Origin: an uncultured Thermomicrobiales bacterium
GTDB lineage: Bacteria > Chloroflexota > Chloroflexia > Thermomicrobiales > CFX8
Length of the DNA: 64,000 bases
Assembly: GCA_964577155.1 (NCBI GenBank)
Contig: CAZNYB010000007.1
Span: 3,038 to 67,037, forward strand
Direction of reading: 5' to 3'
Positions 1-64,000 of the stretch are shown here, piece by piece; the first letter of the stretch is position 1; the number at the start of each line of letters is the position of its first letter. The translations under genes were made by a program, and so were the position numbers. The notes beneath the pieces are model-generated. The model made no database searches. It worked only from the letters and a program-made list of their open reading frames with translations, and was not told the DNA's origin.

Positions 1-402
1 GACGCGGTCGATTGATGCTGCCCATTTTGTGACTGGTTTCATCATACCGACCTGATCGGCTTCCTGGAATGCGCCCATGCCATCCAGATCGGTTGGCGTG
101 CCGACACCGATGAGCAACATTGGCGTACACCCGGAATAGGCTTCCAGGGCGCCGGCGACCAGGTTGGCAACCCCGGGACCCGGTGAGCCAAAGGCAACCG
201 CAGGTTGATTCGTGATCCTCGCCCAGGCCATCGCCATAAATACTCCTGATGCTTCATGGCGAACGAGCACTGAGCGGATTGAATCGGAGTCGTAAAGTGC
301 ATCGTAGAACTGTCCCGGGCTGCCAGGTAGACCAAAAACAATGGGAATGTTCTCAGCTTCGAGGCCATTGACCAACGCTTGCCAGCCATTCATTGATTTC
401 AC
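1..402 (-). CDS. Thiamine-diphosphate-dependent enzyme (acetolactate-synthase-like), N-terminal domain only; the rest lies beyond the left edge
   Basis: Absent from the ORF track because there is no stop inside the window. My minus-strand translation from GTG 402 or ATG 393 reads (MKS)MNGWQALVNGLEAENIPIVFGLPGSPGQFYDALYDSDSIRSVLVRHEASGVFMAMAWARITNQPAVAFGSPGPGVANLVAGALEAYSGCTPMLLIGVGT, a typical TPP-enzyme N-terminal pattern. GGAGGAG lies at 408-414 (minus), 5 nt before the GTG. The listed ORF 42..389 is an out-of-frame shadow. Confidence 0.8.
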   Translation of the reverse strand, partial: MKSMNGWQALVNGLEAENIPIVFGLPGSPGQFYDALYDSDSIRSVLVRHEASGVFMAMAWARITNQPAVAFGSPGPGVANLVAGALEAYSGCTPMLLIGVGTPTDLDGMGAFQEADQVGMMKPVTKWAASIDRV

Positions 403-668
403 TGCATCTCCTCCGCAATTCACTGTTGTTGATCGGACGAAGCCCGTACGGACGCCTGTTTTGTTATTGCCTTCTTGTTGAACTGACCAGACGCTCGCGG
501 TACTATTAGCAGTCGCGCCGCGTGCGGAATCAGAACTAGCATCAGGAAGGTCCCAGACAAATTCTGGAAGCAGACACTCCGCCAACTGCCCGCAATTCGT
601 CAACAGTATCCTACCCACTGGCACTTGTCACCGATCTTGAGCGTGCACAGCTCCAGGTCCGGCTGACC

Positions 669-1433
669 GTGCTCAATCAGCAGATCGAAAACGTTCGCTC
701 TGAGATTATTGCTGAAGAGACCTTTCAACGACAGATGATCGACGTGTTCAATAAAGTACTAGACCCGCTGCGTGAAGAAGTCTCGGAGCTCAATGCCGAA
801 ATAGAGCGACTTAACGTCCGGCTGGAGCGACTTGAATATGCCGATGAACCGTTGTCCGACAGGGAACTCGACGATCAGGATCATGAGGAGAGGTCGGAAG
901 CGGCTGCATTCTGGGCATCCTGGCAACATGAACGTGATGAACAAGCCAGGAATTACAGCAAGTTCTATCGTAAGAATGATGTGCGCAAGAACGAGATCAA
1001 GAGACTTTACCGGCAGCTCGCCCGGCTCATTCATCCTGATCTGGCACGCACTGCAACCGAAAGGGCAGGCCGTGAAGTTGCCATGCGATTGGCAAATATC
1101 GCGTTTGAAGCGGGTGATCGAGAACAGCTCCACCGCATGGTCGAGATGTGGACATCAGCCAGCATGCCAGATCCTGAACGAGATTACGATGCGCTGTCGC
1201 GGATGATTGCCCAACGGGAAAAGGAATATCAGGAACTGCGCACACAGCTCCATAGCCTCGTCCGCAACAAAACCGCGCGTCTGGCACGGACGTCCGAACA
1301 GAGCAGAAAGAAAAGGATGGCGGCTCAGCAAGACGAATTGCGGCGGGAGATCGCCGGTTTGCGACTCCGGCGCAGGAGGTTGCTACGGGCAGTCAACGCG
1401 CGACGCAAGCAGATTTCCTCGGTCGCCGACTGA
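669..1433 (+). CDS. J-domain (DnaJ-like) protein with coiled-coil-like flanks
   Basis: Contains NEIKRLYRQLARLIHPDLARTATERAGREVAMRLANIAFEAGD, with the HPD tripeptide at 1032-1040. The flanks are charged and heptad-like. The frame stays open upstream to the stop at 537-539, so the real start may lie upstream of GTG 669. Confidence 0.7.
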   Translation: MLNQQIENVRSEIIAEETFQRQMIDVFNKVLDPLREEVSELNAEIERLNVRLERLEYADEPLSDRELDDQDHEERSEAAAFWASWQHERDEQARNYSKFYRKNDVRKNEIKRLYRQLARLIHPDLARTATERAGREVAMRLANIAFEAGDREQLHRMVEMWTSASMPDPERDYDALSRMIAQREKEYQELRTQLHSLVRNKTARLARTSEQSRKKRMAAQQDELRREIAGLRLRRRRLLRAVNARRKQISSVAD

Positions 1434-1450
1434 ACCGTTTCCTGTCTGGA

Positions 1451-2494
1451 TCAGCCTTGCTGCAATTTCTGGACTCGTGGAATGACCTCTTCGGCGAGAA
1501 GCGTCAGCGTTCGGCGGACTCTAAGATCCTCAACACCCATCAGATGCACGTTCGCCAGCACAACATCTAGTTTTAGGATCTCGATCGAGGACGCGATGTT
1601 CCGGGCAACCGTCTCCGGACCTCCGGCGACGATGATCTGCCGTTTCAGCTGGTCTTCGTACTGTGCTTCGGCTTCCTCGCGGGACGGTGGTTCGGTAGGA
1701 GCGTTTGCGAGTCCTTTTGGATCTGCCGCCAGCGCCGCGCCAAGTTTTTGGAGGTCATCAATTATTTCCTCTTTTGCCTGCTCATCGGTCTCCGCGACGT
1801 AGAAATGCCGCATCAGTGCCAGGCGCTGTCTGGGCGCAAGCTCATTTTTCTCTGACTCGTGAAAGGCACTGGCTGGTACCAGTAGATCCTCATCAGGCTG
1901 GAAGCCGATCGCCTGACTCAACCCGTTGCGGGCAGCCCAGGCAGTTGCCGCCGGATCACCGCCGGCATACCAGATTGGCGGGTGTGGCGACTGGGCTGGT
2001 GGATCGACCCAAATATCACGCACATGATAGAGCGCGCCGTTGTAGGCATAGGGCTGTCCGCGCCACATATCACGCATCATCAGCAAATTTTCGAGAAATA
2101 TTGCCTGACGATGTTCGACCGGCAATCCCAACCCGGCGATTTCCTGGGGGCGGTGGCCCAGGCCAAGGCCGACCTCAAGCCTGCCGTCGGTGAGGTGATC
2201 CAGCGAGCTGATTTCTTCAGCAAGCAAGACAGGATTATGCAATGCAGCTGTGTAGGCAAGAACGCCAAGCCGCGCATGCGATGTTGACATTGACAACGCG
2301 GCGATGATTAACCCGGGTGATGTCGCCCGGTAGAACGGCATGAAGTGGCGTTCGGCCAGGAAGATGTAGTCGAACCCGAGTTGATCGGCAAGAACGTGGT
2401 GTCCGATATGTTCGGTCAAGGACTCCTGGGTCGGCCGGTCTGGATCGACCTGGAAAATGTCAAATATCCCAAATTGAGTTGGAAAGTCGTTCAT
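1451..2494 (-). CDS. LLM-class (luciferase-like) flavin/F420-dependent oxidoreductase
   Basis: Motifs LGFDYIFLAERHF and LEVGLGLGHRPQE. Start moved to ATG 2494 (MNDFPTQFGIF) because the longer ORF overlaps the upstream gene. ATGA stop/start overlap with the M28 peptidase gene. Confidence 0.85.
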   Translation of the reverse strand: MNDFPTQFGIFDIFQVDPDRPTQESLTEHIGHHVLADQLGFDYIFLAERHFMPFYRATSPGLIIAALSMSTSHARLGVLAYTAALHNPVLLAEEISSLDHLTDGRLEVGLGLGHRPQEIAGLGLPVEHRQAIFLENLLMMRDMWRGQPYAYNGALYHVRDIWVDPPAQSPHPPIWYAGGDPAATAWAARNGLSQAIGFQPDEDLLVPASAFHESEKNELAPRQRLALMRHFYVAETDEQAKEEIIDDLQKLGAALAADPKGLANAPTEPPSREEAEAQYEDQLKRQIIVAGGPETVARNIASSIEILKLDVVLANVHLMGVEDLRVRRTLTLLAEEVIPRVQKLQQG

Positions 2495-4272
2495 GCATCC
2501 TTCAATGTTGTCATCGCGATTTGGGTTGCCTGGCCGGCCTCCCAGATCAATCTGTTTCGGCCTCGTGTCAGCGACGTGACGATGACATGCTGGAGATCTT
2601 CGGTAGCCCACTCAAGTTGCAGCGCCGGTGCGAGGTCCGGTAACGCCGGAATCGCGCTAGCCGGGTCTTGCCGAAACTGACCATCACGAGTGTATCCTAA
2701 CGAAACGAGTAGCCGGGCAATTGCTCGCTGGGCGGCGTTGGCGATGTTTTTCAGTTGTGCACTTGTATCGTCGTCGATTTTGGCAGATAGTTCGTAGAAA
2801 CGGTCCAATGACGTGCGTAGCGTTTCCAGCGCAATGACCGCTTCGGTAAGGTCGATATGGCCTTCGGCGGCCTTCTGATAGGTCTGAATCGTCGCCAGCA
2901 TTTCATCGACAGTCGCCCGGTAGTCAAACGGAGCGACTGGCGCGTTCACCGAGCGGAAGACAGCGGTGGCGTAGACCTTCATATCGCGCAGCAGATTATC
3001 GCGATCCGCGATCTGCATCGTGTCATCTTCCGTGTGCCAGGCAATGTTTCCGCCGCAGCCGCCGACCGGGTAATAGCCCTTGTCGTGCCGGAGTTCGTCC
3101 GGCATGGTTGACGACAGCATGAAATAGGTGGTTATGCCGAGGTTGTTAAATGAACAATCTCCAGCCCGCAGAACATGGCCTTCGCCAGTTGACTCCTGTC
3201 CGGTGACATCGCGAATAACGTTCTTGCAGAACTCTTCCGCTTCACTCATCCAGGCGACATTTTCATAGACAGTTGCCCACCGGCAACCCGGAGAATCGCA
3301 GTTGATATGCGAAATGCAGTTCGCGGCCAACTCTATCGCATACTCGTCGGCGAACCAGGTTGAGCCAGCGTACCGTCCGTGGGAGTGGCCGCTCCACCAT
3401 GCGATTTTCAGATGCCGATTGAGCTTGTCGCTGTGTTTCTGAAACACCCGGGCCAGTTCGAGAAGCGTCGCATCCCCGGTGGCGTTGTCGCCGATGCCCT
3501 CATGCCAGGAGTCCAGGTGCCCGTGAAACAGCACAAACTCTTCCGTATCGTGATGGCCGAGGATTTCAGCGACGACGACGGGTATCTTTCTCCAACCGGT
3601 GTCGACGTTGTTCGAAAAGGCGACCTTAACCGGTCCGTCGCTGAGCTTTCCGATCAGCTCGTCTCCATCCGGCCGGTTGATCGCGAGAATTGGCACTGGC
3701 GCGGTTCGTCCGAGAGAATCGAGATCTGGTGAACCCCAGGTCGTCGTCGTGATCCCTTCATGAATGTTCTGACCAGGGTTGATAAACAGGGCCGCAACAG
3801 CACCCGACCCTGCAAGATCGAAACCCCGGGCGGCAATGCCCAGACCCTCAGTCATCACGACTTTGCCGCGCAGATCGATTTCCTGGTCCGGCGTGTGTTG
3901 CTCCGAAAAGAGTTCATTGATTCCAGCGGCTTGATTCCCCGGCAGGTAGACCAGCTCGGCTTCGATCTCAGCGCCGCCAGTTTCTGGTGAAAACGAGGTT
4001 GTCTTGATCCGGTATTCGCGTCCGTCCTGACCAAGCGTTCGCAACGTTGCTGGTCCAGGCAGGCTAATCAGACAGGTTGGGTAGTATACGGTGTTCCAAA
4101 CGCCCCAGTTGTCCAGTTTCCCGGTGATATAGTCGACGGCTTTTGCTTCATCCTCTGACCCAGAGAGCCGGTGCAAGGTGGAAAATCGCTCCAGGAGTTG
4201 CCATGGCTCATCAAGCGAAATGTCACCAAGCAACGCCGACTCGGTAGCTTCATCTTTCCAGGCGGTATTCAC
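2491..4272 (-). CDS. M28-family metallopeptidase with PA-domain-like insert
   Basis: Motifs FHGHLDSWHEGIGDNATGDATLLELARVF and WWSGHSHGRYAGSTWF. Start set to GTG 4272, with AAGGAG (4281-4286, minus) 8 nt upstream. The longer ORF (to 4425) overlaps the hydrolase gene. Confidence 0.8.
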   Translation of the reverse strand: MNTAWKDEATESALLGDISLDEPWQLLERFSTLHRLSGSEDEAKAVDYITGKLDNWGVWNTVYYPTCLISLPGPATLRTLGQDGREYRIKTTSFSPETGGAEIEAELVYLPGNQAAGINELFSEQHTPDQEIDLRGKVVMTEGLGIAARGFDLAGSGAVAALFINPGQNIHEGITTTTWGSPDLDSLGRTAPVPILAINRPDGDELIGKLSDGPVKVAFSNNVDTGWRKIPVVVAEILGHHDTEEFVLFHGHLDSWHEGIGDNATGDATLLELARVFQKHSDKLNRHLKIAWWSGHSHGRYAGSTWFADEYAIELAANCISHINCDSPGCRWATVYENVAWMSEAEEFCKNVIRDVTGQESTGEGHVLRAGDCSFNNLGITTYFMLSSTMPDELRHDKGYYPVGGCGGNIAWHTEDDTMQIADRDNLLRDMKVYATAVFRSVNAPVAPFDYRATVDEMLATIQTYQKAAEGHIDLTEAVIALETLRTSLDRFYELSAKIDDDTSAQLKNIANAAQRAIARLLVSLGYTRDGQFRQDPASAIPALPDLAPALQLEWATEDLQHVIVTSLTRGRNRLIWEAGQATQIAMTTLKDA

Positions 4273-4309
4273 TATTCGTTCTCCTTCGTTGACCGGGCTG
4301 AAATATGTG

Positions 4310-5167
4310 TCATGCCTGCCGTCCAAATCCCAGTTCGAATTCTTCGTTTTCGCCCAACCCGCTGCGGACAAGGAACCGGTGGACGGTTTCGTTCCACAGC
4401 AGCGGATTTTCCCTGGCGGCTCCATGATGCGCCTCTGGCAGTATCACAAATTCGCTGCCTGAAATCATTTTGTGCCACTCGTAGGATAGCGTGATGGTCT
4501 TTTGTGATTCGTTGCCTCCGACCAGCACCAGGACCGGAAAATTCCAGGCAGCCATCTCAGCGGCACGGGGCCGGCAATCAAATTCCCGGATAGCTTTCAG
4601 CGCTTCTATTGCCGAACGTTGATCCCCACCCAGGCCGGCATTGAGTGTGCCAAGATAGCGTCCAAACTCCGTATTCTCAAAGCCAGGTCGTTGTGTTGGT
4701 GGACCAGTCTCTTCCCAGGGGTGTGATGGTGGCTGGTTGACGATGGGTCTGCCGCCAGCTTCGATAACGCTGATTTGCTGGTCGATCCAGATCTGTGAAT
4801 CCCGGCGGAAGTACGGAACAGTATGGCCAATAATCAGCCCGAGGGTTCGTTCGGGAAAATCGAGTCCGAATTGACAGGCGATGACACCGCCTAGCGACGC
4901 GCCACCGACAATTGCCTGGTCGATTTCCAGCGCGTCGAGCAGTCCTGCCAGATCAGCAGCGAAATCGGCATTTGCCCATGGCCCCGGAGGGGAATCCGAC
5001 CGGCCGGTGCCACGCCGGTCGAAGGTGATCACTCGAAAAAACTGAGAAAAATAGGGTAACTGGTACGGCATCCAGCTCATGTGATGATGAGCCTGGAGCA
5101 CCAGTGGCACTCCTTCGCCAGCTTGCTCGTAGTACAGCCGGATTCCATTTGATTCAACTCTTGGCAT
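4310..5167 (-). CDS. Alpha/beta-fold hydrolase
   Basis: ITFDRRGTGRSD and nucleophile elbow GGASLGG; the length fits the fold. Confidence 0.8.
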   Translation of the reverse strand: MPRVESNGIRLYYEQAGEGVPLVLQAHHHMSWMPYQLPYFSQFFRVITFDRRGTGRSDSPPGPWANADFAADLAGLLDALEIDQAIVGGASLGGVIACQFGLDFPERTLGLIIGHTVPYFRRDSQIWIDQQISVIEAGGRPIVNQPPSHPWEETGPPTQRPGFENTEFGRYLGTLNAGLGGDQRSAIEALKAIREFDCRPRAAEMAAWNFPVLVLVGGNESQKTITLSYEWHKMISGSEFVILPEAHHGAARENPLLWNETVHRFLVRSGLGENEEFELGFGRQA

Positions 5168-5183
5168 GAATTGCTCCCGTCGA

Positions 5184-7061
5184 CTACGGTTTCAAGTGCA
5201 TTTCAAACCAGGCAACGACACGTTTCAGGAGATCCAGTTGAAATGCTCGCTCGTGGAATCCGTGCCCCTGGCGCGGGTATGTTACGAAATCACATGCTAC
5301 ACCCTGATCCCGCAGCCCGAGATAGAATTCCATGCCCTGACTGACCGGTACGCGGACGTCCGCCTGTCCATGGACGACCAGCGTCGGCGTGGTGATGTTC
5401 CCCAGGTATCGTACTGGAGATCGTTCCCAGAGACGGTCTGGATTTTCGTTCATTGTCGTTTCGAAGTTGAACTCGTTCGCCGGCCGGATATCCGTTGTTC
5501 CAACTTTGCTTGGCCAGTTGGTCACCGCTGCGCCTGCCACGGCGGCTTTGAAGCGGTCTGTCTGGCCTACCGCCCAGGCAGTGAGAAATCCGCCGTAGGA
5601 CCAGCCGCCGATGCCAATCCTGTCAGGATCGGCGATCTTACGGTCTACCAGCATGTCCACGCCACGAAGCACATCCTGGTAGTCCTCGCCACCAAGGTCA
5701 TTCCGGTTGAGCGACTCGAAGGCGGCGCCCTGGCCTTTGGACCCACGAGGATTTGGTAGTAATACGGCAAAGCCGGCAGCGGCCAGATTCTGTCCCCAGT
5801 CGTGCCAGTGAGCGTGGAACCAGTTGCCCCAGGCCATTGACGGCCCGCCATGCACATTGACCACCAGCGGCAGTGGTCCGTTTTCTGTTCTGCCGGGAGG
5901 TAAAAGGAGCCAGCCGTAGATTTTTTGCCCGTCTTCGCCCGACCAGGTGACTTCCTGCATCTCGGCGAATTCAACATCATCCAGGTGCGGGTTCAGGTTT
6001 GATAGCTGGCTGGCTTTGCCAGCCCGGCTCATTACAAAGACATCTGCCGGACGGTCGGATTTTGCTGCTGTGATCGCCAATGCATGCCCATCAGGCGGGG
6101 CGCTAACTTCTGGGACGATCCATCGTTCTTGCAACACTGGATCCGTTGAAACAGGCTCAAGCTCCTCACCAGTTGCGTCCGACCAGTAGAGACGGGTACG
6201 TTGACCTTCAACTGCGTGGATCAGGAGCCGGTTTCCTACGAACTTCGTTTGATATGGCGACATACCACCGTCATCGTGGAAGGTGATTGTGCCGCTTGAT
6301 ACATCTACGGTAGTGACGCACGGATACATATGATCCTGTACACCGGCATTGATGAATGAGAGCTGTCTTCCATCTGGGGACCAGCTAATTTCCGGCGAAC
6401 TGCGAAAGGCGCCAAACTCCCTGGCATCTCCCTGACCTTTGACGAAGAGCCTGGCTCGATCCCATGAACCATCAAGTGTGTTGTCTGGCGTAACGAACAT
6501 CGCAAATTCATTGGCAACAGGTGACTCCGCGTAGCTTGCGACATGGCCAGTCTCCGGTCCTAGATCTGTCGGAACACCTCCGGAAGCGGCGACCCTTGCC
6601 AGCGTGCGAGGTTTTGCTTGTTCGCTGGCTACGTAGATATCGGATTTCGACTGTGTTTCGCCCTGCACGTCCGCGCGTCGGGCCGTGAAATAGAGGTACG
6701 CTCCATCATGCGACCAGCTGAGGTTGCTGATCCCGCCGGGTAGATTCGTCAGCCGGAATGGTTCACCGCCTCCTGCGGGGACGCGAAATGCTTGAAGCGT
6801 GCCGCGTTCGACGCTGTCTGACAAGAATGCGATGGTTTCGCCATCCGGAGACCATCTCGGTTGGTGGTTGTGATGTTCGTTTCCGGTGAGCGGAACTGGA
6901 GATGAGGATCCATCTGTCGGGGCGACAAAGATGGCGGTTGCCGGGTTGGTTTCCAGGTGGCCTTTCGGACTGACGACGAATGCGACTCTCGATCCATTCG
7001 GAGAGATCTGTGGATCGCTCGCTTCGCGGTAGTCGACTGCCATTTCAGGAGTGTATTTCAA
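5184..7061 (-). CDS. S9-family serine peptidase (prolyl oligopeptidase / acylaminoacyl-peptidase type) with N-terminal beta-propeller
   Basis: GGWSYGGFLT (Ser), VVHGQADVRVP (Asp) and RQGHGF (His), plus repeated WSPDG propeller motifs. Confidence 0.85.
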   Translation of the reverse strand: MKYTPEMAVDYREASDPQISPNGSRVAFVVSPKGHLETNPATAIFVAPTDGSSSPVPLTGNEHHNHQPRWSPDGETIAFLSDSVERGTLQAFRVPAGGGEPFRLTNLPGGISNLSWSHDGAYLYFTARRADVQGETQSKSDIYVASEQAKPRTLARVAASGGVPTDLGPETGHVASYAESPVANEFAMFVTPDNTLDGSWDRARLFVKGQGDAREFGAFRSSPEISWSPDGRQLSFINAGVQDHMYPCVTTVDVSSGTITFHDDGGMSPYQTKFVGNRLLIHAVEGQRTRLYWSDATGEELEPVSTDPVLQERWIVPEVSAPPDGHALAITAAKSDRPADVFVMSRAGKASQLSNLNPHLDDVEFAEMQEVTWSGEDGQKIYGWLLLPPGRTENGPLPLVVNVHGGPSMAWGNWFHAHWHDWGQNLAAAGFAVLLPNPRGSKGQGAAFESLNRNDLGGEDYQDVLRGVDMLVDRKIADPDRIGIGGWSYGGFLTAWAVGQTDRFKAAVAGAAVTNWPSKVGTTDIRPANEFNFETTMNENPDRLWERSPVRYLGNITTPTLVVHGQADVRVPVSQGMEFYLGLRDQGVACDFVTYPRQGHGFHERAFQLDLLKRVVAWFEMHLKP

Positions 7062-7133
7062 CAGTAGTTCCTCATCTTTTTCCTACATCCGCTTCGCGAT
7101 GGTTGCGGATCCGTCTTACCTGGCTAGACGTCT

Positions 7134-7898
7134 TTACAGATCCTCATCGCTTTCAACGGCCTGAATTTCATCAACGATAGCCCGCAGGTCGATATCCCGC
7201 AGGTGAATTCGTACGATCGGTTCTCCGCGATGGTCGAACAACAGGACGTCCACATGGTCACTGGCATCGATTAGATCAGAACCGGCATAGTCCATTTCAA
7301 TAGCCAGGAATGGAACGCTGTTTGAGAGATCCGGACCGCCCGGCACGGCTTTGGTGTTTGCGGTCGCATATTCCCAGTGCGCGGCCAGATCAACCAGGGC
7401 GCCGCGCTCATTAGGCGACGAGCCGAGGTAGACGGAGACATCGATCCGGCCGTCGCTGAGATGAAGATAGTAGCCGTCAGACGTCAGTTCAACCGCGATA
7501 TCCGCGGGAAACCAGATGTCATGTACCAGCAGTGGCCGGGCAGTGGCGTGATTTTCAGACTCTTCGTCGTCCTCATCGCTCGTGCTCTGCTGGAGCAACG
7601 AATAGTGCGCAAGCCCGTAGAGGTAGAGCACTTCAGCGAGCTGCTTGCGCTGGCTCGCGTCATACTGATCGCCAAGCACATCGACGACCAGGCGTTCGAT
7701 GCCACGCAGCATCCGGTCATATTCATCCCGACCCTGCAATTCGCGTTCGGCAAACCCGGCAGCCATGCCGTAGGAACGGGAAAGTTCTTCATACAGTCGA
7801 TCACCAGATTGTTCTGCCAGAAATTCGCGAATATCGTCGAACAACTGATCTTCAGTACGATCTGGTTCTGGTTGAGACTCTGGAGCATTCAACCGCAT
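7134..7898 (-). CDS. Hypothetical acidic protein
   Basis: Long ORF with coding-like composition and an acidic linker (SDEDDEESE). I recognise no motif. Confidence 0.5.
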   Translation of the reverse strand: MRLNAPESQPEPDRTEDQLFDDIREFLAEQSGDRLYEELSRSYGMAAGFAERELQGRDEYDRMLRGIERLVVDVLGDQYDASQRKQLAEVLYLYGLAHYSLLQQSTSDEDDEESENHATARPLLVHDIWFPADIAVELTSDGYYLHLSDGRIDVSVYLGSSPNERGALVDLAAHWEYATANTKAVPGGPDLSNSVPFLAIEMDYAGSDLIDASDHVDVLLFDHRGEPIVRIHLRDIDLRAIVDEIQAVESDEDL

Positions 7899-8018
7899 TT
7901 CTCCCGTTCACTGCTGGAAATTGCCTGGTGATCTCACAGGATCGCGCTAGTTGAACAGTTTCCGATCATCAAGCAGCCCGCGTCACATTACCAGATGCTT
8001 CAGGTCTCGGCCATACCT

Positions 8019-8729
8019 TCAGTTCTGACCAGACGAGGAGTTCAGTGCCTGGCGTATGGCTTCGACAAATGCATCGGTATCCGCGAGATTTTCCAGTAGA
8101 CCATCTGGCTCAAGATCACGGAGGGTAGCCATATCAAAACGTCCAGTGGCCACTGCAACGACTTTTGTGTTTGCGTGTCTCGCTGCCGCGATGTCTCTCG
8201 GCGTGTCACCTACCAGAACGGTCCGATCGGAAGGGTAGCGATGCCCTCGAGCCGCCTCAATTTCCCGCCAGGCGGCTTCTACGAGGTGGCCGCGATCGCG
8301 GGCGGAATCACCAAATGCGCCGGTGATTTCGAGCGAATGCAATCCCGCGCGCTCCAGTTTCAATCTGGCTACTTCCCTGGCATTGCCGGTAAGCAGCGCG
8401 GTGTCCCACCCTTGCCGGGCGGCAGCTTCAACTGCCTGGTGTACTCCGGGGAGCAGACGGTGCTGGTTCGAAACCCCGAGCGTCGACTGCTCGTACAGCA
8501 CACCCATGCGATCCATAACCCGAATGACGCGATCTTCTATATGCCGTTCATTCAGATTGTGTTTTCTGGCGAGCAGTCGCGTGATCTCAGCGTCCAGCAT
8601 GCCAGCCAGCGGCGTGCCGTCGAGATCGGGTTCAAGCTCGAACACTTCTCGAAATGCATTCAGCAACGCTGCCGAGTGATCACGATCTCCCGGCGCGAGC
8701 AGGGTGCCATCAATATCGAAGAGGATCAG
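8019..8729 (-). CDS. HAD-superfamily hydrolase (phosphoglycolate-phosphatase-like)
   Basis: The ORF track starts at TTG 8666. The same frame upstream encodes ALILFDIDGTLLAPGDRDHSAA, which includes HAD motif I (DxDGT) at 8717-8703. C-terminal VLVGDTPRDIAAA is motif III-like. The 5' end is provisionally set to CTG 8729 (see findings). Confidence 0.7.
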   Translation of the reverse strand: MILFDIDGTLLAPGDRDHSAALLNAFREVFELEPDLDGTPLAGMLDAEITRLLARKHNLNERHIEDRVIRVMDRMGVLYEQSTLGVSNQHRLLPGVHQAVEAAARQGWDTALLTGNAREVARLKLERAGLHSLEITGAFGDSARDRGHLVEAAWREIEAARGHRYPSDRTVLVGDTPRDIAAARHANTKVVAVATGRFDMATLRDLEPDGLLENLADTDAFVEAIRQALNSSSGQN

Positions 8730-8743
8730 TGCGGTTCGGACGG

Positions 8744-9343
8744 CTAAGCCTCTCTGACTTCCGGTTCTTCTTCCGTGAACGAAGCCAGATAAGCCTCTTC
8801 GCTTACGATTGAGCCGGGCGCCTGGCGGAGGTCGATTTCACGCTGCCGTCTTGCCATGGCTTGTTCCACTGCTTCTTCACCGCCGAGGTGCTTTTCAATC
8901 ATCTCGTCAAGTCCGAAGCACAAATCAACATGGACGTCGTCTTCGGCGTATCTCATGACCAGATCTTCCATCCGGGCCCAGTAGTAATCTTCCCCGCCAG
9001 CTCGAAGCTCCCAGGCAGGTCGAACCTGGACGATGAGATTTTCCTCCGGAATGTAGTAGTCAAAGATCTGGTTGATGTCGTACTGGTAGCCCTTGCAGGC
9101 CGGGCAGCGGGATTTGTGGATCGTTTGACGCAAAATACCCTCGCGCCCGCCCGGGTGAGTATCTGAATTGATGAAGTTCGCAACGCCAGGATGCCAGATC
9201 GACTGGCACTTTGGACAGGTGAGGTCGATTTCGCCGAAACGCGTTCTCAGATGTTCCGGATATTGAGCTTCTAGTTTTTCCAGTTCCGTGAGTTCCGCTT
9301 CCTCTACCACCGGTTCAGTGGTATCTACAATCTCGTCGGACAT
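8744..9343 (-). CDS. CpXC-domain (zinc-ribbon-like) protein
   Basis: LTCPKCQSIW ... SRCPACKGYQY. Start moved to ATG 9343 (MSDEIV) behind AAGGAAAGGA. Confidence 0.65.
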   Translation of the reverse strand: MSDEIVDTTEPVVEEAELTELEKLEAQYPEHLRTRFGEIDLTCPKCQSIWHPGVANFINSDTHPGGREGILRQTIHKSRCPACKGYQYDINQIFDYYIPEENLIVQVRPAWELRAGGEDYYWARMEDLVMRYAEDDVHVDLCFGLDEMIEKHLGGEEAVEQAMARRQREIDLRQAPGSIVSEEAYLASFTEEEPEVREA

Positions 9344-9433
9344 ATGTTTCCTTTCCTTCGTGTTGAGCGTTGCCCGGTTGCAAACCGACTGCAACCGTTG
9401 AGTATGGTGAATCCCGTTACATAAAAGCAAGGT

Positions 9434-10483
9434 TTACCCTTCTCCGTCACCCTCGGAGCAACCGGATTTTTCTTCATTCTCCTGTCTTAGCATGTTGATG
9501 ACCAGATCAATCGAAGTTGGTTCCCCTGGCCGTGAGCCGCCAGCCGCTGGCGAACCACGGTAGGGATCCATCAAAGTAGCAGCGATATCCACCACTTCCT
9601 GGTGCGGGCTGGCGAGGGCGGCCGTTGCGATTTCAGGATGACGATGCAGGCGGAACATAAGATGGGCTGCGTCAGTCGCCAGCTCCTGATCTGGATGGGT
9701 AACATAAAACGCCAGGATGCCTGCAACCTCTTTTGTCGGGAGATGTTCCGCGATGCCGAGCAGCGCGCTCCGCTGGATCGCCAACGTCGTCTGTTCCGGC
9801 GCAAGCAGCTCGAAGGCAAGCTCAGTGGCGCTGTTCGGGCTGGAGCGGAATCCGGCTCGCCAGGCGAATCCACGCACTCGTTCATCAGGATCGGTGCTGA
9901 GTTCGTCAAGTCTGGAGGCGAGCAGCTCCGGATTGTGTTCGGCAAGATACTCGGCAGCCAGTCCTCTTGTCTGCGGGTCCGCCGAACGCAATCCGGATGA
10001 AGCAATCTCTAAACTCGTCTCTTCGTCCAGACCATATGGACTGAACGGGTCCATTATCAGGAGATAGAGTGTCGATCTTGCAGCATCACCGGTCGATGAC
10101 GTCAGAATCGTCGTTGCCGCATCGAGTAGCTCATCCTGGTCGGTTGCCAGCCGTGTCCAGAAATAGGATGCCGAAGAGCCTCCGGCTAGAGCAATTGCAT
10201 GGCCCCGGAGTACCGGCATCGACGCCGTTTCGATGACTCGCTTGAAGGTCGTGTCGCGGGCAATGCCGGCATAGTCGTCTTCAAAGTCGAGCAGCCGGTC
10301 CGCCATCGTTGCATCCAGACAGGCTGCCTCGCGGAGACGACGTCTCCCTGCTGGCGTTGAAATGAGCGTTTCTCGATGTTCTTTCGACTCAGACACTGCT
10401 CTGGAATCCGTCAACTCATTTCGATCTACCGAGACCCTGAACCGAAATGTTGCCTCAACGCCTCTAAAACGAGGCGTCTGCAT
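9434..10483 (-). CDS. HEAT/ARM-like repeat protein, function unknown
   Basis: Helical repeats such as DPQTRGLAAEYLAEH and DPDERVRGFAWRAG. Start moved to ATG 10483 (MQTPRF), which follows a GAGGA and removes the overlap with queF. Confidence 0.55.
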   Translation of the reverse strand: MQTPRFRGVEATFRFRVSVDRNELTDSRAVSESKEHRETLISTPAGRRRLREAACLDATMADRLLDFEDDYAGIARDTTFKRVIETASMPVLRGHAIALAGGSSASYFWTRLATDQDELLDAATTILTSSTGDAARSTLYLLIMDPFSPYGLDEETSLEIASSGLRSADPQTRGLAAEYLAEHNPELLASRLDELSTDPDERVRGFAWRAGFRSSPNSATELAFELLAPEQTTLAIQRSALLGIAEHLPTKEVAGILAFYVTHPDQELATDAAHLMFRLHRHPEIATAALASPHQEVVDIAATLMDPYRGSPAAGGSRPGEPTSIDLVINMLRQENEEKSGCSEGDGEG

Positions 10484-10496
10484 ATCTGTGAAATCC

Positions 10497-10865
10497 TCAA
10501 CCTCGATCAGGCGCTTTATAGCTAGCAGTGACGGTGGTATAGAGCCCCCCGCGCACGTTGAACTTTCCGGTGACACTCGCTTCTCTCGGTTCGATCGCAC
10601 TGACGATGTCATCCAGTATGGTGTTGGTCACTGCTTCATGGAATGCGCCCTCGTCACGGTAGGACCAGAAGTACAACTTCAGCGATTTGAGTTCGACACA
10701 CCTCTGGTCCGGCACGTAAACGAGTGTGATTTCAGCGAAGTCCGGCTGGCCGGTCATCGGGCAGACGCAGGTAAACTCAGGCGTCACAATCTCGATCTCA
10801 TAATCCCGCTCAGGGTTCGGGTTTGGGAACGTGTCCAGCACTTTGGACGGCTTCGTGGGCGACAT
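10497..10865 (-). CDS. queF: NADPH-dependent 7-cyano-7-deazaguanine (preQ0) reductase, unimodular type
   Basis: [23 protein letters not shown] and [16 protein letters not shown] are QueF signature blocks; 122 aa. Confidence 0.9.
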
Positions 10866-10905
10866 CGTGCTTACTCCCGCCGGTCAGTTCGTGAAGAACC
10901 CGTCG

Positions 10906-12405
10906 TCATCGAACACGCCGAACCTTACCCATATACCAGACTGGAACAGTGCCGCGAACACCTGCGCTCCAGGAGAAACCGTCGAACTCGGTCCTGTATG
11001 GCAAATACTCGCCATACCTTAAGAACGGCACTCGGGCGATGTCTGCCGCCAGCGCGGCTTGTAGCTGCTTGTAGTACTGCCCTCGCTCCTGGCGATCGAT
11101 CGTTGATCTACCCTTGCGAAAACAGTCGTCGACCACATCATTGCCGTAACCCTGGATGTTTCGCGGACCGTCCGAGGCAATGAAACTCGCGAATTGGTGA
11201 GGGTCTGGACCAATATCGCCAGCGTCGATAGCAATATCGAAGTCATGGTTGGTCGCAACCCGCTCCTGCCATTCAAACGGATCCAGCACCTCTACGGTGA
11301 CATCAACGCCAACGGCGGCCAGCTGCGATTGCATGACGTTTGCGGCAATAGCATAGTGGGGATACAGCGAGCGAGCCGCAATGCGAATTTCCATGCGACT
11401 TCCATCATCACCTCGCTCAAAGCCAGCCTGGTCGAGCAATTCCCCGGCAAGTTCCAGGTCGAGCTCAGGCGCGACGGCATCCGGGTTGAATGCCCAGCTA
11501 ACGTGATCCAGATAATAGTTGACTGGCGTGTCCAGATCCTTGTATATCGCATCGGCAACGCCTTGCCGGTCAAGTGCCCTGGCGAAGGCTTCTCGAACCC
11601 GGCGATCCTGAAATCGTTCCTGTCGCCAGTTGAATGCAATCCAGCCAATCGAGTTGCCCGAATCGACTCTAACGGCGACATTCTCAATGTCAGCCCAGTC
11701 ATCGAGATCTGCCGCATTGACGCCGTGGACGGTGTGATGGACATCGCCTCGCCACAGCGCCTGGTGCGCTTCTTCGTCATCTGGAATCACGATATAGGTA
11801 AGTCTCGACACATATGGACCGTCGCCCCAGTATTCGGTGTTTGCTTCCAGTTCGATCCGGTCGCCTTCGATGTGCCGGATGAATTTAAATGGACCGCTGC
11901 CGACCGGATCCCAATTGTGCGGGTTGGTGTCCCAATCTGTGCCCTCGTAGAGATGCTTCGGGACAATATGCGAGAAGACAAACGAACCAAGCTGGGCTAG
12001 AAACGCGGCATTCGGACCGTCGAGGATGCATTCGACTGTGTGGTCGTCGATGGCGCGGATCGTTTCGATCTCTTTGATCCAGGACAGCCCTTGATAGCCA
12101 CAACGTTTGACCTCTTCGTAGGTGTAGACGACGTCGTGGGCTGTCAACGGTTCACCGTCGTGCCAGCGGGCGTTCTTATTCAGGTGGAAGATATACCGCT
12201 GGCCATTGTCGAGAATATCCCATGTTTCTGCCAGATCAGGATGAATATCCCCTGTATCGAAAACATCGAGAACCACCAGGCGGCTGTAGATGTTGTTGGC
12301 GGCGAAATAGCCGCCATGTCCGGTGTAGTTCTTCCACACTTCATTGAATGACCGTGCGTCATACGGGATCGCGATTCGAAGCTCGGTGTCCGCAATTTCG
12401 CTCAT
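10906..12405 (-). CDS. Family-5 solute-binding-protein homologue (DppA/OppA-like) without a signal peptide
   Basis: WHDGEPLTAHDVVYTYE and DPVGSGPFKF. The N-terminus MSEIADTELRIAIPYD starts directly at the mature-domain motif. Confidence 0.8.
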   Translation of the reverse strand: MSEIADTELRIAIPYDARSFNEVWKNYTGHGGYFAANNIYSRLVVLDVFDTGDIHPDLAETWDILDNGQRYIFHLNKNARWHDGEPLTAHDVVYTYEEVKRCGYQGLSWIKEIETIRAIDDHTVECILDGPNAAFLAQLGSFVFSHIVPKHLYEGTDWDTNPHNWDPVGSGPFKFIRHIEGDRIELEANTEYWGDGPYVSRLTYIVIPDDEEAHQALWRGDVHHTVHGVNAADLDDWADIENVAVRVDSGNSIGWIAFNWRQERFQDRRVREAFARALDRQGVADAIYKDLDTPVNYYLDHVSWAFNPDAVAPELDLELAGELLDQAGFERGDDGSRMEIRIAARSLYPHYAIAANVMQSQLAAVGVDVTVEVLDPFEWQERVATNHDFDIAIDAGDIGPDPHQFASFIASDGPRNIQGYGNDVVDDCFRKGRSTIDRQERGQYYKQLQAALAADIARVPFLRYGEYLPYRTEFDGFSWSAGVRGTVPVWYMGKVRRVR

Positions 12406-12453
12406 GCTCGTTTTTCTCCTCGTTTTCTGGCATCGAACGTCAGCAGAACGCTA

Positions 12454-14499
12454 CTATCTCCGGTCGTTGTTGCCAAATACAGAATCAAGTTGCTGGTTCA
12501 GTTCTTGCGGATCGGTGACCGGCAACTGGCAAGCGAAGTTGACGCAGACGTAGCCTGCAGGAAGGCCGTCAACAAGCTCACGACCTGCGAGTAATTCAAC
12601 GAGTTCACCCGGTTTGTCCGCAGGATCCCCGACCGCTCGCACACTTCTCGGGAGATACCGGATGCGAACAGTGTTGACCAGTGCTGAAGTCTCGCTGGCG
12701 TCGACCGGGCCGGCAATGGCAATTTCGGCGCTCGGGCCAACGGCGAACGATAGCCCGGAAAGCAGCCGGGAGAATCCCTGGGGCTGTTCTGAGGCGATGA
12801 ATCCGTAGTCTTCGAACACGTCTGTCGCGAGACGGGCGTAGGACACGTTTCCGGTCAAATGACTCAGTCTGACCAGCACGTCAGCGATGACGCTGTTGCC
12901 GGATGGCGTTGCATTGTCATAGGCATCTCTTGGTCTGGCGACAAGCTGCTCGCTCGACGAGCCAGTGTCATAGAAAGCGCCAGTCGATTGATCGTAGAAC
13001 TCTCCGATCGCTGTTTCAGCAAGCTGGTTTGCCCAGGTCAACCACTCTGGCTGGAAAGTAGCCTGATAGAGCGCGAGGAGTCCATCCAGGACAAATGCAT
13101 AGTCCTCGAGAAAGCCATCGATCTTTGCCTGTCCATCTTTGTAAGCGTGTTGCAGCTGGCCGTCGACCAGGAGGCGCTGACGTAAAAATGTTGCGTTCTG
13201 GACCGCTACTTCAGCGTAGCGACTCGACTCAAACACCCAGGCTGCGTTGGCGAAGGCGCGGAGCGCCAGCCCGTTCCAGGAGGTCAGAATCTTTTCGTCG
13301 CGCCCCGGATACTCCCGCTCGTTTCGCGCAGACAGCATCTGTTCCCGAAGCGTCGTAAACCGCTCGTTTCGCCAGAGGAGCCGATCAGGTTCACGCTGGA
13401 TCGCCAGGACGTTTGTGCCTTCAAAGTTCCCGCGTTCGCTCACACCCATCAGTTCCGCGACTGACTGACTATCATGTTCCCCGAGGGCGTCGCGGAGTTC
13501 AGCAAGTGTCCAGGTATAGTACTTCCCTTCTTCACCCTCAGTATCCGCATCCAGCGTGGAGTAAAATCCGCCATCTTCAGACGTTAGCTCGTTGAGAATG
13601 AAGTCGAGCGTCTCCTCGGCGATGGTTCGGAAAAACGGCTCGCCAGTTAACTGATACGCCTGGGTGTAGACGTCAGCCAGCAGAGCGTTGTCGTAGAGCA
13701 TCTTCTCGAAGTGTGGGACTAGCCAGATAGCGTCGACGGTATAGCGGTGAAAGCCACCGCCAACCTGATCGTACAGTCCGCCACGAGCCATGCGATCCAG
13801 CGTCAGATGGATCATTCCGGCGACTTCATCGTTGCCAGTCCGGGTGAAGTAGTCCAGTAAAAATTCGATAGTCATCGCAGCCGGGAACTTTGGCGCTCCG
13901 CCAAATCCGCCATTGGTCCGATCGAACTGCTGGATCAGATTCCCATATGCCTTGTCCAGTAGAGACGAATTGAGCTGGGTTGCTTGAAGATCGGCAGTGA
14001 AATGATGATTGAGATTTTCGGTCAGCTTTTCAGCTGACTCGACGACCTGGTGTTGTCGGTCCCGGTATGCCTCTGACACCCCTTGCAGGATGCGAGGAAA
14101 TCCTGGCATCGGTCCCCGGTCTGCCGGTGGGTAGTAGGTACCTCCGTAGAACGGCTTTCCATCTGGTGTCAAAAAGACGGTCATAGGCCAGCCGCCGTGG
14201 CCGGTCATCATCTGGACCGAGAGCATGTAGAGCGCATCCAGGTCCGGGCGCTCTTCGCGGTCCACCTTGATGTTGACGAAACGTTCGTTCATCAGCGCCG
14301 CGATCTCTTCGTTTTCGAAACTCTCATGCGCCATGACATGACACCAGTGGCAGGCTGAGTAGCCAATAGACAGCAGGATGGGTTTGTCTGTCTCGCGGGC
14401 TAGCTCAAGCGCCTCCGGCCCCCATGGAAACCAGTCTACGGGGTTGTCAGCGTGTTGCAGCAGGTAGGGACTTGATTCGGCGGCCAACTTGTTTGGCAT
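12454..14499 (-). CDS. Thioredoxin-domain protein (YyaL/DUF255 type, N-terminal Trx-like domain plus alpha/alpha-barrel)
   Basis: [18 protein letters not shown] and [18 protein letters not shown]; 681 aa. Confidence 0.85.
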
Positions 14500-14505
14500 G
14501 TTGAG

Positions 14506-14547
14506 ATCCTTACTATCCGCGATTGCGGTGTCGCGGATAGTAAGGAT
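14506..14547 (-). promoter_or_regulatory. 17-bp perfect inverted repeat (hairpin) that includes the Shine-Dalgarno of the 12454..14499 gene
   Basis: ATCCTTACTATCCGCGA (14506-14522), 8-nt spacer, TCGCGGATAGTAAGGAT (14531-14547). On the mRNA the 3' arm contains UAAGGA, 7 nt before AUG 14499. Confidence 0.6.
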
Positions 14548-14620
14548 ACGTTCTGCGGCAAGATGGCTCTATCTTGGGCCAGGTTTCACATGGTGATCGG
14601 TAGTTACCGAGTTGGGTTGA

Positions 14621-15715
14621 TTACGAACCGAAGTGCTCGCATGCCAGCGACCGGACCGGTGGCAAACCGGATGTCAGGTCAAGCCAGCTATCGCCACCGC
14701 TCCGGGTGTGAAAAATACGCCCGTCACTGGTCCCGATGTAGACGCCGCCGTCGTCGCAGAGATCGGTCGTCATGCCTTCCCGGTAGAGGGTCACGTTTTC
14801 GATTGTTGGAAGGCCATCGGTCAGCCGCTCCCAGCTATCGCCATCGTCTTTGCTGCGGTAGACCGCAAGCTGCCCGGTCACCCGCACACCAGATTCTTCC
14901 GTCCAGTCGTGCTGAGGCATGGTGTAGATCGTGCCATCACGGGTGATGTCGATGACGAAACCGAATCGGTCTGGCAGGCCATCGCTGATGTCTTCCCAGT
15001 GTTCCCCGTAATTGGTGGAACGGTATGTTCCGACGTGTGACTGCTGGAACAGTTTGCCATTCTCCGAATGGCGGACAAATTTGTGCGTTCAACGATGAAC
15101 CCCCGGATGTTCCACCGGTTTGCCCATCTCCATGGCGAAATCCTCGGCCATCGAGACCGTGCCATCATTGCGAGGTTCCCAGGTTTCACCAAAATCCGGC
15201 GAGTAGAACACGCCGCCTACTGACATGCCAACCAAGAGATCATCCGGCCGGGCTGGATTTGTGACAATCGTATGCAGACACATCCCGCCACCGCCGGGCC
15301 ACCATTCGTTGCGATTTGCCTGACTTCTGAACCCGTCAACCTCGTACCAGGTATCTCCCCAGTTGTCCGACCGGAACAATGTTGACGGGTCGGTGCCGGC
15401 AAGAATAGTGCCGGGCCGGTGACTGGTCGCGGGTTCAACATGCCAGATTTTCTCGACGTCGAACGGCTGGCCAGCTATTTCCCAGGTTTCGCCACGGTCT
15501 CGGGACCGGTAGATGGCGGAGTGATCTTCGCCGTTAGCCGCGGCCCAGACGGTACGTCCATCTCTCGGATCGAGGATGGCATGACTGATGTCCATACCTT
15601 TCAAGAACGGGCCATACGCTTCCCACGATGTACGGTTGAGATCGCTCTCGAATACATACAGTCCGTCGCGGGTGCCTGCGGCAATGAATACGCGGTGATC
15701 GAACCGGGTCGCCAT
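14621..15715 (-). pseudogene. BNR/sialidase-like beta-propeller gene interrupted by one in-frame TGA (codon 209, 15091..15089); nonsense pseudogene or selenocysteine-recoding candidate
   Basis: ORFs 15089..15715 and 14621..14920 share one frame. My translation across the gap has no other stop (…GVHR-TGA-THKFVRHSENGKLFQQSHVGTYRSTNYGEHWEDISDG…). BNR-like S/T-x-D-x-G-x-T/S-W repeats: SRDRGETW, SDNWGDTW, SPDFGETW, STNYGEHW, SKDDGDSW, TRSGGDSW. Confidence 0.7.
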
Positions 15716-15873
15716 GGTCTGCTACTCCTCTGTGCAGCGAACAAAAACTGGAACGCATGTTCTGTACGTACATATTGAATCACTGCCGTGCCTTGATGTC
15801 AATAACCGTCGTTCTACATCGGCGATCAACTTAAGTGACGTTGACAAAAGGCAGGTACAATCTGGTAGGAGGG

Positions 15874-17139
15874 ATGCCTGTGAAAGCAATACAGCTAAGT
15901 GACTCGAAACCACGCTATGCGATGACCCGGATTGCCGCAAAAGCGCGGAATAGCGCCTACTGGGGACCTGTTGGACTGCTCAGTTCCAACGAAGTTGATC
16001 CGCCTGAGTTTCCAAATCAGGAGTGGGTCCGAATCCAGACACGATATGGCGGAATCTGTGGCAGTGATCTCGGGTCTATCACATTAAAGTCGTCGACATC
16101 TACGACGGTATTCGCGTCGTTTCCATTTACACTCGGGCATGAAAATGTCGGCGTGATCGTGGAAACCGGTGAGGATGCGGGGGATTTCCAGCCGGGGCAG
16201 CGTGCGGTCGTCAATCCGCTGCTACCGTGCGCCACCCGCCAGATCGATCCACCGTGTCCGAAGTGCCAGTCTGGCAAACCCAATCTGTGCCAGAACTTTG
16301 ACGGCGGGGAACTATCCGCGGGGGTGATGACCGGTTTTTGCCGGGATACCGGCGGCTCATGGAGTTCCGAGTTCATCGCACACAGGTCTCAGGTTCAGCC
16401 AGTGCCAGTTGGGATATCTGATGAAGAGGCTGTCCTTGCCGAGCCGTTTGCCATTGCTCTTCACCCGGTACTCCAGGATTTGCCTGCTGACGACGATCAG
16501 GTCCTGATCATTGGCTCAGGGATTATTGGCCTGTGCACGATTGCCGCGATCCGCGCCGCAGGCAGCAAAGCGCGCATCGTTGTTACCTCTCGCCACGTGT
16601 TCCAGTCGCTGGCTGCCCGCAAACTCGGCGCAGACGTCGTTCTCAACATTGCAGGCGATGATGAACTCGAAGAGCGTCTGGTTGAAGAATTCGGCGCAAG
16701 ATCGTTGATACCGGTGCTCGGCGACAACGTCATCGTAGGCGGCGCGAACTATGTCTACGACTGTGTTGGCTCTTCGGACTCTCTCAGGACGTCTATCCGG
16801 TTTGCTGCTTCAAACGGTCAGGTCGTGATTATCGGTCTGGCCGGTGTTCCAAAAAACGTCGATTTCACACCGGTCTGGATGAATGAACTGACGTTGCGTG
16901 GAGATTTTTGCTACGCGACGCAAATGTATCAGGGTCAGGAGATCGACCCGATCGCGCTGGCGATGAGACTGATGGCGGAGAAAAAGGCTGATCTGGGCTG
17001 GCTCGTTACCCACCGATTTGAGCTGGATGACTATAAAGAAGCCCTTGCCACGGTGAGCGGCAAGGGCGATAGTGGTGTTATCAAAGCTGTGTTCGCGTTT
17101 GACCTGGCGACAACTACGACATCGGCACCTGAGGGATAA
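15874..17139 (+). CDS. Zinc-dependent medium-chain alcohol/polyol dehydrogenase
   Basis: GICGSDL, TLGHENVG and structural-zinc CPKCQSGKPNLC. Start is ATG 15874 or GTG 15880 after AGGAGG. The 3' end overlaps the convergent gene by 26 nt. Confidence 0.8.
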   Translation: MPVKAIQLSDSKPRYAMTRIAAKARNSAYWGPVGLLSSNEVDPPEFPNQEWVRIQTRYGGICGSDLGSITLKSSTSTTVFASFPFTLGHENVGVIVETGEDAGDFQPGQRAVVNPLLPCATRQIDPPCPKCQSGKPNLCQNFDGGELSAGVMTGFCRDTGGSWSSEFIAHRSQVQPVPVGISDEEAVLAEPFAIALHPVLQDLPADDDQVLIIGSGIIGLCTIAAIRAAGSKARIVVTSRHVFQSLAARKLGADVVLNIAGDDELEERLVEEFGARSLIPVLGDNVIVGGANYVYDCVGSSDSLRTSIRFAASNGQVVIIGLAGVPKNVDFTPVWMNELTLRGDFCYATQMYQGQEIDPIALAMRLMAEKKADLGWLVTHRFELDDYKEALATVSGKGDSGVIKAVFAFDLATTTTSAPEG

Positions 17140-18256
17140 TTTTCCCTTCAATTCTCGCGAATATCTCCGGCAGTGAATGACCGGTAATAGTCAATCCATG
17201 GTTCTTCAGGCCTATGACGGCCCGGCTCGGATCCGGCGCCTGACGGACCAATTCTGCAACGGCGACAGCGAGTTCTTTGGTTCCACAAGGAAAATTGATG
17301 TGTGTGGATTCGATATCGTCCATCCAGGCATGGATATGAATGATCGCGCCGACCTCAGGGTGCTCCTGATAGATCATGTAGTGTTCGATAGCGTCCACGG
17401 AAACGCGGCGAGTCTCGACATCGGGCGGAACGCTGATAACCATAGCGGCATCCTCTTCGATGTAATCGGTTACCAGCATGACATCACTGCCGATCACTTC
17501 GAGTTTGCCTTTGTTCACGCCGCTTGCGCTCATCCAGAACGTGTCTGCATCCTGTCTGGCAGAAAGATTTCCGTAGGACAGGCCACCGATGCTGTAGAGG
17601 CGCATGATATGACGCCGGTCTCGCTCGTTGACCAGCTCTTCCACCGGGAACGGCGCGGGCAGCAGATCCATCGAATCAAGCTGTTTGCCTGCTGAAATCA
17701 GTTCGTCAGTGATTTGATTGCCATTCCAGAGTTCTTTGGGAAGGTTTGGCTCCCAGATGTTGTTGATGACAAGTCTGGAGGTCGCCAGTGGTTCAACCCG
17801 CTCATAAATTTCGGCGAAAAATGATTCGTCGGACTGGCCCGGTTCCTGGGTAACCGCGTAATGACCCTGTTCCATCGTGACGAAGTGCGCTTCGGTAACG
17901 CCGTCCTGGTAGACGATGTAGAAAATAACATTTGAGAGGGTGCGAATCATCAGCGGATACCCGGCCCGGATGTAGTTGTCCACCGGCGCGCCACCGTCAA
18001 TGACGGCAACTGCGAATGTCCCTTGCGATTTCCTGCGAAACGACTTCGGGTTTTCCGCGTCCGAGAAATTGAAAACCAGCTGGACATCTTGAGGCTCGAC
18101 GTCGAGGAACTCATGGCCTCGCCGGTCCATCTCGGCGCGAAGACCGTCATGGAACCACTGATGCCGGTCCGTGACCGGCTCGCCGAACACCGTGTAGGAA
18201 AGATGCCCGTTCTGACTGTCAGAACCGGTCGATTGCTGCGGTGAAACTGAAACCAT
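17114..18256 (-). CDS. Class II aldolase/adducin-domain protein with an unassigned N-terminal domain of about 190 aa
   Basis: C-terminal half has GLSYGNLSARQDADTFWMSASG and GAIIHIHAW (aldolase-II pattern). AAGGAG lies 10 nt before ATG 18256. Confidence 0.7.
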   Translation of the reverse strand: MVSVSPQQSTGSDSQNGHLSYTVFGEPVTDRHQWFHDGLRAEMDRRGHEFLDVEPQDVQLVFNFSDAENPKSFRRKSQGTFAVAVIDGGAPVDNYIRAGYPLMIRTLSNVIFYIVYQDGVTEAHFVTMEQGHYAVTQEPGQSDESFFAEIYERVEPLATSRLVINNIWEPNLPKELWNGNQITDELISAGKQLDSMDLLPAPFPVEELVNERDRRHIMRLYSIGGLSYGNLSARQDADTFWMSASGVNKGKLEVIGSDVMLVTDYIEEDAAMVISVPPDVETRRVSVDAIEHYMIYQEHPEVGAIIHIHAWMDDIESTHINFPCGTKELAVAVAELVRQAPDPSRAVIGLKNHGLTITGHSLPEIFARIEGKIIPQVPMS

Positions 18257-18431
18257 GTTGTATGAACTCCTTGCGTATGAAAACTACTCTATGACAACGT
18301 TCAGGTATCCAGGGGCAAATTAGCGGCAGTCACGTCTGGTTTCAGGTGAATGGCCAGCCCGCTGGTGGATCTAACAATGTCAGATCATCTGACCTACTAT
18401 GGCTTATACCCTCGACACTTTGCAAATGTAC

Positions 18432-19421
18432 TTATCTCAGCATTGCTCCCGCCCCAAATACCTTCAGACAGTTTGCAACGATCCGAATTTCAGCCGGTAC
18501 AACTCCTGGTTGCTCACCGTCCATCTCTATTCTCAACCTGTCGGGAGAAGAAACTCGGAGCACTTTACCTTTGAAGTGCTGAATACCTGTCTGGCCAACG
18601 TGTTTGCCCAGATAAACTCTCGGCAACAAGGAAGTGACCATTTTCAGCTTGCCAACATCTTCAAGGATGAATATGTCCAGCATGCCGTCGTGAAACGATG
18701 CTTCCGGCGCGACCAGCATACCGCCTGCATGAAACCGGCCATTGGCAAAGAGCACCATGTTGGCTGCTCCCTCGAATACCTGCTCTCCGTCGAGGTCGAG
18801 TCTCAGTTCCTGTGGTTGAAAGTCGGCGATTGACGCCAACGCTCCATAGAGATAGGAGGTGAACCCGCCGAAACGCTTCGAAGTGTTGTTGATCCGGTTG
18901 GCGGTTTCAGCGCCGATTCCAACATCGCCGACGTTGATGAAGTACCGGCTGACCGGATAGCCGGTATCCATCTCATGAAACGAGGCTTTTCCGATATCGA
19001 TCGTCGTCCAGGCATTGAGCTCCAGCGATCGGATAGCGTAGTCAATATTTTTCATGCCAAATGAACGGCCCAGATCGCGACCGGTTCCGCAGGGTATGAT
19101 CGCCATGCGTGTGTCCGGACTGACCGTCCGATCATCGGCAACCAGCCCGTTGACGGTCTCGTTGACGGTGCCATCGCCGCCGGCGACTACCACCGTATCC
19201 ACAGCCCGTTTTGCAAGATCCCTGGCGATAGCGGTTGCATCACCAGGACCAGTAGTGAAATGCACCTCGATGTTGAAGCCCCGCTCCGCCAGTTTTTCAG
19301 CAAATCCGGGCCACTGTTTAGCGCCTCGACCGTTACCAGCAGTTGGGTTGACGATCGCATGGAGGATGCCATTTTTCGGCGGGGCAAGCTGTACATCGCT
19401 GGATTGAAGGTTAATGTTCAG
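18432..19421 (-). CDS. Diacylglycerol/lipid kinase catalytic-domain protein (YegS/BmrU-like)
   Basis: GGDGTVNETVNGL. The same frame upstream of the track start (GTG 19265) encodes KNGILHAIVNPTAGNGRGAKQW, the conserved N-terminal motif. The 5' end is provisionally set to CTG 19421 (see findings). Confidence 0.7.
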   Translation of the reverse strand: MNINLQSSDVQLAPPKNGILHAIVNPTAGNGRGAKQWPGFAEKLAERGFNIEVHFTTGPGDATAIARDLAKRAVDTVVVAGGDGTVNETVNGLVADDRTVSPDTRMAIIPCGTGRDLGRSFGMKNIDYAIRSLELNAWTTIDIGKASFHEMDTGYPVSRYFINVGDVGIGAETANRINNTSKRFGGFTSYLYGALASIADFQPQELRLDLDGEQVFEGAANMVLFANGRFHAGGMLVAPEASFHDGMLDIFILEDVGKLKMVTSLLPRVYLGKHVGQTGIQHFKGKVLRVSSPDRLRIEMDGEQPGVVPAEIRIVANCLKVFGAGAMLR

Positions 19422-19539
19422 TCGTCCATTCTCTGGTTAAGTTCCAACGTACAGTCCAAAGCAAGCTGACAGCAGTACAGTAACATAACCTCAGGCTATT
19501 AAATCTATACTTCTGTTTACACTGCTGGCGTCGTCAGAT

Positions 19540-20616
19540 TTACCCGATCAGATTAAGCACCCTCCGGTAGGCTGCTTCTGTTTGAAGAGCGGCGTTCTTC
19601 CAGGAGAACAATGACGCTCTTTCCAGTCCTGCTTGCGCCAGACATTCCCAGATCCGGTCAGAGCTGAGCAGCTGCTGGATGGTTTCCGCCCACGCCTCTC
19701 CGCTTGCGCAGGTCGGAATGAGTGCGGCGTTTCCAGTGACCTCGTTTAACGCACCACCTCCTGAGCTGATTACAGGAGTGCCGCTGGCCATCGACTCCAG
19801 CGCAGCGAAGCCGAATCCTTCGCTCTGGCTCGGGATCAGCAGACAAATCGCGTTGCGATACAAATCACGAAGTTCGGATTCCGTAGCGTATTTGTGCCAG
19901 ACTACCCCTGGATGGGTAAGGAGCCATTCCTGGGTTTCTTGACTCCTCCAGCCTGGACTCCCGACAACAATGAGCTGCAGTTGATCCACCTCGCCTTGCA
20001 AGAGAGTCATCGCGTCGAGCAGAACGTCATACTGTTTGCGTGGCTCGACTGTGCCGACGGCAAGCAGGTAGTTCCCTCGCCGCCGTCGTTCGACTGGTTC
20101 TCTCAGGCTGTACCCTTCCGGAGCGCCGTGAGGGATAACGTGAATATCAGCTCTTTCAATATCAAACGCGGACTGGAGCGCGTTCGCGGTCCAGACGGAC
20201 GGGGTGATCCAGCCGCTGGTCCACATTCGGGATCGACCAAGTTGCTGATAATAATTCAGGGCGTCGGACTGCAAGTATTCCGGGTGTTCAAGAAAGGCGA
20301 GATCGTGGACGGTCGCAATTGTCGGTAGGCCCGGAATTCCTGGCGAAATGAAATCAGTAGCATGAAAGAGATCCAGTCCTCTGGCAAAGAGCAGCGTTTC
20401 GACTGCCAGCCCGAACCGCTCGTATTTGTGGTGTGGTGGTGTCCAGAATTGGTAATTCCCTGGCTCGAAAACTCGATCGGACCGGTTCCGCACGGACCGA
20501 ATGTCCAGCGTCCCATACTTCCGTAGAGCCAGGTACAGCTCAGTCGCGTATCGTGAGATGCCGCCGGTTCTCACGCCTGCCAGCCGGAGGTCGATCGCAA
20601 CCCGAGGTGACCTCAT
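19540..20616 (-). CDS. Glycosyltransferase family 4 (GT-B)
   Basis: SQSEGFGFAALESMASGTPVISS (E-x7-E). ATGA-type 4-nt overlap with the upstream DUF402 gene. Confidence 0.8.
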   Translation of the reverse strand: MRSPRVAIDLRLAGVRTGGISRYATELYLALRKYGTLDIRSVRNRSDRVFEPGNYQFWTPPHHKYERFGLAVETLLFARGLDLFHATDFISPGIPGLPTIATVHDLAFLEHPEYLQSDALNYYQQLGRSRMWTSGWITPSVWTANALQSAFDIERADIHVIPHGAPEGYSLREPVERRRRGNYLLAVGTVEPRKQYDVLLDAMTLLQGEVDQLQLIVVGSPGWRSQETQEWLLTHPGVVWHKYATESELRDLYRNAICLLIPSQSEGFGFAALESMASGTPVISSGGGALNEVTGNAALIPTCASGEAWAETIQQLLSSDRIWECLAQAGLERASLFSWKNAALQTEAAYRRVLNLIG

Positions 20617-21125
20617 GGTCGTGTGGTATCGGTCGTCGAGAACGGATAAGCCCGGCGTTGAATCTGATCCAGCAGCTCATCCCGCGCGTTCAATATGTAC
20701 CGGTAGAGTTGGCGGTCGGTTTCTTCGATGCCAGATCGTTGGAGTTCGTCCTCATCCAGCAAATGAGTTGTGCCATCCGGCTGCAGAACAACATCCAGAT
20801 AGAGATCGTGCCAGTGGATTTCGTTGCCTTTGACTTCAAGCGGGGCGGTGACGTTGCAATACCAGCCTGCAAATGCACCTGAGCTGCGATCGACTCGAAA
20901 TGCGTTGTACGGCCTGCGCTCGGAAAAGTATTCGGTGAGTATGTCGCCATTGTGAAAAGTCAGGCAGCCAATATCATAAAACCCATGTACCCAGGTAGCT
21001 TGAATGACAATCCAGTCGCAGTGCATCTCGACGAGGCTGCCAGTGTAGGACACTGTTCTACTGGAATCGTGGCTGTGTTTGATTATCTCCCGGTCCGATT
21101 TCGCAACTTTTGGAATGTCACTCAC
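20613..21125 (-). CDS. DUF402-domain protein
   Basis: WYCNVTAP ... WHDLYLDVVLQPDG pattern. Confidence 0.6.
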   Translation of the reverse strand: MSDIPKVAKSDREIIKHSHDSSRTVSYTGSLVEMHCDWIVIQATWVHGFYDIGCLTFHNGDILTEYFSERRPYNAFRVDRSSGAFAGWYCNVTAPLEVKGNEIHWHDLYLDVVLQPDGTTHLLDEDELQRSGIEETDRQLYRYILNARDELLDQIQRRAYPFSTTDTTRP

Positions 21126-21215
21126 TGTCCACCCTACCCGGTCAATTGCCCACCCAGGCGATTGTTTCGCGACAAACCCCGAAGAGTTGTCAAGCTACCG
21201 CCATGCCAGGAAACC

Positions 21216-22562
21216 TCAGCTCTCAATCAGCTTTGACACGTCACGAACCCGACGCTCAAGGATTTCCGGAGTGTCTGCTTCAACGTTGAGCCGGACAAGA
21301 GGTTGCGTGTTCGATGCCCGAAGGTTAAACCACCAGTCCGGATACGAGATCGTCAATCCATCGAGTCGATCGATGTCTGCGTCCTGAAACCGGTCAAACA
21401 CGGTTTGAAACGTTGCGTCGGGATCGTCGACTTCAAAATTGATTTCTCCGGATCGGACCCGGCTGTCAATCGGGTCGAGATACTCTCCGATACGCTTTCC
21501 GGCAACAGAGAGCAACTCAAGGACAGTGAGCAGTGCGATGAGCCCGCTATCGGCATACCAGTTGTCTCTGAAGTAGAAATGACCTGAATGTTCTCCGCCA
21601 TAGATAGCGTCATGCTCCCGCATCAGCGCTTTGATGAACGAATGGCCGACGCGGGATCGCACCGGGACGCCGCCATTCTCAAGAATCACTTCTTCGACCG
21701 TGCGCGAGCAGATCAAGTTGTAGACAACCGCTGAGCCAGGATGCTTCTGGAGCAAGAGCGCGGAAACCATGGCGGTAATCATGTCACCGCCGACGAATGC
21801 TCCCCGTTCATCGATGATAAACATGCGATCGGCATCGCCATCAAAGGCTACCCCGAGATCCGCGCCGGACTCGAGTACGGTCTGCTGGAGATCGATGATG
21901 TTCTCTGGTTCTAGCGGATTTGCGTCGTGATTGGGAAAGGTGCCATCGAGTTCGAAGTAGAGTGGTATGAGTTCACATGGCAATCGTTCAAAGACGGCTG
22001 GCAGGATTTTCCCGGCCATGCCGTTGCCGGCATCAGCAACGATGTTCATCGGGCGAATTTTGGAAGCATCTACCATCGAAAAAGCGTGATCGATAAATGC
22101 TTCGGTCACATCGCGATGTGAAATATCGCCGGATGTTGCCGGATCTACAAACTGATCGTTTAGCACTAGGTCGCGAATCTCTCCGATGCCTTCATCCATC
22201 GAGAGTGGGCGTGCTTCGGAACGGCAAAATTTAAACCCGTTGTATTCGCCAGGGTTATGTGACGCGGTGATCATGACGCCAGCCGGAAATCCGTATTGTC
22301 CAACGGCGAAGTAGAGACCGTCGGTTGAGATCAACCCGATATCGACGACATCGGCGCCCTGGTCGGTGATGCCGTCAATCAATGCCCCAGTGAGCGCAGC
22401 ACCCGATACGCGCATATCACGACCGACGCAGACCACGTCAGGTTCGAGATAGGTCACCAGCGCCCTGCCAATACGGTAGGCAAGATCGATGCTGAGTTCG
22501 TCAGGAAACACTCCACGAACATCGTAGGCTTTGAACAGGCTGGCTACGCTGGCGTTGTCCAT
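21216..22562 (-). CDS. Phosphomannomutase/phosphoglucomutase
   Basis: ITASHNPGEYNGFKF (phosphoserine loop) and AFDGDADRMFI (Mg site). Confidence 0.9.
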   Translation of the reverse strand: MDNASVASLFKAYDVRGVFPDELSIDLAYRIGRALVTYLEPDVVCVGRDMRVSGAALTGALIDGITDQGADVVDIGLISTDGLYFAVGQYGFPAGVMITASHNPGEYNGFKFCRSEARPLSMDEGIGEIRDLVLNDQFVDPATSGDISHRDVTEAFIDHAFSMVDASKIRPMNIVADAGNGMAGKILPAVFERLPCELIPLYFELDGTFPNHDANPLEPENIIDLQQTVLESGADLGVAFDGDADRMFIIDERGAFVGGDMITAMVSALLLQKHPGSAVVYNLICSRTVEEVILENGGVPVRSRVGHSFIKALMREHDAIYGGEHSGHFYFRDNWYADSGLIALLTVLELLSVAGKRIGEYLDPIDSRVRSGEINFEVDDPDATFQTVFDRFQDADIDRLDGLTISYPDWWFNLRASNTQPLVRLNVEADTPEILERRVRDVSKLIES

Positions 22563-22577
22563 CTTGCGGCTTTTCTC

Positions 22578-23342
22578 CTAGACTGGATTTGGGTCGCTTA
22601 TCATCAACGTTTTAACATCAAAGTGTGACTGAAGCTCTCCCGCTAGCGCCTGTACGCCAGCCCTCTCAGTCGCCTCATGACCGGCTGCGATAACAGCGAT
22701 TCCAAGTTCCCGGGCTTCTGCCATGGTTGGCTCGCGGATGTCCCCGGTCAGCAACGCCTGGCAGCCTGCCTGAGCCGCTTCGCCTATTGTCGCATAGCCT
22801 GATCCACTCACGATAGCGAGCCGGTCGATCAAGAGGTCATCGTGGTGCTGACCGACAACAAGTGGTGTTTGCTCGGTCAACACTGAAACGTTTTCGAGCA
22901 GATCAGCGAGACTTAAGCCCGGATTTCGTTCACCGATGACGCCGATATGCTGCCCGCCAACTTCTGCAAAACGGGAGGAGATCCGAAATCCGAGCGCAGC
23001 GCAGAGCCGGGCGTTGTTGCCCAGCGTTTCATGGCCGTCAAGTGGAAGATGATATGCGATGAGATTGAGGTCATGTTTGAAAATAATGCGTAGCCTTTCA
23101 GCCAGTATGCCGGTGAGAGGCTCAAGTTGACTGCCCCAGAGCAGACCATGGTGAACGAGCAAGGCGTCTGCATTCCACTCGACCGCTTCCCGCAAGGTTC
23201 GTTCGGAGGTGCTGACGGCGGCTGCCAGCCGGTTGATCTCCAAGCGACCGGCGACCTGCAATCCGTTCGGACCGTAATCTCTATAGGTGTCTGCCCGGAG
23301 CAGTGCATTACAGTAGCTGATTATTTCATCGCGCCGAGCCAT
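22578..23342 (-). CDS. Nif3-family dinuclear-metal-centre protein
   Basis: LLVHHGLLWG and AAGHEATERAG. Start moved to ATG 23342 (MARRDEII). Confidence 0.75.
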   Translation of the reverse strand: MARRDEIISYCNALLRADTYRDYGPNGLQVAGRLEINRLAAAVSTSERTLREAVEWNADALLVHHGLLWGSQLEPLTGILAERLRIIFKHDLNLIAYHLPLDGHETLGNNARLCAALGFRISSRFAEVGGQHIGVIGERNPGLSLADLLENVSVLTEQTPLVVGQHHDDLLIDRLAIVSGSGYATIGEAAQAGCQALLTGDIREPTMAEARELGIAVIAAGHEATERAGVQALAGELQSHFDVKTLMISDPNPV

Positions 23343-23397
23343 AGTCCGCCTCCCCTTCACTGGCAATTGTGCCATCCTGAGAGGCTATACTCAGCAG

Positions 23398-24357
23398 TTG
23401 AATGATCGGAGAACTTTAGTTGATGGATGGCACATGGTAACGCAGACACGAAGATTATTAGCGCCCGACGATGCAGTGGATTTGCACATGCATACCCTCG
23501 CTTCGGATGGCAACTGGACGCCTGAAACGCTGATCGATTACCTGGCTACCAACAACTTCAAAGTGGTAGCCGTTGCCGATCATGATTCGATGGCTTCTGT
23601 GCCCGAAATGCAGGAGCGTGCTGAAGCACACGGGATCGACATCATTCCCGCCGTAGAGATGACTACCTGGTGGAAAAATCGGGAGGTGCACTGTCTCGTG
23701 TATGGCGTGGAGACGGAGCGTCCAGCGGCTACTGCCTTCATGGATCTGCTGCACAAACAGCAGGCAGAACAGCACGAGATGTCCTACGAAATAATCGAAC
23801 TTCTCTCCAAGCACGGTCGCAGGATCTACTCGATGGACGCGGTACTGAATGGCCGGCCGATCAAACCGTACATGGTGTACCGGGCGATGATCCGCGATGG
23901 CCATGGACAGGACTTAAGAACATCACACAACATCGTCAAAGCGCTTGGGCAGCAGGGATACGTGAACCAACCGTTGGAACTGGTCATTGCTGCGGCTCAT
24001 CAGGCAGGCGCAGTGGCGATCATTGCCCACCCTGGACGTGATGATGGCTGGGGTTTGCTCAAGGAAGTTGATCTGGACGAGATGCATGCGACTGCCCCGT
24101 TTGACGGCGTCGAAGCACACTACCGCTCCTATACCGATGAAGATACGAAGCTCTATCGCGACTATGCTTCGGAGCGAGGACTTATCGTCAGTTCCGGCTC
24201 CGACTCTCACGCAGCGAATATGCCAGTGAACCCGACTCCGCATCCCGCTCGCTGGAGTCGTGGTCTCCTTGAACGGCTTGGATATACGGTCGAAGAATTC
24301 GAAGGTCCCGCCTGGGTCCCTCCCGAACCCGCAGCCGAAGCATCCTCGAACGGCTAG
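23398..24357 (+). CDS. PHP-domain metal-dependent phosphoesterase
   Basis: VDLHMHTLASDG, VAVADHDS, IIAHPGR and SGSDSH. Start uncertain (TTG 23398 or ATG 23434). Confidence 0.8.
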   Translation: MNDRRTLVDGWHMVTQTRRLLAPDDAVDLHMHTLASDGNWTPETLIDYLATNNFKVVAVADHDSMASVPEMQERAEAHGIDIIPAVEMTTWWKNREVHCLVYGVETERPAATAFMDLLHKQQAEQHEMSYEIIELLSKHGRRIYSMDAVLNGRPIKPYMVYRAMIRDGHGQDLRTSHNIVKALGQQGYVNQPLELVIAAAHQAGAVAIIAHPGRDDGWGLLKEVDLDEMHATAPFDGVEAHYRSYTDEDTKLYRDYASERGLIVSSGSDSHAANMPVNPTPHPARWSRGLLERLGYTVEEFEGPAWVPPEPAAEASSNG

Positions 24358-24944
24358 CGGGATACATCAGAGGTTAGATGCATCAGATCGTGGAGCTCTG
24401 ACGGCTCAAAATCATCGGCAACTGCATCCATGAGCAGCACATCATAGCGAATTCTTCCGAGCCGGCTGGCGGCGCGACGGATGCCTATCTGCTTGAACCC
24501 GGCTCGCTCGTAGGCGGTGATACCGCCTTGATTATTGGCGTTCACCTCCAGCAGCACGTTCTGAAGTCCGATAACATCGAAAGCATAAGCCAGCATCAGC
24601 CTGGTGGCTTCAGTGCCATAGCCATGGTTCCATAGCTCAGTTTCACCGATGAAGATGCCGAATTCGGCGATCTGATTGCTGAGATCGACATTCATTAACG
24701 AGACATTGCCTAGCGGCTGCCCGCCGCTCAGCAAATACATTGTGAAGTAGATGTCATTGTCGTTCGTCAATGCATCTTCAAGCCACTGTTGCTCCGCTTC
24801 GACAGTCATCGGGTACACCGGAACAGCCAGTGAACGAATGACCTCAACGGTGTTGAACCAGCGTTGGTAAGTCTCCAGCAGATCAGATCGAATCGGACCG
24901 AACCCGATTCGTTTACCGGTTATCAAGAGTGGCGTATCGGTCAA
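24354..24944 (-). CDS. GNAT-family N-acetyltransferase (RimJ/RimL-like)
   Basis: WNHGYGTEATRLMLAYAF and AYERAGFKQIG. Start moved to TTG 24944 (GGAG 6 nt upstream) to remove the overlap with the MFS gene. Confidence 0.75.
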   Translation of the reverse strand: MTDTPLLITGKRIGFGPIRSDLLETYQRWFNTVEVIRSLAVPVYPMTVEAEQQWLEDALTNDNDIYFTMYLLSGGQPLGNVSLMNVDLSNQIAEFGIFIGETELWNHGYGTEATRLMLAYAFDVIGLQNVLLEVNANNQGGITAYERAGFKQIGIRRAASRLGRIRYDVLLMDAVADDFEPSELHDLMHLTSDVSR

Positions 24945-24960
24945 TACAATCTCCGACCAT

Positions 24961-26352
24961 TTATGCTGGCGCTTGGACGCGAACCATGTTGCGGAGCTTT
25001 GGCAACCGGAATGCAACCAGCAGGACGATGGCGGTGCCAATCAATGCTTGCGTCGCCACGGCGACCGGCGCCCCAACCGCGCTTGCCATCGCGCCCATCG
25101 GGAGTGTGCCAAACGGCATCAATCCAAAGGTCATCAAATATACTGCCATGACTCTGCCCCGGTATTCGTCGGTAACGGTGAGTTGCAAGACCGTGTTGTT
25201 TGCCGACATGTAGATCGCGCTCGTGCCACTGACTATAGCCACAAGCGGTAACCCCAACCAGAACCAGGGAGAGATCGCAAAAACAACCAGCACCAGTCCG
25301 AATAGTGTCGCGGTGCCAACCAGGAGCCTGCCCTGGTGTTCAACCCGATTTCCCCAGGCGGCGAATATCATCGAGCCGACTAACGCGCCGAATCCGCTCA
25401 CAGCCATCAGAATGCCGAGCCCGCTCGATCCTTTATCCCAGACATCCCTTGCAAACACCGGCAGCATTGACATATAGGGCATTGCCATTACCGTCGGGAC
25501 TGCTGCCATGAGCAGGAGACCAGAAAGCACTGAGTCCTGCCGGATGTATCTGATGCCACCAAGCAAATTGTCGGCGAGACCTGTTTTGGTCGGCTGGCGT
25601 ACAGACGGCACGATTCGCAATCGGAATGTCATGACTACTGCCGAGAGAAACCCTACTGCCTGGAAAACAAAACAGACCGCGATGCCAACCAGACTGATTA
25701 GCACACCTGCCAGTGATGGCCCGATGATACGGGTGCTGTTTTGACCGGCGGAGTTCAGGGCGACTGCGTTTGCAATCGATTCCCGGTCAACGACATTTGG
25801 CACAAGCGACTGCCTTGAAGGACCGATAAACGCCATAACCGATCCCATCAATACCGAGATAAGGACAAGATGCCAGGGTTTTACGACGTCAAAGGCGACG
25901 ATCAACGCCAGCACCACAGCGATTGATGCGCCAACTGACTGGAATATCATCAGTAGTGTGCGACGGCTGAATCGGTCCGCGGCTACTCCAGCCGGCAAGG
26001 CAAGAAAGAGCATTGGCAGACCACGGGCAAAACCGACGAATCCAAGAAATGCCGGCGAATTAGTTAGCTCAAGCACCAGCCAACCCATTGCAACCTGCTG
26101 CATCCACTGCCCGGTCGATGTCACAACCGTGCCGGTCCACAGGTAGCGGTAATTTTGAAATGCGAAAGCGGCGAAGACACCGCGTGTGAAGAGTGATCTC
26201 GGCCACTCGCCCCGGCGAGGAGGTTTAACAGGTTGACCCGGCGCTGGGAGTGGCTCGGCCAGCAGCTGGACCGGTCGCTCTGAGTCGGACTTTCCGTCTA
26301 CCAGTACGACGTCGTCTTGCGGATCGGGCAGTGACTGATCACTTGTGGACAT
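24961..26352 (-). CDS. MFS transporter
   Basis: About 12 hydrophobic segments and LPAGVAADRFSRRTLLM (motif-A-like). Start moved to ATG 26352 (AAAGGA 6 nt upstream). Confidence 0.8.
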   Translation of the reverse strand: MSTSDQSLPDPQDDVVLVDGKSDSERPVQLLAEPLPAPGQPVKPPRRGEWPRSLFTRGVFAAFAFQNYRYLWTGTVVTSTGQWMQQVAMGWLVLELTNSPAFLGFVGFARGLPMLFLALPAGVAADRFSRRTLLMIFQSVGASIAVVLALIVAFDVVKPWHLVLISVLMGSVMAFIGPSRQSLVPNVVDRESIANAVALNSAGQNSTRIIGPSLAGVLISLVGIAVCFVFQAVGFLSAVVMTFRLRIVPSVRQPTKTGLADNLLGGIRYIRQDSVLSGLLLMAAVPTVMAMPYMSMLPVFARDVWDKGSSGLGILMAVSGFGALVGSMIFAAWGNRVEHQGRLLVGTATLFGLVLVVFAISPWFWLGLPLVAIVSGTSAIYMSANNTVLQLTVTDEYRGRVMAVYLMTFGLMPFGTLPMGAMASAVGAPVAVATQALIGTAIVLLVAFRLPKLRNMVRVQAPA

Positions 26353-26518
26353 CCGATATCCTTTCATCCCTGATCAGGGACGACGGCGAGTCTAGCATGT
26401 TTTGATTAAGTACGACTAAAATTTCATCCCTGGTGATGACAAGACCTGAAGCGAGGTGTAGACTAAGTTCCGTCATGTGAATCAACGGGTAATTCCGTGA
26501 TTACCTGATGCCAGTTTT

Positions 26519-26591
26519 GCCCATGTAGCTCAGTAGGCAGAGCACTTTCTTGGTAAGAAAGAGGTCTCCGGTTCAAATCCGGACATGGGCT
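26519..26591 (+). tRNA. tRNA-Thr (anticodon GGU)
   Basis: Hand-folded cloverleaf: GCCCATG/CATGGGC acceptor, GCTC/GAGC D stem, CTTTC-TTGGTAA-GAAAG anticodon arm, TCCGG-TTCAAAT-CCGGA T arm. CCA is not encoded. Confidence 0.9.
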
Positions 26592-26613
26592 CTAGAATTC
26601 GACAATCAATCCG

Positions 26614-28002
26614 CTAGATCTGTTCAAAATATCTGGCGCGCTCCCAGTCGGTCACGGCAGCTCTGTACTGTCCCCTTTCGACTTCATAGAAGTGGGAGTA
26701 GTGATCGATAACGTCGTCTCCGAATGCTCGCCGGGCAAAACTGCTGACCTTAAATCTTGAGATGGCATCGCTAAATGAGCGGGTGACCTGCGGGACATCG
26801 CATGCCGTATAGCCATCACCGGTAAACTCTTCCGGAGGCTCGATCTTGTTGACGATACCGTCGATGCCGCTGGCGAGGACAGCGGCGTAAGCCAGATACG
26901 GATTCACATCCGCGCCTGCAATACGGCTTTCAATCCGCAACGAATTGCCTGAACCAACGATTCTGAAACCGGTCGTCCGGTTGTCATAGCTCCATGCGAT
27001 GCTGGTCGGCGCCCAGCTCTCCGCAACAAAGCGTTTGTAGCTGTTGACCGTCGGCGCATAGAACACCATGAGGTCGTTGACATGATGCATCCAGCCACCA
27101 AGAAAATGTCTGAATGTGTCGGTTGCTTTGTTCCGATCACTCTGGGAGTTGGTTGAGAATAGATTCTGGGTTCTCTCACGATCCCAGAGACTCACATGCA
27201 TGTGGCAACTCGAACCAGCCAGATCGGTTTCGAACTTGGCCATGAAGGTAACTGATTTCCCCTGGCTGTCGGCGATTTCCTTGAAGCATTGCTTGTACAT
27301 CAGGTGCCGGTCGGCCATCGATAGCAGGTCGGCGTACCGGATATTCAGTTCGTGCTGGCCTGGGCCAGCTTCACCTTTGCTGAATTCGACTGGCACACCG
27401 CTCTGAGACAGGTGTTTACGGGCCGCCGCGTTGATCGCTTCTTCGCGAGTTCCCTGGAGAATGTGATAGTCCTCGATGTAATCCCCGGCAGCTTCCAGAT
27501 CCCGGTACCCGCTCTGTCGAGCTTCACGGTATCCGGTATTGAAGATGTAGTATTCGAGTTCGCTGGCCCCTACAGCGGCATAACCGAGGTTGTCCGCGTT
27601 TGCGATCTGACGTTTGAGCAGGCTGCGCGGCGCGATGTCCAGAAGCTCGTGCCGATCATCGACAATGTCGCAGAGGACGATGGCTGTCTTCTCCAGCCAG
27701 GTTGCCAGGCGGAGTGAACCCATATCCGGCACACAGTGCACGTCGCCATACCCTTTCTCCCAGTTGGCGAACCCGTACCCTGGAACCGGATTCATGTCCA
27801 TGTCGGTAGTCAGCAAGTAATCACAGGCATGCATGCCATCGTCGGCGATACGCTCAATAAAGAACTCAGGATCAATCCGCTTGCCGACCAATCTGCCATA
27901 GTGATCCGGGAAGGCGGTAATAATCGTTTCGATCTGGTCGGCATCAACCAGATCCTGGAGTTCGGCAATCGTTAGCATGCCTTTGACGTTCGCTTCTGTC
28001 AT
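26614..28002 (-). CDS. Glutamine-synthetase-family protein (GlnA3/PuuA-like gamma-glutamyl ligase)
   Basis: SSCHMHVSLW and NSLRIESRIAGADVNPYLAYAA. Start taken as ATG 28002 (MTEANV). Confidence 0.8.
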   Translation of the reverse strand: MTEANVKGMLTIAELQDLVDADQIETIITAFPDHYGRLVGKRIDPEFFIERIADDGMHACDYLLTTDMDMNPVPGYGFANWEKGYGDVHCVPDMGSLRLATWLEKTAIVLCDIVDDRHELLDIAPRSLLKRQIANADNLGYAAVGASELEYYIFNTGYREARQSGYRDLEAAGDYIEDYHILQGTREEAINAAARKHLSQSGVPVEFSKGEAGPGQHELNIRYADLLSMADRHLMYKQCFKEIADSQGKSVTFMAKFETDLAGSSCHMHVSLWDRERTQNLFSTNSQSDRNKATDTFRHFLGGWMHHVNDLMVFYAPTVNSYKRFVAESWAPTSIAWSYDNRTTGFRIVGSGNSLRIESRIAGADVNPYLAYAAVLASGIDGIVNKIEPPEEFTGDGYTACDVPQVTRSFSDAISRFKVSSFARRAFGDDVIDHYSHFYEVERGQYRAAVTDWERARYFEQI

Positions 28003-28252
28003 TCCCGTCCCCGTTCTCAACAGATGATCGACATATCGGAGATCCGACTCTCCTGATCTTGCTGTGATCGCTTAAGCGACCTCGACTACAAAAGTTCGAC
28101 GTTCAACTTTAGACCGAAGCTTCACTATCAGAAATTGAAGAATAGCTTGTCAGGCAAACACAGCAAGGTGCAATCATAAAACAGCCTATGCTATATTTCG
28201 CGGGCACAGGCGTCTTGTGAGATAGTGTCTGTGATGTTGTTGCAACGACAAC

Positions 28253-28326
28253 GCCGACGTAGCTCAGTTGGCCAGAGCAGCTGTTTCGTAAACAGCAGGT
28301 CATCGGTTCGAATCCGATCGTCGGCT
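28253..28326 (+). tRNA. tRNA-Thr (anticodon CGU)
   Basis: GCCGACG/CGTCGGC acceptor, GCTGT-TTCGTAA-ACAGC anticodon arm, ATCGG-TTCGAAT-CCGAT T arm. CCA is not encoded. Confidence 0.9.
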
Positions 28327-28387
28327 CCCTCGATTAATCAAATAGATCGATTCTCTGCTGGTTTGGTGTTTTTCGGACTGGTTCAGT

Positions 28388-28984
28388 TTATTTCGTTGTT
28401 TGCTTTCTGAGTTCCTCGGCAATTGCCTGCACTTGCTGAGAAATAGCGGCGAGTTCAGCCGACTGTCGCACGAAGTACGACTGAATTTCGCTGTCACCTG
28501 AGCCTGAAGACTGTCGAATGAGACCGATTTCGCGTTCGAGCTGCGCTACCCGATCTTCAAGATCCAATCCAGCTGGAGCGTTCCCAATTGACTGTTCGCC
28601 TTCGTCTTGATTCATCTCCGAATCGAAATTGAGATCGTCGGAAGCATTCCGTCCCTGTCTCCTCTGCACACGCCTCTGTTGGTTTCTGACGATGGTATTG
28701 ATGGCGATACCGAGAATCCCGATCCCGGTCAGCGCATAGACGATCGTGAACATGCGGGTGGTCGTCGTCGTCGGCGTGAAGTCTCCAAACCCGATGGTGG
28801 TTAGCGCAACTATTGAGAAATAGAGGCTATCGGTAATGCTCCAATCTTCCTGCCAGGTATAGAACACTACTCCAATGAGAATAAGCACCAGCACTGCCAT
28901 AGCAAGGGTGTTGATTTTCGGATGGAAAATTTTATAGATGACGAACAACAGGCCAGCTTTGATTCTCGTTAGAACATATTTCAC
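28388..28984 (-). CDS. Two-TM potassium channel (KcsA-like pore) with C-terminal coiled-coil tail
   Basis: Selectivity filter TTIGFGD between two hydrophobic helices. Start moved to GTG 28984, with AAGGAG 8 nt upstream. Confidence 0.75.
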   Translation of the reverse strand: MKYVLTRIKAGLLFVIYKIFHPKINTLAMAVLVLILIGVVFYTWQEDWSITDSLYFSIVALTTIGFGDFTPTTTTTRMFTIVYALTGIGILGIAINTIVRNQQRRVQRRQGRNASDDLNFDSEMNQDEGEQSIGNAPAGLDLEDRVAQLEREIGLIRQSSGSGDSEIQSYFVRQSAELAAISQQVQAIAEELRKQTTK

Positions 28985-29464
28985 CGTCGATGCTCCTTTT
29001 TGGTGGACCTGCTCTAAAACATCATGCGATTTCCAGGTTAGCACTGTGAAATCAAGTCGATGACACAACGTTCAAGGATCAGATTGAACTAGTCGCTTCT
29101 TGCAATACCGGATGAGTGTCTGTTCACCTTGGGAAAGCATACTCTGGAAGCAATCGCGATCAGGCTTTTCGATCATCTTCGATGATCCTGAACTGTGTTC
29201 ACCCTTCAACTTAACTACCAGCCAACTAACGTCGAACATTCCGGTCAAATTCACGCCTAAATCTGAGCGAATGCCGGTTTCACCATTGAAGTTCGTGCAT
29301 CTGCTCAGTCAGAGCCAGTGCTACGATCACTGTGCCGTGCTCAGGGTTGACTTCGCCGTTGGTTCAAGTGGCTAACGAATAGCTGGCAGGTTGCCTGAGT
29401 TGTCAGAGGCAGAGGAATACGTGACAATGGCTGCTGATCTCAGGTTGATTATCGTTTAGATGAA

Positions 29465-30652
29465 TTGAAGGCTCAGCGCGGCGTGAATGCCACCTCCTCA
29501 ATGTCAGAACTCACACAGGAACCGTCTTCAGCCTCAAACCAGATCCGGGAAGAGAGCGACGACAATCGTTTTCACCGTCTGCTCAGGTTGCTCTTCTGGG
29601 CAGGCATCACCATTGTCATTGGTCTGATTCTTGAGGCTTTCGGCATTGATGTTATTGGCTGGTTAAAAGATGTCTGGTCGTACATTACAGAAATCTCACC
29701 GATATTCATTGTCGTGGGCATCACGTTTAAATCGTTCGAGTCGATGCTGACCTCCGTCAGCTGGTGGAACATCCTCCGTTCTGCATTCCCAAGCCAGGCG
29801 ATACGGTACAAAACAGTCCTTGGCGCATATCAGGGTGGGGTTGGCATCAATCAGATCGCGCCAGCGAAGGCCGGCACCTGGGCGATGTTCGGGCTCTATC
29901 ATCTGTATATTCCCGGTTCACGGTTTGCCACCATTGTTTCGGCCTTTGTCGTTCAGAGCCTGTCCTTTACGTTCTTTGGAGCGCTGATCTGGGTTTTCCT
30001 GTTCTTCTCGCGACAGGAATCCGCAACTTCCCAGTTTGATTTTCTCGATACGATCGAATCGTTTGTAGCTGACTACACCGTGCCAGCCCTGCTAATTGGC
30101 GCTGCGCTTGTGTTTCTAGCCTACTTTATGTTCAAACGGTACCAGTCAAAGCTTGCTGAGCTTCGGGGTCAGCTGGAAGCTGGCGGTCAAATCCTGAAGA
30201 CGCCGAAGTCGTATGTGGTCAAGGCGTTTTTACCGGCGCTGGCAGCCTATATGTGCCGGTGGGTTTATACCGGCGTGTTCATGGCGGCATTCGACATTCC
30301 GGTGACGCTAACGACGATTTTTCTGGTCATCGCCTCGAACTCTGTCGCCAATGCATTTGCTGTCACCCCTGGAGGTGTCGGTGAAACTCAGGCGGCAAAT
30401 GTCGCGGCGCTAAGCGATTACGCTCCCGCAGATGTCGTTACCGCCTATTCGCTGGCCCAGGGCGCCATCATCTCAGCCTGGAATGTCGCGTTTGCAGTCA
30501 TCACAATGTCCTGGGCATTTGGCTGGGGACAAACAAAAGACCTGATAAAAAACCGGAAGCAGATTGCAGCCAATGTCGAGGCTGAAAAGGAAGATGAAGA
30601 AAGTCAGGACCAGGCTTCAGCACCCGATGAACCGAACGAGAACGACACCTAG
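29465..30652 (+). CDS. Flippase-like/UPF0104 (lysyl-phosphatidylglycerol-synthase TM-domain-like) membrane protein
   Basis: About 8 predicted TM helices with an acidic C-terminal tail; the family call is from overall pattern only. Start uncertain (TTG 29465 or ATG 29501). Confidence 0.55.
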   Translation: MKAQRGVNATSSMSELTQEPSSASNQIREESDDNRFHRLLRLLFWAGITIVIGLILEAFGIDVIGWLKDVWSYITEISPIFIVVGITFKSFESMLTSVSWWNILRSAFPSQAIRYKTVLGAYQGGVGINQIAPAKAGTWAMFGLYHLYIPGSRFATIVSAFVVQSLSFTFFGALIWVFLFFSRQESATSQFDFLDTIESFVADYTVPALLIGAALVFLAYFMFKRYQSKLAELRGQLEAGGQILKTPKSYVVKAFLPALAAYMCRWVYTGVFMAAFDIPVTLTTIFLVIASNSVANAFAVTPGGVGETQAANVAALSDYAPADVVTAYSLAQGAIISAWNVAFAVITMSWAFGWGQTKDLIKNRKQIAANVEAEKEDEESQDQASAPDEPNENDT

Positions 30653-30869
30653 CGAATCGTGTGACGCCTCTCCGAAACTCTTCGACTTGCGAGTTTGAAC
30701 CCTTCTGAAATGTAATCTTCAATCTGGCAATCACCTGTGCCAGATACCCTCTGACTTGTCACAACCAGGGTTCTGCAGCATCGATCAGGAAATTCCTGCT
30801 GCCTGAATGCGGTTACAATCGGAAGAAGGAAATTGCTAGTGACAGCCTTTTGCTGAATGGAGTTCGTAC

Positions 30870-31874
30870 ATGCTAAAGCTGGGATACAAAGCGTCCGCCG
30901 AACAGTTTGACCCCAGAACTCTTCTGGAGTTTTCTGTGATCGCGGAAGAAGTAGGGTTTGACTCAGTCATGGTGAGTGATCACTTCCAGCCCTGGCGGCA
31001 CAACGATGGCCACGCGCCATTTTCTCTGGCGTGGCTTGCGGCGCTGGCGGAGCGGACCTCCCGGGTGATGATCGGGACCAGCGTGGCAACGCCAACGTTT
31101 CGCTACCATCCATCAGTCGTTGCTCAGGCGATGGGAACGATTGGCCTGCTTTCGAATGACCGGGCGATGCTCGGCGTCGGAACCGGAGAATCGATGAACG
31201 AAGTGCCAGCGACGGGCATGGAATGGCCCGGCTTCAAAGAGCGATTTGGCCGGCTTCGTGAGGCTTGCGAACTGATGCAGATTCTATGGCGAGAGGATCG
31301 TGTCACCTTTGAAGGTGAGTACTATCAGACCAAAGAAGCCACGATCTATGATAAGCCTGAAAAACCGGTGCCGCTGTACGTCGCGGCCTCTGGTCCGACT
31401 GCATCCAGGCTCGCCGGACGGATCGCCGATGGATTCATTTGCACCAGCGGAAAAGCGCCAGAACTCTACAGTGAAACACTTCTGCCAAATGTCCAGCTTG
31501 GCGCCGAGCGAGCAGAACGGGACTATGATTCGATCGAACACATGATCGAAATGAAAGTCTCATTTGACTCAGATATGGATCGGGCAATGGACGACACCCG
31601 TCACTGGGCTGCGCTTGCCTTAACACCAGAGCAGAAGAGTGGTGTCGAAGATCCAATCGAAATGGAACGGTTGGCCGATGAGTTGCCGGTGGAGCAGGCG
31701 GCGAGTCGCTGGATTGTGTCGACAGACGCGGATGAGCACATCGAACGGATCAAGCCCTATCTGGATCTCGGTTTCACCCATCTCGTGTTTCATGCTCCTG
31801 GTCCCGACCAGGAACGATTCTTGCGGCTCTATTCGCAAGAAGTGTTGCCAAAGCTACGGGAGCAATTTGGCTAA
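30870..31874 (+). CDS. fgd: F420-dependent glucose-6-phosphate dehydrogenase
   Basis: Near-colinear with mycobacterial Fgd1 as I remember it: [68 protein letters not shown]. Confidence 0.9.
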
Positions 31875-31942
31875 CTTGCGTGTTTGGAGCCTGGCGGCAG
31901 ATCAGATAGTCAACGATGATTGGTTATGCAAAGGAGTATACA

Positions 31943-32848
31943 ATGTCAGATAACCGCGACGGGATGCTCTGGGGATCGCTGATTGCGGACGCAATCTCGA
32001 TGGGTCCACACTGGGTGTATGACCTTGACCAGCTCAATGAACGATATGGCCGGGTGAGCGGGTACACCGAACCTGATGTGCAGCCCTACCACCACGCGAA
32101 ATCTGCCGGCGATTTCAGCCACCTTGGTGACCAGGAGTACATCCTGCTGGAGTCGATGTCTGCATCGGGAGGCGTGTTTGACCTCGAAGACTTCTCAGCC
32201 AGATGGCAGCAATTCTGGGTCGACAATCCGGAGATTTACGTCGATGCCGCAACGAAAGTCACCAGAAGAAAATATGCTGAAGGTCTGAGCGCAGAAGAGG
32301 CTGGCTCGAATTCGGATGAGCTTGCCGGCGCTGGCCGCATCGCGCCAGTCATCTACTACTGTCAGGATGACCCGGAAGCATTGATGAATGGCATCCACTG
32401 GCAGACGCGGATGACCCACAATAACGGTGAAGTGCTGGATGCGGCGGAATTCTTCGCTTACGCGCTCCTGGACATCCTCGGTGGAGTAGCGCCAGCGGAG
32501 GCGTTAGACAAGGCCGCAAACCGGGAGTACGCTGATCTACCTGCCCGTGACTGGACAGATCGGGGTCTCGCTCTTGCGGAGACCGATTCTGTCACTGCCG
32601 TACAGGAGTTTGGCCAGTCCTGCCCGATTGCCAGATCGTTTCCGTCGGTGATTCAAATCACCGCACGGTATCAGGATGATTACCGCAACGGGGTGATCGA
32701 AAATGTGATGGCCGGAGGAGATTCTGCCGCCCGCGGGTTGTTGATTGGCGCAATGCTTGGCGCATGGAACGGCATCGAGAGCATTCCTGCCGAGTGGATC
32801 GACGGATTGAGCGCTCGAGAAGCTATTGTTTCGATGCTGAACGGGTAG
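31943..32848 (+). CDS. ADP-ribosylglycohydrolase-family protein
   Basis: MLWGSLIADAISMGPHWVYD and MAGGDSAARG. AAGGAG lies 6 nt before ATG 31943. Confidence 0.75.
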   Translation: MSDNRDGMLWGSLIADAISMGPHWVYDLDQLNERYGRVSGYTEPDVQPYHHAKSAGDFSHLGDQEYILLESMSASGGVFDLEDFSARWQQFWVDNPEIYVDAATKVTRRKYAEGLSAEEAGSNSDELAGAGRIAPVIYYCQDDPEALMNGIHWQTRMTHNNGEVLDAAEFFAYALLDILGGVAPAEALDKAANREYADLPARDWTDRGLALAETDSVTAVQEFGQSCPIARSFPSVIQITARYQDDYRNGVIENVMAGGDSAARGLLIGAMLGAWNGIESIPAEWIDGLSAREAIVSMLNG

Positions 32849-32870
32849 GCGGATGATCCCGATCAACCGA

Positions 32871-34901
32871 TCAATTGACTGACCGGACGACCAAGTTGCG
32901 GAATTCGAACTCAGCATCCGAAGAATCCCAGTTGGTGACCTGAATTGCCGCTGAACCGGCATTCCTGCCATCATGTTCGGCGAACCCGAGCAGTTTGCCA
33001 TTGGCATAAAACCAGAACTGATCGCCTTTCGCGATAATTTTCAGGGTGTTCCAGGATTGTGGCGGTTGCGTCTCTGCGCGCTCTTCAGGCGGAAGAAGTT
33101 CGACAATTTGCCAGCCCTGACTCGAACTGTAGAAGTTGTAGCTGGCTGAGGTTTCGCCAGTCGCGGACATGCAAAGTTGATATTCACCCTGATTGGTGTC
33201 GTGTCGCAAGGCGACACAGCCGACGGCGTCGAGTCCCGTCGTGGTTGCACGGAGATCGGCACTGACGCTGATATCAGTCCAGTTGTCGATTGCCGTCCAC
33301 CCTTGCATTGTCTGACCCTCGCTATTGCCATAGACCCCGATGAGCAATGTCGACGTCGCTGGTCGGATCCATCCCTGTGAGAATTCGTCGTTGCGCCACT
33401 GGTTGAGCGCCCGGTCATACTGGATGCCGGCTTCCTGTGGAGCAGCCGGGGCAGGGATTTGGGTCACTGTTGGAGTCGGCGTCGGTTCGCTGGTTCGCGT
33501 AGGAGCTTGCGTTAAGGTCGCTGTTGGCTGCGCATCGGGTGAAGCGGTCGACTGAGCAGTTGAAAATGGAGGAAGTGTCGACTGTGCGCTGGAGTTTCCG
33601 CCAGTTGGGGTTGCCGTTGGCAACGGCGTTGGCGTGCTTGTTGCAGTGGGCGCAGGAGGCGGGAAGGTCCGGGTCGGCCTCGGTTCCATAGTTGGCGACG
33701 CAGTGAACGTTGCATAGATAACGATATTTTCCGGGGTCGTTGGTGTTGGCTTCTCTTCGGAGCTGAACAACTCAACCGCTGTCGTCGCGCCAAATCCAGC
33801 TCCAAGGACGGCTAATAACACCATCAGGCACCCGCCGGTTATCAATCCCATGCGAGTGAGCGACCGCCCTACATCGTCCCTTTCGTTCGTACCAGCAACT
33901 TCGAAGCGTCGCTGTTGCTGTTTTTTCGGAAACAGTTCGACTGTTGAATCAGTGACCGAGTCAGGATCTGCATTGGTTACCACCAGCGATACATATTCCT
34001 GGTCGTGCTGATGTATTGCGGAAGCGAGCTGATTGACGAACGCTGTAGCTGAACGATACCGGTCCTCGGGTTTTCTCGCCATTACCGTCTGGATCACCAG
34101 ACTGACCTGCGGGCTCAGGTCAGGATTTCTTTCGTGTGCAGGAGTCGGCAGTTCGCGAAGATGGGCGTCAAGTGTTTCTTGCACGCTAGCTCGCTGGAAC
34201 GCCGCCGTGCCGGTAAGCAGGTAGTAGGCGACCAGTCCGAGCTGGTAGAGATCCGATGCCGCCGTTGGCTTTTTGCCCTCTATCTGCTCGGGAGATGCCC
34301 AGATCGCTCGTTGCTGGCTGATCGATCCAGTCTCAACGGCGTCAACTGGAATGCCAAACCCGAGAACAAACGGCTGGTCGTCGGAGCGCAGTTGCAGGTT
34401 CTCAGGGCGGATGTCACCGTGGATGATACCCAGCTGGTGTGCGGCGTCCAGGACGGTGGCCACTTGTTCCAGCACCGCGATGGACCGGTCAGTCGACCAG
34501 GAATCGGAGTGCGTCATCGCTGAAAGTTCAGCCGTCTCGATATATTGTGAAACGACGAAGGGTTGACCTTCGATGATGCCAGCATCGTAAACCGTGGCTG
34601 CTCCGGGATTGACCAGCCGGGCTGCGGCTGTGGCTTGTTGAAGAAATCTGTCGCTGGCGGTTGACTCCTCAGCCAGATCCAGGGGCAGGACGTTTAGTCG
34701 GACGATCCTCCCGGATCTGATCTCATTCGCGAGATAGGCGACGTTGCCAGTTTCACGCTTTAATTCTTCGCCAACCTGGTAATTTCCAAATGTTGTGCCG
34801 GTTAACGAATCCACGTCACCTTCCTGAAGTCGTCCAGCGTCTCTGTAGTAAAGAAGACCGACAATGGGATCGAGATACGCCTGGTCGGTGGAGCGATACA
34901 T
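32871..34901 (-). CDS. Membrane-anchored Ser/Thr-kinase-fold protein (predicted pseudokinase) with Pro/Thr-rich linker and C-terminal DUF1080/LamG-like domain
   Basis: Kinase-fold blocks HQLGIIHGDIRPENL and WASPEQ. TM helix MGLITGGCLMVLLAVLGAGFG. The linker is rich in PTPT/TATP. The C-terminal jelly-roll-like domain has WNTLKIIAKGDQFWFYANGKLL. Confidence 0.75.
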   Translation of the reverse strand: MYRSTDQAYLDPIVGLLYYRDAGRLQEGDVDSLTGTTFGNYQVGEELKRETGNVAYLANEIRSGRIVRLNVLPLDLAEESTASDRFLQQATAAARLVNPGAATVYDAGIIEGQPFVVSQYIETAELSAMTHSDSWSTDRSIAVLEQVATVLDAAHQLGIIHGDIRPENLQLRSDDQPFVLGFGIPVDAVETGSISQQRAIWASPEQIEGKKPTAASDLYQLGLVAYYLLTGTAAFQRASVQETLDAHLRELPTPAHERNPDLSPQVSLVIQTVMARKPEDRYRSATAFVNQLASAIHQHDQEYVSLVVTNADPDSVTDSTVELFPKKQQQRRFEVAGTNERDDVGRSLTRMGLITGGCLMVLLAVLGAGFGATTAVELFSSEEKPTPTTPENIVIYATFTASPTMEPRPTRTFPPPAPTATSTPTPLPTATPTGGNSSAQSTLPPFSTAQSTASPDAQPTATLTQAPTRTSEPTPTPTVTQIPAPAAPQEAGIQYDRALNQWRNDEFSQGWIRPATSTLLIGVYGNSEGQTMQGWTAIDNWTDISVSADLRATTTGLDAVGCVALRHDTNQGEYQLCMSATGETSASYNFYSSSQGWQIVELLPPEERAETQPPQSWNTLKIIAKGDQFWFYANGKLLGFAEHDGRNAGSAAIQVTNWDSSDAEFEFRNLVVRSVN

Positions 34902-35018
34902 GCAGCAATGTCATGTGCTCAGCCTCATACACGAACGCTGAGCGATCGAGCGTACGTTCGCACAACTACATTGTATCGTTGTTCACTGTAGAAGACCGGA
35001 TTTGTCGGACTACCTGTT

Positions 35019-36614
35019 TTAGAGGCGTTCGGCAGCGCTCTCATTGGAGGTGGGAATCCACCATTCCCGACCGCGCGGTGTCTCTATGTACTCCGGCCAG
35101 CGGAGATCCACCGGCGGCTCAAAGTCGTCAGAGAGGAGTGGCGCAACCCATTTGTCACCATCGTAGCCGCCGCCGGTCCGCTCATTGAATTCTTCCCAGG
35201 CTAGTCGTAGCTCGCCGGGCTGAGTGATCAGGTCAAGGATGGTTGCCGCGATGGTCTTGCCAGCGACAAACATACCCGGATCTACAGCAGCCGCGACGCC
35301 GCCTAGCGCGTTATACGTCCAGGCGGGATAGGTGTAGTGGCTATCCGGAGCTTGAAGGGTCGGGCGAGCGGTCAGCAGCCGCACGGTCGGCGCATGCCAG
35401 GTGTACTCTACATAATCATCAGAGGTGGAATTGAGCTGCCAGGCCGACAAATTCAGGCGTATTGCGGCTTCGTGGTCGCGAGGGTCGGTGAGCATCTCGT
35501 TGCTGGCAGAGAACGGATTCTCCATTGGAGCGAGGCCAAGACTTTTCTGGATGTTGCGGCCGAACTCACGAGCTTCGTCGGGCATGACCGGAGCGCCAAC
35601 GAGTTGCAGGTTCCTGAAGGTCAGGTCGGACATCTGATTGTTGGCGAGACCGACCCGGGTTTTCGTCACCCAGCGCACTGATACCCGGCAGCCAGTCACT
35701 TCCGCTGCCTGGCGGGCGTTGTTTTCCAGCACGCTGTAAATCTGTTGCTGGATGCCCAGCGTTGGCGATCTCCAGGAGTACTGGATAGCGCTGTACCGTG
35801 GTGGCAGATTGTCAGATGTTGCGTCTCCACCGGCCATAATAAATTCATTGAGCGTCCACGAGCCGGTTCGAGGAAACATTGCCTCTTTCGTGAATTTCGT
35901 ATTCGAGTACATCAGCATCAATGCGTCGATTGCACCCGGGCAGCGCGCTGTCGTGTGTGCGCTGGCGCCGGGCGGCATCAAAGAGGGATCAACCCATTTT
36001 TCAGGCTCCACGCACTCGAATATGAAGACGGCGCTCCAGTAGGAACCGCAATGCGTCTCCCAGACAGCGGTGTTGGTGGCGTGCGGATGGTAGGCAATGT
36101 AGGCGGAAACACCGTCGTAGTAGCCCTTAGCGGCATGTACCGGCTTGGAGCCGCAAACTTTCTCAGCCGGTTCGCCATGAAATCGCAATGAACCAGAGAT
36201 GTCATGCTTTTCCATGACTGCCTTTGCTGCCAGCATCCCGGTTAGGGTGGCTGTCCCGAGCATCGAATGAGGATCGGTGTGCCCGGCTGCCCAGGTATGC
36301 ACCCCTTCACGGGGAGCGCGGCGTGGAACTGCCTGCTGGGAATTTCCTGGCACGGCATCATATTCAGCATAGGAACCGATCACCGGACCGCTAGTGCCCC
36401 AATTCGCGGTAAACGCTGTTGGCATGTCGCCGGATCCCTCTTCGACATCCCAGCCGTCCGCTCGCAGGAGATCTACGTAGGCGGCAGCGGAGCGGTATTC
36501 CCGCCAGGCAGGTTCGTGGTAACTCCAGATTTCCATATCGAAGTCAGAAAGCCGTTGAGCGTTTGATTCGATCCAGTCGAAGGCTTCCTGTTTTTCGGGA
36601 TACATCTCTGCCAT
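35019..36614 (-). CDS. M20D-family amidohydrolase (AbgB-like)
   Basis: Colinear with E. coli AbgB as remembered (N-terminal IWSYHEPAWREYRSAAAYVDLLRADGW, GSYAEYDAVPG, LRFHGEPAEK). Start moved to ATG 36614, 7 nt after the aroF stop. Confidence 0.7.
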   Translation of the reverse strand: MAEMYPEKQEAFDWIESNAQRLSDFDMEIWSYHEPAWREYRSAAAYVDLLRADGWDVEEGSGDMPTAFTANWGTSGPVIGSYAEYDAVPGNSQQAVPRRAPREGVHTWAAGHTDPHSMLGTATLTGMLAAKAVMEKHDISGSLRFHGEPAEKVCGSKPVHAAKGYYDGVSAYIAYHPHATNTAVWETHCGSYWSAVFIFECVEPEKWVDPSLMPPGASAHTTARCPGAIDALMLMYSNTKFTKEAMFPRTGSWTLNEFIMAGGDATSDNLPPRYSAIQYSWRSPTLGIQQQIYSVLENNARQAAEVTGCRVSVRWVTKTRVGLANNQMSDLTFRNLQLVGAPVMPDEAREFGRNIQKSLGLAPMENPFSASNEMLTDPRDHEAAIRLNLSAWQLNSTSDDYVEYTWHAPTVRLLTARPTLQAPDSHYTYPAWTYNALGGVAAAVDPGMFVAGKTIAATILDLITQPGELRLAWEEFNERTGGGYDGDKWVAPLLSDDFEPPVDLRWPEYIETPRGREWWIPTSNESAAERL

Positions 36615-36621
36615 TTGCGAC

Positions 36622-37668
36622 TCAACTCCCTGAAATAGCCGGTTCCTGAGCGCCAATTGTCCGGCCAACTGCCGCCGCCACCCCACGTAGCTGCGGCATC
36701 AAACTTGCAAAGTTTTCGAATGTCAGCGATTGCCCGCCATCGGAAAGCGCGTGGTCCGGGTTCGGATGTACTTCGATCATCAGCCCGTCTGCCCCGGCAG
36801 CAACGGCAGCCATCGCCATCGCCGGGATGAGTCGCCATTTCCCGGTCCCGTGGCTCGGGTCGGCGAATATTGGCAGATGGCTAAGCCGTTTGATGACCGG
36901 GACGGCCGTCAGGTCGAAGGTATTTCTGGTGTAGGACTCGAAAGTCCGGATGCCTCGCTCACAGAAGATCACGTTCGGATTGCCCTGCGCCAGGATGTAT
37001 TCCGCCAGCAGCAGCCATTCTTCGTACTGGACGCTCATGCCGCGTTTGAGGAACGCGGGTTTCCCCGATTGTCCAACCTCTTCAAGAAGCTGGTAGTTCT
37101 GGCAGTTGCGTGCGCCGATCTGGAAAATATCGGTATATCGGCCGACGAGTTCGACATCTTGCGGTGTCATCACTTCGGTGATTACTGCCAGACCAGTGGC
37201 TTCACGGGCTTGAGCCAGGATCTTGAGTCCATCTTCTTTCATCCCGCGGAATTCATACGGAGATGTTCGCGGTTTGAAGGCGCCGCCACGTAAGATGGTT
37301 GCTCCGGCATCAGCCACGGCACGTGCGGTTTTCATCACCATCTCTTCGGACTCAACCGAACACGGTCCGGCAATGACCGAGATGTTTTCACCGCCAATGA
37401 TATGGTCGCCGACCTGAATGGTCGTCGGCTCAGGATGAAATTCACGGCTTGCGAGTTTGTACCGCTTGGTCACCCGGTAGACGCTTTCGACCTGGTCCAT
37501 CGCCATGAGCGAACTTCGGAGGTGTTCGGGGATTGGCAAACCGACGACGCCGATAATCGCTGATTCTTCGCCGATTGAAAGGTGGACATCGAGATTTTCT
37601 TCTCTAACCCGTGCGGTTACTTTCTCGATGTCTTCGTCGGTGAAACCTTGTCTCATGATGATAATCAC
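36622..37668 (-). CDS. aroF: 3-deoxy-7-phosphoheptulonate (DAHP) synthase, type I-beta with N-terminal ferredoxin-like regulatory domain
   Basis: [27 protein letters not shown] and an N-terminal extension of about 75 aa ([17 protein letters not shown]). Confidence 0.9.
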
Positions 37669-37702
37669 TGGTGTTTCCTCCTCCAGGTTGCCGAAAAGTG
37701 CT

Positions 37703-38089
37703 TTAGTCCGTGGCTTGTACTGGTTCGCGTCCCCATTCTGGTCGGAGTTGGGTCGCTCGTTTCAGATAGACGTGCTGGATGTCGGCGGCGCTTTTTTCTG
37801 TGTTGATATGAACCAGCGCCCGGATAACCATATCGAGTGACCCGGGCACATTCATCTCGTGAGCGCACATGAGCGGCACATCGTCGAGACCTTGCTCGCG
37901 TATTGCCGTAGCGGGAAAAGTAGCGTTGAGATCTTGCGTGGTTGTAAAAAATATGCTGACGATGTCCTCTTGCTGCAAATCATTAAGTCTGATGAGGGTA
38001 TCTATCATCTCAGCAGTGGCTTCTGAGATATCTTCAGCTGTATTTGATGCTGATGTCGTAGCACCACGGATAGCCCGGCACACCTTCAT
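37703..38089 (-). CDS. aroH: Chorismate mutase, AroH class
   Basis: AIRGATT and [12 protein letters not shown]; about 125 aa. Confidence 0.85.
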
Positions 38090-38136
38090 AACAGGTAGAC
38101 AGTCCTTACTTCATTACCGGGAGTGTACCGGTCTGG

Positions 38137-38958
38137 TTAGTCGCCACGCATCATTCTGATAAACTCACCGGCTTTCTCTGGCACCTGATCGGATGGAACA
38201 TCCTCCAGATAATCAAAGAGCGCGCTGGCAAAGATTACGCCATCCGCCAACTGCTCTGCTGCCAGAACGTGCTTGCGCGTGGAAATGCCAAAACCGATTG
38301 CCAACGGTAGACTGGTGTACCCCCGCACCCATTCGACGTATCTGGCCAATCCGGGTTGCAGTTCGTTTCGCGCTCCAGTGACGCCAGTAAGGGCAACCAC
38401 GTAGATGAACCCGTTCGCGCGCTCCAGTACCGCCTGTGCGCGGTCGGGCGTGCTGGTCGGGGCGATGAGATAGATGAGATGAACACCCTGATTGATGCAA
38501 TAGCCGAGTAACTCATCACTTTCCTCTGGCGGCAGGTCGGGGATGATCAGACCATCCACACCAACTTCCGAGCACGTTTTCACAAACTCTTCGACTCCAT
38601 AGGCCAGAATCGGGTTGTAGTATCCCATGAAGAGTAACGGGGCTTCAACGTGCTTCTCGGTTCGCAACCGGTGGACGATATCAAAACCAATGCTGGTGGT
38701 GGCGCCATTTTCGAGAGCTTTCTGGCTCACGCGCTGAACGGTAGGACCGTCGGCGATTGGATCGCTGAACGGAATGCCAAGCTCGATCAGATCAGCGCCA
38801 GCATCGATCATGGCAGGAACCATGCGCTCCGTGTCGCCCATCCTTGGGAAGCAAATGGTGGTGAACGGCATGAAAACAGTGCGGTTCCCGGCTTTGGCTT
38901 CCTCAAACAACCGGGTAACCCGGGTATCGGTCAGAGAGGCAGGAATTGTCTTGCTCAT
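38137..38958 (-). CDS. trpA: Tryptophan synthase alpha chain
   Basis: [21 protein letters not shown] overlap with trpB. Confidence 0.95.
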
Positions 38959-40211
38959 AGAGTCACTCCAAACGCCCGTGCGACCGTATGCATGTCTTTG
39001 TCACCCCTGCCGGAGAGGTTGATGATCAGCGATTCAGCCTTCGGGTTCGCCGCCGCCCACTCTGCGCCAAGATAAATGGCATGCGCGGATTCAAGCGCAG
39101 GTATGATCCCTTCCGCTTCGCTCAACATTTTGAGACCTTCTAGCGCCTGGTCGTCAGTCACGCCGGCAAAGGTCGCTCTACCGGTATCTTTCAGGTAAGC
39201 AAGCTCCGGACCGACTCCGGGGTAGTCTAGTCCGGCTGATATCGAGTGGGCTTCCTGAATCTGTCCGAACTCGTCCTGGAGAATGTACGACTTTGCGCCA
39301 TGCAAGACGCCAATGTCGCCAGCGGTTAGACTGGCTGCGTGCGCTCCTGATTCAAGACCATGTCCGGCAGCTTCAGCTCCGATCAATTCGACGTCGGTGT
39401 CGGGAATAAACTCGTAGAATGCTCCCATCGCGTTTGATCCGCCACCGATACAGGCAATGACGGCGTCCGGAAGCCTGTTTTCGGATTTGAGTATCTGTTG
39501 GCGTGCTTCACGCCCGATGATCGACTGGAAATCACGCACCAGCATCGGGTAGGGATGCATTCCAGAGACGGTCCCGATCAGGTAGTAAGTGTCTTCCACA
39601 TTCGCCACCCAGTAGCGGATCGCTTCGTTCAATGCGTCTTTCAGCGTGCGAGAACCGCTCGATACCGGCCTGACTTCAGCGCCGAGAAGCTTCATGCGGA
39701 ACACATTGAGCGATTGCCGTTCAACGTCGATATCACCCATGAAAACAATGCACTCAAGACCGAGCAAGGCGCAAACAGTGGCCGAGGCGACGCCATGTTG
39801 TCCTGCGCCGGTTTCGGCGATGACCTTTTCTTTGCCCATCCGTTTGGCAAGCAAGCCCTGTCCGAGCGCGTTGTTGATTTTGTGCGCGCCGGTGTGTGCC
39901 AGATCCTCTCGTTTGAGGTAGACCCTAGGGCCGCCCCAACTCCGGGTCAGATTTTCACAGTAGGTGAGCGGCGTCGGGCGACCGACGTAATCCCTTTCCA
40001 TATCATGAAACAGTTTGACAAAATCCGGGTCATTCCGGGCATCTTCGTAGGCTTCGGTGAGTTCTATTATCGCAGGCATGAGCGTTTCAGGAGCGTAGAT
40101 GCCTCCAAAATCCCCATACCTCCCGAACCGGTCAGGTTCAGTGTAGTTGCTGTGTTCTGTCACAAGTGTGTTCAAGGTAGTTCCTTCCGGACTCAATTCA
40201 ACCGGACTCAT
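38955..40211 (-). CDS. trpB: Tryptophan synthase beta chain
   Basis: HTGAHKINN and GAGQHGVA. Start moved to ATG 40211 (TGAAATG junction with trpF). Confidence 0.95.
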
Positions 40212-40212
40212 T

Positions 40213-40890
40213 TCAAGTGTGGATATTGCTGGGCCGGGCGATCTGAATAAACTCTCTAATTTTCGCCGGATCTTTGAGCTTTTGTGTCTCAACTCCGCTC
40301 GACACGTCTACCGCGAATGGTTGAACTTGATGGATCGCCCGGGTTACGTTTTCAGGATGCAAGCCGCCGGCCAGAAACACGGCGTGCTGGTTCGCGAACT
40401 CCGCGGCAATCGACCAGTCGCCAACTTCACCTGTGCCTCCGAATCTTCCATCGACATGGGTGTCGACGAGAAACGCAAACGGTGGTTTCGCGGCGTTTTT
40501 CCAGTCTTCAAAACGGCGTTTGGCCGGGTCGGGATTGGCGCTGTCAACCCGAAGCGCCGTGATTACCGGTGCTTCTATCATTTCGCTAATTTCAGGAGAT
40601 TCATCTCCGTGCAGTTGCACGATGTTGATGCCTAGCTCTCTGACCATTTGATTGATGTTCTGACTGGGCTGATTGACGAAAAGACCGACTACTGAGACAG
40701 CACGGGTCGTATCAACCTGCCGAACCCTCTCAACGACTGCAATTGCTTCCTGCGGTGACACATAGCGATGACTGGGCGGGTAAAAGACAATTCCGATGTA
40801 GTTTGCCCCGCTTTGCACAGCGACTTCGGCATGGCGAGGTTCACTAATCCCGCATATTTTGATCCGTATGTTGGCTGGCGTTAAAGTCAA
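40213..40890 (-). CDS. trpF: Phosphoribosylanthranilate isomerase
   Basis: IKICGI ... GLFVNQ ... VQLHGDE. ATGA overlap with trpC. Confidence 0.9.
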
Positions 40891-41696
40891 TTGAGAAGAT
40901 CCCTGACCGCGCTGGAGCGATCGGGTTGGCGCATCAGCGATTCTCCGACGAGGACGGCATCGACACCAGCAGTGGCAAGCCGAACAACGTCTTCACGGTC
41001 TCGTACGCCGCTTTCACCGACGATAGCGATATGATCGGGAATCTGCGGCGCCAGTGCCATCGTCACATTGAGATCCACGTCAAATGTCTTCAGGTTGCGA
41101 TTATTGACACCGACAATGTTTGGTGAAATCTCAAGCGCGCGCTGTAGTTCTTCTGGATTGTGCACCTCTATCAGCGCAGCCATGCCCAGCTCAGTTGCAA
41201 TGCTGAATAACTCAGCCAGCTCACGATCACGAAGGGCGGCAACGATCAGCAGGATGCAGTCAGCACCGGAAGCGCGTGCTTCGAACACCTGGTATGCATC
41301 GACAACGAAGTCTTTCCGGAGCACGGGAATCGGATCGGTTACCGGGTGGGCTCTAGCGGCAACTGTCTGCAGATCTGCCAGGCTGCCGCCAAAAAATGTT
41401 GCGTCGGTAAGGACAGAGATTGCCGAGCAACCGCCCTGAATGTAGGCATCGGCCACTTCTTCAACATTGATGTCTTCAGCAATCACCCCTTTAGACGGTG
41501 AAGCTCGCTTGATCTCGGCGATGACGCCAATCGGGCCATATTTCAGGGCGTCGAACATAGAGCAAGCCGGTGTCTGCGCTTCCGCAAGCTTTCGCAGTTC
41601 ACGCTCTGGGGAAGCTTGTTTGCGTTCTTCCAGTTCGGCGCGGGTGTTGGTGAGAATTCTGTCCAGATAGGTGCCGGTAATGAGAGGTGAAGTCAT
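40887..41696 (-). CDS. trpC: Indole-3-glycerol-phosphate synthase
   Basis: IAEIKRASPSKG and GVNNRNLKTF. TGATG junction with trpD. Confidence 0.95.
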   Translation of the reverse strand: MTSPLITGTYLDRILTNTRAELEERKQASPERELRKLAEAQTPACSMFDALKYGPIGVIAEIKRASPSKGVIAEDINVEEVADAYIQGGCSAISVLTDATFFGGSLADLQTVAARAHPVTDPIPVLRKDFVVDAYQVFEARASGADCILLIVAALRDRELAELFSIATELGMAALIEVHNPEELQRALEISPNIVGVNNRNLKTFDVDLNVTMALAPQIPDHIAIVGESGVRDREDVVRLATAGVDAVLVGESLMRQPDRSSAVRDLLN

Positions 41697-42745
41697 CAGA
41701 CGGCCACCCGCTGCCGTTCAGTCATCCGGGTCGTCAGCTCCGCCAGTTCGGCGACTTTCGCGGCCGCCGCGCCGCTATCGATCGACTCCGCCGCCAGTTC
41801 GATCCCTTTGCTGATGGATTCGGTGGCGTCCGCGGCATACAGCGAGGCTCCGGCGTTGAGCAGTGTGATGTCTCGTGTTGCGCCTTTTTCACCGTTGAGG
41901 ACGGCAAGCAGGATCTTGGCGTTCTCGGTCACGCTGCCTCCTTTGATCTGTTCGTGCGGGTAGTTCGGCATTCCGAACTGCGAGGGTTCGATTTCATAGG
42001 CTGTCACCCAGGCGCTCTCTCGCATCAACATCTCGGCGACAGTCGTTGGTCCGGCGACGCCAATTTCATCCAGCCCTTCATGGGCGTGAACGACGAGTGA
42101 ATGCCGTGATCCGAGCAGGCCGAGGACTCGCGCGAATCGTGAAGCCGTTTCACTGTCTGGCACGCCAATGACCTGATGGGTCGCTCCAGCCGGGTTTACC
42201 AGCGGACCTAGGAGATTGAAGACGGTTCTGATCCCGATTTCTCGGCGAACTGGACCGGCAAACCGCATCGCCGGGTGAAACGCAGGCGCGTACATGAAGC
42301 CAATTCCAACCGTTTCGACGGCTTCAGCTACCTGTTCTGGCTCCAGCTCAATCTGAACCCCTAGCGCTTCGAGCACGTCAGCGGAACCGCACCGGCTGGT
42401 CATTGCACGGTTGCCATGCTTTGCCACTTTGACGCCTGCTCCGGCGGTAACGAACGCGGCAGTAGTCGAGATATTGAAGGAATGGCTTGCGTCGCCACCG
42501 GTGCCGACTGTGTCGACGACAGGCTCTGACAGGTCCAGCGGAACCGGAATGACCTTCGCCCGCATGACCGTCGCGAACGCAGCCAGCTCTTCGTCGGTCT
42601 CGCCGCGAATTCGCAACGCGGTGAGAAACGAGCCAATCTGCGGAGCGGAGGCTTCTCCGTTCATAATGATTTCCATCGCGTCGGTCGCCTCCGCACTCGA
42701 GAGGGATTCGCCCTCGACGACTTTCGCAATATGAGGTTTCAGCAT
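41696..42745 (-). CDS. trpD: Anthranilate phosphoribosyltransferase
   Basis: DTVGTGGD and KHGNRA. Confidence 0.95.
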   Translation of the reverse strand: MLKPHIAKVVEGESLSSAEATDAMEIIMNGEASAPQIGSFLTALRIRGETDEELAAFATVMRAKVIPVPLDLSEPVVDTVGTGGDASHSFNISTTAAFVTAGAGVKVAKHGNRAMTSRCGSADVLEALGVQIELEPEQVAEAVETVGIGFMYAPAFHPAMRFAGPVRREIGIRTVFNLLGPLVNPAGATHQVIGVPDSETASRFARVLGLLGSRHSLVVHAHEGLDEIGVAGPTTVAEMLMRESAWVTAYEIEPSQFGMPNYPHEQIKGGSVTENAKILLAVLNGEKGATRDITLLNAGASLYAADATESISKGIELAAESIDSGAAAAKVAELAELTTRMTERQRVAV

Positions 42746-42777
42746 GTTACTTCTCGCTTTCGTGAACGGCGTGGTTG

Positions 42778-43371
42778 CTAGTATCCATGAACTGGCGCGA
42801 CCGATACGTCTGTTCTGACAAAATTGGCAAGAATCCGAGGACCATGTGTCGTCAGTATGGACTCGGGGTGGAACTGCACCCCGTAAACATCGTGCTCCCG
42901 GTGCTCCATGGCCATCATCAGGCCATCACTTGTTCTTGCGGTAACGGTGAGGCACTCAGGTAACGTTGACTCCTCAACGATTAGAGAGTGATACCGGGTA
43001 GCTGTGAAGGTGTCTGGAACGCCGGAGAACAGATCGGATCCTCTGTGAGTTATTTCGCTGGTTTTGCCATGAACGATCTCTGGGGCGCCAACGACGGCAG
43101 CTCCATAAGCTGCGCCGATGGACTGATGACCGAGGCAGACACCAAGAATTGGAATTCTGCCTGAAAACTCGCGAACAATCTCAACAGATATTCCCGCCTC
43201 GTCCGGGGTGCAGGGTCCGGGAGAGATGACGATCTGGTCAGGGGAGAGTAAGCGTATTTCGCTGATACTGATCTGGTCGTTTCTATGCACAACGACCTGT
43301 TCTCCAAGGCTGCACAACGCCTGGTACAAGTTGTAGGTAAAGGAATCGTAGTTATCGATGAGCAATATCAT
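42778..43371 (-). CDS. trpG: Anthranilate synthase component II (glutamine amidotransferase; may also serve as PabA)
   Basis: IDNYDSFTYNL, LGVCLGHQ and GVQFHPES. ATGA overlap with trpE. Confidence 0.95.
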   Translation of the reverse strand: MILLIDNYDSFTYNLYQALCSLGEQVVVHRNDQISISEIRLLSPDQIVISPGPCTPDEAGISVEIVREFSGRIPILGVCLGHQSIGAAYGAAVVGAPEIVHGKTSEITHRGSDLFSGVPDTFTATRYHSLIVEESTLPECLTVTARTSDGLMMAMEHREHDVYGVQFHPESILTTHGPRILANFVRTDVSVAPVHGY

Positions 43372-44975
43372 GTGCGTGCCTCCTGACGTCTGCGTTCAGC
43401 GCGTGCCCGTTCTTCTGCTTCAATTTCCTCGGCGTAGTCGATTGCGCGCATAGCAGCAGTCATTTTGTTGATAGTTTCACGGTACTCGTAGTCCGCGTTG
43501 GAGTCATTCACGATCCCGCCTCCGGCTTGCATGGTGGCGGTACTGCCTCGCATGACAACCGTTCTCAACGCAAGCGCCTGATCCATATTGCCGGTGTAGG
43601 CAAAATAGCCGACCACTCCGGAGTACAACCCCCGGCGGTCGGGTTCAAGCTCGGCAATAATCTCCATTGCCCGGATTTTTGGCGCGCCGCTGACCGTTCC
43701 GGCAGGAAAACAGGCTCGCAAAGCGTCGGCGTGGGTGAGATCATCTTGCAGGTCGGCGTTGACGTGACTTACCAGGTGGATCACGTGCGAAAATCGATCG
43801 GTACGCAAAAGTACCGGTACTCGCACAGTCCCCGGTTTGGCGACTTTACCGAGATCGTTTCTGGCCAGGTCGACCAGCATGACATGTTCGGCACGCTCTT
43901 TCTCATCCGCCAACAGGTCGGCTTCGAGTCGGACATCCTCTTCTTCGGTATCTCCGCGTGGTCTGGTCCCAGCAATCGGGTGCGTCGTCAGCACCCCGTC
44001 TTCGAGCCGGATCAACGCTTCAGGCGATGCGCCGATTACCTGTTCGCCGCCGAGTTGCAGGTAGTACATGTAGGGTGACGGATTTATCGTCCTCAACGAT
44101 CGATAGAGTGAGAAAGGATGAATCCCAGTCTCGACTTCAGCCCGTTGCGAAGGAACAACCTGAAAAACGTCGCCTGCGGTAATGTAATTCTTGGCCCGTT
44201 CAACCATCGAATCGTAGTAGTTTCGGGAAATGTTGAAGGTTGCCCGTTCCATGGCTGAAGCGCGATGGAGCGGCAGGTCGCCGACAGGGATATTGACCTG
44301 CCGGTCCTGGAGCAGAGCGACGATGGCATCGATCCGCCCGGTGGCTTCACGATAGGACTTTTCAATCGGTGTCTCGCGATCCAGGTGAACGTGGGAGACG
44401 ATTTTCATGCGGCGTTCGAGATGATCGAACACCACCATGGTGTCGACGAACATATAGACACCGTCCGGGGCGCCTACCGGGTCATTGACGGCGAGCGGTA
44501 TGTTCTCAAAATGACGAACGGATTCATAAGAGAGATACCCGACCGCACCACCGAGAAAGAGTGGCAGGCCAGGGACGTGGACGGTCTGGTAGGGCGCCAG
44601 GAACGACTGCAACGTCACCAGCGGATCGGTGTAGGCAATCTCCTGCTTGTACCCCTGCTGGTTTGCGTAGGCGATACCATCTTCGAACCGGACGGTGAGG
44701 TATGGATCTGTCCCGATAAACGAATACCGCGAAAGATGTTGACCGCCTTCTACGCTCTCCAGCAGGAAAGAGTAACGGCCGCTGGCAATTTTCAAATAGG
44801 CGCTGACTGGTGTTTCCAGGTCGGCAATAATCTCTCGATACAGGGGGACAGCGTTGCCAAACTCCCGCAACCGGTCTACTTCCTCAATGGTGAGTGAGTA
44901 TCGGGACCTGCTGGATTTGGTGGCTGGGCTTGCTGGAATCGTAACTGGTTGTGTTTCAATCACTGTGTTTTCCAA
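43368..44975 (-). CDS. trpE: Anthranilate synthase component I
   Basis: [11 protein letters not shown] and LESVEGG. Start TTG 44975 or GTG 44963. Confidence 0.95.
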
Positions 44976-45118
44976 TCATTCTGAGAACGTGAAGACTAAA
45001 GCAAGGCTGATGCAGGTCAACTTTGCCAGCGCCCACGGTACAAACCGTCTGGCGTTCGTATTCTTCGATCTCGAATGATTGGTTTCATCATCGTGCTTTC
45101 GTAACCGACCTTTAAATC

Positions 45119-45148
45119 AAAAAACCTCACGTCCCAAAGGGACGGAGG
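45119..45148 (-). terminator. Intrinsic terminator of the T-box leader
   Basis: mRNA CCUCCGUCCC-UUU-GGGACGUGAGG followed by U6 (fwd A-run 45119-45124). Confidence 0.85.
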
Positions 45149-45413
45149 TCAGCTTCTGACATCCGCGGTGCCACCCTCGTTGATCGCCGTCAGGCGATCC
45201 ACTCATCAGGGATGAACATCATCAGCATCATCCCAGTCCCTGGATAACGGTAGGGCTTCCGGCGCTGCTTACTAGGCGTATACCGCTGTTCGGAGCGCAA
45301 CTCCCGGATCCATTCCACACCTCTGCGAGTATCAGGCTCTCACCGTGTCCCGACTCTCTGAACTCGCGTCCAGCGTGTACTTGTTCCGATCATCGTCGCT
45401 AAACGATCGAACG
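45119..45413 (-). promoter_or_regulatory. T-box leader (tRNA-Trp-responsive riboswitch) of the trp-aro operon
   Basis: Read on the minus strand. Stem I has an AGAGAG bulge and an ACGGUGAGAG distal loop. The specifier loop ends GAA-UGG-A (UGG = 45312..45310). The T-box sequence GAGGGUGGCACCGCGG lies at 45163-45178. A terminator follows. Confidence 0.85.
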
Positions 45414-46076
45414 TGGGCGTATCTTAACTGGAGAACTACTATCTGTCAACGGCGGTTCAGATGTACTCACGATATCGACAGGCGTTTGTTGACGCGGGTG
45501 TAACTGCAACAGCAGCCAGTAAAGTGCGCCACCTAGTAGTATGTAGACAATGCCTGCAAGGACAAAGAGATATTTGATGATCGCCGAGACCTGGGCTATG
45601 CGCGGCCAGGGCTGCCGTACCTCTGACCTGAGAAGCTGCAACAGCATGATGTTTTCTATCGCATCCCATATTGCTGCAACCCACTGACTCCAGGCGATCA
45701 ACAGACCGAGGCTTGCTATCCAGGACCGCTGGGCTTGACGGTGTAGTTCAGTCGCCCAGATAGATAAGGCTGAAAACAGGGTGGAATAGATGACGAGAAA
45801 CACGAAGTCGATCAGCAGGTTCGTCCTGGCATCGTTCCGCACGTTGTCGTCCCACGACTCAAGCACCGTTGCAGACTTGTTCACCGAACCTGCCAGTTGG
45901 AAGGACGCGATCCCGTATTTCGCCTGCTCAGTTATCAACCTCCGCGAATACTTCTGCAACGGGATTTCCGTGAGGATGAACGCGATGGCCAGGCCAAGCA
46001 GCCACAGCTTCCGGCGCCGAACCGGCCAACGCTCAAACGGATGCAACCTTCGCGAAGGAGGGGCTGATTTCAACAA
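45399..46076 (-). CDS. Hypothetical integral membrane protein
   Basis: 4-5 hydrophobic helices (LWLLGLAIAFILTEI, LLIDFVFLVIYSTLFSALSIW, YLFVLAGIVYILLGGALYWLLL). I recognise no family. Confidence 0.55.
   Translation of the reverse strand: MLKSAPPSRRLHPFERWPVRRRKLWLLGLAIAFILTEIPLQKYSRRLITEQAKYGIASFQLAGSVNKSATVLESWDDNVRNDARTNLLIDFVFLVIYSTLFSALSIWATELHRQAQRSWIASLGLLIAWSQWVAAIWDAIENIMLLQLLRSEVRQPWPRIAQVSAIIKYLFVLAGIVYILLGGALYWLLLQLHPRQQTPVDIVSTSEPPLTDSSSPVKIRPRSIV
45421..45449 (-). promoter_or_regulatory. Sigma-70-type promoter for the T-box leader
   Basis: TTGACA (45449..45444), 17-nt spacer, TAAGAT (45426..45421). It lies inside the 3' end of the upstream membrane-protein gene. Confidence 0.55.
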
Positions 46077-46371
46077 TGTGCCTCCAATTTGTGCCGGGCA
46101 AACCTGGTTTCGGACATCGCTTTATATTAGCCAATTGGTCGTTCACCGGTCGACAGCTCACGTGAACCATTCCAGTTTGGTCTCTACATTGAAACCGGAA
46201 GAAGCACAAGCGAGACGGTTCCGAAGCATTTGTTCCCAAAAGACAACAGGAATATTTGCAGGTACAGCATAGTTGTTCAAAACTATCGGCAACGTTTCGA
46301 TTTTTCGGTTGAAGTGTGAGTCGCCAGATTGCTACACTTCTATATTCGATTTCTTCGCTGGAAGGCGGGAC

Positions 46372-47190
46372 GTGGCGCAGATCCTGGCATTGGCGAACCA
46401 AAAGGGCGGCGTCGGCAAAACCACGACCGCCGTCAATGTTGCTCACCAGTTTGCGCTGCTTGGCTATCGAATTCTGTTGATCGACCTGGATCCACAGGGC
46501 AATACCACCAGTTCACTTGGTGTTCAAAAGTCAGAACTTCACTATTCATCCTATGAAATGCTGCTTGACGCAGACTGTGCTTCCAGCGTTGTTTTAAAAA
46601 ACGTCAAACCAGATTTGGATCTAGTTGGCGCAAGTACCGCTCTTTCGGGGGTGGAAGTTGAGCTTGTAAACCTGCACCGGCGCGAACGCCGGCTGCATCT
46701 GGCCCTCCAGGACCTGTCCCTCAACTATGACGCTATTATCATTGACAGCCCGCCATCTCTCGGACTATTGACGATCAATGCGTTGACGGCTGCAAGAGAA
46801 ATTATCGTTCCAATCCAGTGTGAATATCTCGCGCTTGAAGGATTGATGCAGCTCATCCAAACGATGGATCTCGTGAAAAAGAGAATAAACCCGGAACTCG
46901 ATGTTCTGGGTGTTGTCATGACGATGTACGACGCGCGAACGAACCTCTCTGCCCAGGTCGTCGAGAATGTACGCCGTCATTTTCCCAGCCGTTTATTTGA
47001 CACGGTTGTGCCGCGTTCGGTGCGGCTGGCCGAAGCGCCTTCTTACGGGCAGACGATATTCGAGTATGCGCCTCGCTCGAGCGGCGCGGAGGCATATCAA
47101 GCGCTCACTCAGGAGATTGTGCATCGCATCGGCTTGACCGATTCGGTGTTCCTTGAAGACGAAACTGTGCTGCAGGCCGCTGACATCTAA
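46372..47190 (+). CDS. soj: ParA/Soj-type partition ATPase
   Basis: Deviant Walker A ANQKGGVGKTTT and IIDSPPSLG. Start moved to GTG 46372 after GGAAGG. Confidence 0.85.
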   Translation: MAQILALANQKGGVGKTTTAVNVAHQFALLGYRILLIDLDPQGNTTSSLGVQKSELHYSSYEMLLDADCASSVVLKNVKPDLDLVGASTALSGVEVELVNLHRRERRLHLALQDLSLNYDAIIIDSPPSLGLLTINALTAAREIIVPIQCEYLALEGLMQLIQTMDLVKKRINPELDVLGVVMTMYDARTNLSAQVVENVRRHFPSRLFDTVVPRSVRLAEAPSYGQTIFEYAPRSSGAEAYQALTQEIVHRIGLTDSVFLEDETVLQAADI

Positions 47191-48777
<1,587 letters not shown>

Positions 48778-48805
48778 GCGCTGATTCGAAATTGAAGGTT
48801 CGGGC

Positions 48806-48835
48806 AAGGACGCCAGTTGTCGAACTGGCGTCCTT
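48806..48835 (+). terminator. Strong hairpin after guaB (terminator-like, no U-tract)
   Basis: AAGGACGCCAGT / ACTGGCGTCCTT, 12 perfect bp with a 6-nt loop, followed by CGTCAG. Confidence 0.45.
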
Positions 48836-48921
48836 CGTCAGTAACTCATCACTACATCTCGCGCCACCTGGATAGATACTTTAGGTTTGATAGAAATTCA
48901 GGCAACTACGGAGGAATAGAA

Positions 48922-49728
48922 ATGGATCTTGGTCTGCAAGGCAGTGTCGTCATCGTTGCCGCGTCAAGCAAAGGACTGGGAAAAGCCTGCGCTGTGCAAT
49001 TCGCTCGCGAAGGAGCCAGAGTTGTGATGTGCTCCAGAGATGCTGGCCGAATTGCCGCTGCGGCAGAAGACGCGCAACAGGCTGCGATCACGTACGAAAA
49101 CGGTGGCGAAGCGACCGGACTCCAGGCTGATGTAACCCGGAAAGAAGATATCCAGCAGGTTGTTGATTACACCCTTGAGAAGTACGGACGAATAGACGTA
49201 CTGGTGAACAATGCCGGTGGACCTCCTGCTGGAAATTTCGAGACACTGAGCGATGAGGACTTTCTTGACGCGATCAATCTGAATCTGATGAGCACGCTGA
49301 GGTTCAGTCAGGCGGTTGTGCCGACGATGAAGGGGCAGGGTGGTGGTTCCATCGTCAACGTCACGTCTATCGCCGTGAAACAGCCAATTGACGGACTCAT
49401 TCTCTCGAACACTGCCAGATCCGGCGTGACCGGGCTGGCAAAGAGCATGGCTAACGAACTCGGTCAATACAACATCAGAGTGAACAATGTCGGTCCTGGT
49501 CCGACGCGAACCGATCGAATACTTGACCTTTCCCGGCAACGAGCAGAATCAGAAGGCGTGTCGTTGGACGCCGCTATTGCAAGCGACGCAGCAGCCATTC
49601 CGATGGGACGACTTGGTGAACCGGATGAGTTTGCGAACGTCGTCGTGTTTCTGGCGTCGCCTGCCGCGAGCTATGTCTCGGGAATTACCCTTCAGGTTGA
49701 TGGTGGGTTGTACCGGGGAATAATGTAA
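48922..49728 (+). CDS. SDR-family oxidoreductase, divergent (BKR-like) subgroup
   Basis: VIVAASSKGLGKA (Rossmann) and NNAGGPP. Start moved to ATG 48922 after GGAGGA. Paralogue of 62043..62843. Confidence 0.8.
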   Translation: MDLGLQGSVVIVAASSKGLGKACAVQFAREGARVVMCSRDAGRIAAAAEDAQQAAITYENGGEATGLQADVTRKEDIQQVVDYTLEKYGRIDVLVNNAGGPPAGNFETLSDEDFLDAINLNLMSTLRFSQAVVPTMKGQGGGSIVNVTSIAVKQPIDGLILSNTARSGVTGLAKSMANELGQYNIRVNNVGPGPTRTDRILDLSRQRAESEGVSLDAAIASDAAAIPMGRLGEPDEFANVVVFLASPAASYVSGITLQVDGGLYRGIM

Positions 49729-49870
49729 GATCGAAGGCAGAAATCAGAGGGATTGTTGTTCCCCTGTTGCCACCAATTTGATATCAAACCGTCGATGGAG
49801 GTCAGTCTTTCCTGTTCCATCGTTACATCTAGCCAGATAGTCCTGGATTTCACAATCATTTGATCGGCTC

Positions 49871-51046
49871 TTGATGAAAATCCTGCAAGTATCGCCATTT
49901 GACTTCAGCGTCCGCGGCGGCGTCAATGAACATGTCATGCAACTTGACAACCAGTTTCAGCTACTTGGTCACGAGACACGCATTCTGGCTGCCGCCTCGC
50001 CACACCTCGGGGAGCGTGACGATGGGCACACCTATCTGCTAGGAACAGCAGTGCCGATACCGTCCAACGGTTCACAAGCGCGGATAGCACTCTCGCCGCT
50101 CCTGCTGCAGAAAGTTGGAAGTTTTCTGGAACAGGAACACTTCGATGTCGTTCATCTTCATGAACCGCTGGTCCCGATGCTTGGTCTTTCCTGCCTCGTC
50201 CATTCAAAATCGTTGACCGTTGGAACCTTTCACGCAGCTCGAAACACAAACTTCTGGTACCTGTACACCAAAGCTATCCTCGATATGTTTGTCAAGCGGC
50301 TGGATATTCGAATTGCCGTTTCCGACGCGGCACGAAGTTTTGCCGACGACCACTTTCCAGGCGACTACCTCGTCATCCCCAACGGCATCAGCCTCGATCG
50401 GTTCAACCCTGAAATCCGGCCTGTTGGCTATCTCAATGATGGCCGGCCAAATATCCTCTTTGTCGGACGATACGATGAGCCTCGCAAGGGATTCAGCTAC
50501 CTGCTGGAAGCGATGCCAGACATCCGTAGTCAGTACCCGGATGTACGGCTTATCGTTGCCGGAGCGGGCAACAAGGATCGTCACCAGCGGTATATCGCCA
50601 GGTATAACCTGGAAGAGAACGTCTACTTTATTGGCATTCCCGATGAGTTTATGCTCCCGCGCCTGTACGCGAGTAGCGATGTGTTTGTCGCCCCTTCTAC
50701 CGGTCGGGAATCATTTGGAATCATCCTGCTTGAGTCGATGGCGTCTGGCAGTCCGGTGGTAGCGAGTGATATCGATGGATATAGTGCTGTCATCGGTGAG
50801 AGCGGGGTGAACGGAATACTGTTCGAGAATAAAAACTCCCAACAGCTTGCTCTGGCTGTCGTCCGCGTGCTCGCCGATCGCGAGTTGCAGCAGACACTCC
50901 GGAACAATGCCCTTAACTACGTGCAGCAGTTTAGCTGGCCAAATGTCGCGAAACAGGTGCTTGAGGCCTATGAGACTGGCCTTGCAGCTGGAGAATCCAA
51001 CCGGAGGCTGGATCCGATCTCGGAAGTGCTGGTGAGCGATGGTTAG
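49871..51046 (+). CDS. pimA: GT4 glycosyltransferase, PimA-like (phosphatidylinositol alpha-mannosyltransferase)
   Basis: Colinear with M. tuberculosis PimA as remembered: GGVNEHV, AVPIPSNGSQARI, DVVHLHEP, LFVGRYDEPRKG, ESFGIILLESMASG. Confidence 0.75.
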   Translation: MMKILQVSPFDFSVRGGVNEHVMQLDNQFQLLGHETRILAAASPHLGERDDGHTYLLGTAVPIPSNGSQARIALSPLLLQKVGSFLEQEHFDVVHLHEPLVPMLGLSCLVHSKSLTVGTFHAARNTNFWYLYTKAILDMFVKRLDIRIAVSDAARSFADDHFPGDYLVIPNGISLDRFNPEIRPVGYLNDGRPNILFVGRYDEPRKGFSYLLEAMPDIRSQYPDVRLIVAGAGNKDRHQRYIARYNLEENVYFIGIPDEFMLPRLYASSDVFVAPSTGRESFGIILLESMASGSPVVASDIDGYSAVIGESGVNGILFENKNSQQLALAVVRVLADRELQQTLRNNALNYVQQFSWPNVAKQVLEAYETGLAAGESNRRLDPISEVLVSDG

Positions 51047-51635
51047 CACCCGTTTCGCGAATCGAGTACGCAGTCGCATGGGCACCGTTGGCCGGGTAGT
51101 TTCAAAGACCGGTCTCACCCCAAACATGATCACCGTGATCGGATTGTTTTTGAACCTGGCCGTTGCAGCCGTCATTGCAAGTGGTAGCCTGGTCATTGGC
51201 GGGTTGCTGGTGCTGCTGGCAGGCGCATTCGATGTGGTTGATGGCGCTGTGGCACGGGAAACCGGGCAAGTCTCGAAATTTGGCGGCTTTTTCGACAGCA
51301 CGATCGACCGGTACGCCGATGCCATTGTTCTTGGCGGGCTGCTAATCTATATTCTGCGAGAAGATCTTGGTATCGGGCTGGCGGTGCTGGTCTACATTGT
51401 TGCCGTCGGCTCATTTCTCATCTCCTACACCCGGGCGAAGGCGGAACTGCTCGGGTTGTACGGAGCGGTCGGATTTGCCCAGCGGGCTGAGCGGGTGATC
51501 ATTCTCTCGATCATGCTGGTGATCAATCAGCTGGCGGCAGGTCTCATTCTCCTGGCGATTCTGACAAACCTCACCGTCGTTCAGCGCGGCTATCATGTAT
51601 GGCGTTCGCTCGGCGCAGAAGAGACAGAAAACTAA
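51039..51635 (+). CDS. CDP-alcohol phosphatidyltransferase (phosphatidylinositol-phosphate-synthase-like)
   Basis: DVVDGAVARETGQVSKFGGFFDSTIDRYAD fits D-x2-DG-x2-AR...G-x3-D-x3-D. 8-nt overlap with pimA. Confidence 0.8.
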   Translation: MVSTRFANRVRSRMGTVGRVVSKTGLTPNMITVIGLFLNLAVAAVIASGSLVIGGLLVLLAGAFDVVDGAVARETGQVSKFGGFFDSTIDRYADAIVLGGLLIYILREDLGIGLAVLVYIVAVGSFLISYTRAKAELLGLYGAVGFAQRAERVIILSIMLVINQLAAGLILLAILTNLTVVQRGYHVWRSLGAEETEN

Positions 51636-51649
51636 CCCGGGTATGATCT

Positions 51650-52630
51650 ATGGATAGGCAGGATAGCCACTCCGCGGCCAGAACCTGCCTGGTTGCTCTC
51701 GTCATATCCCTGATATTGCTGCTCGTTATCTGCGTCGTTGTTGCGCTCGCGATCTCGCCGTTCGATTTTGGCCGAGGTAGCGATTCTCCAACAGCGGAGA
51801 CGACGGAGTCACTGAACCCGGCTTCAGAGCAGCTCCTGGTTTCAGTTCTTGATGTCGACCAGGGATTATCCGTCGCCATCATTGCTCCGGACGGTAAGGC
51901 AATGCTGATTGACGGCGGCAGATCTGAAACCAGGATGGAGGAAGAGATTATCCCCTACCTCCAGGACCAGGGTGTCGACGAACTCGAGTATGTCGTTTTA
52001 ACGCATCCCGATCAGGACCATGTCGGTGGATTGCCGCGCCTGCTGGAGCAGATGCAAGTCAACACGTTTGTCGATGCGGTGATCCCGAACACGAACCAGC
52101 GGTACGAAGAAACCCTTGAGCTTGTTCTTGACCGCGGCGTTCACCCGCAAGCTGCAAGGCGTGGTCTGCACTTTGATCTTGGGCCGGAGACAGATATTGA
52201 AGTTCTCTGGCCGGTGGATCCGCTGCTGGAAGATGGCGGGGAGGTCGCAAAAAACAACAACAGCGTCGTTGTGAAGGTTACCTTCGGAGAGGTCGGATTT
52301 CTCATCACCGGCGATGCCGAGCAAGAGGCCGAATTGGCAATGGTTGAGCTCGACGACGGCGAACAGCTGAAGTCAGATGTGCTTGTGGTCGGCCATCATG
52401 GCAGCAATACGTCAAGCGCAGGAGAATTTCTCGACGCCGTTTCGCCGGAGGTAGCGATTATCTCGGCAGGGCTCGATAATCAATACGGACACCCACATGA
52501 CGAGGTTGTTCAACGGTTGCGGTTTCGTGGCATTGACATCTATCGCACGGATCTGGATGGGACGGTGGAAGTGCGAACCGACGGGATCAACTTCGAAGTG
52601 ATGCCGCTTGGAACGGCAACTGCAAAGTGA
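51650..52630 (+). CDS. Membrane-anchored MBL-fold hydrolase (ComEC/Rec2 C-terminal-domain-like)
   Basis: N-terminal TM (LVALVISLILLLVICVVVALAI), VLTHPDQDHVGG and VVGHHGS. Confidence 0.75.
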   Translation: MDRQDSHSAARTCLVALVISLILLLVICVVVALAISPFDFGRGSDSPTAETTESLNPASEQLLVSVLDVDQGLSVAIIAPDGKAMLIDGGRSETRMEEEIIPYLQDQGVDELEYVVLTHPDQDHVGGLPRLLEQMQVNTFVDAVIPNTNQRYEETLELVLDRGVHPQAARRGLHFDLGPETDIEVLWPVDPLLEDGGEVAKNNNSVVVKVTFGEVGFLITGDAEQEAELAMVELDDGEQLKSDVLVVGHHGSNTSSAGEFLDAVSPEVAIISAGLDNQYGHPHDEVVQRLRFRGIDIYRTDLDGTVEVRTDGINFEVMPLGTATAK

Positions 52631-52866
52631 GCGGCCGGAATATCGTCGTGACCGTGGATGAGATTGGGCCAGATGATTCAGGCAGACAGCTCGCGACGCT
52701 CGTCACCGACGACGGGATCTCATTTCAACTGCCAGTTGAGCTTTTACCAGATGAGACGCGTGCGAACGATGTGCTCACGTTGCTGGTAGAGCCTGATCCG
52801 GCGGAGACGAGGCGGCGAGGTAAACGTATAGAGAATCTGCAGCATAGATTGTTCGGAAACCGGTAG
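52627..52866 (+). CDS. DUF3006-like small protein
   Basis: 79 aa with a 4-nt overlap with the MBL gene. Pattern ...ATLVTDDGISFQLPVELLPDETRANDVLTL...ETRRRGKRIENL matches DUF3006 as I recall it. Confidence 0.6.
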   Translation: MSGRNIVVTVDEIGPDDSGRQLATLVTDDGISFQLPVELLPDETRANDVLTLLVEPDPAETRRRGKRIENLQHRLFGNR

Positions 52867-52875
52867 CAGTCGTGT

Positions 52876-53310
52876 TTGAAACAGTACACTAACCACATGA
52901 TGGAGTTGTCTCTCAAACGAATGCAAACCTACTTCAGCGCAACTGCTCTGTTACTTGTTGTGCTGCTCCTGGCTGTCGCCTGTTCAAATCCTGTCGATCG
53001 CGACAGTAGCTCAGACTCAGCTTCCAGCACGCCAGCAGACGATCCGCAGGCTTCCCCTACCCAGGTGCCAGTCATGGTCATTGTGACGCCAACAGCAGGC
53101 AACCCCGATCAGGTACCAGATAGTTCAACTGAATCCGATGTGCCACTTGAGATCCCAGACACCTACGTAGTCGAGGATGGCGACACCCTCTATGCCATCT
53201 CAAGCAAGTTTGGGATTGAACTGGCTGCTCTGGTAGAAGCGAACGGATTGACCGATCCGAACGGGATCTTTGTCGGGCAGGAGTTGATCATCCCCAAGCC
53301 GGGGCAGTAG
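52876..53310 (+). CDS. Secreted/anchored LysM-domain protein
   Basis: Signal-like LLLVVLLLAVACS and LysM YVVEDGDTLYAISSKFGIELAALVEANGL. Start uncertain. Confidence 0.75.
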   Translation: MKQYTNHMMELSLKRMQTYFSATALLLVVLLLAVACSNPVDRDSSSDSASSTPADDPQASPTQVPVMVIVTPTAGNPDQVPDSSTESDVPLEIPDTYVVEDGDTLYAISSKFGIELAALVEANGLTDPNGIFVGQELIIPKPGQ

Positions 53311-53362
53311 CGCCTGACTTCATTTCAACACAGCATCGGACAACTGGCAGGCTGGCAAGACA

Positions 53363-53391
53363 TTGACTGCAATTCATGTGACTGGTAGACT
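53363..53391 (+). promoter_or_regulatory. Sigma-70-type promoter with extended -10
   Basis: TTGACT (53363-53368), 17-nt spacer, TG at 53383-53384, TAGACT (53386-53391). Confidence 0.55.
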
Positions 53392-53397
53392 CTCAAC

Positions 53398-53565
53398 CAT
53401 TGTTCTACGTCTCCAGTAAGTACCGATCAGGGTAAAGGAGGTGATGCCCATCAATGAGTAGTAGTTCTAATTGGGGCGTCGCCACGGAGGTGGCTGCTTA
53501 GCAGTTCGCTTTCTGGCAGACGCCCAAAAGCCTGAAAGCCGGCCAATTTGGCCGGCTTTCTTTTG
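53398..53565 (+). ncRNA. Candidate small transcript of about 170 nt: sRNA or leader-peptide attenuator (unassigned family)
   Basis: Bounded by the promoter above and a 12-bp-stem terminator. Contains AAAGGAGGTGAT (53434-53445), the 15-codon ORF 53454..53501 (MSSSSNWGVATEVAA) and alternative pairings (see findings). Confidence 0.45.
53534..53564 (+). terminator. Intrinsic terminator
   Basis: GAAAGCCGGCCA-ATT-TGGCCGGCTTTC followed by TTTT. Confidence 0.8.
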
Positions 53566-53765
53566 CCCTAACTTTGATCTCCGATTGATCGCGGTAGTCC
53601 CAGCAGGATTGTAGCGTTATCTGCACGACAACTATTTTCGTAACATAATGTGCAGAAACGCGGAATAACCTTCAGCTTCAGGTTACCACTGTGAACCATG
53701 TTTTCGAGTCGAGCATCGATTCCATGGTACAAATGAGATAGATACGCAGACAAGGTACCCAAACA

Positions 53766-54155
53766 GTGAGTTCAAATCCTACAGAAGAATATGAGTTTCG
53801 AGATCTCTGTGATGCCGTGTTATCGCCCGGCGCAATCGGCGTTATGGAACAGCTCAAAAGCGAGATCCTCGAGATCTATGAGCTGGATCAACTCCTTGAT
53901 ACATTGCTGCCACTTGACGATCGGGAGCACCATCAACAGCTCCTCGAAGAGCGACTAACCCGAGTGAGCAAACTGCTACCGGCTGGAATCTCGCCGATGC
54001 CGAATGAGATCTTTACCGCAGTTGAGTTTCTCATCTATCAGTACGAGTCGCGTCCCGTGCATCTTGGTCAAGCAATCACCCGGCTTGAGCTGCTGGCGGA
54101 AGAGATGCGCGCTCGACCAATGATTTACAGTCTGGTGACCGGCCGGGCCAACTAG
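53766..54155 (+). CDS. Hypothetical protein
   Basis: 129-aa ORF, helical and acidic, with no recognised motif and a weak RBS. Start uncertain. Confidence 0.4.
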   Translation: MSSNPTEEYEFRDLCDAVLSPGAIGVMEQLKSEILEIYELDQLLDTLLPLDDREHHQQLLEERLTRVSKLLPAGISPMPNEIFTAVEFLIYQYESRPVHLGQAITRLELLAEEMRARPMIYSLVTGRAN

Positions 54156-55051
54156 TCTTCCGGGTAGACAAGGGAAGCCTTTAATCCGGATGTGCCGATC
54201 GTCGCTTCGGAAAACAGGCTCCGGGCGAATGGTTCATACTCCGAAGGTAATTGAACTTTCGGGCTGAAGTGGGACAACCACAATTGCTTCACTTCGCCCT
54301 CCCGAGCAATCCGGCAGGCTTGCCGGATCGTCATATGTCCACGCTCCCAGGCTCTTGCAGTGTCTTCGTCGCCAGCGTACATCGATTCACAAACGAGCAA
54401 ATCGCTGTAGCGCACGAAATGGGCTATTTCATCGGAGTATCGGGTATCGGTGATGAGCGAAAGTCGGACTCCTTTCCGGTGCGGGCCGGTGACCAGCTCC
54501 GGATCGAACCCACCGACAGCCTGTCCAGCGTGAAGATCGTTCCAGTAGTCAACAGGAATGTTGAGTGAACGCGCTTTGGCGGGCAAAAAACGTGGGAGCC
54601 TCGGACGGCTGATTGAGTAGCCAAGGCACTGAACGTTGTGGCTTAGCGCCATTGTTGACAGCACGACGCCATCGGCGAGCTGTACTGCTTCGCCGCCGCC
54701 AAGCTCAACCACTCTTACCTCAAACGGCAGCCATCCAGTGATGGAGAGCAGTGCTTTCACGACCTCGTAGACCGGGTTGGGACCGTAGATTGTGAGCGGT
54801 TCGGTGCGACCGCTAAATCCGATCTGGAATAACACGCCGGGGAGTCCACCAATATGATCGTAGTGAACGTGGCTAATCAGGATCGTGCCGCAGGAGTTGA
54901 AAGTGAAATCGCTGACTCTCCAGCTGACCTGAGTTCCCTCGCCGGCGTCAAACAGGTAGGTTTCACTGCCGATCTTGAACAGCACGCTGCTGAGCGGGCG
55001 ATCGGGTAGCGGCATCATGCCACCAGAACCTAGCAAACAGACATCAATCAT
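54152..55051 (-). CDS. rnz: Ribonuclease Z (MBL fold)
   Basis: MIDVCLLGSGG, ISHVHYDHIGG and LSHFS. Start moved to ATG 55051. Confidence 0.8.
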   Translation of the reverse strand: MIDVCLLGSGGMMPLPDRPLSSVLFKIGSETYLFDAGEGTQVSWRVSDFTFNSCGTILISHVHYDHIGGLPGVLFQIGFSGRTEPLTIYGPNPVYEVVKALLSITGWLPFEVRVVELGGGEAVQLADGVVLSTMALSHNVQCLGYSISRPRLPRFLPAKARSLNIPVDYWNDLHAGQAVGGFDPELVTGPHRKGVRLSLITDTRYSDEIAHFVRYSDLLVCESMYAGDEDTARAWERGHMTIRQACRIAREGEVKQLWLSHFSPKVQLPSEYEPFARSLFSEATIGTSGLKASLVYPED

Positions 55052-55272
55052 GCCGGACCATCCTCGGGACAATTCCAAGCAAGAATGAACGAGCACTCAC
55101 TATGTCTTGTGGTGCGGTGATTCGCATTGATCAGTCACGTGTTTCTCAATCGTGAGCGGTAGATGCCAGGGTGTGAACGCATGCAGCAGGACTCCAGATT
55201 CGCTATTCTTTGCTCGCGACTTTCGAGCCACGAGCGTTTGACACTGATGAGTTTAACCAGACTGGAGCCGTG

Positions 55273-56862
55273 ATGACCGGACGACCTACGACCTATGCTG
55301 ACAATGGAATGGTGGCCAGTCCGCACTATCTGGCCAGTCAGGCAGGGTTGCGGATCCTGCAGCAGGGAGGCAATGCCGTCGACGCAGCGATAGCAACCAA
55401 TGCAACGTTGAACGTCGTCCTGCCGCATCAGTGCCATGTCGGCGGGGATCTATTCGCGCTCGTCTACGATCCGGCGACGAAGCAGGTGAGCGGATTGAAT
55501 GCGTCCGGACCTGCGCCTGCTGGAGAGTCGATTGAACGGCTGAATCAGCTTGGCCACGTGCATATGCCAGAGCGGGGTGCGCTGGCCGTTACCGTTCCAG
55601 GAACGGTAGCCGGCTGGTGGGAACTGTCACAGCGCTATGGAGCCAGAGAGTTCGGTCATCTCCTGGAGCCCGCAACACAATACGCCGCCGATGGTTTTCC
55701 AGTTTCCGACCGGTTAGCCGCTGGAATACAACTGTTGCGAGCCATGCTCGAGTCAAACGCCGGAACCCGCGAGATTTTCGTCCGCGAACCGGCGTTACGA
55801 GGCGGTGATCGTCTCAGCCAACCCGCGCTCGCCCGGACGTTTCAAACTATCGCTGACAAAGGTCGGGACGGCTTTTATGGCGGAAGTGTTGGCGAAGATA
55901 TTGTCACGACATTGCAACAAGCGGAATCAGCCATAACGCTCGAGGACCTGGAATCCTATCAGCCAGAGTGGCTGACACCTATCCAGACACAGTACCGCGA
56001 TGTCACGTTGCTGGAAATGCCTGCGAATTCACAGGGACCGGCAGCTATCCTGGCGGCGAATATTGCCGAAGGCTGGAATCTGTCGAACGGCAGCCTCTCC
56101 GATGGAGATAGTACTCACCTGCTTGTTGAAGCTATCAAGATCGCTTTGGATGACCGGGACGAGCTGATCGCCGATCCCCGTTTCGCAGAAGTACCAGAAC
56201 GTCAGTTTATTGACAAAGACTATGCGGCGAACCGGCGGCGATCGATCGATCCTGAGAGGGCTGCGTCAGGATCAATGCGTGCTGATGAACGCGGAGATAC
56301 CGTCTATTTGTGTGTCGTTGATCGAGACGGGATGGCCGTCTCGTTGATTCAGAGCCTCTATGAGGGCTTCGGATCAGGTGTTCTGGCGTCCAGGTCAGGT
56401 GTGCTATTTCACAACCGTGGCAAGGGATTCTCGCTTGATCCCGATCATCCCAACCGACTCCAGCCTGGAAAGCGGCCCAAACACACCCTCATTCCAGCCA
56501 TGTTGCTGCGTGACGGGCTACCTGAGGTGGTATTCGGAACTATGGGCGCGGATGGTCAGGCGCAGACGCAGCTGCAACTGCTCACCGGTCTGATTGATTT
56601 CAACCTCTCTCCCCAGCAAGCCATTGAAATGCCACGCTGGCGCTCAGCGCCTGATGGCAACGGTGGCTATGAGCTACTGGTGGAACCGGGAATTGGCAGC
56701 AATGTTATAAAAACACTCCGGGACAAAGGTCACAAGGTAGAGGTCTGTGAACCCCTGGCGTCGGTCATGGGACATGCACAGATGATCAAAATCGACCGGG
56801 AACGGGGTATTCTTGCAGGCGCGGCCGACCCGCGTGGAGACGGCATCGCAGCCGGTTGGTAA
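55273..56862 (+). CDS. ggt: Gamma-glutamyltransferase
   Basis: GDTVYLCVVD and QPGKRPKHTLIPAML (autoprocessing Thr region). Start moved to ATG 55273 after GGAG. Confidence 0.85.
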   Translation: MTGRPTTYADNGMVASPHYLASQAGLRILQQGGNAVDAAIATNATLNVVLPHQCHVGGDLFALVYDPATKQVSGLNASGPAPAGESIERLNQLGHVHMPERGALAVTVPGTVAGWWELSQRYGAREFGHLLEPATQYAADGFPVSDRLAAGIQLLRAMLESNAGTREIFVREPALRGGDRLSQPALARTFQTIADKGRDGFYGGSVGEDIVTTLQQAESAITLEDLESYQPEWLTPIQTQYRDVTLLEMPANSQGPAAILAANIAEGWNLSNGSLSDGDSTHLLVEAIKIALDDRDELIADPRFAEVPERQFIDKDYAANRRRSIDPERAASGSMRADERGDTVYLCVVDRDGMAVSLIQSLYEGFGSGVLASRSGVLFHNRGKGFSLDPDHPNRLQPGKRPKHTLIPAMLLRDGLPEVVFGTMGADGQAQTQLQLLTGLIDFNLSPQQAIEMPRWRSAPDGNGGYELLVEPGIGSNVIKTLRDKGHKVEVCEPLASVMGHAQMIKIDRERGILAGAADPRGDGIAAGW

Positions 56863-56863
56863 C

Positions 56864-57388
56864 TTAGCCGTAGTTGCCGAGGTGCCCGTTGCTCTGCGTT
56901 CGTGCGCCAGACGAAACGACCCGGCGTATCTGCAAAGCCAGCATGCCGGAAATTTCCGGTTGAATTCGGCAGATAAAGTCTGGCGGATCCTCGTCGTCAG
57001 TCTCTGGTTCGTGAAGAATGATGACGACTAGATTATGTTCGTCATCGAATCCGACCGACAGGCGTGCGGCAAGATACTCGTATGCGCCGGGAATTTGCTC
57101 AGGTTGTTCGGTTGGAACAATATCCTCGTCGCCAGGACGGATTGCAAGCTGGACGGTCTGCAATTGTGCCAGGATCTGCTCAAAAGCCATGCCGAGCGCT
57201 TGAAGCTGCTGCTTCTCCATCCACAGCAGCGCAGTCTCATTGTGATCTTCCACCAGCAGCCTGAAACGTCGTTGCCCGGGTGGACCGATCGCTCCGGCCT
57301 CAACCCCAGTTACCTCTTCGAACACCCTGCGCACCAATAGAAACCAACCAACCTGTTTGCACCGAAAACCCTGTTCCAGTTGTGTCAT
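56864..57388 (-). CDS. DUF3090-like protein
   Basis: AGAIGPPGQRRFRLLVE ... EKQQLQAL ... SNGH resembles DUF3090/TIGR03847 as I recall it. The N-terminal 20 aa of the ORF may not be translated. Confidence 0.55.
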   Translation of the reverse strand: MTQLEQGFRCKQVGWFLLVRRVFEEVTGVEAGAIGPPGQRRFRLLVEDHNETALLWMEKQQLQALGMAFEQILAQLQTVQLAIRPGDEDIVPTEQPEQIPGAYEYLAARLSVGFDDEHNLVVIILHEPETDDEDPPDFICRIQPEISGMLALQIRRVVSSGARTQSNGHLGNYG

Positions 57389-57402
57389 TATAACCGGAGC
57401 GC

Positions 57403-58719
57403 ATGAAGCGGCATCCTGTTGTTAAGATTCTCGACGATAGGAGCCTGGAGGGCTGCGTGACAGAACGATCTTTCAAAACCAGACATGTTCCAGTGGACCG
57501 GCATATCGCTGCGGCTGTTGGCGAACTGGATGAAGCAGCGTTGATCGCAACCTTGCAAGATCTCGTCAGAATTCGTAGCGTATTTGATCCGCTCGATAGT
57601 CAAGGCAACGAAACCGAGGCCGCGAATCTGGTTTGCGGTCTGCTGGACCGCTGGGCAATTCCCTTCGAACGCTGGGATGTTGCGCCAGGAAGGCCAAATG
57701 TTGTGGCGGAACTACACGGCGGGCTGGATGGTCCGGCGCTGATCTTCGAGGGGCACACCGATGTCGTGACCGAGGGTGAACGATCGGACTGGACCGTCGA
57801 TCCCTTTGGCGCGGAAATTGCCGATGGAAAGTTGTTTGGCCGTGGGTCAGCTGACATGAAATCAGGGCTGGCGGCGATGCTGTACGCGGCGAGAGCTATC
57901 CAGCTTTCTGGCGAACCGTTTGCTGGCTCAATTCGACTCGCGATCCTGGCCGACGAAGAAGGCATGATGCAGGGCGCGAAAGCATTCGTTGAGCGTGGTT
58001 TTCTTGACGGAGCTTCCGGGGCCATCATTTGTGAGCCGGAAGGTGGGCGGGTCTGCGCGGCTCAGAAAGGCGCCATCAGGCTGCATATTATTCTGCACGG
58101 GAAAATGAGCCACGGTTGTATGCCCGAGGAAGGCGTAAACACGGTATCTGCGCTCGGGCTGGTGATCGTCGCTCTCAACAACCTGGAACGGGAGATACAG
58201 GCAGAGCATGACATGCACTCTACGTTAGGCAGGTTCTATCTCACCCCGACCGTTGTTCAGGCTGGAACCGCCGAGCAGGCCAACGTCGTCCATTCACGCG
58301 CAGATCTGTTCGTTGACGTCAGAACCTGTCCGGTACACAACCACGAGGCGGTAATAGCCAGGATCAAGCAGCGAGTTGAGCAGGCTGTCGTACCGGTCGC
58401 AGAGATTCAGATGGAACTGGCCGTGGTCGATGACCGGCCTGCCACCGAAACCGACATTTCCGATCCAGTCGTGCAGGCGATCGTCGATGCTCACGAGCAG
58501 GAGTTCGGCGAAGTGCCGCCATTTGGCGGTGTGCCGGGATCAACGGACGGCACCATCTTCTGGGCGGCAAATCAGATCCCACTCGCTGTGTATGGGCCGG
58601 GAGATACAACGATTCCCCATCAGGCCGATGAATTTGTGCGAGTCGATGAGGTGATCCGGTGCGCGAGGGTTTATATCAGCGCAGCGCTTCGCTATTTTGA
58701 CAGGATTGGGCGCAGTTGA
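57403..58719 (+). CDS. M20-family metallopeptidase/deacylase (ArgE/DapE/CPG2-like)
   Basis: FEGHTDVV, GRGSADMKSG and ILADEEG. Start uncertain. 4-nt overlap with panE. Confidence 0.8.
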   Translation: MKRHPVVKILDDRSLEGCVTERSFKTRHVPVDRHIAAAVGELDEAALIATLQDLVRIRSVFDPLDSQGNETEAANLVCGLLDRWAIPFERWDVAPGRPNVVAELHGGLDGPALIFEGHTDVVTEGERSDWTVDPFGAEIADGKLFGRGSADMKSGLAAMLYAARAIQLSGEPFAGSIRLAILADEEGMMQGAKAFVERGFLDGASGAIICEPEGGRVCAAQKGAIRLHIILHGKMSHGCMPEEGVNTVSALGLVIVALNNLEREIQAEHDMHSTLGRFYLTPTVVQAGTAEQANVVHSRADLFVDVRTCPVHNHEAVIARIKQRVEQAVVPVAEIQMELAVVDDRPATETDISDPVVQAIVDAHEQEFGEVPPFGGVPGSTDGTIFWAANQIPLAVYGPGDTTIPHQADEFVRVDEVIRCARVYISAALRYFDRIGRS

Positions 58720-59672
58720 ACATTCTTGTCATCGGATCAGGCGCGATGGGCAGCCTTTTTGGAGTCTTGCTTTTTGAAGCCGGGAACGAGGTCTTGCTCT
58801 ACGATATCTGGCTTGAACACCTCCAGGCGATTCAAGAAAATGGACTGCAGATTCACAATCAGGCTGGTGAAGTTTCCAGTGTTCGTGTGCCAGTGACCTT
58901 TCGTCTCTCAGCAGATCAGATATCCCAGGCTGACCTGATCATTCTTGAGACCAAGACCTACGATACGGTGACTGCTCTGGAACCGCTCAAGGCTCATCTC
59001 AGTCCGACAACCCGAGTGCTAACCTTGCAAAACGGCGCCGGCAACTACGAGATAATGCGACGTGTCCTACCGGATCATCCACGCATCATCATCGGAGTCA
59101 CCGCACACGGATCCAATGTGCTCGGGCCAGGCATTATCCGCCGCACAGGTGTCGGGCCAACTGAAATAGGCGATCCGACGCTTGCCTGGGAATACCGAGG
59201 CGAGATCGTCGAACTCATCCAGATTTTCAACGATGCCAGCATTGAGACGACGCTGGCTGAAAACATTCACGCAGCGGTTTGGGCAAAACTGGCAGCCAAC
59301 GCCACGATAAATCCACTTACTGCGCTAACCGGGCTGAAAAACGGAGAGATTCTCGAAGACGAGCAACTCCTCACGCTGACCGAGCAGATCGTCGCAGAGA
59401 TGCTTGCGGTCATGGATGCTCTCGACATACCACGGATCAAAGACGACTACGCCGCCTATGCCAGGTTCGTGATGGATGTCACCTGGGAGAGTTACTCATC
59501 GATGCTCCAGGACATCCGCTTCAAACGAAGGACTGAGATCGAATCGATAAACGGCGCTATTGCGCGGTTTGGACGGCAGGAAGGCGTTGCAACGCCGGTG
59601 AACGACTGGATTACCGCGCTGGTGCTCAATCGGCAACGCGACTACCTCGAAGAGAGCAGGGGAGTACTTTGA
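58716..59672 (+). CDS. panE: 2-dehydropantoate 2-reductase
   Basis: ILVIGSGAMGSLFG Rossmann motif and an ApbA-like C-terminal domain (SMLQDI..KRRTEIE.ING). Confidence 0.85.
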   Translation: MNILVIGSGAMGSLFGVLLFEAGNEVLLYDIWLEHLQAIQENGLQIHNQAGEVSSVRVPVTFRLSADQISQADLIILETKTYDTVTALEPLKAHLSPTTRVLTLQNGAGNYEIMRRVLPDHPRIIIGVTAHGSNVLGPGIIRRTGVGPTEIGDPTLAWEYRGEIVELIQIFNDASIETTLAENIHAAVWAKLAANATINPLTALTGLKNGEILEDEQLLTLTEQIVAEMLAVMDALDIPRIKDDYAAYARFVMDVTWESYSSMLQDIRFKRRTEIESINGAIARFGRQEGVATPVNDWITALVLNRQRDYLEESRGVL

Positions 59673-60535
59673 ACGATGCCAACGGGAGGACGAAACGAAC
59701 CGCGCCTGATATTCAGGCAATGAAAGGCAACGAGCCGATTGTCATGGTAACGGCCTATGACTATCCGACCGCCCGGGCCGTCGAACGAGCCGGACTGGAC
59801 ATAATCCTGGTCGGCGATTCGCTGGGCATGGTCGTGCTGGGGTACGACTCGACGATTCCGGTGACGATGGACGACATGCTTCATCACACAAGAGCTGTGA
59901 TGCGCGGTGTGGAAAGCGTCCACGTTGTAGCGGACCTACCGTTCCTCAGCTACCACCTTTCGGACGCACAGGCAGTTGAAAATGCCGGGTTGCTCATCCA
60001 GAAAGGTGGAGCGGATTCGGTCAAGCTGGAAGGCGGTCGCAACGTTGCCAGACGCATACAAGCCATCGTGGCAGCCGGGATCCCGGTCATGGCGCACATT
60101 GGTCTGACACCTCAATCGGCGGCCGCGCTTGGCGGATTCAAGGTCCAGGGAAAATCACTGGATGCGGCTCGCGATATGATAGCCGACGCGATCGCCGTGC
60201 AAGACGCTGGCGCATACTCCATCGTCCTTGAGGCCGTCCCGAGAAAACTGGCAGGTATCATTACCGATCAGCTGTCAATCCCCACAATCGGGATTGGTGC
60301 GGGAGTGGAATGTGACGGTCAGGTGTTGGTAAATGCTGATATTCTCGGCACATTTGACAAATTCACGCCGAAATTTGCCCGGCGGTACGCTGAAGTAGGA
60401 GAGATTACCACCGAGGCGTTCAAACAATTTGCAGCCGATGTTCGTTCAAAAGCATTCCCCGAGCTGGAACATGGATTTGTCATATCCAGCAGCGTCCTGA
60501 GTGAACTCCGATCCGACAGCGAAACGAAATCCTGA
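59669..60535 (+). CDS. panB: 3-methyl-2-oxobutanoate hydroxymethyltransferase
   Basis: MVTAYDYPTA, LVGDSLGMV and VKLEGG. Confidence 0.95.
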   Translation: MNDANGRTKRTAPDIQAMKGNEPIVMVTAYDYPTARAVERAGLDIILVGDSLGMVVLGYDSTIPVTMDDMLHHTRAVMRGVESVHVVADLPFLSYHLSDAQAVENAGLLIQKGGADSVKLEGGRNVARRIQAIVAAGIPVMAHIGLTPQSAAALGGFKVQGKSLDAARDMIADAIAVQDAGAYSIVLEAVPRKLAGIITDQLSIPTIGIGAGVECDGQVLVNADILGTFDKFTPKFARRYAEVGEITTEAFKQFAADVRSKAFPELEHGFVISSSVLSELRSDSETKS

Positions 60536-60609
60536 TTGTTTGATTGTTTGTGAGAGTGCCAGCGCCAGGCTGGCAATATGAGTCGTGCTTGAACGTGTGG
60601 GGGAAAACA

Positions 60610-61944
60610 ATGCACACATTCTTACGGAGAAGTATTGTCCTGGGGGGCTTGCTCATTCTGATCCTACCGCTTCTGGCTGCCTGTGGCGGGGGCGGCGACA
60701 ACGACGATGACTCGGTAGATCCATCCGCAACGAGTATCGCAACGGAGGCAGAATCGACCGCCACCGATGCGCCAGATCCAGGCGCTCCAACCGAGACCGA
60801 AGCCGAGTCTGAATCGACCGAGATCGAGGAAGATGCAAAAGCGACGGCGGAAGCGGCTGAGCCGTCTCCTTCTCCGACCAGCGAACCTACGCCAACCGTT
60901 CCGCCAGCTTCTGTTGAAGATCCTACGGCTGGGTTCGTCTACGGCTGGAACGTGAGTACCAGAGGTGACGACACAGGTGGTGAACATAATGATATGACTG
61001 TCGATGCCGTCATAGAGTCCGGATTTAGCTGGGTGCGTTTTCAGATCGAGTGGAGCTCATTTGAGCCAAATCCCGACGCCTGGGCGCCATTGCCGACTGA
61101 CCGGGTCGTCGAAGCGTTCAGCGACGCTGGCATCGGCATTCTCATTGCCGTCACCGACGCACCGGAGTGGGCGATTGATCCAACCGGGGAACACTTCCTG
61201 ACCGACTACGCTGAATTTGAACAGCTGATGGCTTTCCTGGCACAGCGGTACAGCGGGCGAGTGCAAGCCTGGGAGATCTGGAACGAGCAGAATCTCGCGG
61301 CACTCGTAGGCGGCACGGTTCGGCCCGAGGAGTACCTGGAGTTGCTCAAAGCTGGCTACACCGGCGTCAAATCCGGCGATCCCAACGCTCTGGTTGCGTT
61401 TGGTGGCTTGACACCTACCGGGGTGAACGATCCGAGCATCGCGGTAGACGATCTGGTCTACCTCGATCAGATGTATCAGCTTGCAAACGGCGAAGTCGTC
61501 AACTATTTCGATATTCTGGCTGTCCATGTCAACGGCACGAACAATCCTCCAGATACCATGTGGCCGGATAATCCTGGACCTGGGGACTGGTCGGATCACG
61601 AGAGTTTCTACTTCCGGCGAACGGAACAACTGTATGAAGTGCTGCTTCGAAACGGTGATAGCGCGAAACCGATCTGGATCACTGAATTCGGCTGGACCAC
61701 CGCAAATCCCGTTCCGGGATATGAGTATGGCGCGGACAATAGTGAGCAGGATGTCGCGGACTATGTCACCAGATCGATTGAAATAGCGCGAGATGAGTGG
61801 TCATTCGTGACCGGCGTGTTCGTCTGGAATCTCAACTGGTCCACACTTGTCGGCGAGGATGATGAGAAATACTACTGGTCGGCGCTCAATTCTGACTGGT
61901 CACCACGGCCACTCTATGACGCGGTGACTGGATTTGAAAAATAG
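60610..61944 (+). CDS. Secreted lipoprotein, clan GH-A (TIM-barrel) glycoside hydrolase; family not assigned
   Basis: Lipobox LLAAC, acidic/PT linker, WEIWNEQN (acid/base Glu) and WITEFGW (nucleophile Glu). Start moved to ATG 60610. Confidence 0.7.
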   Translation: MHTFLRRSIVLGGLLILILPLLAACGGGGDNDDDSVDPSATSIATEAESTATDAPDPGAPTETEAESESTEIEEDAKATAEAAEPSPSPTSEPTPTVPPASVEDPTAGFVYGWNVSTRGDDTGGEHNDMTVDAVIESGFSWVRFQIEWSSFEPNPDAWAPLPTDRVVEAFSDAGIGILIAVTDAPEWAIDPTGEHFLTDYAEFEQLMAFLAQRYSGRVQAWEIWNEQNLAALVGGTVRPEEYLELLKAGYTGVKSGDPNALVAFGGLTPTGVNDPSIAVDDLVYLDQMYQLANGEVVNYFDILAVHVNGTNNPPDTMWPDNPGPGDWSDHESFYFRRTEQLYEVLLRNGDSAKPIWITEFGWTTANPVPGYEYGADNSEQDVADYVTRSIEIARDEWSFVTGVFVWNLNWSTLVGEDDEKYYWSALNSDWSPRPLYDAVTGFEK

Positions 61945-62042
61945 TCCCGGGCTCGAACGCTCTGGAGGCACAATAGACCGATATCGTCTAGGATGTGCTG
62001 AACAGCGTTTCATGAGTTGGTGGAAGAGTACAGGACAGGTGG

Positions 62043-62843
62043 ATGGATCTACTTCTTGACGGGAAGGTTGCTCTCATCGCAGCCTCGAGCAGAGGACTTG
62101 GTCGGGCTTGCGCCATGCGTTTTGCCAGTGAAGGCTGCAATATCGCGATAAATGGACGCGACCCGGAAACCCTGGCAACAACTGCCCAGCAAATAAGGGG
62201 TGAAACCGATGCCCGGGTACTCGAGATCGTCGCCGACATGAGCGATCCAGCCGATATTACACGCATGGTGGATGCCGCCGCGGAACACTACGGTGGTCTC
62301 GACATCGTCGTGGCGAATGCTGGAGGTCCTCCGCCCGGCTACCTGAGCACGCTGACCGAAGAAGACTTTTTGAACGCCATCAACACCAATCTGATGGGCA
62401 CGATCCGGATGATTCGAGCCGCCGTCCCGCATCTTGAGGCACGGGGCGGTGGCAGCATAACGACAATCACGTCCGGCGGTGTGAAACAGCCAATTGGCAA
62501 CCTGATTCTGTCAAACACCGCCAGACCTGGTGTCGTCGGGTTTGTGAAATCGATAGCCGACGAGCTTGCCCCGAAGAACATTCGGGTCAATAACGTCGGA
62601 CCAGGCGCAACAAACACCGACCGGATTCGGGAAACCCTGGAACGCGCTATTGATCAGGGAATAAAAGAGGGGAAGACCGAGGAACAGGTCATGGCGGAGG
62701 TCGCCGCTCCGATCCCGATGAGACGACTCGGCGAACCGGAAGAGTTCGCCAACGTTGTAGTGTTTCTGGCCTCCCCGGCGGCAGCCTACGTGACCGGCGC
62801 TACAGTCGTCGTCGACGGCGGCAGATCACAACCTATCCTCTAG
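62043..62843 (+). CDS. SDR-family oxidoreductase, divergent (BKR-like) subgroup; paralogue of 48922..49728
   Basis: LIAASSRGLGRA, ANAGGPP and ILSNTARPGV. Confidence 0.8.
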   Translation: MDLLLDGKVALIAASSRGLGRACAMRFASEGCNIAINGRDPETLATTAQQIRGETDARVLEIVADMSDPADITRMVDAAAEHYGGLDIVVANAGGPPPGYLSTLTEEDFLNAINTNLMGTIRMIRAAVPHLEARGGGSITTITSGGVKQPIGNLILSNTARPGVVGFVKSIADELAPKNIRVNNVGPGATNTDRIRETLERAIDQGIKEGKTEEQVMAEVAAPIPMRRLGEPEEFANVVVFLASPAAAYVTGATVVVDGGRSQPIL

Positions 62844-63569
62844 CACCGTCAACTCGCTGGCTGCTGCTTTATCAACCAGCCAGTACAGGTTTCCATCAAC
62901 TGGTTGAATGAGACCGGCTGGCGGCACAGCACCTTCCTGTGGTTCAAGGACAGCTTTGAGTGCGTTTGCCTTGTCAGCTCCGGCAACCAGAAACATGACA
63001 TTTCTGGCGGCGTTGATGACCGGAAACGTGAGCGTGATCCGGTGGGTGTCGAGCTGCGGGACAGCATTCGCAACACACAACAGCTTCTGTTCCTCCAGCG
63101 CGGCGGTATCCGGGAAGAGTGACGCCGTATGCCCGTCCGCGCCCATTCCCAGAATAATCAAGTCAAACACGGGAATGTCGGTTGGCCCCAATCCGAATGA
63201 TCTGCGAAGGCTGGCTTCGTACTCCCTGGCAGCGTTTTCTGGATCTATCTCCCCGCGCATCCGGTGTGTCTGGGCGGCAGGAATATTCACCGATTCAATC
63301 AGGGTCTCATAGGCCATGAGGTAGTTGCTGTCCGGATGATCGTGATCTACCGTGCGTTCGTCCCCAAAATAGATATGAACGTTGGGCCAGTAAATGCCAG
63401 ACTCGGCTGCGAGCGCCTCGTGCAGGCGTCGAGGTGTCGAACCGCCAGCAAGCGCAACTCGTACTTGTTTACCGGCTGCAGATTCTTCAAGAATGTTAAG
63501 TGCGATGACTCTGGCTGTTTCGATCAGATGATCGCGATCATCAAGAATCTTTAAAGTGAGATCAACCAT
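62826..63569 (-). CDS. pgl: 6-phosphogluconolactonase
   Basis: ALAGGSTPR, FGDERTV and GMGADGHTASLFP. 18-nt convergent overlap with the SDR gene. Confidence 0.9.
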   Translation of the reverse strand: MVDLTLKILDDRDHLIETARVIALNILEESAAGKQVRVALAGGSTPRRLHEALAAESGIYWPNVHIYFGDERTVDHDHPDSNYLMAYETLIESVNIPAAQTHRMRGEIDPENAAREYEASLRRSFGLGPTDIPVFDLIILGMGADGHTASLFPDTAALEEQKLLCVANAVPQLDTHRITLTFPVINAARNVMFLVAGADKANALKAVLEPQEGAVPPAGLIQPVDGNLYWLVDKAAASELTVLEDRL

Positions 63570-63584
63570 GCATAGATCCTCTCG

Positions 63585-64000
63585 TTACCTGGCAAATTCA
63601 GCGAACGTCCTGGCTACTGCGAGTGCCTGCTCGTAGACGACGTCGCGTTCTATCTGGATCAGTTCCTCGCCAATAAGCCTGACATGCGACGGTTCGGTGT
63701 GTTGAACCGTCCGCTTTAGATTCAGGATTGATGGGGCGTCGATTGAAATCGTCGATCGATCGCCAGTGTCGTGCTGGATGACCACATTGAATAGGTTTGA
63801 GTTGGGACTCGCTCCGATATGGAGTCTATGCAGCCCTGATCCGGGCCTTGCTTTTTCGGTAAGGGTCAGCTGACAACGTTCACCTTGCCCGGTTGATGCT
63901 TGAAGAATCGCCGTCCCAGGATTGAAGTCTGCAGCATCAGGACGCCAGTCCAAAGACGATGCCAACCACCCGGCCAGCAATAGAGCTTCAGCCTGATACC
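63585..64000 (-). CDS. opcA: OpcA-like glucose-6-phosphate dehydrogenase assembly protein, C-terminal part (gene continues beyond the right edge)
   Basis: The frame is open to position 64000 (…YQAEALLLAGWLASSLDW…). It lies immediately upstream of pgl, as in zwf-opcA-pgl operons. The family call rests partly on context. Confidence 0.6.
   Translation of the reverse strand, partial: YQAEALLLAGWLASSLDWRPDAADFNPGTAILQASTGQGERCQLTLTEKARPGSGLHRLHIGASPNSNLFNVVIQHDTGDRSTISIDAPSILNLKRTVQHTEPSHVRLIGEELIQIERDVVYEQALAVARTFAEFAR

Follow-up and report, generated by a model that had tools for sequence, protein, structure and literature searches.

Introduction

Decoding of UGA as selenocysteine (Sec) by SelB and a SECIS element is an established mechanism in bacteria. 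Most of the known selenoprotein families are thioredoxin-like or metal-cofactor enzymes (PMC13188914), and lineage-specific conversions of Cys to Sec, together with remnant SECIS elements left after Sec-to-Cys changes, have been described for other families (PMC1794560). The beta-propeller family considered here is typified by PDB 3B7F, which is Reut_B4987 of Ralstonia eutropha JMP134, a structural-genomics entry described as a 'putative glycosyl hydrolase with BNR repeats' and with no assigned function. A BNR, propeller or hydrolase family is mentioned neither in the text of the 2026 review (119 families) nor in BSepDB (111 families), the deep-Sep paper and Haft's 2022 preprint, and the propeller family is covered by no NCBIfam model. 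On Sec use in Thermomicrobiales the literature yielded nothing specific, only other Chloroflexi being covered.

We have analysed a stretch of 64,000 nucleotides (the window) from an uncultured Thermomicrobiales bacterium, in which a propeller gene of this kind carries a single in-frame TGA. We propose that this TGA (15091..15089, minus strand) is most likely a Sec codon, a reading to which we give a probability of roughly 0.75, and the gene is thus a strong candidate for a selenoprotein, although unproven as one.

The gene and its reading frame

The features of the locus that are needed first are as follows.

14621..15715, minus strand: propeller gene with the TGA read through, 365 codons (364 residues and a TAA stop)
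15089..15091, minus strand: in-frame TGA, codon 209, the proposed Sec codon, aligned with the Cys of the family
15725..15730, minus strand: Shine-Dalgarno-like GAGGAG, read from the sequence, 9 nt upstream of the ATG at 15715
12454..14499, minus strand: downstream neighbour, a DsbH/YyaL-type thioredoxin-domain protein with a CxxC motif (Pfam PF03190, 257 bits)

Minus-strand translation of 14621-15715 contains exactly one internal stop, the TGA at codon 209, after which 155 further codons run to the TAA with neither a frameshift nor another stop. This agrees with the original prediction of one 365-codon gene with TGA at codon 209, and the two open reading frames that it had joined, 15089..15715 (208 aa) and 14621..14920 (99 aa), do share a frame. 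The expression signals of the gene appear, on inspection, to be intact.

The DsbH/YyaL-type neighbour, which two Thermomicrobiales relatives (L007 and L009) also have downstream of their Cys-type gene, is given as context only and implies no functional link to the propeller gene. Around 30 window ORFs could be annotated with Pfam, and these are housekeeping genes only; a scan of the window for further read-through gene pairs was too noisy to use, GC3 having no discriminating power.

Family and fold of the protein

The gene product matches Pfam PF15902 with 50.2 bits (cut-off 33) and BNR_6 with 31.4 bits (cut-off 27), and Asp-box motifs, such as SRDRGETW, SDNWGDTW, SPDFGETW, STNYGEHW and SKDDGDSW, can be read in its translation. 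It has 1311 homologues at E<=1e-10, mostly of ~360 aa. The predicted model of a 66%-identical relative (P0001; pLDDT 95.2) superimposes on 3B7F with a TM of 0.87, at 32% identity and E = 4.9e-31, and the match by sequence has E = 2.4e-46. The window protein belongs to the uncharacterised BNR/Asp-box, Sortilin-Vps10-type beta-propellers typified by 3B7F and, judged from the model of this relative, would share their fold.

More specific labels did not hold. A glycoside hydrolase of the F510_1955 type (NF045728) reaches 55.6 bits against a cut-off of 175, BNR_2 reaches 20.1 bits against 31.4, and the Ycf48 photosystem II assembly factor model (NCBIfam NF010237) 14 bits against 326. The description 'sialidase-like', with which the gene had come to us, is thus unsupported, as the glycoside hydrolase profiles fall below their cut-offs, and both 'sialidase' and 'photosystem II assembly factor' in annotation sources are labels of fold level only.

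The codon 209 column

Opposite the TGA all 119 aligned homologues have Cys, and the same 119 have His at +2, giving a C-x-H motif. A Cys at this place in homologues had been expected in the original prediction, and this proved correct, the flanking sequences including the GQCVHK type. The other invariant residues of the family include D49, R51, H148, S165, D174 and N183. Five genome relatives from the Thermomicrobiales/Chloroflexia have TGC at codon 209, one substitution away from TGA, and in none of the five does a hairpin of at least 6 bp occur in the zone after the codon. Among 90 relatives found with the N-terminal part of the protein, none has a stop at this column. As the close relatives all have TGC without a hairpin, the TGA of the window is the only one in its clade; the outcome of this comparison with orthologues, which had been suggested as a check, is compatible with Sec and with a nonsense mutation alike.

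TGA does recur at this column at a greater distance. A pattern scan with TGA fixed at the column found 6 metagenome contigs (5 distinct), whereas shuffled versions of the window gave no match by chance. When the N-terminal part of one of these Sec-type contigs was used for a protein search, 98 of 120 clusters ended exactly at the column, finishing in ...VGT or ...VFT (identity 97-64%), and the remaining full-length neighbours (22/22) have Cys there. Four further Sec-type members read as DNA each have the TGA, 155-157 more in-frame homologous codons and a hairpin, so that TGA stands at the column in 10 contigs read as DNA (9 distinct), with about 155-157 in-frame codons beyond it. This Sec-type clade (L011-L020; P0121-P0240) is Planctomycetota wherever it is named, and two of its assemblies are GCA_021776825.1 and GCA_021776735.1. 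Its members are split in databases into 'hypothetical proteins' of 216 aa and ~150 aa, and their NCBI names are 'hypothetical' or 'WD40/YVTN/BNR-like repeat-containing protein [Planctomycetota bacterium]'.

The clade is like the window in its UGA column and in the invariant residues that follow (H211, Q225, H227 and G229), and unlike it in being 33% identical to the window protein, in its GC of 65-72% and in one extra residue between H211 and Q225. A further difference lies in the gene neighbourhood: the Sec-type gene is in every case followed by a MoaD/ThiS/SAMP-like gene that ends in Gly-Gly, and no such gene adjoins the propeller gene in the window and its relatives. Conservation of the TGA across divergence is the strongest argument for Sec, yet it is limited to this distant clade, and at only 33% identity it does not carry over to the window lineage.

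The hairpin downstream of the TGA

The second line of evidence is a stem-loop that begins shortly after the TGA.

15056..15072, minus strand: SECIS-like hairpin GCCAUUC-GGA-GAAUGGC, 7 Watson-Crick pairs and a GGA triloop
15072..15066, minus strand: 5' arm of the hairpin
15065..15063, minus strand: loop
15062..15056, minus strand: 3' arm
15073..15088, minus strand: spacer between UGA and hairpin, 16 nt, ACGCACAAAUUUGUCC, read from the sequence (17 nt in the Sec-type clade)

The 7-bp hairpin that had been predicted 16 nt past the TGA is present, and its GGA triloop starts at the 24th nucleotide. In bacterial SECIS elements the apical loop is expected at 16-37 nt from the UGA, with a G among its first positions; here 23 nt lie between UGA and loop and the loop opens with G. 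The UUU/AAA extension proposed for the stem exists, but it is reached only across a 4-nt asymmetric bulge (GUCC). On its own the hairpin has an energy of -7.8 kcal/mol (z = -4.4); the folding energy of the 45-60 nt past the TGA is unexceptional against Cys-type relatives, and it is the specific hairpin alone that stands out. Rfam, at gathering or permissive thresholds, gave no SECIS-type match.

How often would such a hairpin arise by chance? The earlier rough estimate of ~1% is close to what we counted, since 180 of 16,296 codons (1.1%) in the 49 long window ORFs are followed by a perfect hairpin of at least 7 Watson-Crick pairs with the predicted geometry, and the background for a hairpin of at least 7 bp rises to 10.5% of codons once G-U pairs count. 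A descriptor made from the Sec-type clade alone (GGN triloop, at least 6 bp, loop start 23-26 nt after the codon) is far more selective: the window hairpin fits it, against a background of 15/16,296 codons (0.09%) with G-U pairs and 0/16,296 with Watson-Crick pairs only.

The hairpins of the Sec-type clade themselves, which lie over the same codons as that of the window and likewise have a GGN triloop, show a stem of 6-9 bp and a GGC or GGA triloop with the loop 23-26 nt after the UGA; in one member (L020) the stem is 6 bp long and the loop is GGA at 23 nt, which matches the window hairpin in loop and spacing. Among Cys-type members of the distant clade the hairpin is missing in two of three, and in the third it looks like a remnant SECIS. 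In the aligned Sec-type hairpins the share of paired cells is 93.6%, whereas slid controls reach 35-51%. No double-sided compensatory changes occur in it and covariation support is therefore not claimed; an apparent covariation that sets L011/L018 apart from the rest in the lower stem reflects a shifted register with a bulge and was discounted.

The sequences of the Sec-type and window hairpins are unrelated. A covariance model (R1) of the Sec-type UGA and hairpin region, built from 8 sequences, recovers the held-out L020 at 57 bits and gives no report on the window hairpin at E<=10; however, R1 tests sequence homology and not function, because it is dominated by near-identical GC-rich sequence (93% column identity). 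The window hairpin thus resembles the Sec-type element in geometry and not in sequence.

Selenocysteine or a fresh stop codon

One possibility, which we consider unlikely though not negligible, is that a recent single C-to-A change turned TGC into a TGA stop, that nothing else in the gene has decayed yet, and that the hairpin is coincidental. This would be consistent with the intact, Cys-containing relatives of the window's own clade (5 genome relatives with TGC and 90 protein relatives), with the single step that separates TGC from TGA, with the treatment of the product by the gene caller and by NCBI as a 208-aa protein, and with the failure of the R1 model to find the window hairpin. It would also be consistent with the search for Sec machinery, as neither tRNA-Sec (ARAGORN) nor SelA, SelB or SelD (tblastn with E. 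coli queries) was found in the 64-kb window or in the 4.7 kb past its right end, and none of tRNA-Sec, selA, selB and selD was seen in any of the fetched loci. Moreover, 4 of 65 conserved columns are changed in the protein (D118N, H132Q, P217S and N226S), more than in about 88% of intact homologues, and this could be early relaxation of constraint.

Against this stand three observations, each of which a nonsense mutation would have to produce by coincidence. Firstly, there are 112 one-step nonsense paths in the gene, and only 1/112 falls on codon 209, exactly the codon that reads as Sec elsewhere in the family. Secondly, the hairpin matches the SECIS geometry of the family at a background of <=0.09%, with no such hairpin in the Cys-type close relatives. 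Thirdly, there are no further lesions, and divergence after the stop is not in excess. Departures from conserved columns number 2/33 before the TGA and 2/32 after it, showing no asymmetry, although this comparison has little force, since decay of a dead gene affects both sides, and the ratio of C-part to N-part identity is 1.13, within 1 SD of the 1.19 +/- 0.09 in intact relatives; both the outlier and the identity-ratio test have low power, notably against a very recent nonsense event. It is the need for all three coincidences (the codon hit, the hairpin and the lack of decay) that makes a pseudogene the less favoured reading.

Sec, on the other hand, is likelier than a fresh stop because about a hundred distant relatives have TGA at this codon. 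The hairpin also tracks the TGA, being absent from Cys-type close relatives, which argues for Sec. The Sec candidacy put forward in the original prediction is therefore favoured over a pseudogene, on the grounds of the invariant Cys column and of the distant TGA branch with a hairpin of like geometry.

The remaining explanations can be dealt with more briefly. That the gene is split, with a functional 208-residue N-terminal half-propeller and a downstream part that is silent or made separately, is very improbable: the N-terminal ORF does have a good RBS and annotation pipelines call just this ORF, but no start codon lies immediately past the TGA, the first ATG being 57 codons downstream, a 7-bladed propeller cut in half would probably not fold, and conservation of the downstream part equals that in intact relatives. 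A sequencing or assembly error, with TGC or TGT as the true codon, had been raised as a counter-hypothesis, and the single-base difference from all relatives would suit it; it is nevertheless excluded for practical purposes, because the TGA-terminated 208-aa product recurs in five separately assembled runs (SRR15635845, -46, -47, -48 and -57), four of whose contigs match the window at 100% identity over 1.3-8.5 kb with the fifth differing at four other sites nearby, and because a collection of 5.8 billion proteins holds no full-length TGC version of this species' protein, the best full-length match being 66% identical. Genome-wide reassignment of TGA to a sense codon (e.g. Trp or Gly) with no special mechanism can be dismissed, since TGA is the commonest stop (20/49 long window ORFs and 7/15 Pfam-confirmed genes), the GC content is 55%, and the aligned residue is Cys, neither Trp nor Gly.

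Proposed mechanism and origin

We hypothesise that the TGA is decoded as Sec in the following way. A ribosome would arrive at the UGA, where the 7-bp hairpin with its GGA triloop, 16 nt downstream, would recruit SelB-GTP-Sec-tRNA(Sec), and Sec would be inserted at the UGA in place of termination. The result would be a full-length, 364-residue cytosolic beta-propeller in which Sec substitutes for the invariant Cys in a [C/U]-x-H motif. That the window organism decodes Sec, and that its SelB recognises this hairpin, we infer. The Cys/Sec would presumably sit on the propeller's top face and serve in catalysis or redox chemistry.

As to origin, the hairpin lies over codons R215-G220, which include Pro217->Ser and Asp218->Glu relative to Cys-type close relatives, and the replaced Pro217 is 93% conserved in the family, the top pairs of the hairpin depending on its loss. 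The in-ORF hairpin may thus have arisen in this lineage partly via these two replacements and partly from codon choices at R215, H216, N219 and G220. A Thermomicrobiales-type bacterium would here have undergone a lineage-specific Cys-to-Sec conversion, in parallel with the Sec-type clade, which is older and far larger. On balance we lean slightly towards a broader view, namely that the 3B7F-type propellers with an invariant [Cys/Sec]-x-His form an undescribed and widespread bacterial selenoprotein family, and that the window holds a second, independent and very recent Cys-to-Sec conversion, with a minimal SECIS formed de novo and a conserved proline lost. That the Sec-type gene is paired with a MoaD/ThiS/SAMP-like Gly-Gly carrier would speak for redox or sulfur/selenium-transfer chemistry and against glycoside hydrolysis.

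Should the TGA be decoded, a fold that is neither thioredoxin-like nor that of a metalloenzyme would join the bacterial selenoproteome, and about a hundred 90%-identity clusters that are now truncated would need re-annotation. The Sec/Cys position would mark the functional residue in a solved family of unknown function (3B7F), the labels of that family (sialidase, glycosyl hydrolase, PSII assembly factor) would be mislabels, and Sec/Cys together with a MoaD/ThiS-like partner would give a testable hypothesis of redox or sulfur-carrier chemistry. The window lineage would, in addition, provide an unusually clean snapshot of the origin of a SECIS, by few codon changes of which two are nonsynonymous, and would bear on the long-standing question of how UGA and SECIS are acquired jointly. 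Should the TGA be a nonsense mutation, the window gene would be an ordinary fresh pseudogene and the family-level finding would be unaffected.

Comparison with known systems

Among propellers, the GH74 xyloglucanases, GH33 sialidases and Ycf48 share Asp-box (SxDxGxxW) repeats and the propeller fold with the window protein; in Foldseek comparisons, propellers of these types give E = 1e-10 to 1e-12 at a TM of about 0.3-0.6 and an identity of just 12-17%. The family's own structure, 3B7F, has Asp at the critical column in place of Cys (HDPHCVVQHP against HRCTHKVVRHP, in the register read from the HMMER alignment), and is therefore little informative on Cys/Sec chemistry.

Among selenoproteins, the closest described systems are the bacterial genes with a SECIS inside the ORF, for which E. 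coli fdhF is the paradigm and bSECISearch (Zhang & Gladyshev) provides a model. In these the UGA stands opposite a conserved Cys and a stem-loop follows right after it, with a G-first loop 16-37 nt away, and the window gene is alike in each respect. It differs from the fdhF-type systems in that its TGA is a singleton in its own clade and its Sec machinery is putative. Cys-type and Sec-type homologues coexist in known bacterial selenoprotein families, as they do in the propeller family. Unlike most of those families, however, the window gene would combine a BNR beta-propeller fold with a U-x-H motif and a minimal GGN triloop.

An in-frame TGA followed by a hairpin

Translation of 15715..14621 on the minus strand gives a single frame of 365 codons with a terminal TAA, whose sole internal stop is a TGA at codon 209 (15091..15089), with no other stop or frameshift in the gene. 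We hypothesise, at a probability of roughly three in four, that this TGA is a selenocysteine (Sec) codon. Standard ORF calling divides the gene into two pieces in the same frame, 15089..15715 (208 aa) and 14621..14920 (99 aa), and a Shine-Dalgarno-like GAGGAG motif lies 9 nt 5' of the ATG. Downstream of the TGA lies the following element:

15072..15056, minus strand: SECIS-like hairpin GCCAUUC-GGA-GAAUGGC, starting 16 nt past the TGA

Its stem consists of seven Watson-Crick pairs and its triloop is GGA; the energy is -7.8 kcal/mol (z = -4.4 against shuffles). With a generic model (at least 7 Watson-Crick pairs forming a perfect stem, a loop length of 3-14 nt, a loop start 16-37 nt downstream, and G in loop position 1 or 2), a hairpin follows 180 of 16,296 background codons taken from 49 long ORFs of the window (1.1%), which agrees with the chance of about 1% estimated in the original prediction, and the rate rises to 10.5% when G-U pairs are allowed. 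Taken alone, this rarity is modest evidence. The folding energy of the 45-60 nt past the TGA (-9.7, -13.0 kcal/mol) falls inside the range of relatives that carry a Cys codon at this site (-5.2 to -13.5; -12.5 to -17.9). Just past the SECIS-like hairpin there is a second possible one (15026-15051, minus strand; UGUUCC...GGAACA, 6 bp, 14-nt loop), the 3' arm of which needs the window-specific Val230->Thr (GGA ACA).

Protein family and fold

The protein matches Pfam PF15902 (Sortilin-Vps10/BNR Asp-box propellers) at 50.2 bits, above the cut-off of 33, and has 1311 homologues at E<=1e-10, nearly all of about 360 aa and uninterrupted, the best being 66% identical. The AlphaFold model of this relative (82-sequence alignment) has a pLDDT of 95.2, and its closest solved structure is PDB 3B7F from Ralstonia eutropha (TM 0.87, 32% identity), a structural-genomics 'putative glycosyl hydrolase with BNR repeats' with function unassigned; GH74 xyloglucanases and Ycf48 are distant fold relatives (12-17% identity). 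NCBIfam gives sub-threshold matches only (F510_1955 'glycosylhydrolase', 56 bits against 175; Ycf48, 14 against 326). Since the profiles are sub-threshold and the fold matches distant, the annotation labels 'sialidase' and 'photosystem II assembly factor' hold at the level of fold only.

The best 120 of the 1311 hits were aligned with MAFFT, and the one gap at the column opposite the TGA comes from the N-terminal fragment of the window's own gene. At this column 119 of 119 homologues have Cys, and two residues on all 119 have His, within the motif [VI][HG][RQN]-C-[VIT]-H-K. Further invariant polar residues are D49, R51, H148, S165, D174, N183, Q225 and H227. In the model's propeller topology, H148, C209/H211 and Q225/H227 sit at inner-strand starts or in a B-C loop, from which we infer that they may cluster on the top face of the propeller near its axis. 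In the register read from the HMMER alignment, the family's only solved structure, 3B7F, carries Asp in place of the Cys (DPHC versus C-T-H-K), with a Cys three residues on; given this Asp, the family may include chemically different subgroups. The invariant Cys suits a Sec/Cys pair and a one-step TGC->TGA nonsense mutation equally, and is therefore not decisive alone.

A distant clade with TGA at the same column

In a degenerate DNA pattern, TGA was required at the column, with W138, G141, G144 and H148 as anchors on its 5' side and H211 and Q-Q-x-H-x-G on its 3' side. This pattern matched the window's own gene once and shuffles not at all. Scanning a metagenome collection with it returned six contigs, five of them distinct (GC 65-71%), all with an in-frame TGA exactly at the Cys column (...VGT-TGA-VHKLL.HPAAPG.LYQQNH...) and each with a 9-bp hairpin carrying a GGC or GGA triloop. 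In four of these, 157 further homologous codons lead to the true stop; the other two (L013, L016) end earlier. With the N-terminal 216 aa of one member as a protein query, 7644 hits were obtained at E<=1e-20, and among the best 120 clusters the product ends at the column in 98 (97% to 64% identity), 87 of which are exactly 216 aa, with C-termini ...VGT or ...VFT; the few that are named are Planctomycetota MAGs. The 22 full-length neighbours among the same 120 (372-375 aa; Gemmatimonadota, 'Eisenbacteria' and others) all have Cys at the column. Four further TGA-bearing (Sec-type) loci, L017-L020, of which two come from NCBI MAGs, were read at the DNA level; each has the TGA, 155-157 more codons and the hairpin. 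L020 has two codons fewer (HPEGV versus HPAAPGV), which a covariance-model alignment places as a symmetric 3+3-nt deletion at the top of the stem, and still forms a 6-bp stem with a GGA triloop.

In the Sec-type hairpin 93.6% of cells are paired, against 35-51% in slid controls, and formal pair counting found no double-sided compensatory changes. The hairpin is absent in two of three Cys-type members of this clade; L026:3001-4122 (GCA_973788605.1, CCZJVV010000067.1) is Cys-type (TGC) and has the peptide HPAAPG and a complete 9-bp hairpin with a GGC triloop, probably a remnant SECIS after a recent switch from Sec to Cys, such as has been reported in other selenoprotein families (PMC1794560). 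Because the TGA is conserved across substantial divergence, the downstream ORF is intact, Cys homologues exist and the hairpin is associated with the TGA, the clade qualifies, as judged from sequence, as a Sec/Cys family by the usual criteria.

The window protein shares only 33% identity with this clade, and in a search with its N-terminal 208 aa none of 90 relatives ends at the column; the window TGA is therefore a singleton in its own lineage and, if real, an independent event. What carries over from the clade is the site and the hairpin geometry. In both, the hairpin begins at the R/x215-H216 codons and the loop is GGN (GGA in the window, L014, L018 and L020); UGA and loop are 23 nt apart in the window and in L020 but 26 nt apart in the 9-bp type, and the energies of the window and L020 hairpins (-7.8 and -7.5) are similar. 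The window protein is one residue shorter between H211 and Q225, the window hairpin has no primary sequence in common with the Sec-type element, and a covariance model of that element did not report this hairpin at E<=10. With a descriptor derived from the Sec-type clade alone (GGN triloop, stem of at least 6 bp, loop start 23-26 nt past the codon), 15 of the 16,296 background codons pass when G-U is allowed (0.09%) and none with Watson-Crick pairs only; the window site passes with seven Watson-Crick pairs.

Selenocysteine or nonsense mutation

The chief rival, a fresh nonsense mutation at codon 209, we consider unlikely but deserving of real weight. The five nearest genomes are MAGs of Thermomicrobiales/Chloroflexia, with 52-63% identity across the N-terminal part; in all of them the gene is intact and the codon is TGC. 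Among the columns at least 90% conserved, the window departs at 2 of 33 before the TGA (D118N, H132Q) and 2 of 32 after it (P217S, N226S), a total of 4/65 that 12% of intact homologues reach. Comparing the window with its relatives gives a ratio of identity after to before the TGA of 1.13; among intact relatives this ratio is 1.19 +/- 0.09. There is thus no sign of relaxed constraint; the nearest relative is 66% identical, so a recent event is compatible with these tests. A fresh mutation must, however, have struck this very codon, one of 112 one-step nonsense paths (one of 28 giving TGA), in the absence of any other lesion, and it needs a chance hairpin of the family's SECIS geometry, at 0.1% or less (1% on the generic model). 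Moreover, the hairpin is partly due to replacement of a conserved Pro and is absent in all the close relatives: none of the five has a hairpin of at least 6 bp in the SECIS zone, and the orthologous 17 nt in two of them reach only -2.2 and -3.2 kcal/mol. The window reads ...RHSENG... against ...RHPDNG... in relatives, with the stem-top pairs arising from CCG->UCG (Pro217->Ser; Pro 93% conserved) and GAU/GAC->GAG (Asp->Glu), and the other stem pairs from codon choices at R215, H216, N219 and G220.

All explanations other than Sec and fresh nonsense together amount to a few per cent. Assembly or sequencing error is excluded, because the 208-aa TGA-ended product recurs on contigs of five separately assembled runs (SRR15635845, -46, -47, -48 and -57), which are probably related samples since their accession numbers are adjacent; four of the contigs are 100% identical to the window, and the variant (L004, from SRR15635848) keeps the TGA, its 4 differences all lying in the adjoining Zn-dependent alcohol-dehydrogenase gene. 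These four sites form an 82-nt cluster (window 16181-16262; L004 positions 29-110), with identity elsewhere over 2.3 kb in this Logan assembly, and could reflect strain variation or recombination over a short patch. Genome-wide reassignment is excluded because TGA serves as the stop codon of 20 of the 49 long ORFs and of 7 of the 15 genes confirmed by Pfam.

The Sec reading rests on one further condition, a Sec pathway in this organism. Such a pathway is present in some Chloroflexi (PMC1794560 Table 2; PMC5389517), with 46-49 selenoprotein genes given for Dehalococcoidia in BSepDB (PMC13326102); for Thermomicrobiales specifically we found nothing in the literature. The window, the 4.7 kb past its right end and the fetched loci hold no tRNA-Sec, selA, selB or selD; since they cover only about 2% of a genome, this is expected and does not argue that the organism lacks these genes.

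Possible function and gene neighbours

As the residue is invariant, Sec is found there in about 100 clusters and the surrounding His are invariant, the pattern suggests that the active site has a nucleophilic, redox or metal-binding role and that the protein is not a glycosidase. Two kinds of neighbour lie 3' of the propeller gene:

12454-14499, minus strand: DsbH/YyaL thioredoxin-domain protein (CxxC), just 3' of the window's propeller gene
L007:4676-6625 and L009:4694-6619: DsbH/YyaL-type gene in the same place in two Thermomicrobiales relatives
L019:7119-7406 and L028:4119-4391: examples of the MoaD/ThiS/SAMP1-like gene in the distant clade

The DsbH/YyaL-type protein could act with the propeller as its redox partner, or the gene order could simply be inherited. 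In the Planctomycetota-type clade a gene of about 90 aa, MoaD/ThiS/SAMP1-like and ending ...HQAISGG, is always 3' of the propeller gene and often overlaps it (Sec-type L012, L014, L015 and L017-L020; Cys-type L026-L028). This arrangement, found with both types, suggests chemistry in which a ubiquitin-like or sulfur-carrier protein takes part; beside the propeller gene of the window and of its Thermomicrobiales relatives there is no such gene.

Other features of the window

45135-45402, minus strand: T-box leader (Rfam RF00230, 104 bits), preceding a run of minus-strand genes
41696-42745, minus strand: anthranilate phosphoribosyltransferase-type gene, in this run
38955-40292, minus strand: PALP enzyme, in this run
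36622-37668, minus strand: DAHP synthase, in this run
26519-26592 and 28253-28328, plus strand: tRNA-Thr genes, anticodons GGU and CGU
26614-28020, minus strand: glutamine-synthetase-type gene, between the two tRNA-Thr genes

The run past the T-box looks like a T-box-controlled tryptophan/aromatic operon. Past window position 64000, the contig (L024:6105-11616) carries a pentose-phosphate cluster (6-phosphogluconolactonase-like, OpcA, G6PD, 6PGD) and no selenium-related genes.

Comparison with known selenoproteins

A BNR, propeller, sialidase, hydrolase, WD40 or Ycf48-type selenoprotein, or a UxH motif, goes unmentioned in a 2026 review with a table of 119 selenoprotein families from prokaryotes (PMC13188914), in the main text of BSepDB (PMC13326102), in the deep-Sep paper (PMC12013277) and in Haft's 2022 preprint; a full-text literature search for selenoprotein with BNR likewise found no BNR/propeller-type selenoprotein or UxH motif. 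NCBIfam has no model at cut-off for either the window clade or the Sec-type clade, and in NCBI records the Sec-type genes appear as hypothetical proteins of 216 aa. Text searches cannot prove absence, and one of the unnamed 'hypothetical protein' families of metagenome surveys could equal this one. The finding at the level of the family is more secure than that for the window.

The proposed mechanism is the already known bacterial Sec insertion, for which E. coli fdhF and the bSECIS model provide the precedent. By analogy, with the ribosome standing at the UGA, SelB with GTP and Sec-tRNA(Sec) would bind the upper stem and its apical GGA loop and would outcompete RF2, to yield a predicted 364-residue propeller with Sec within a U-T-H-K motif.
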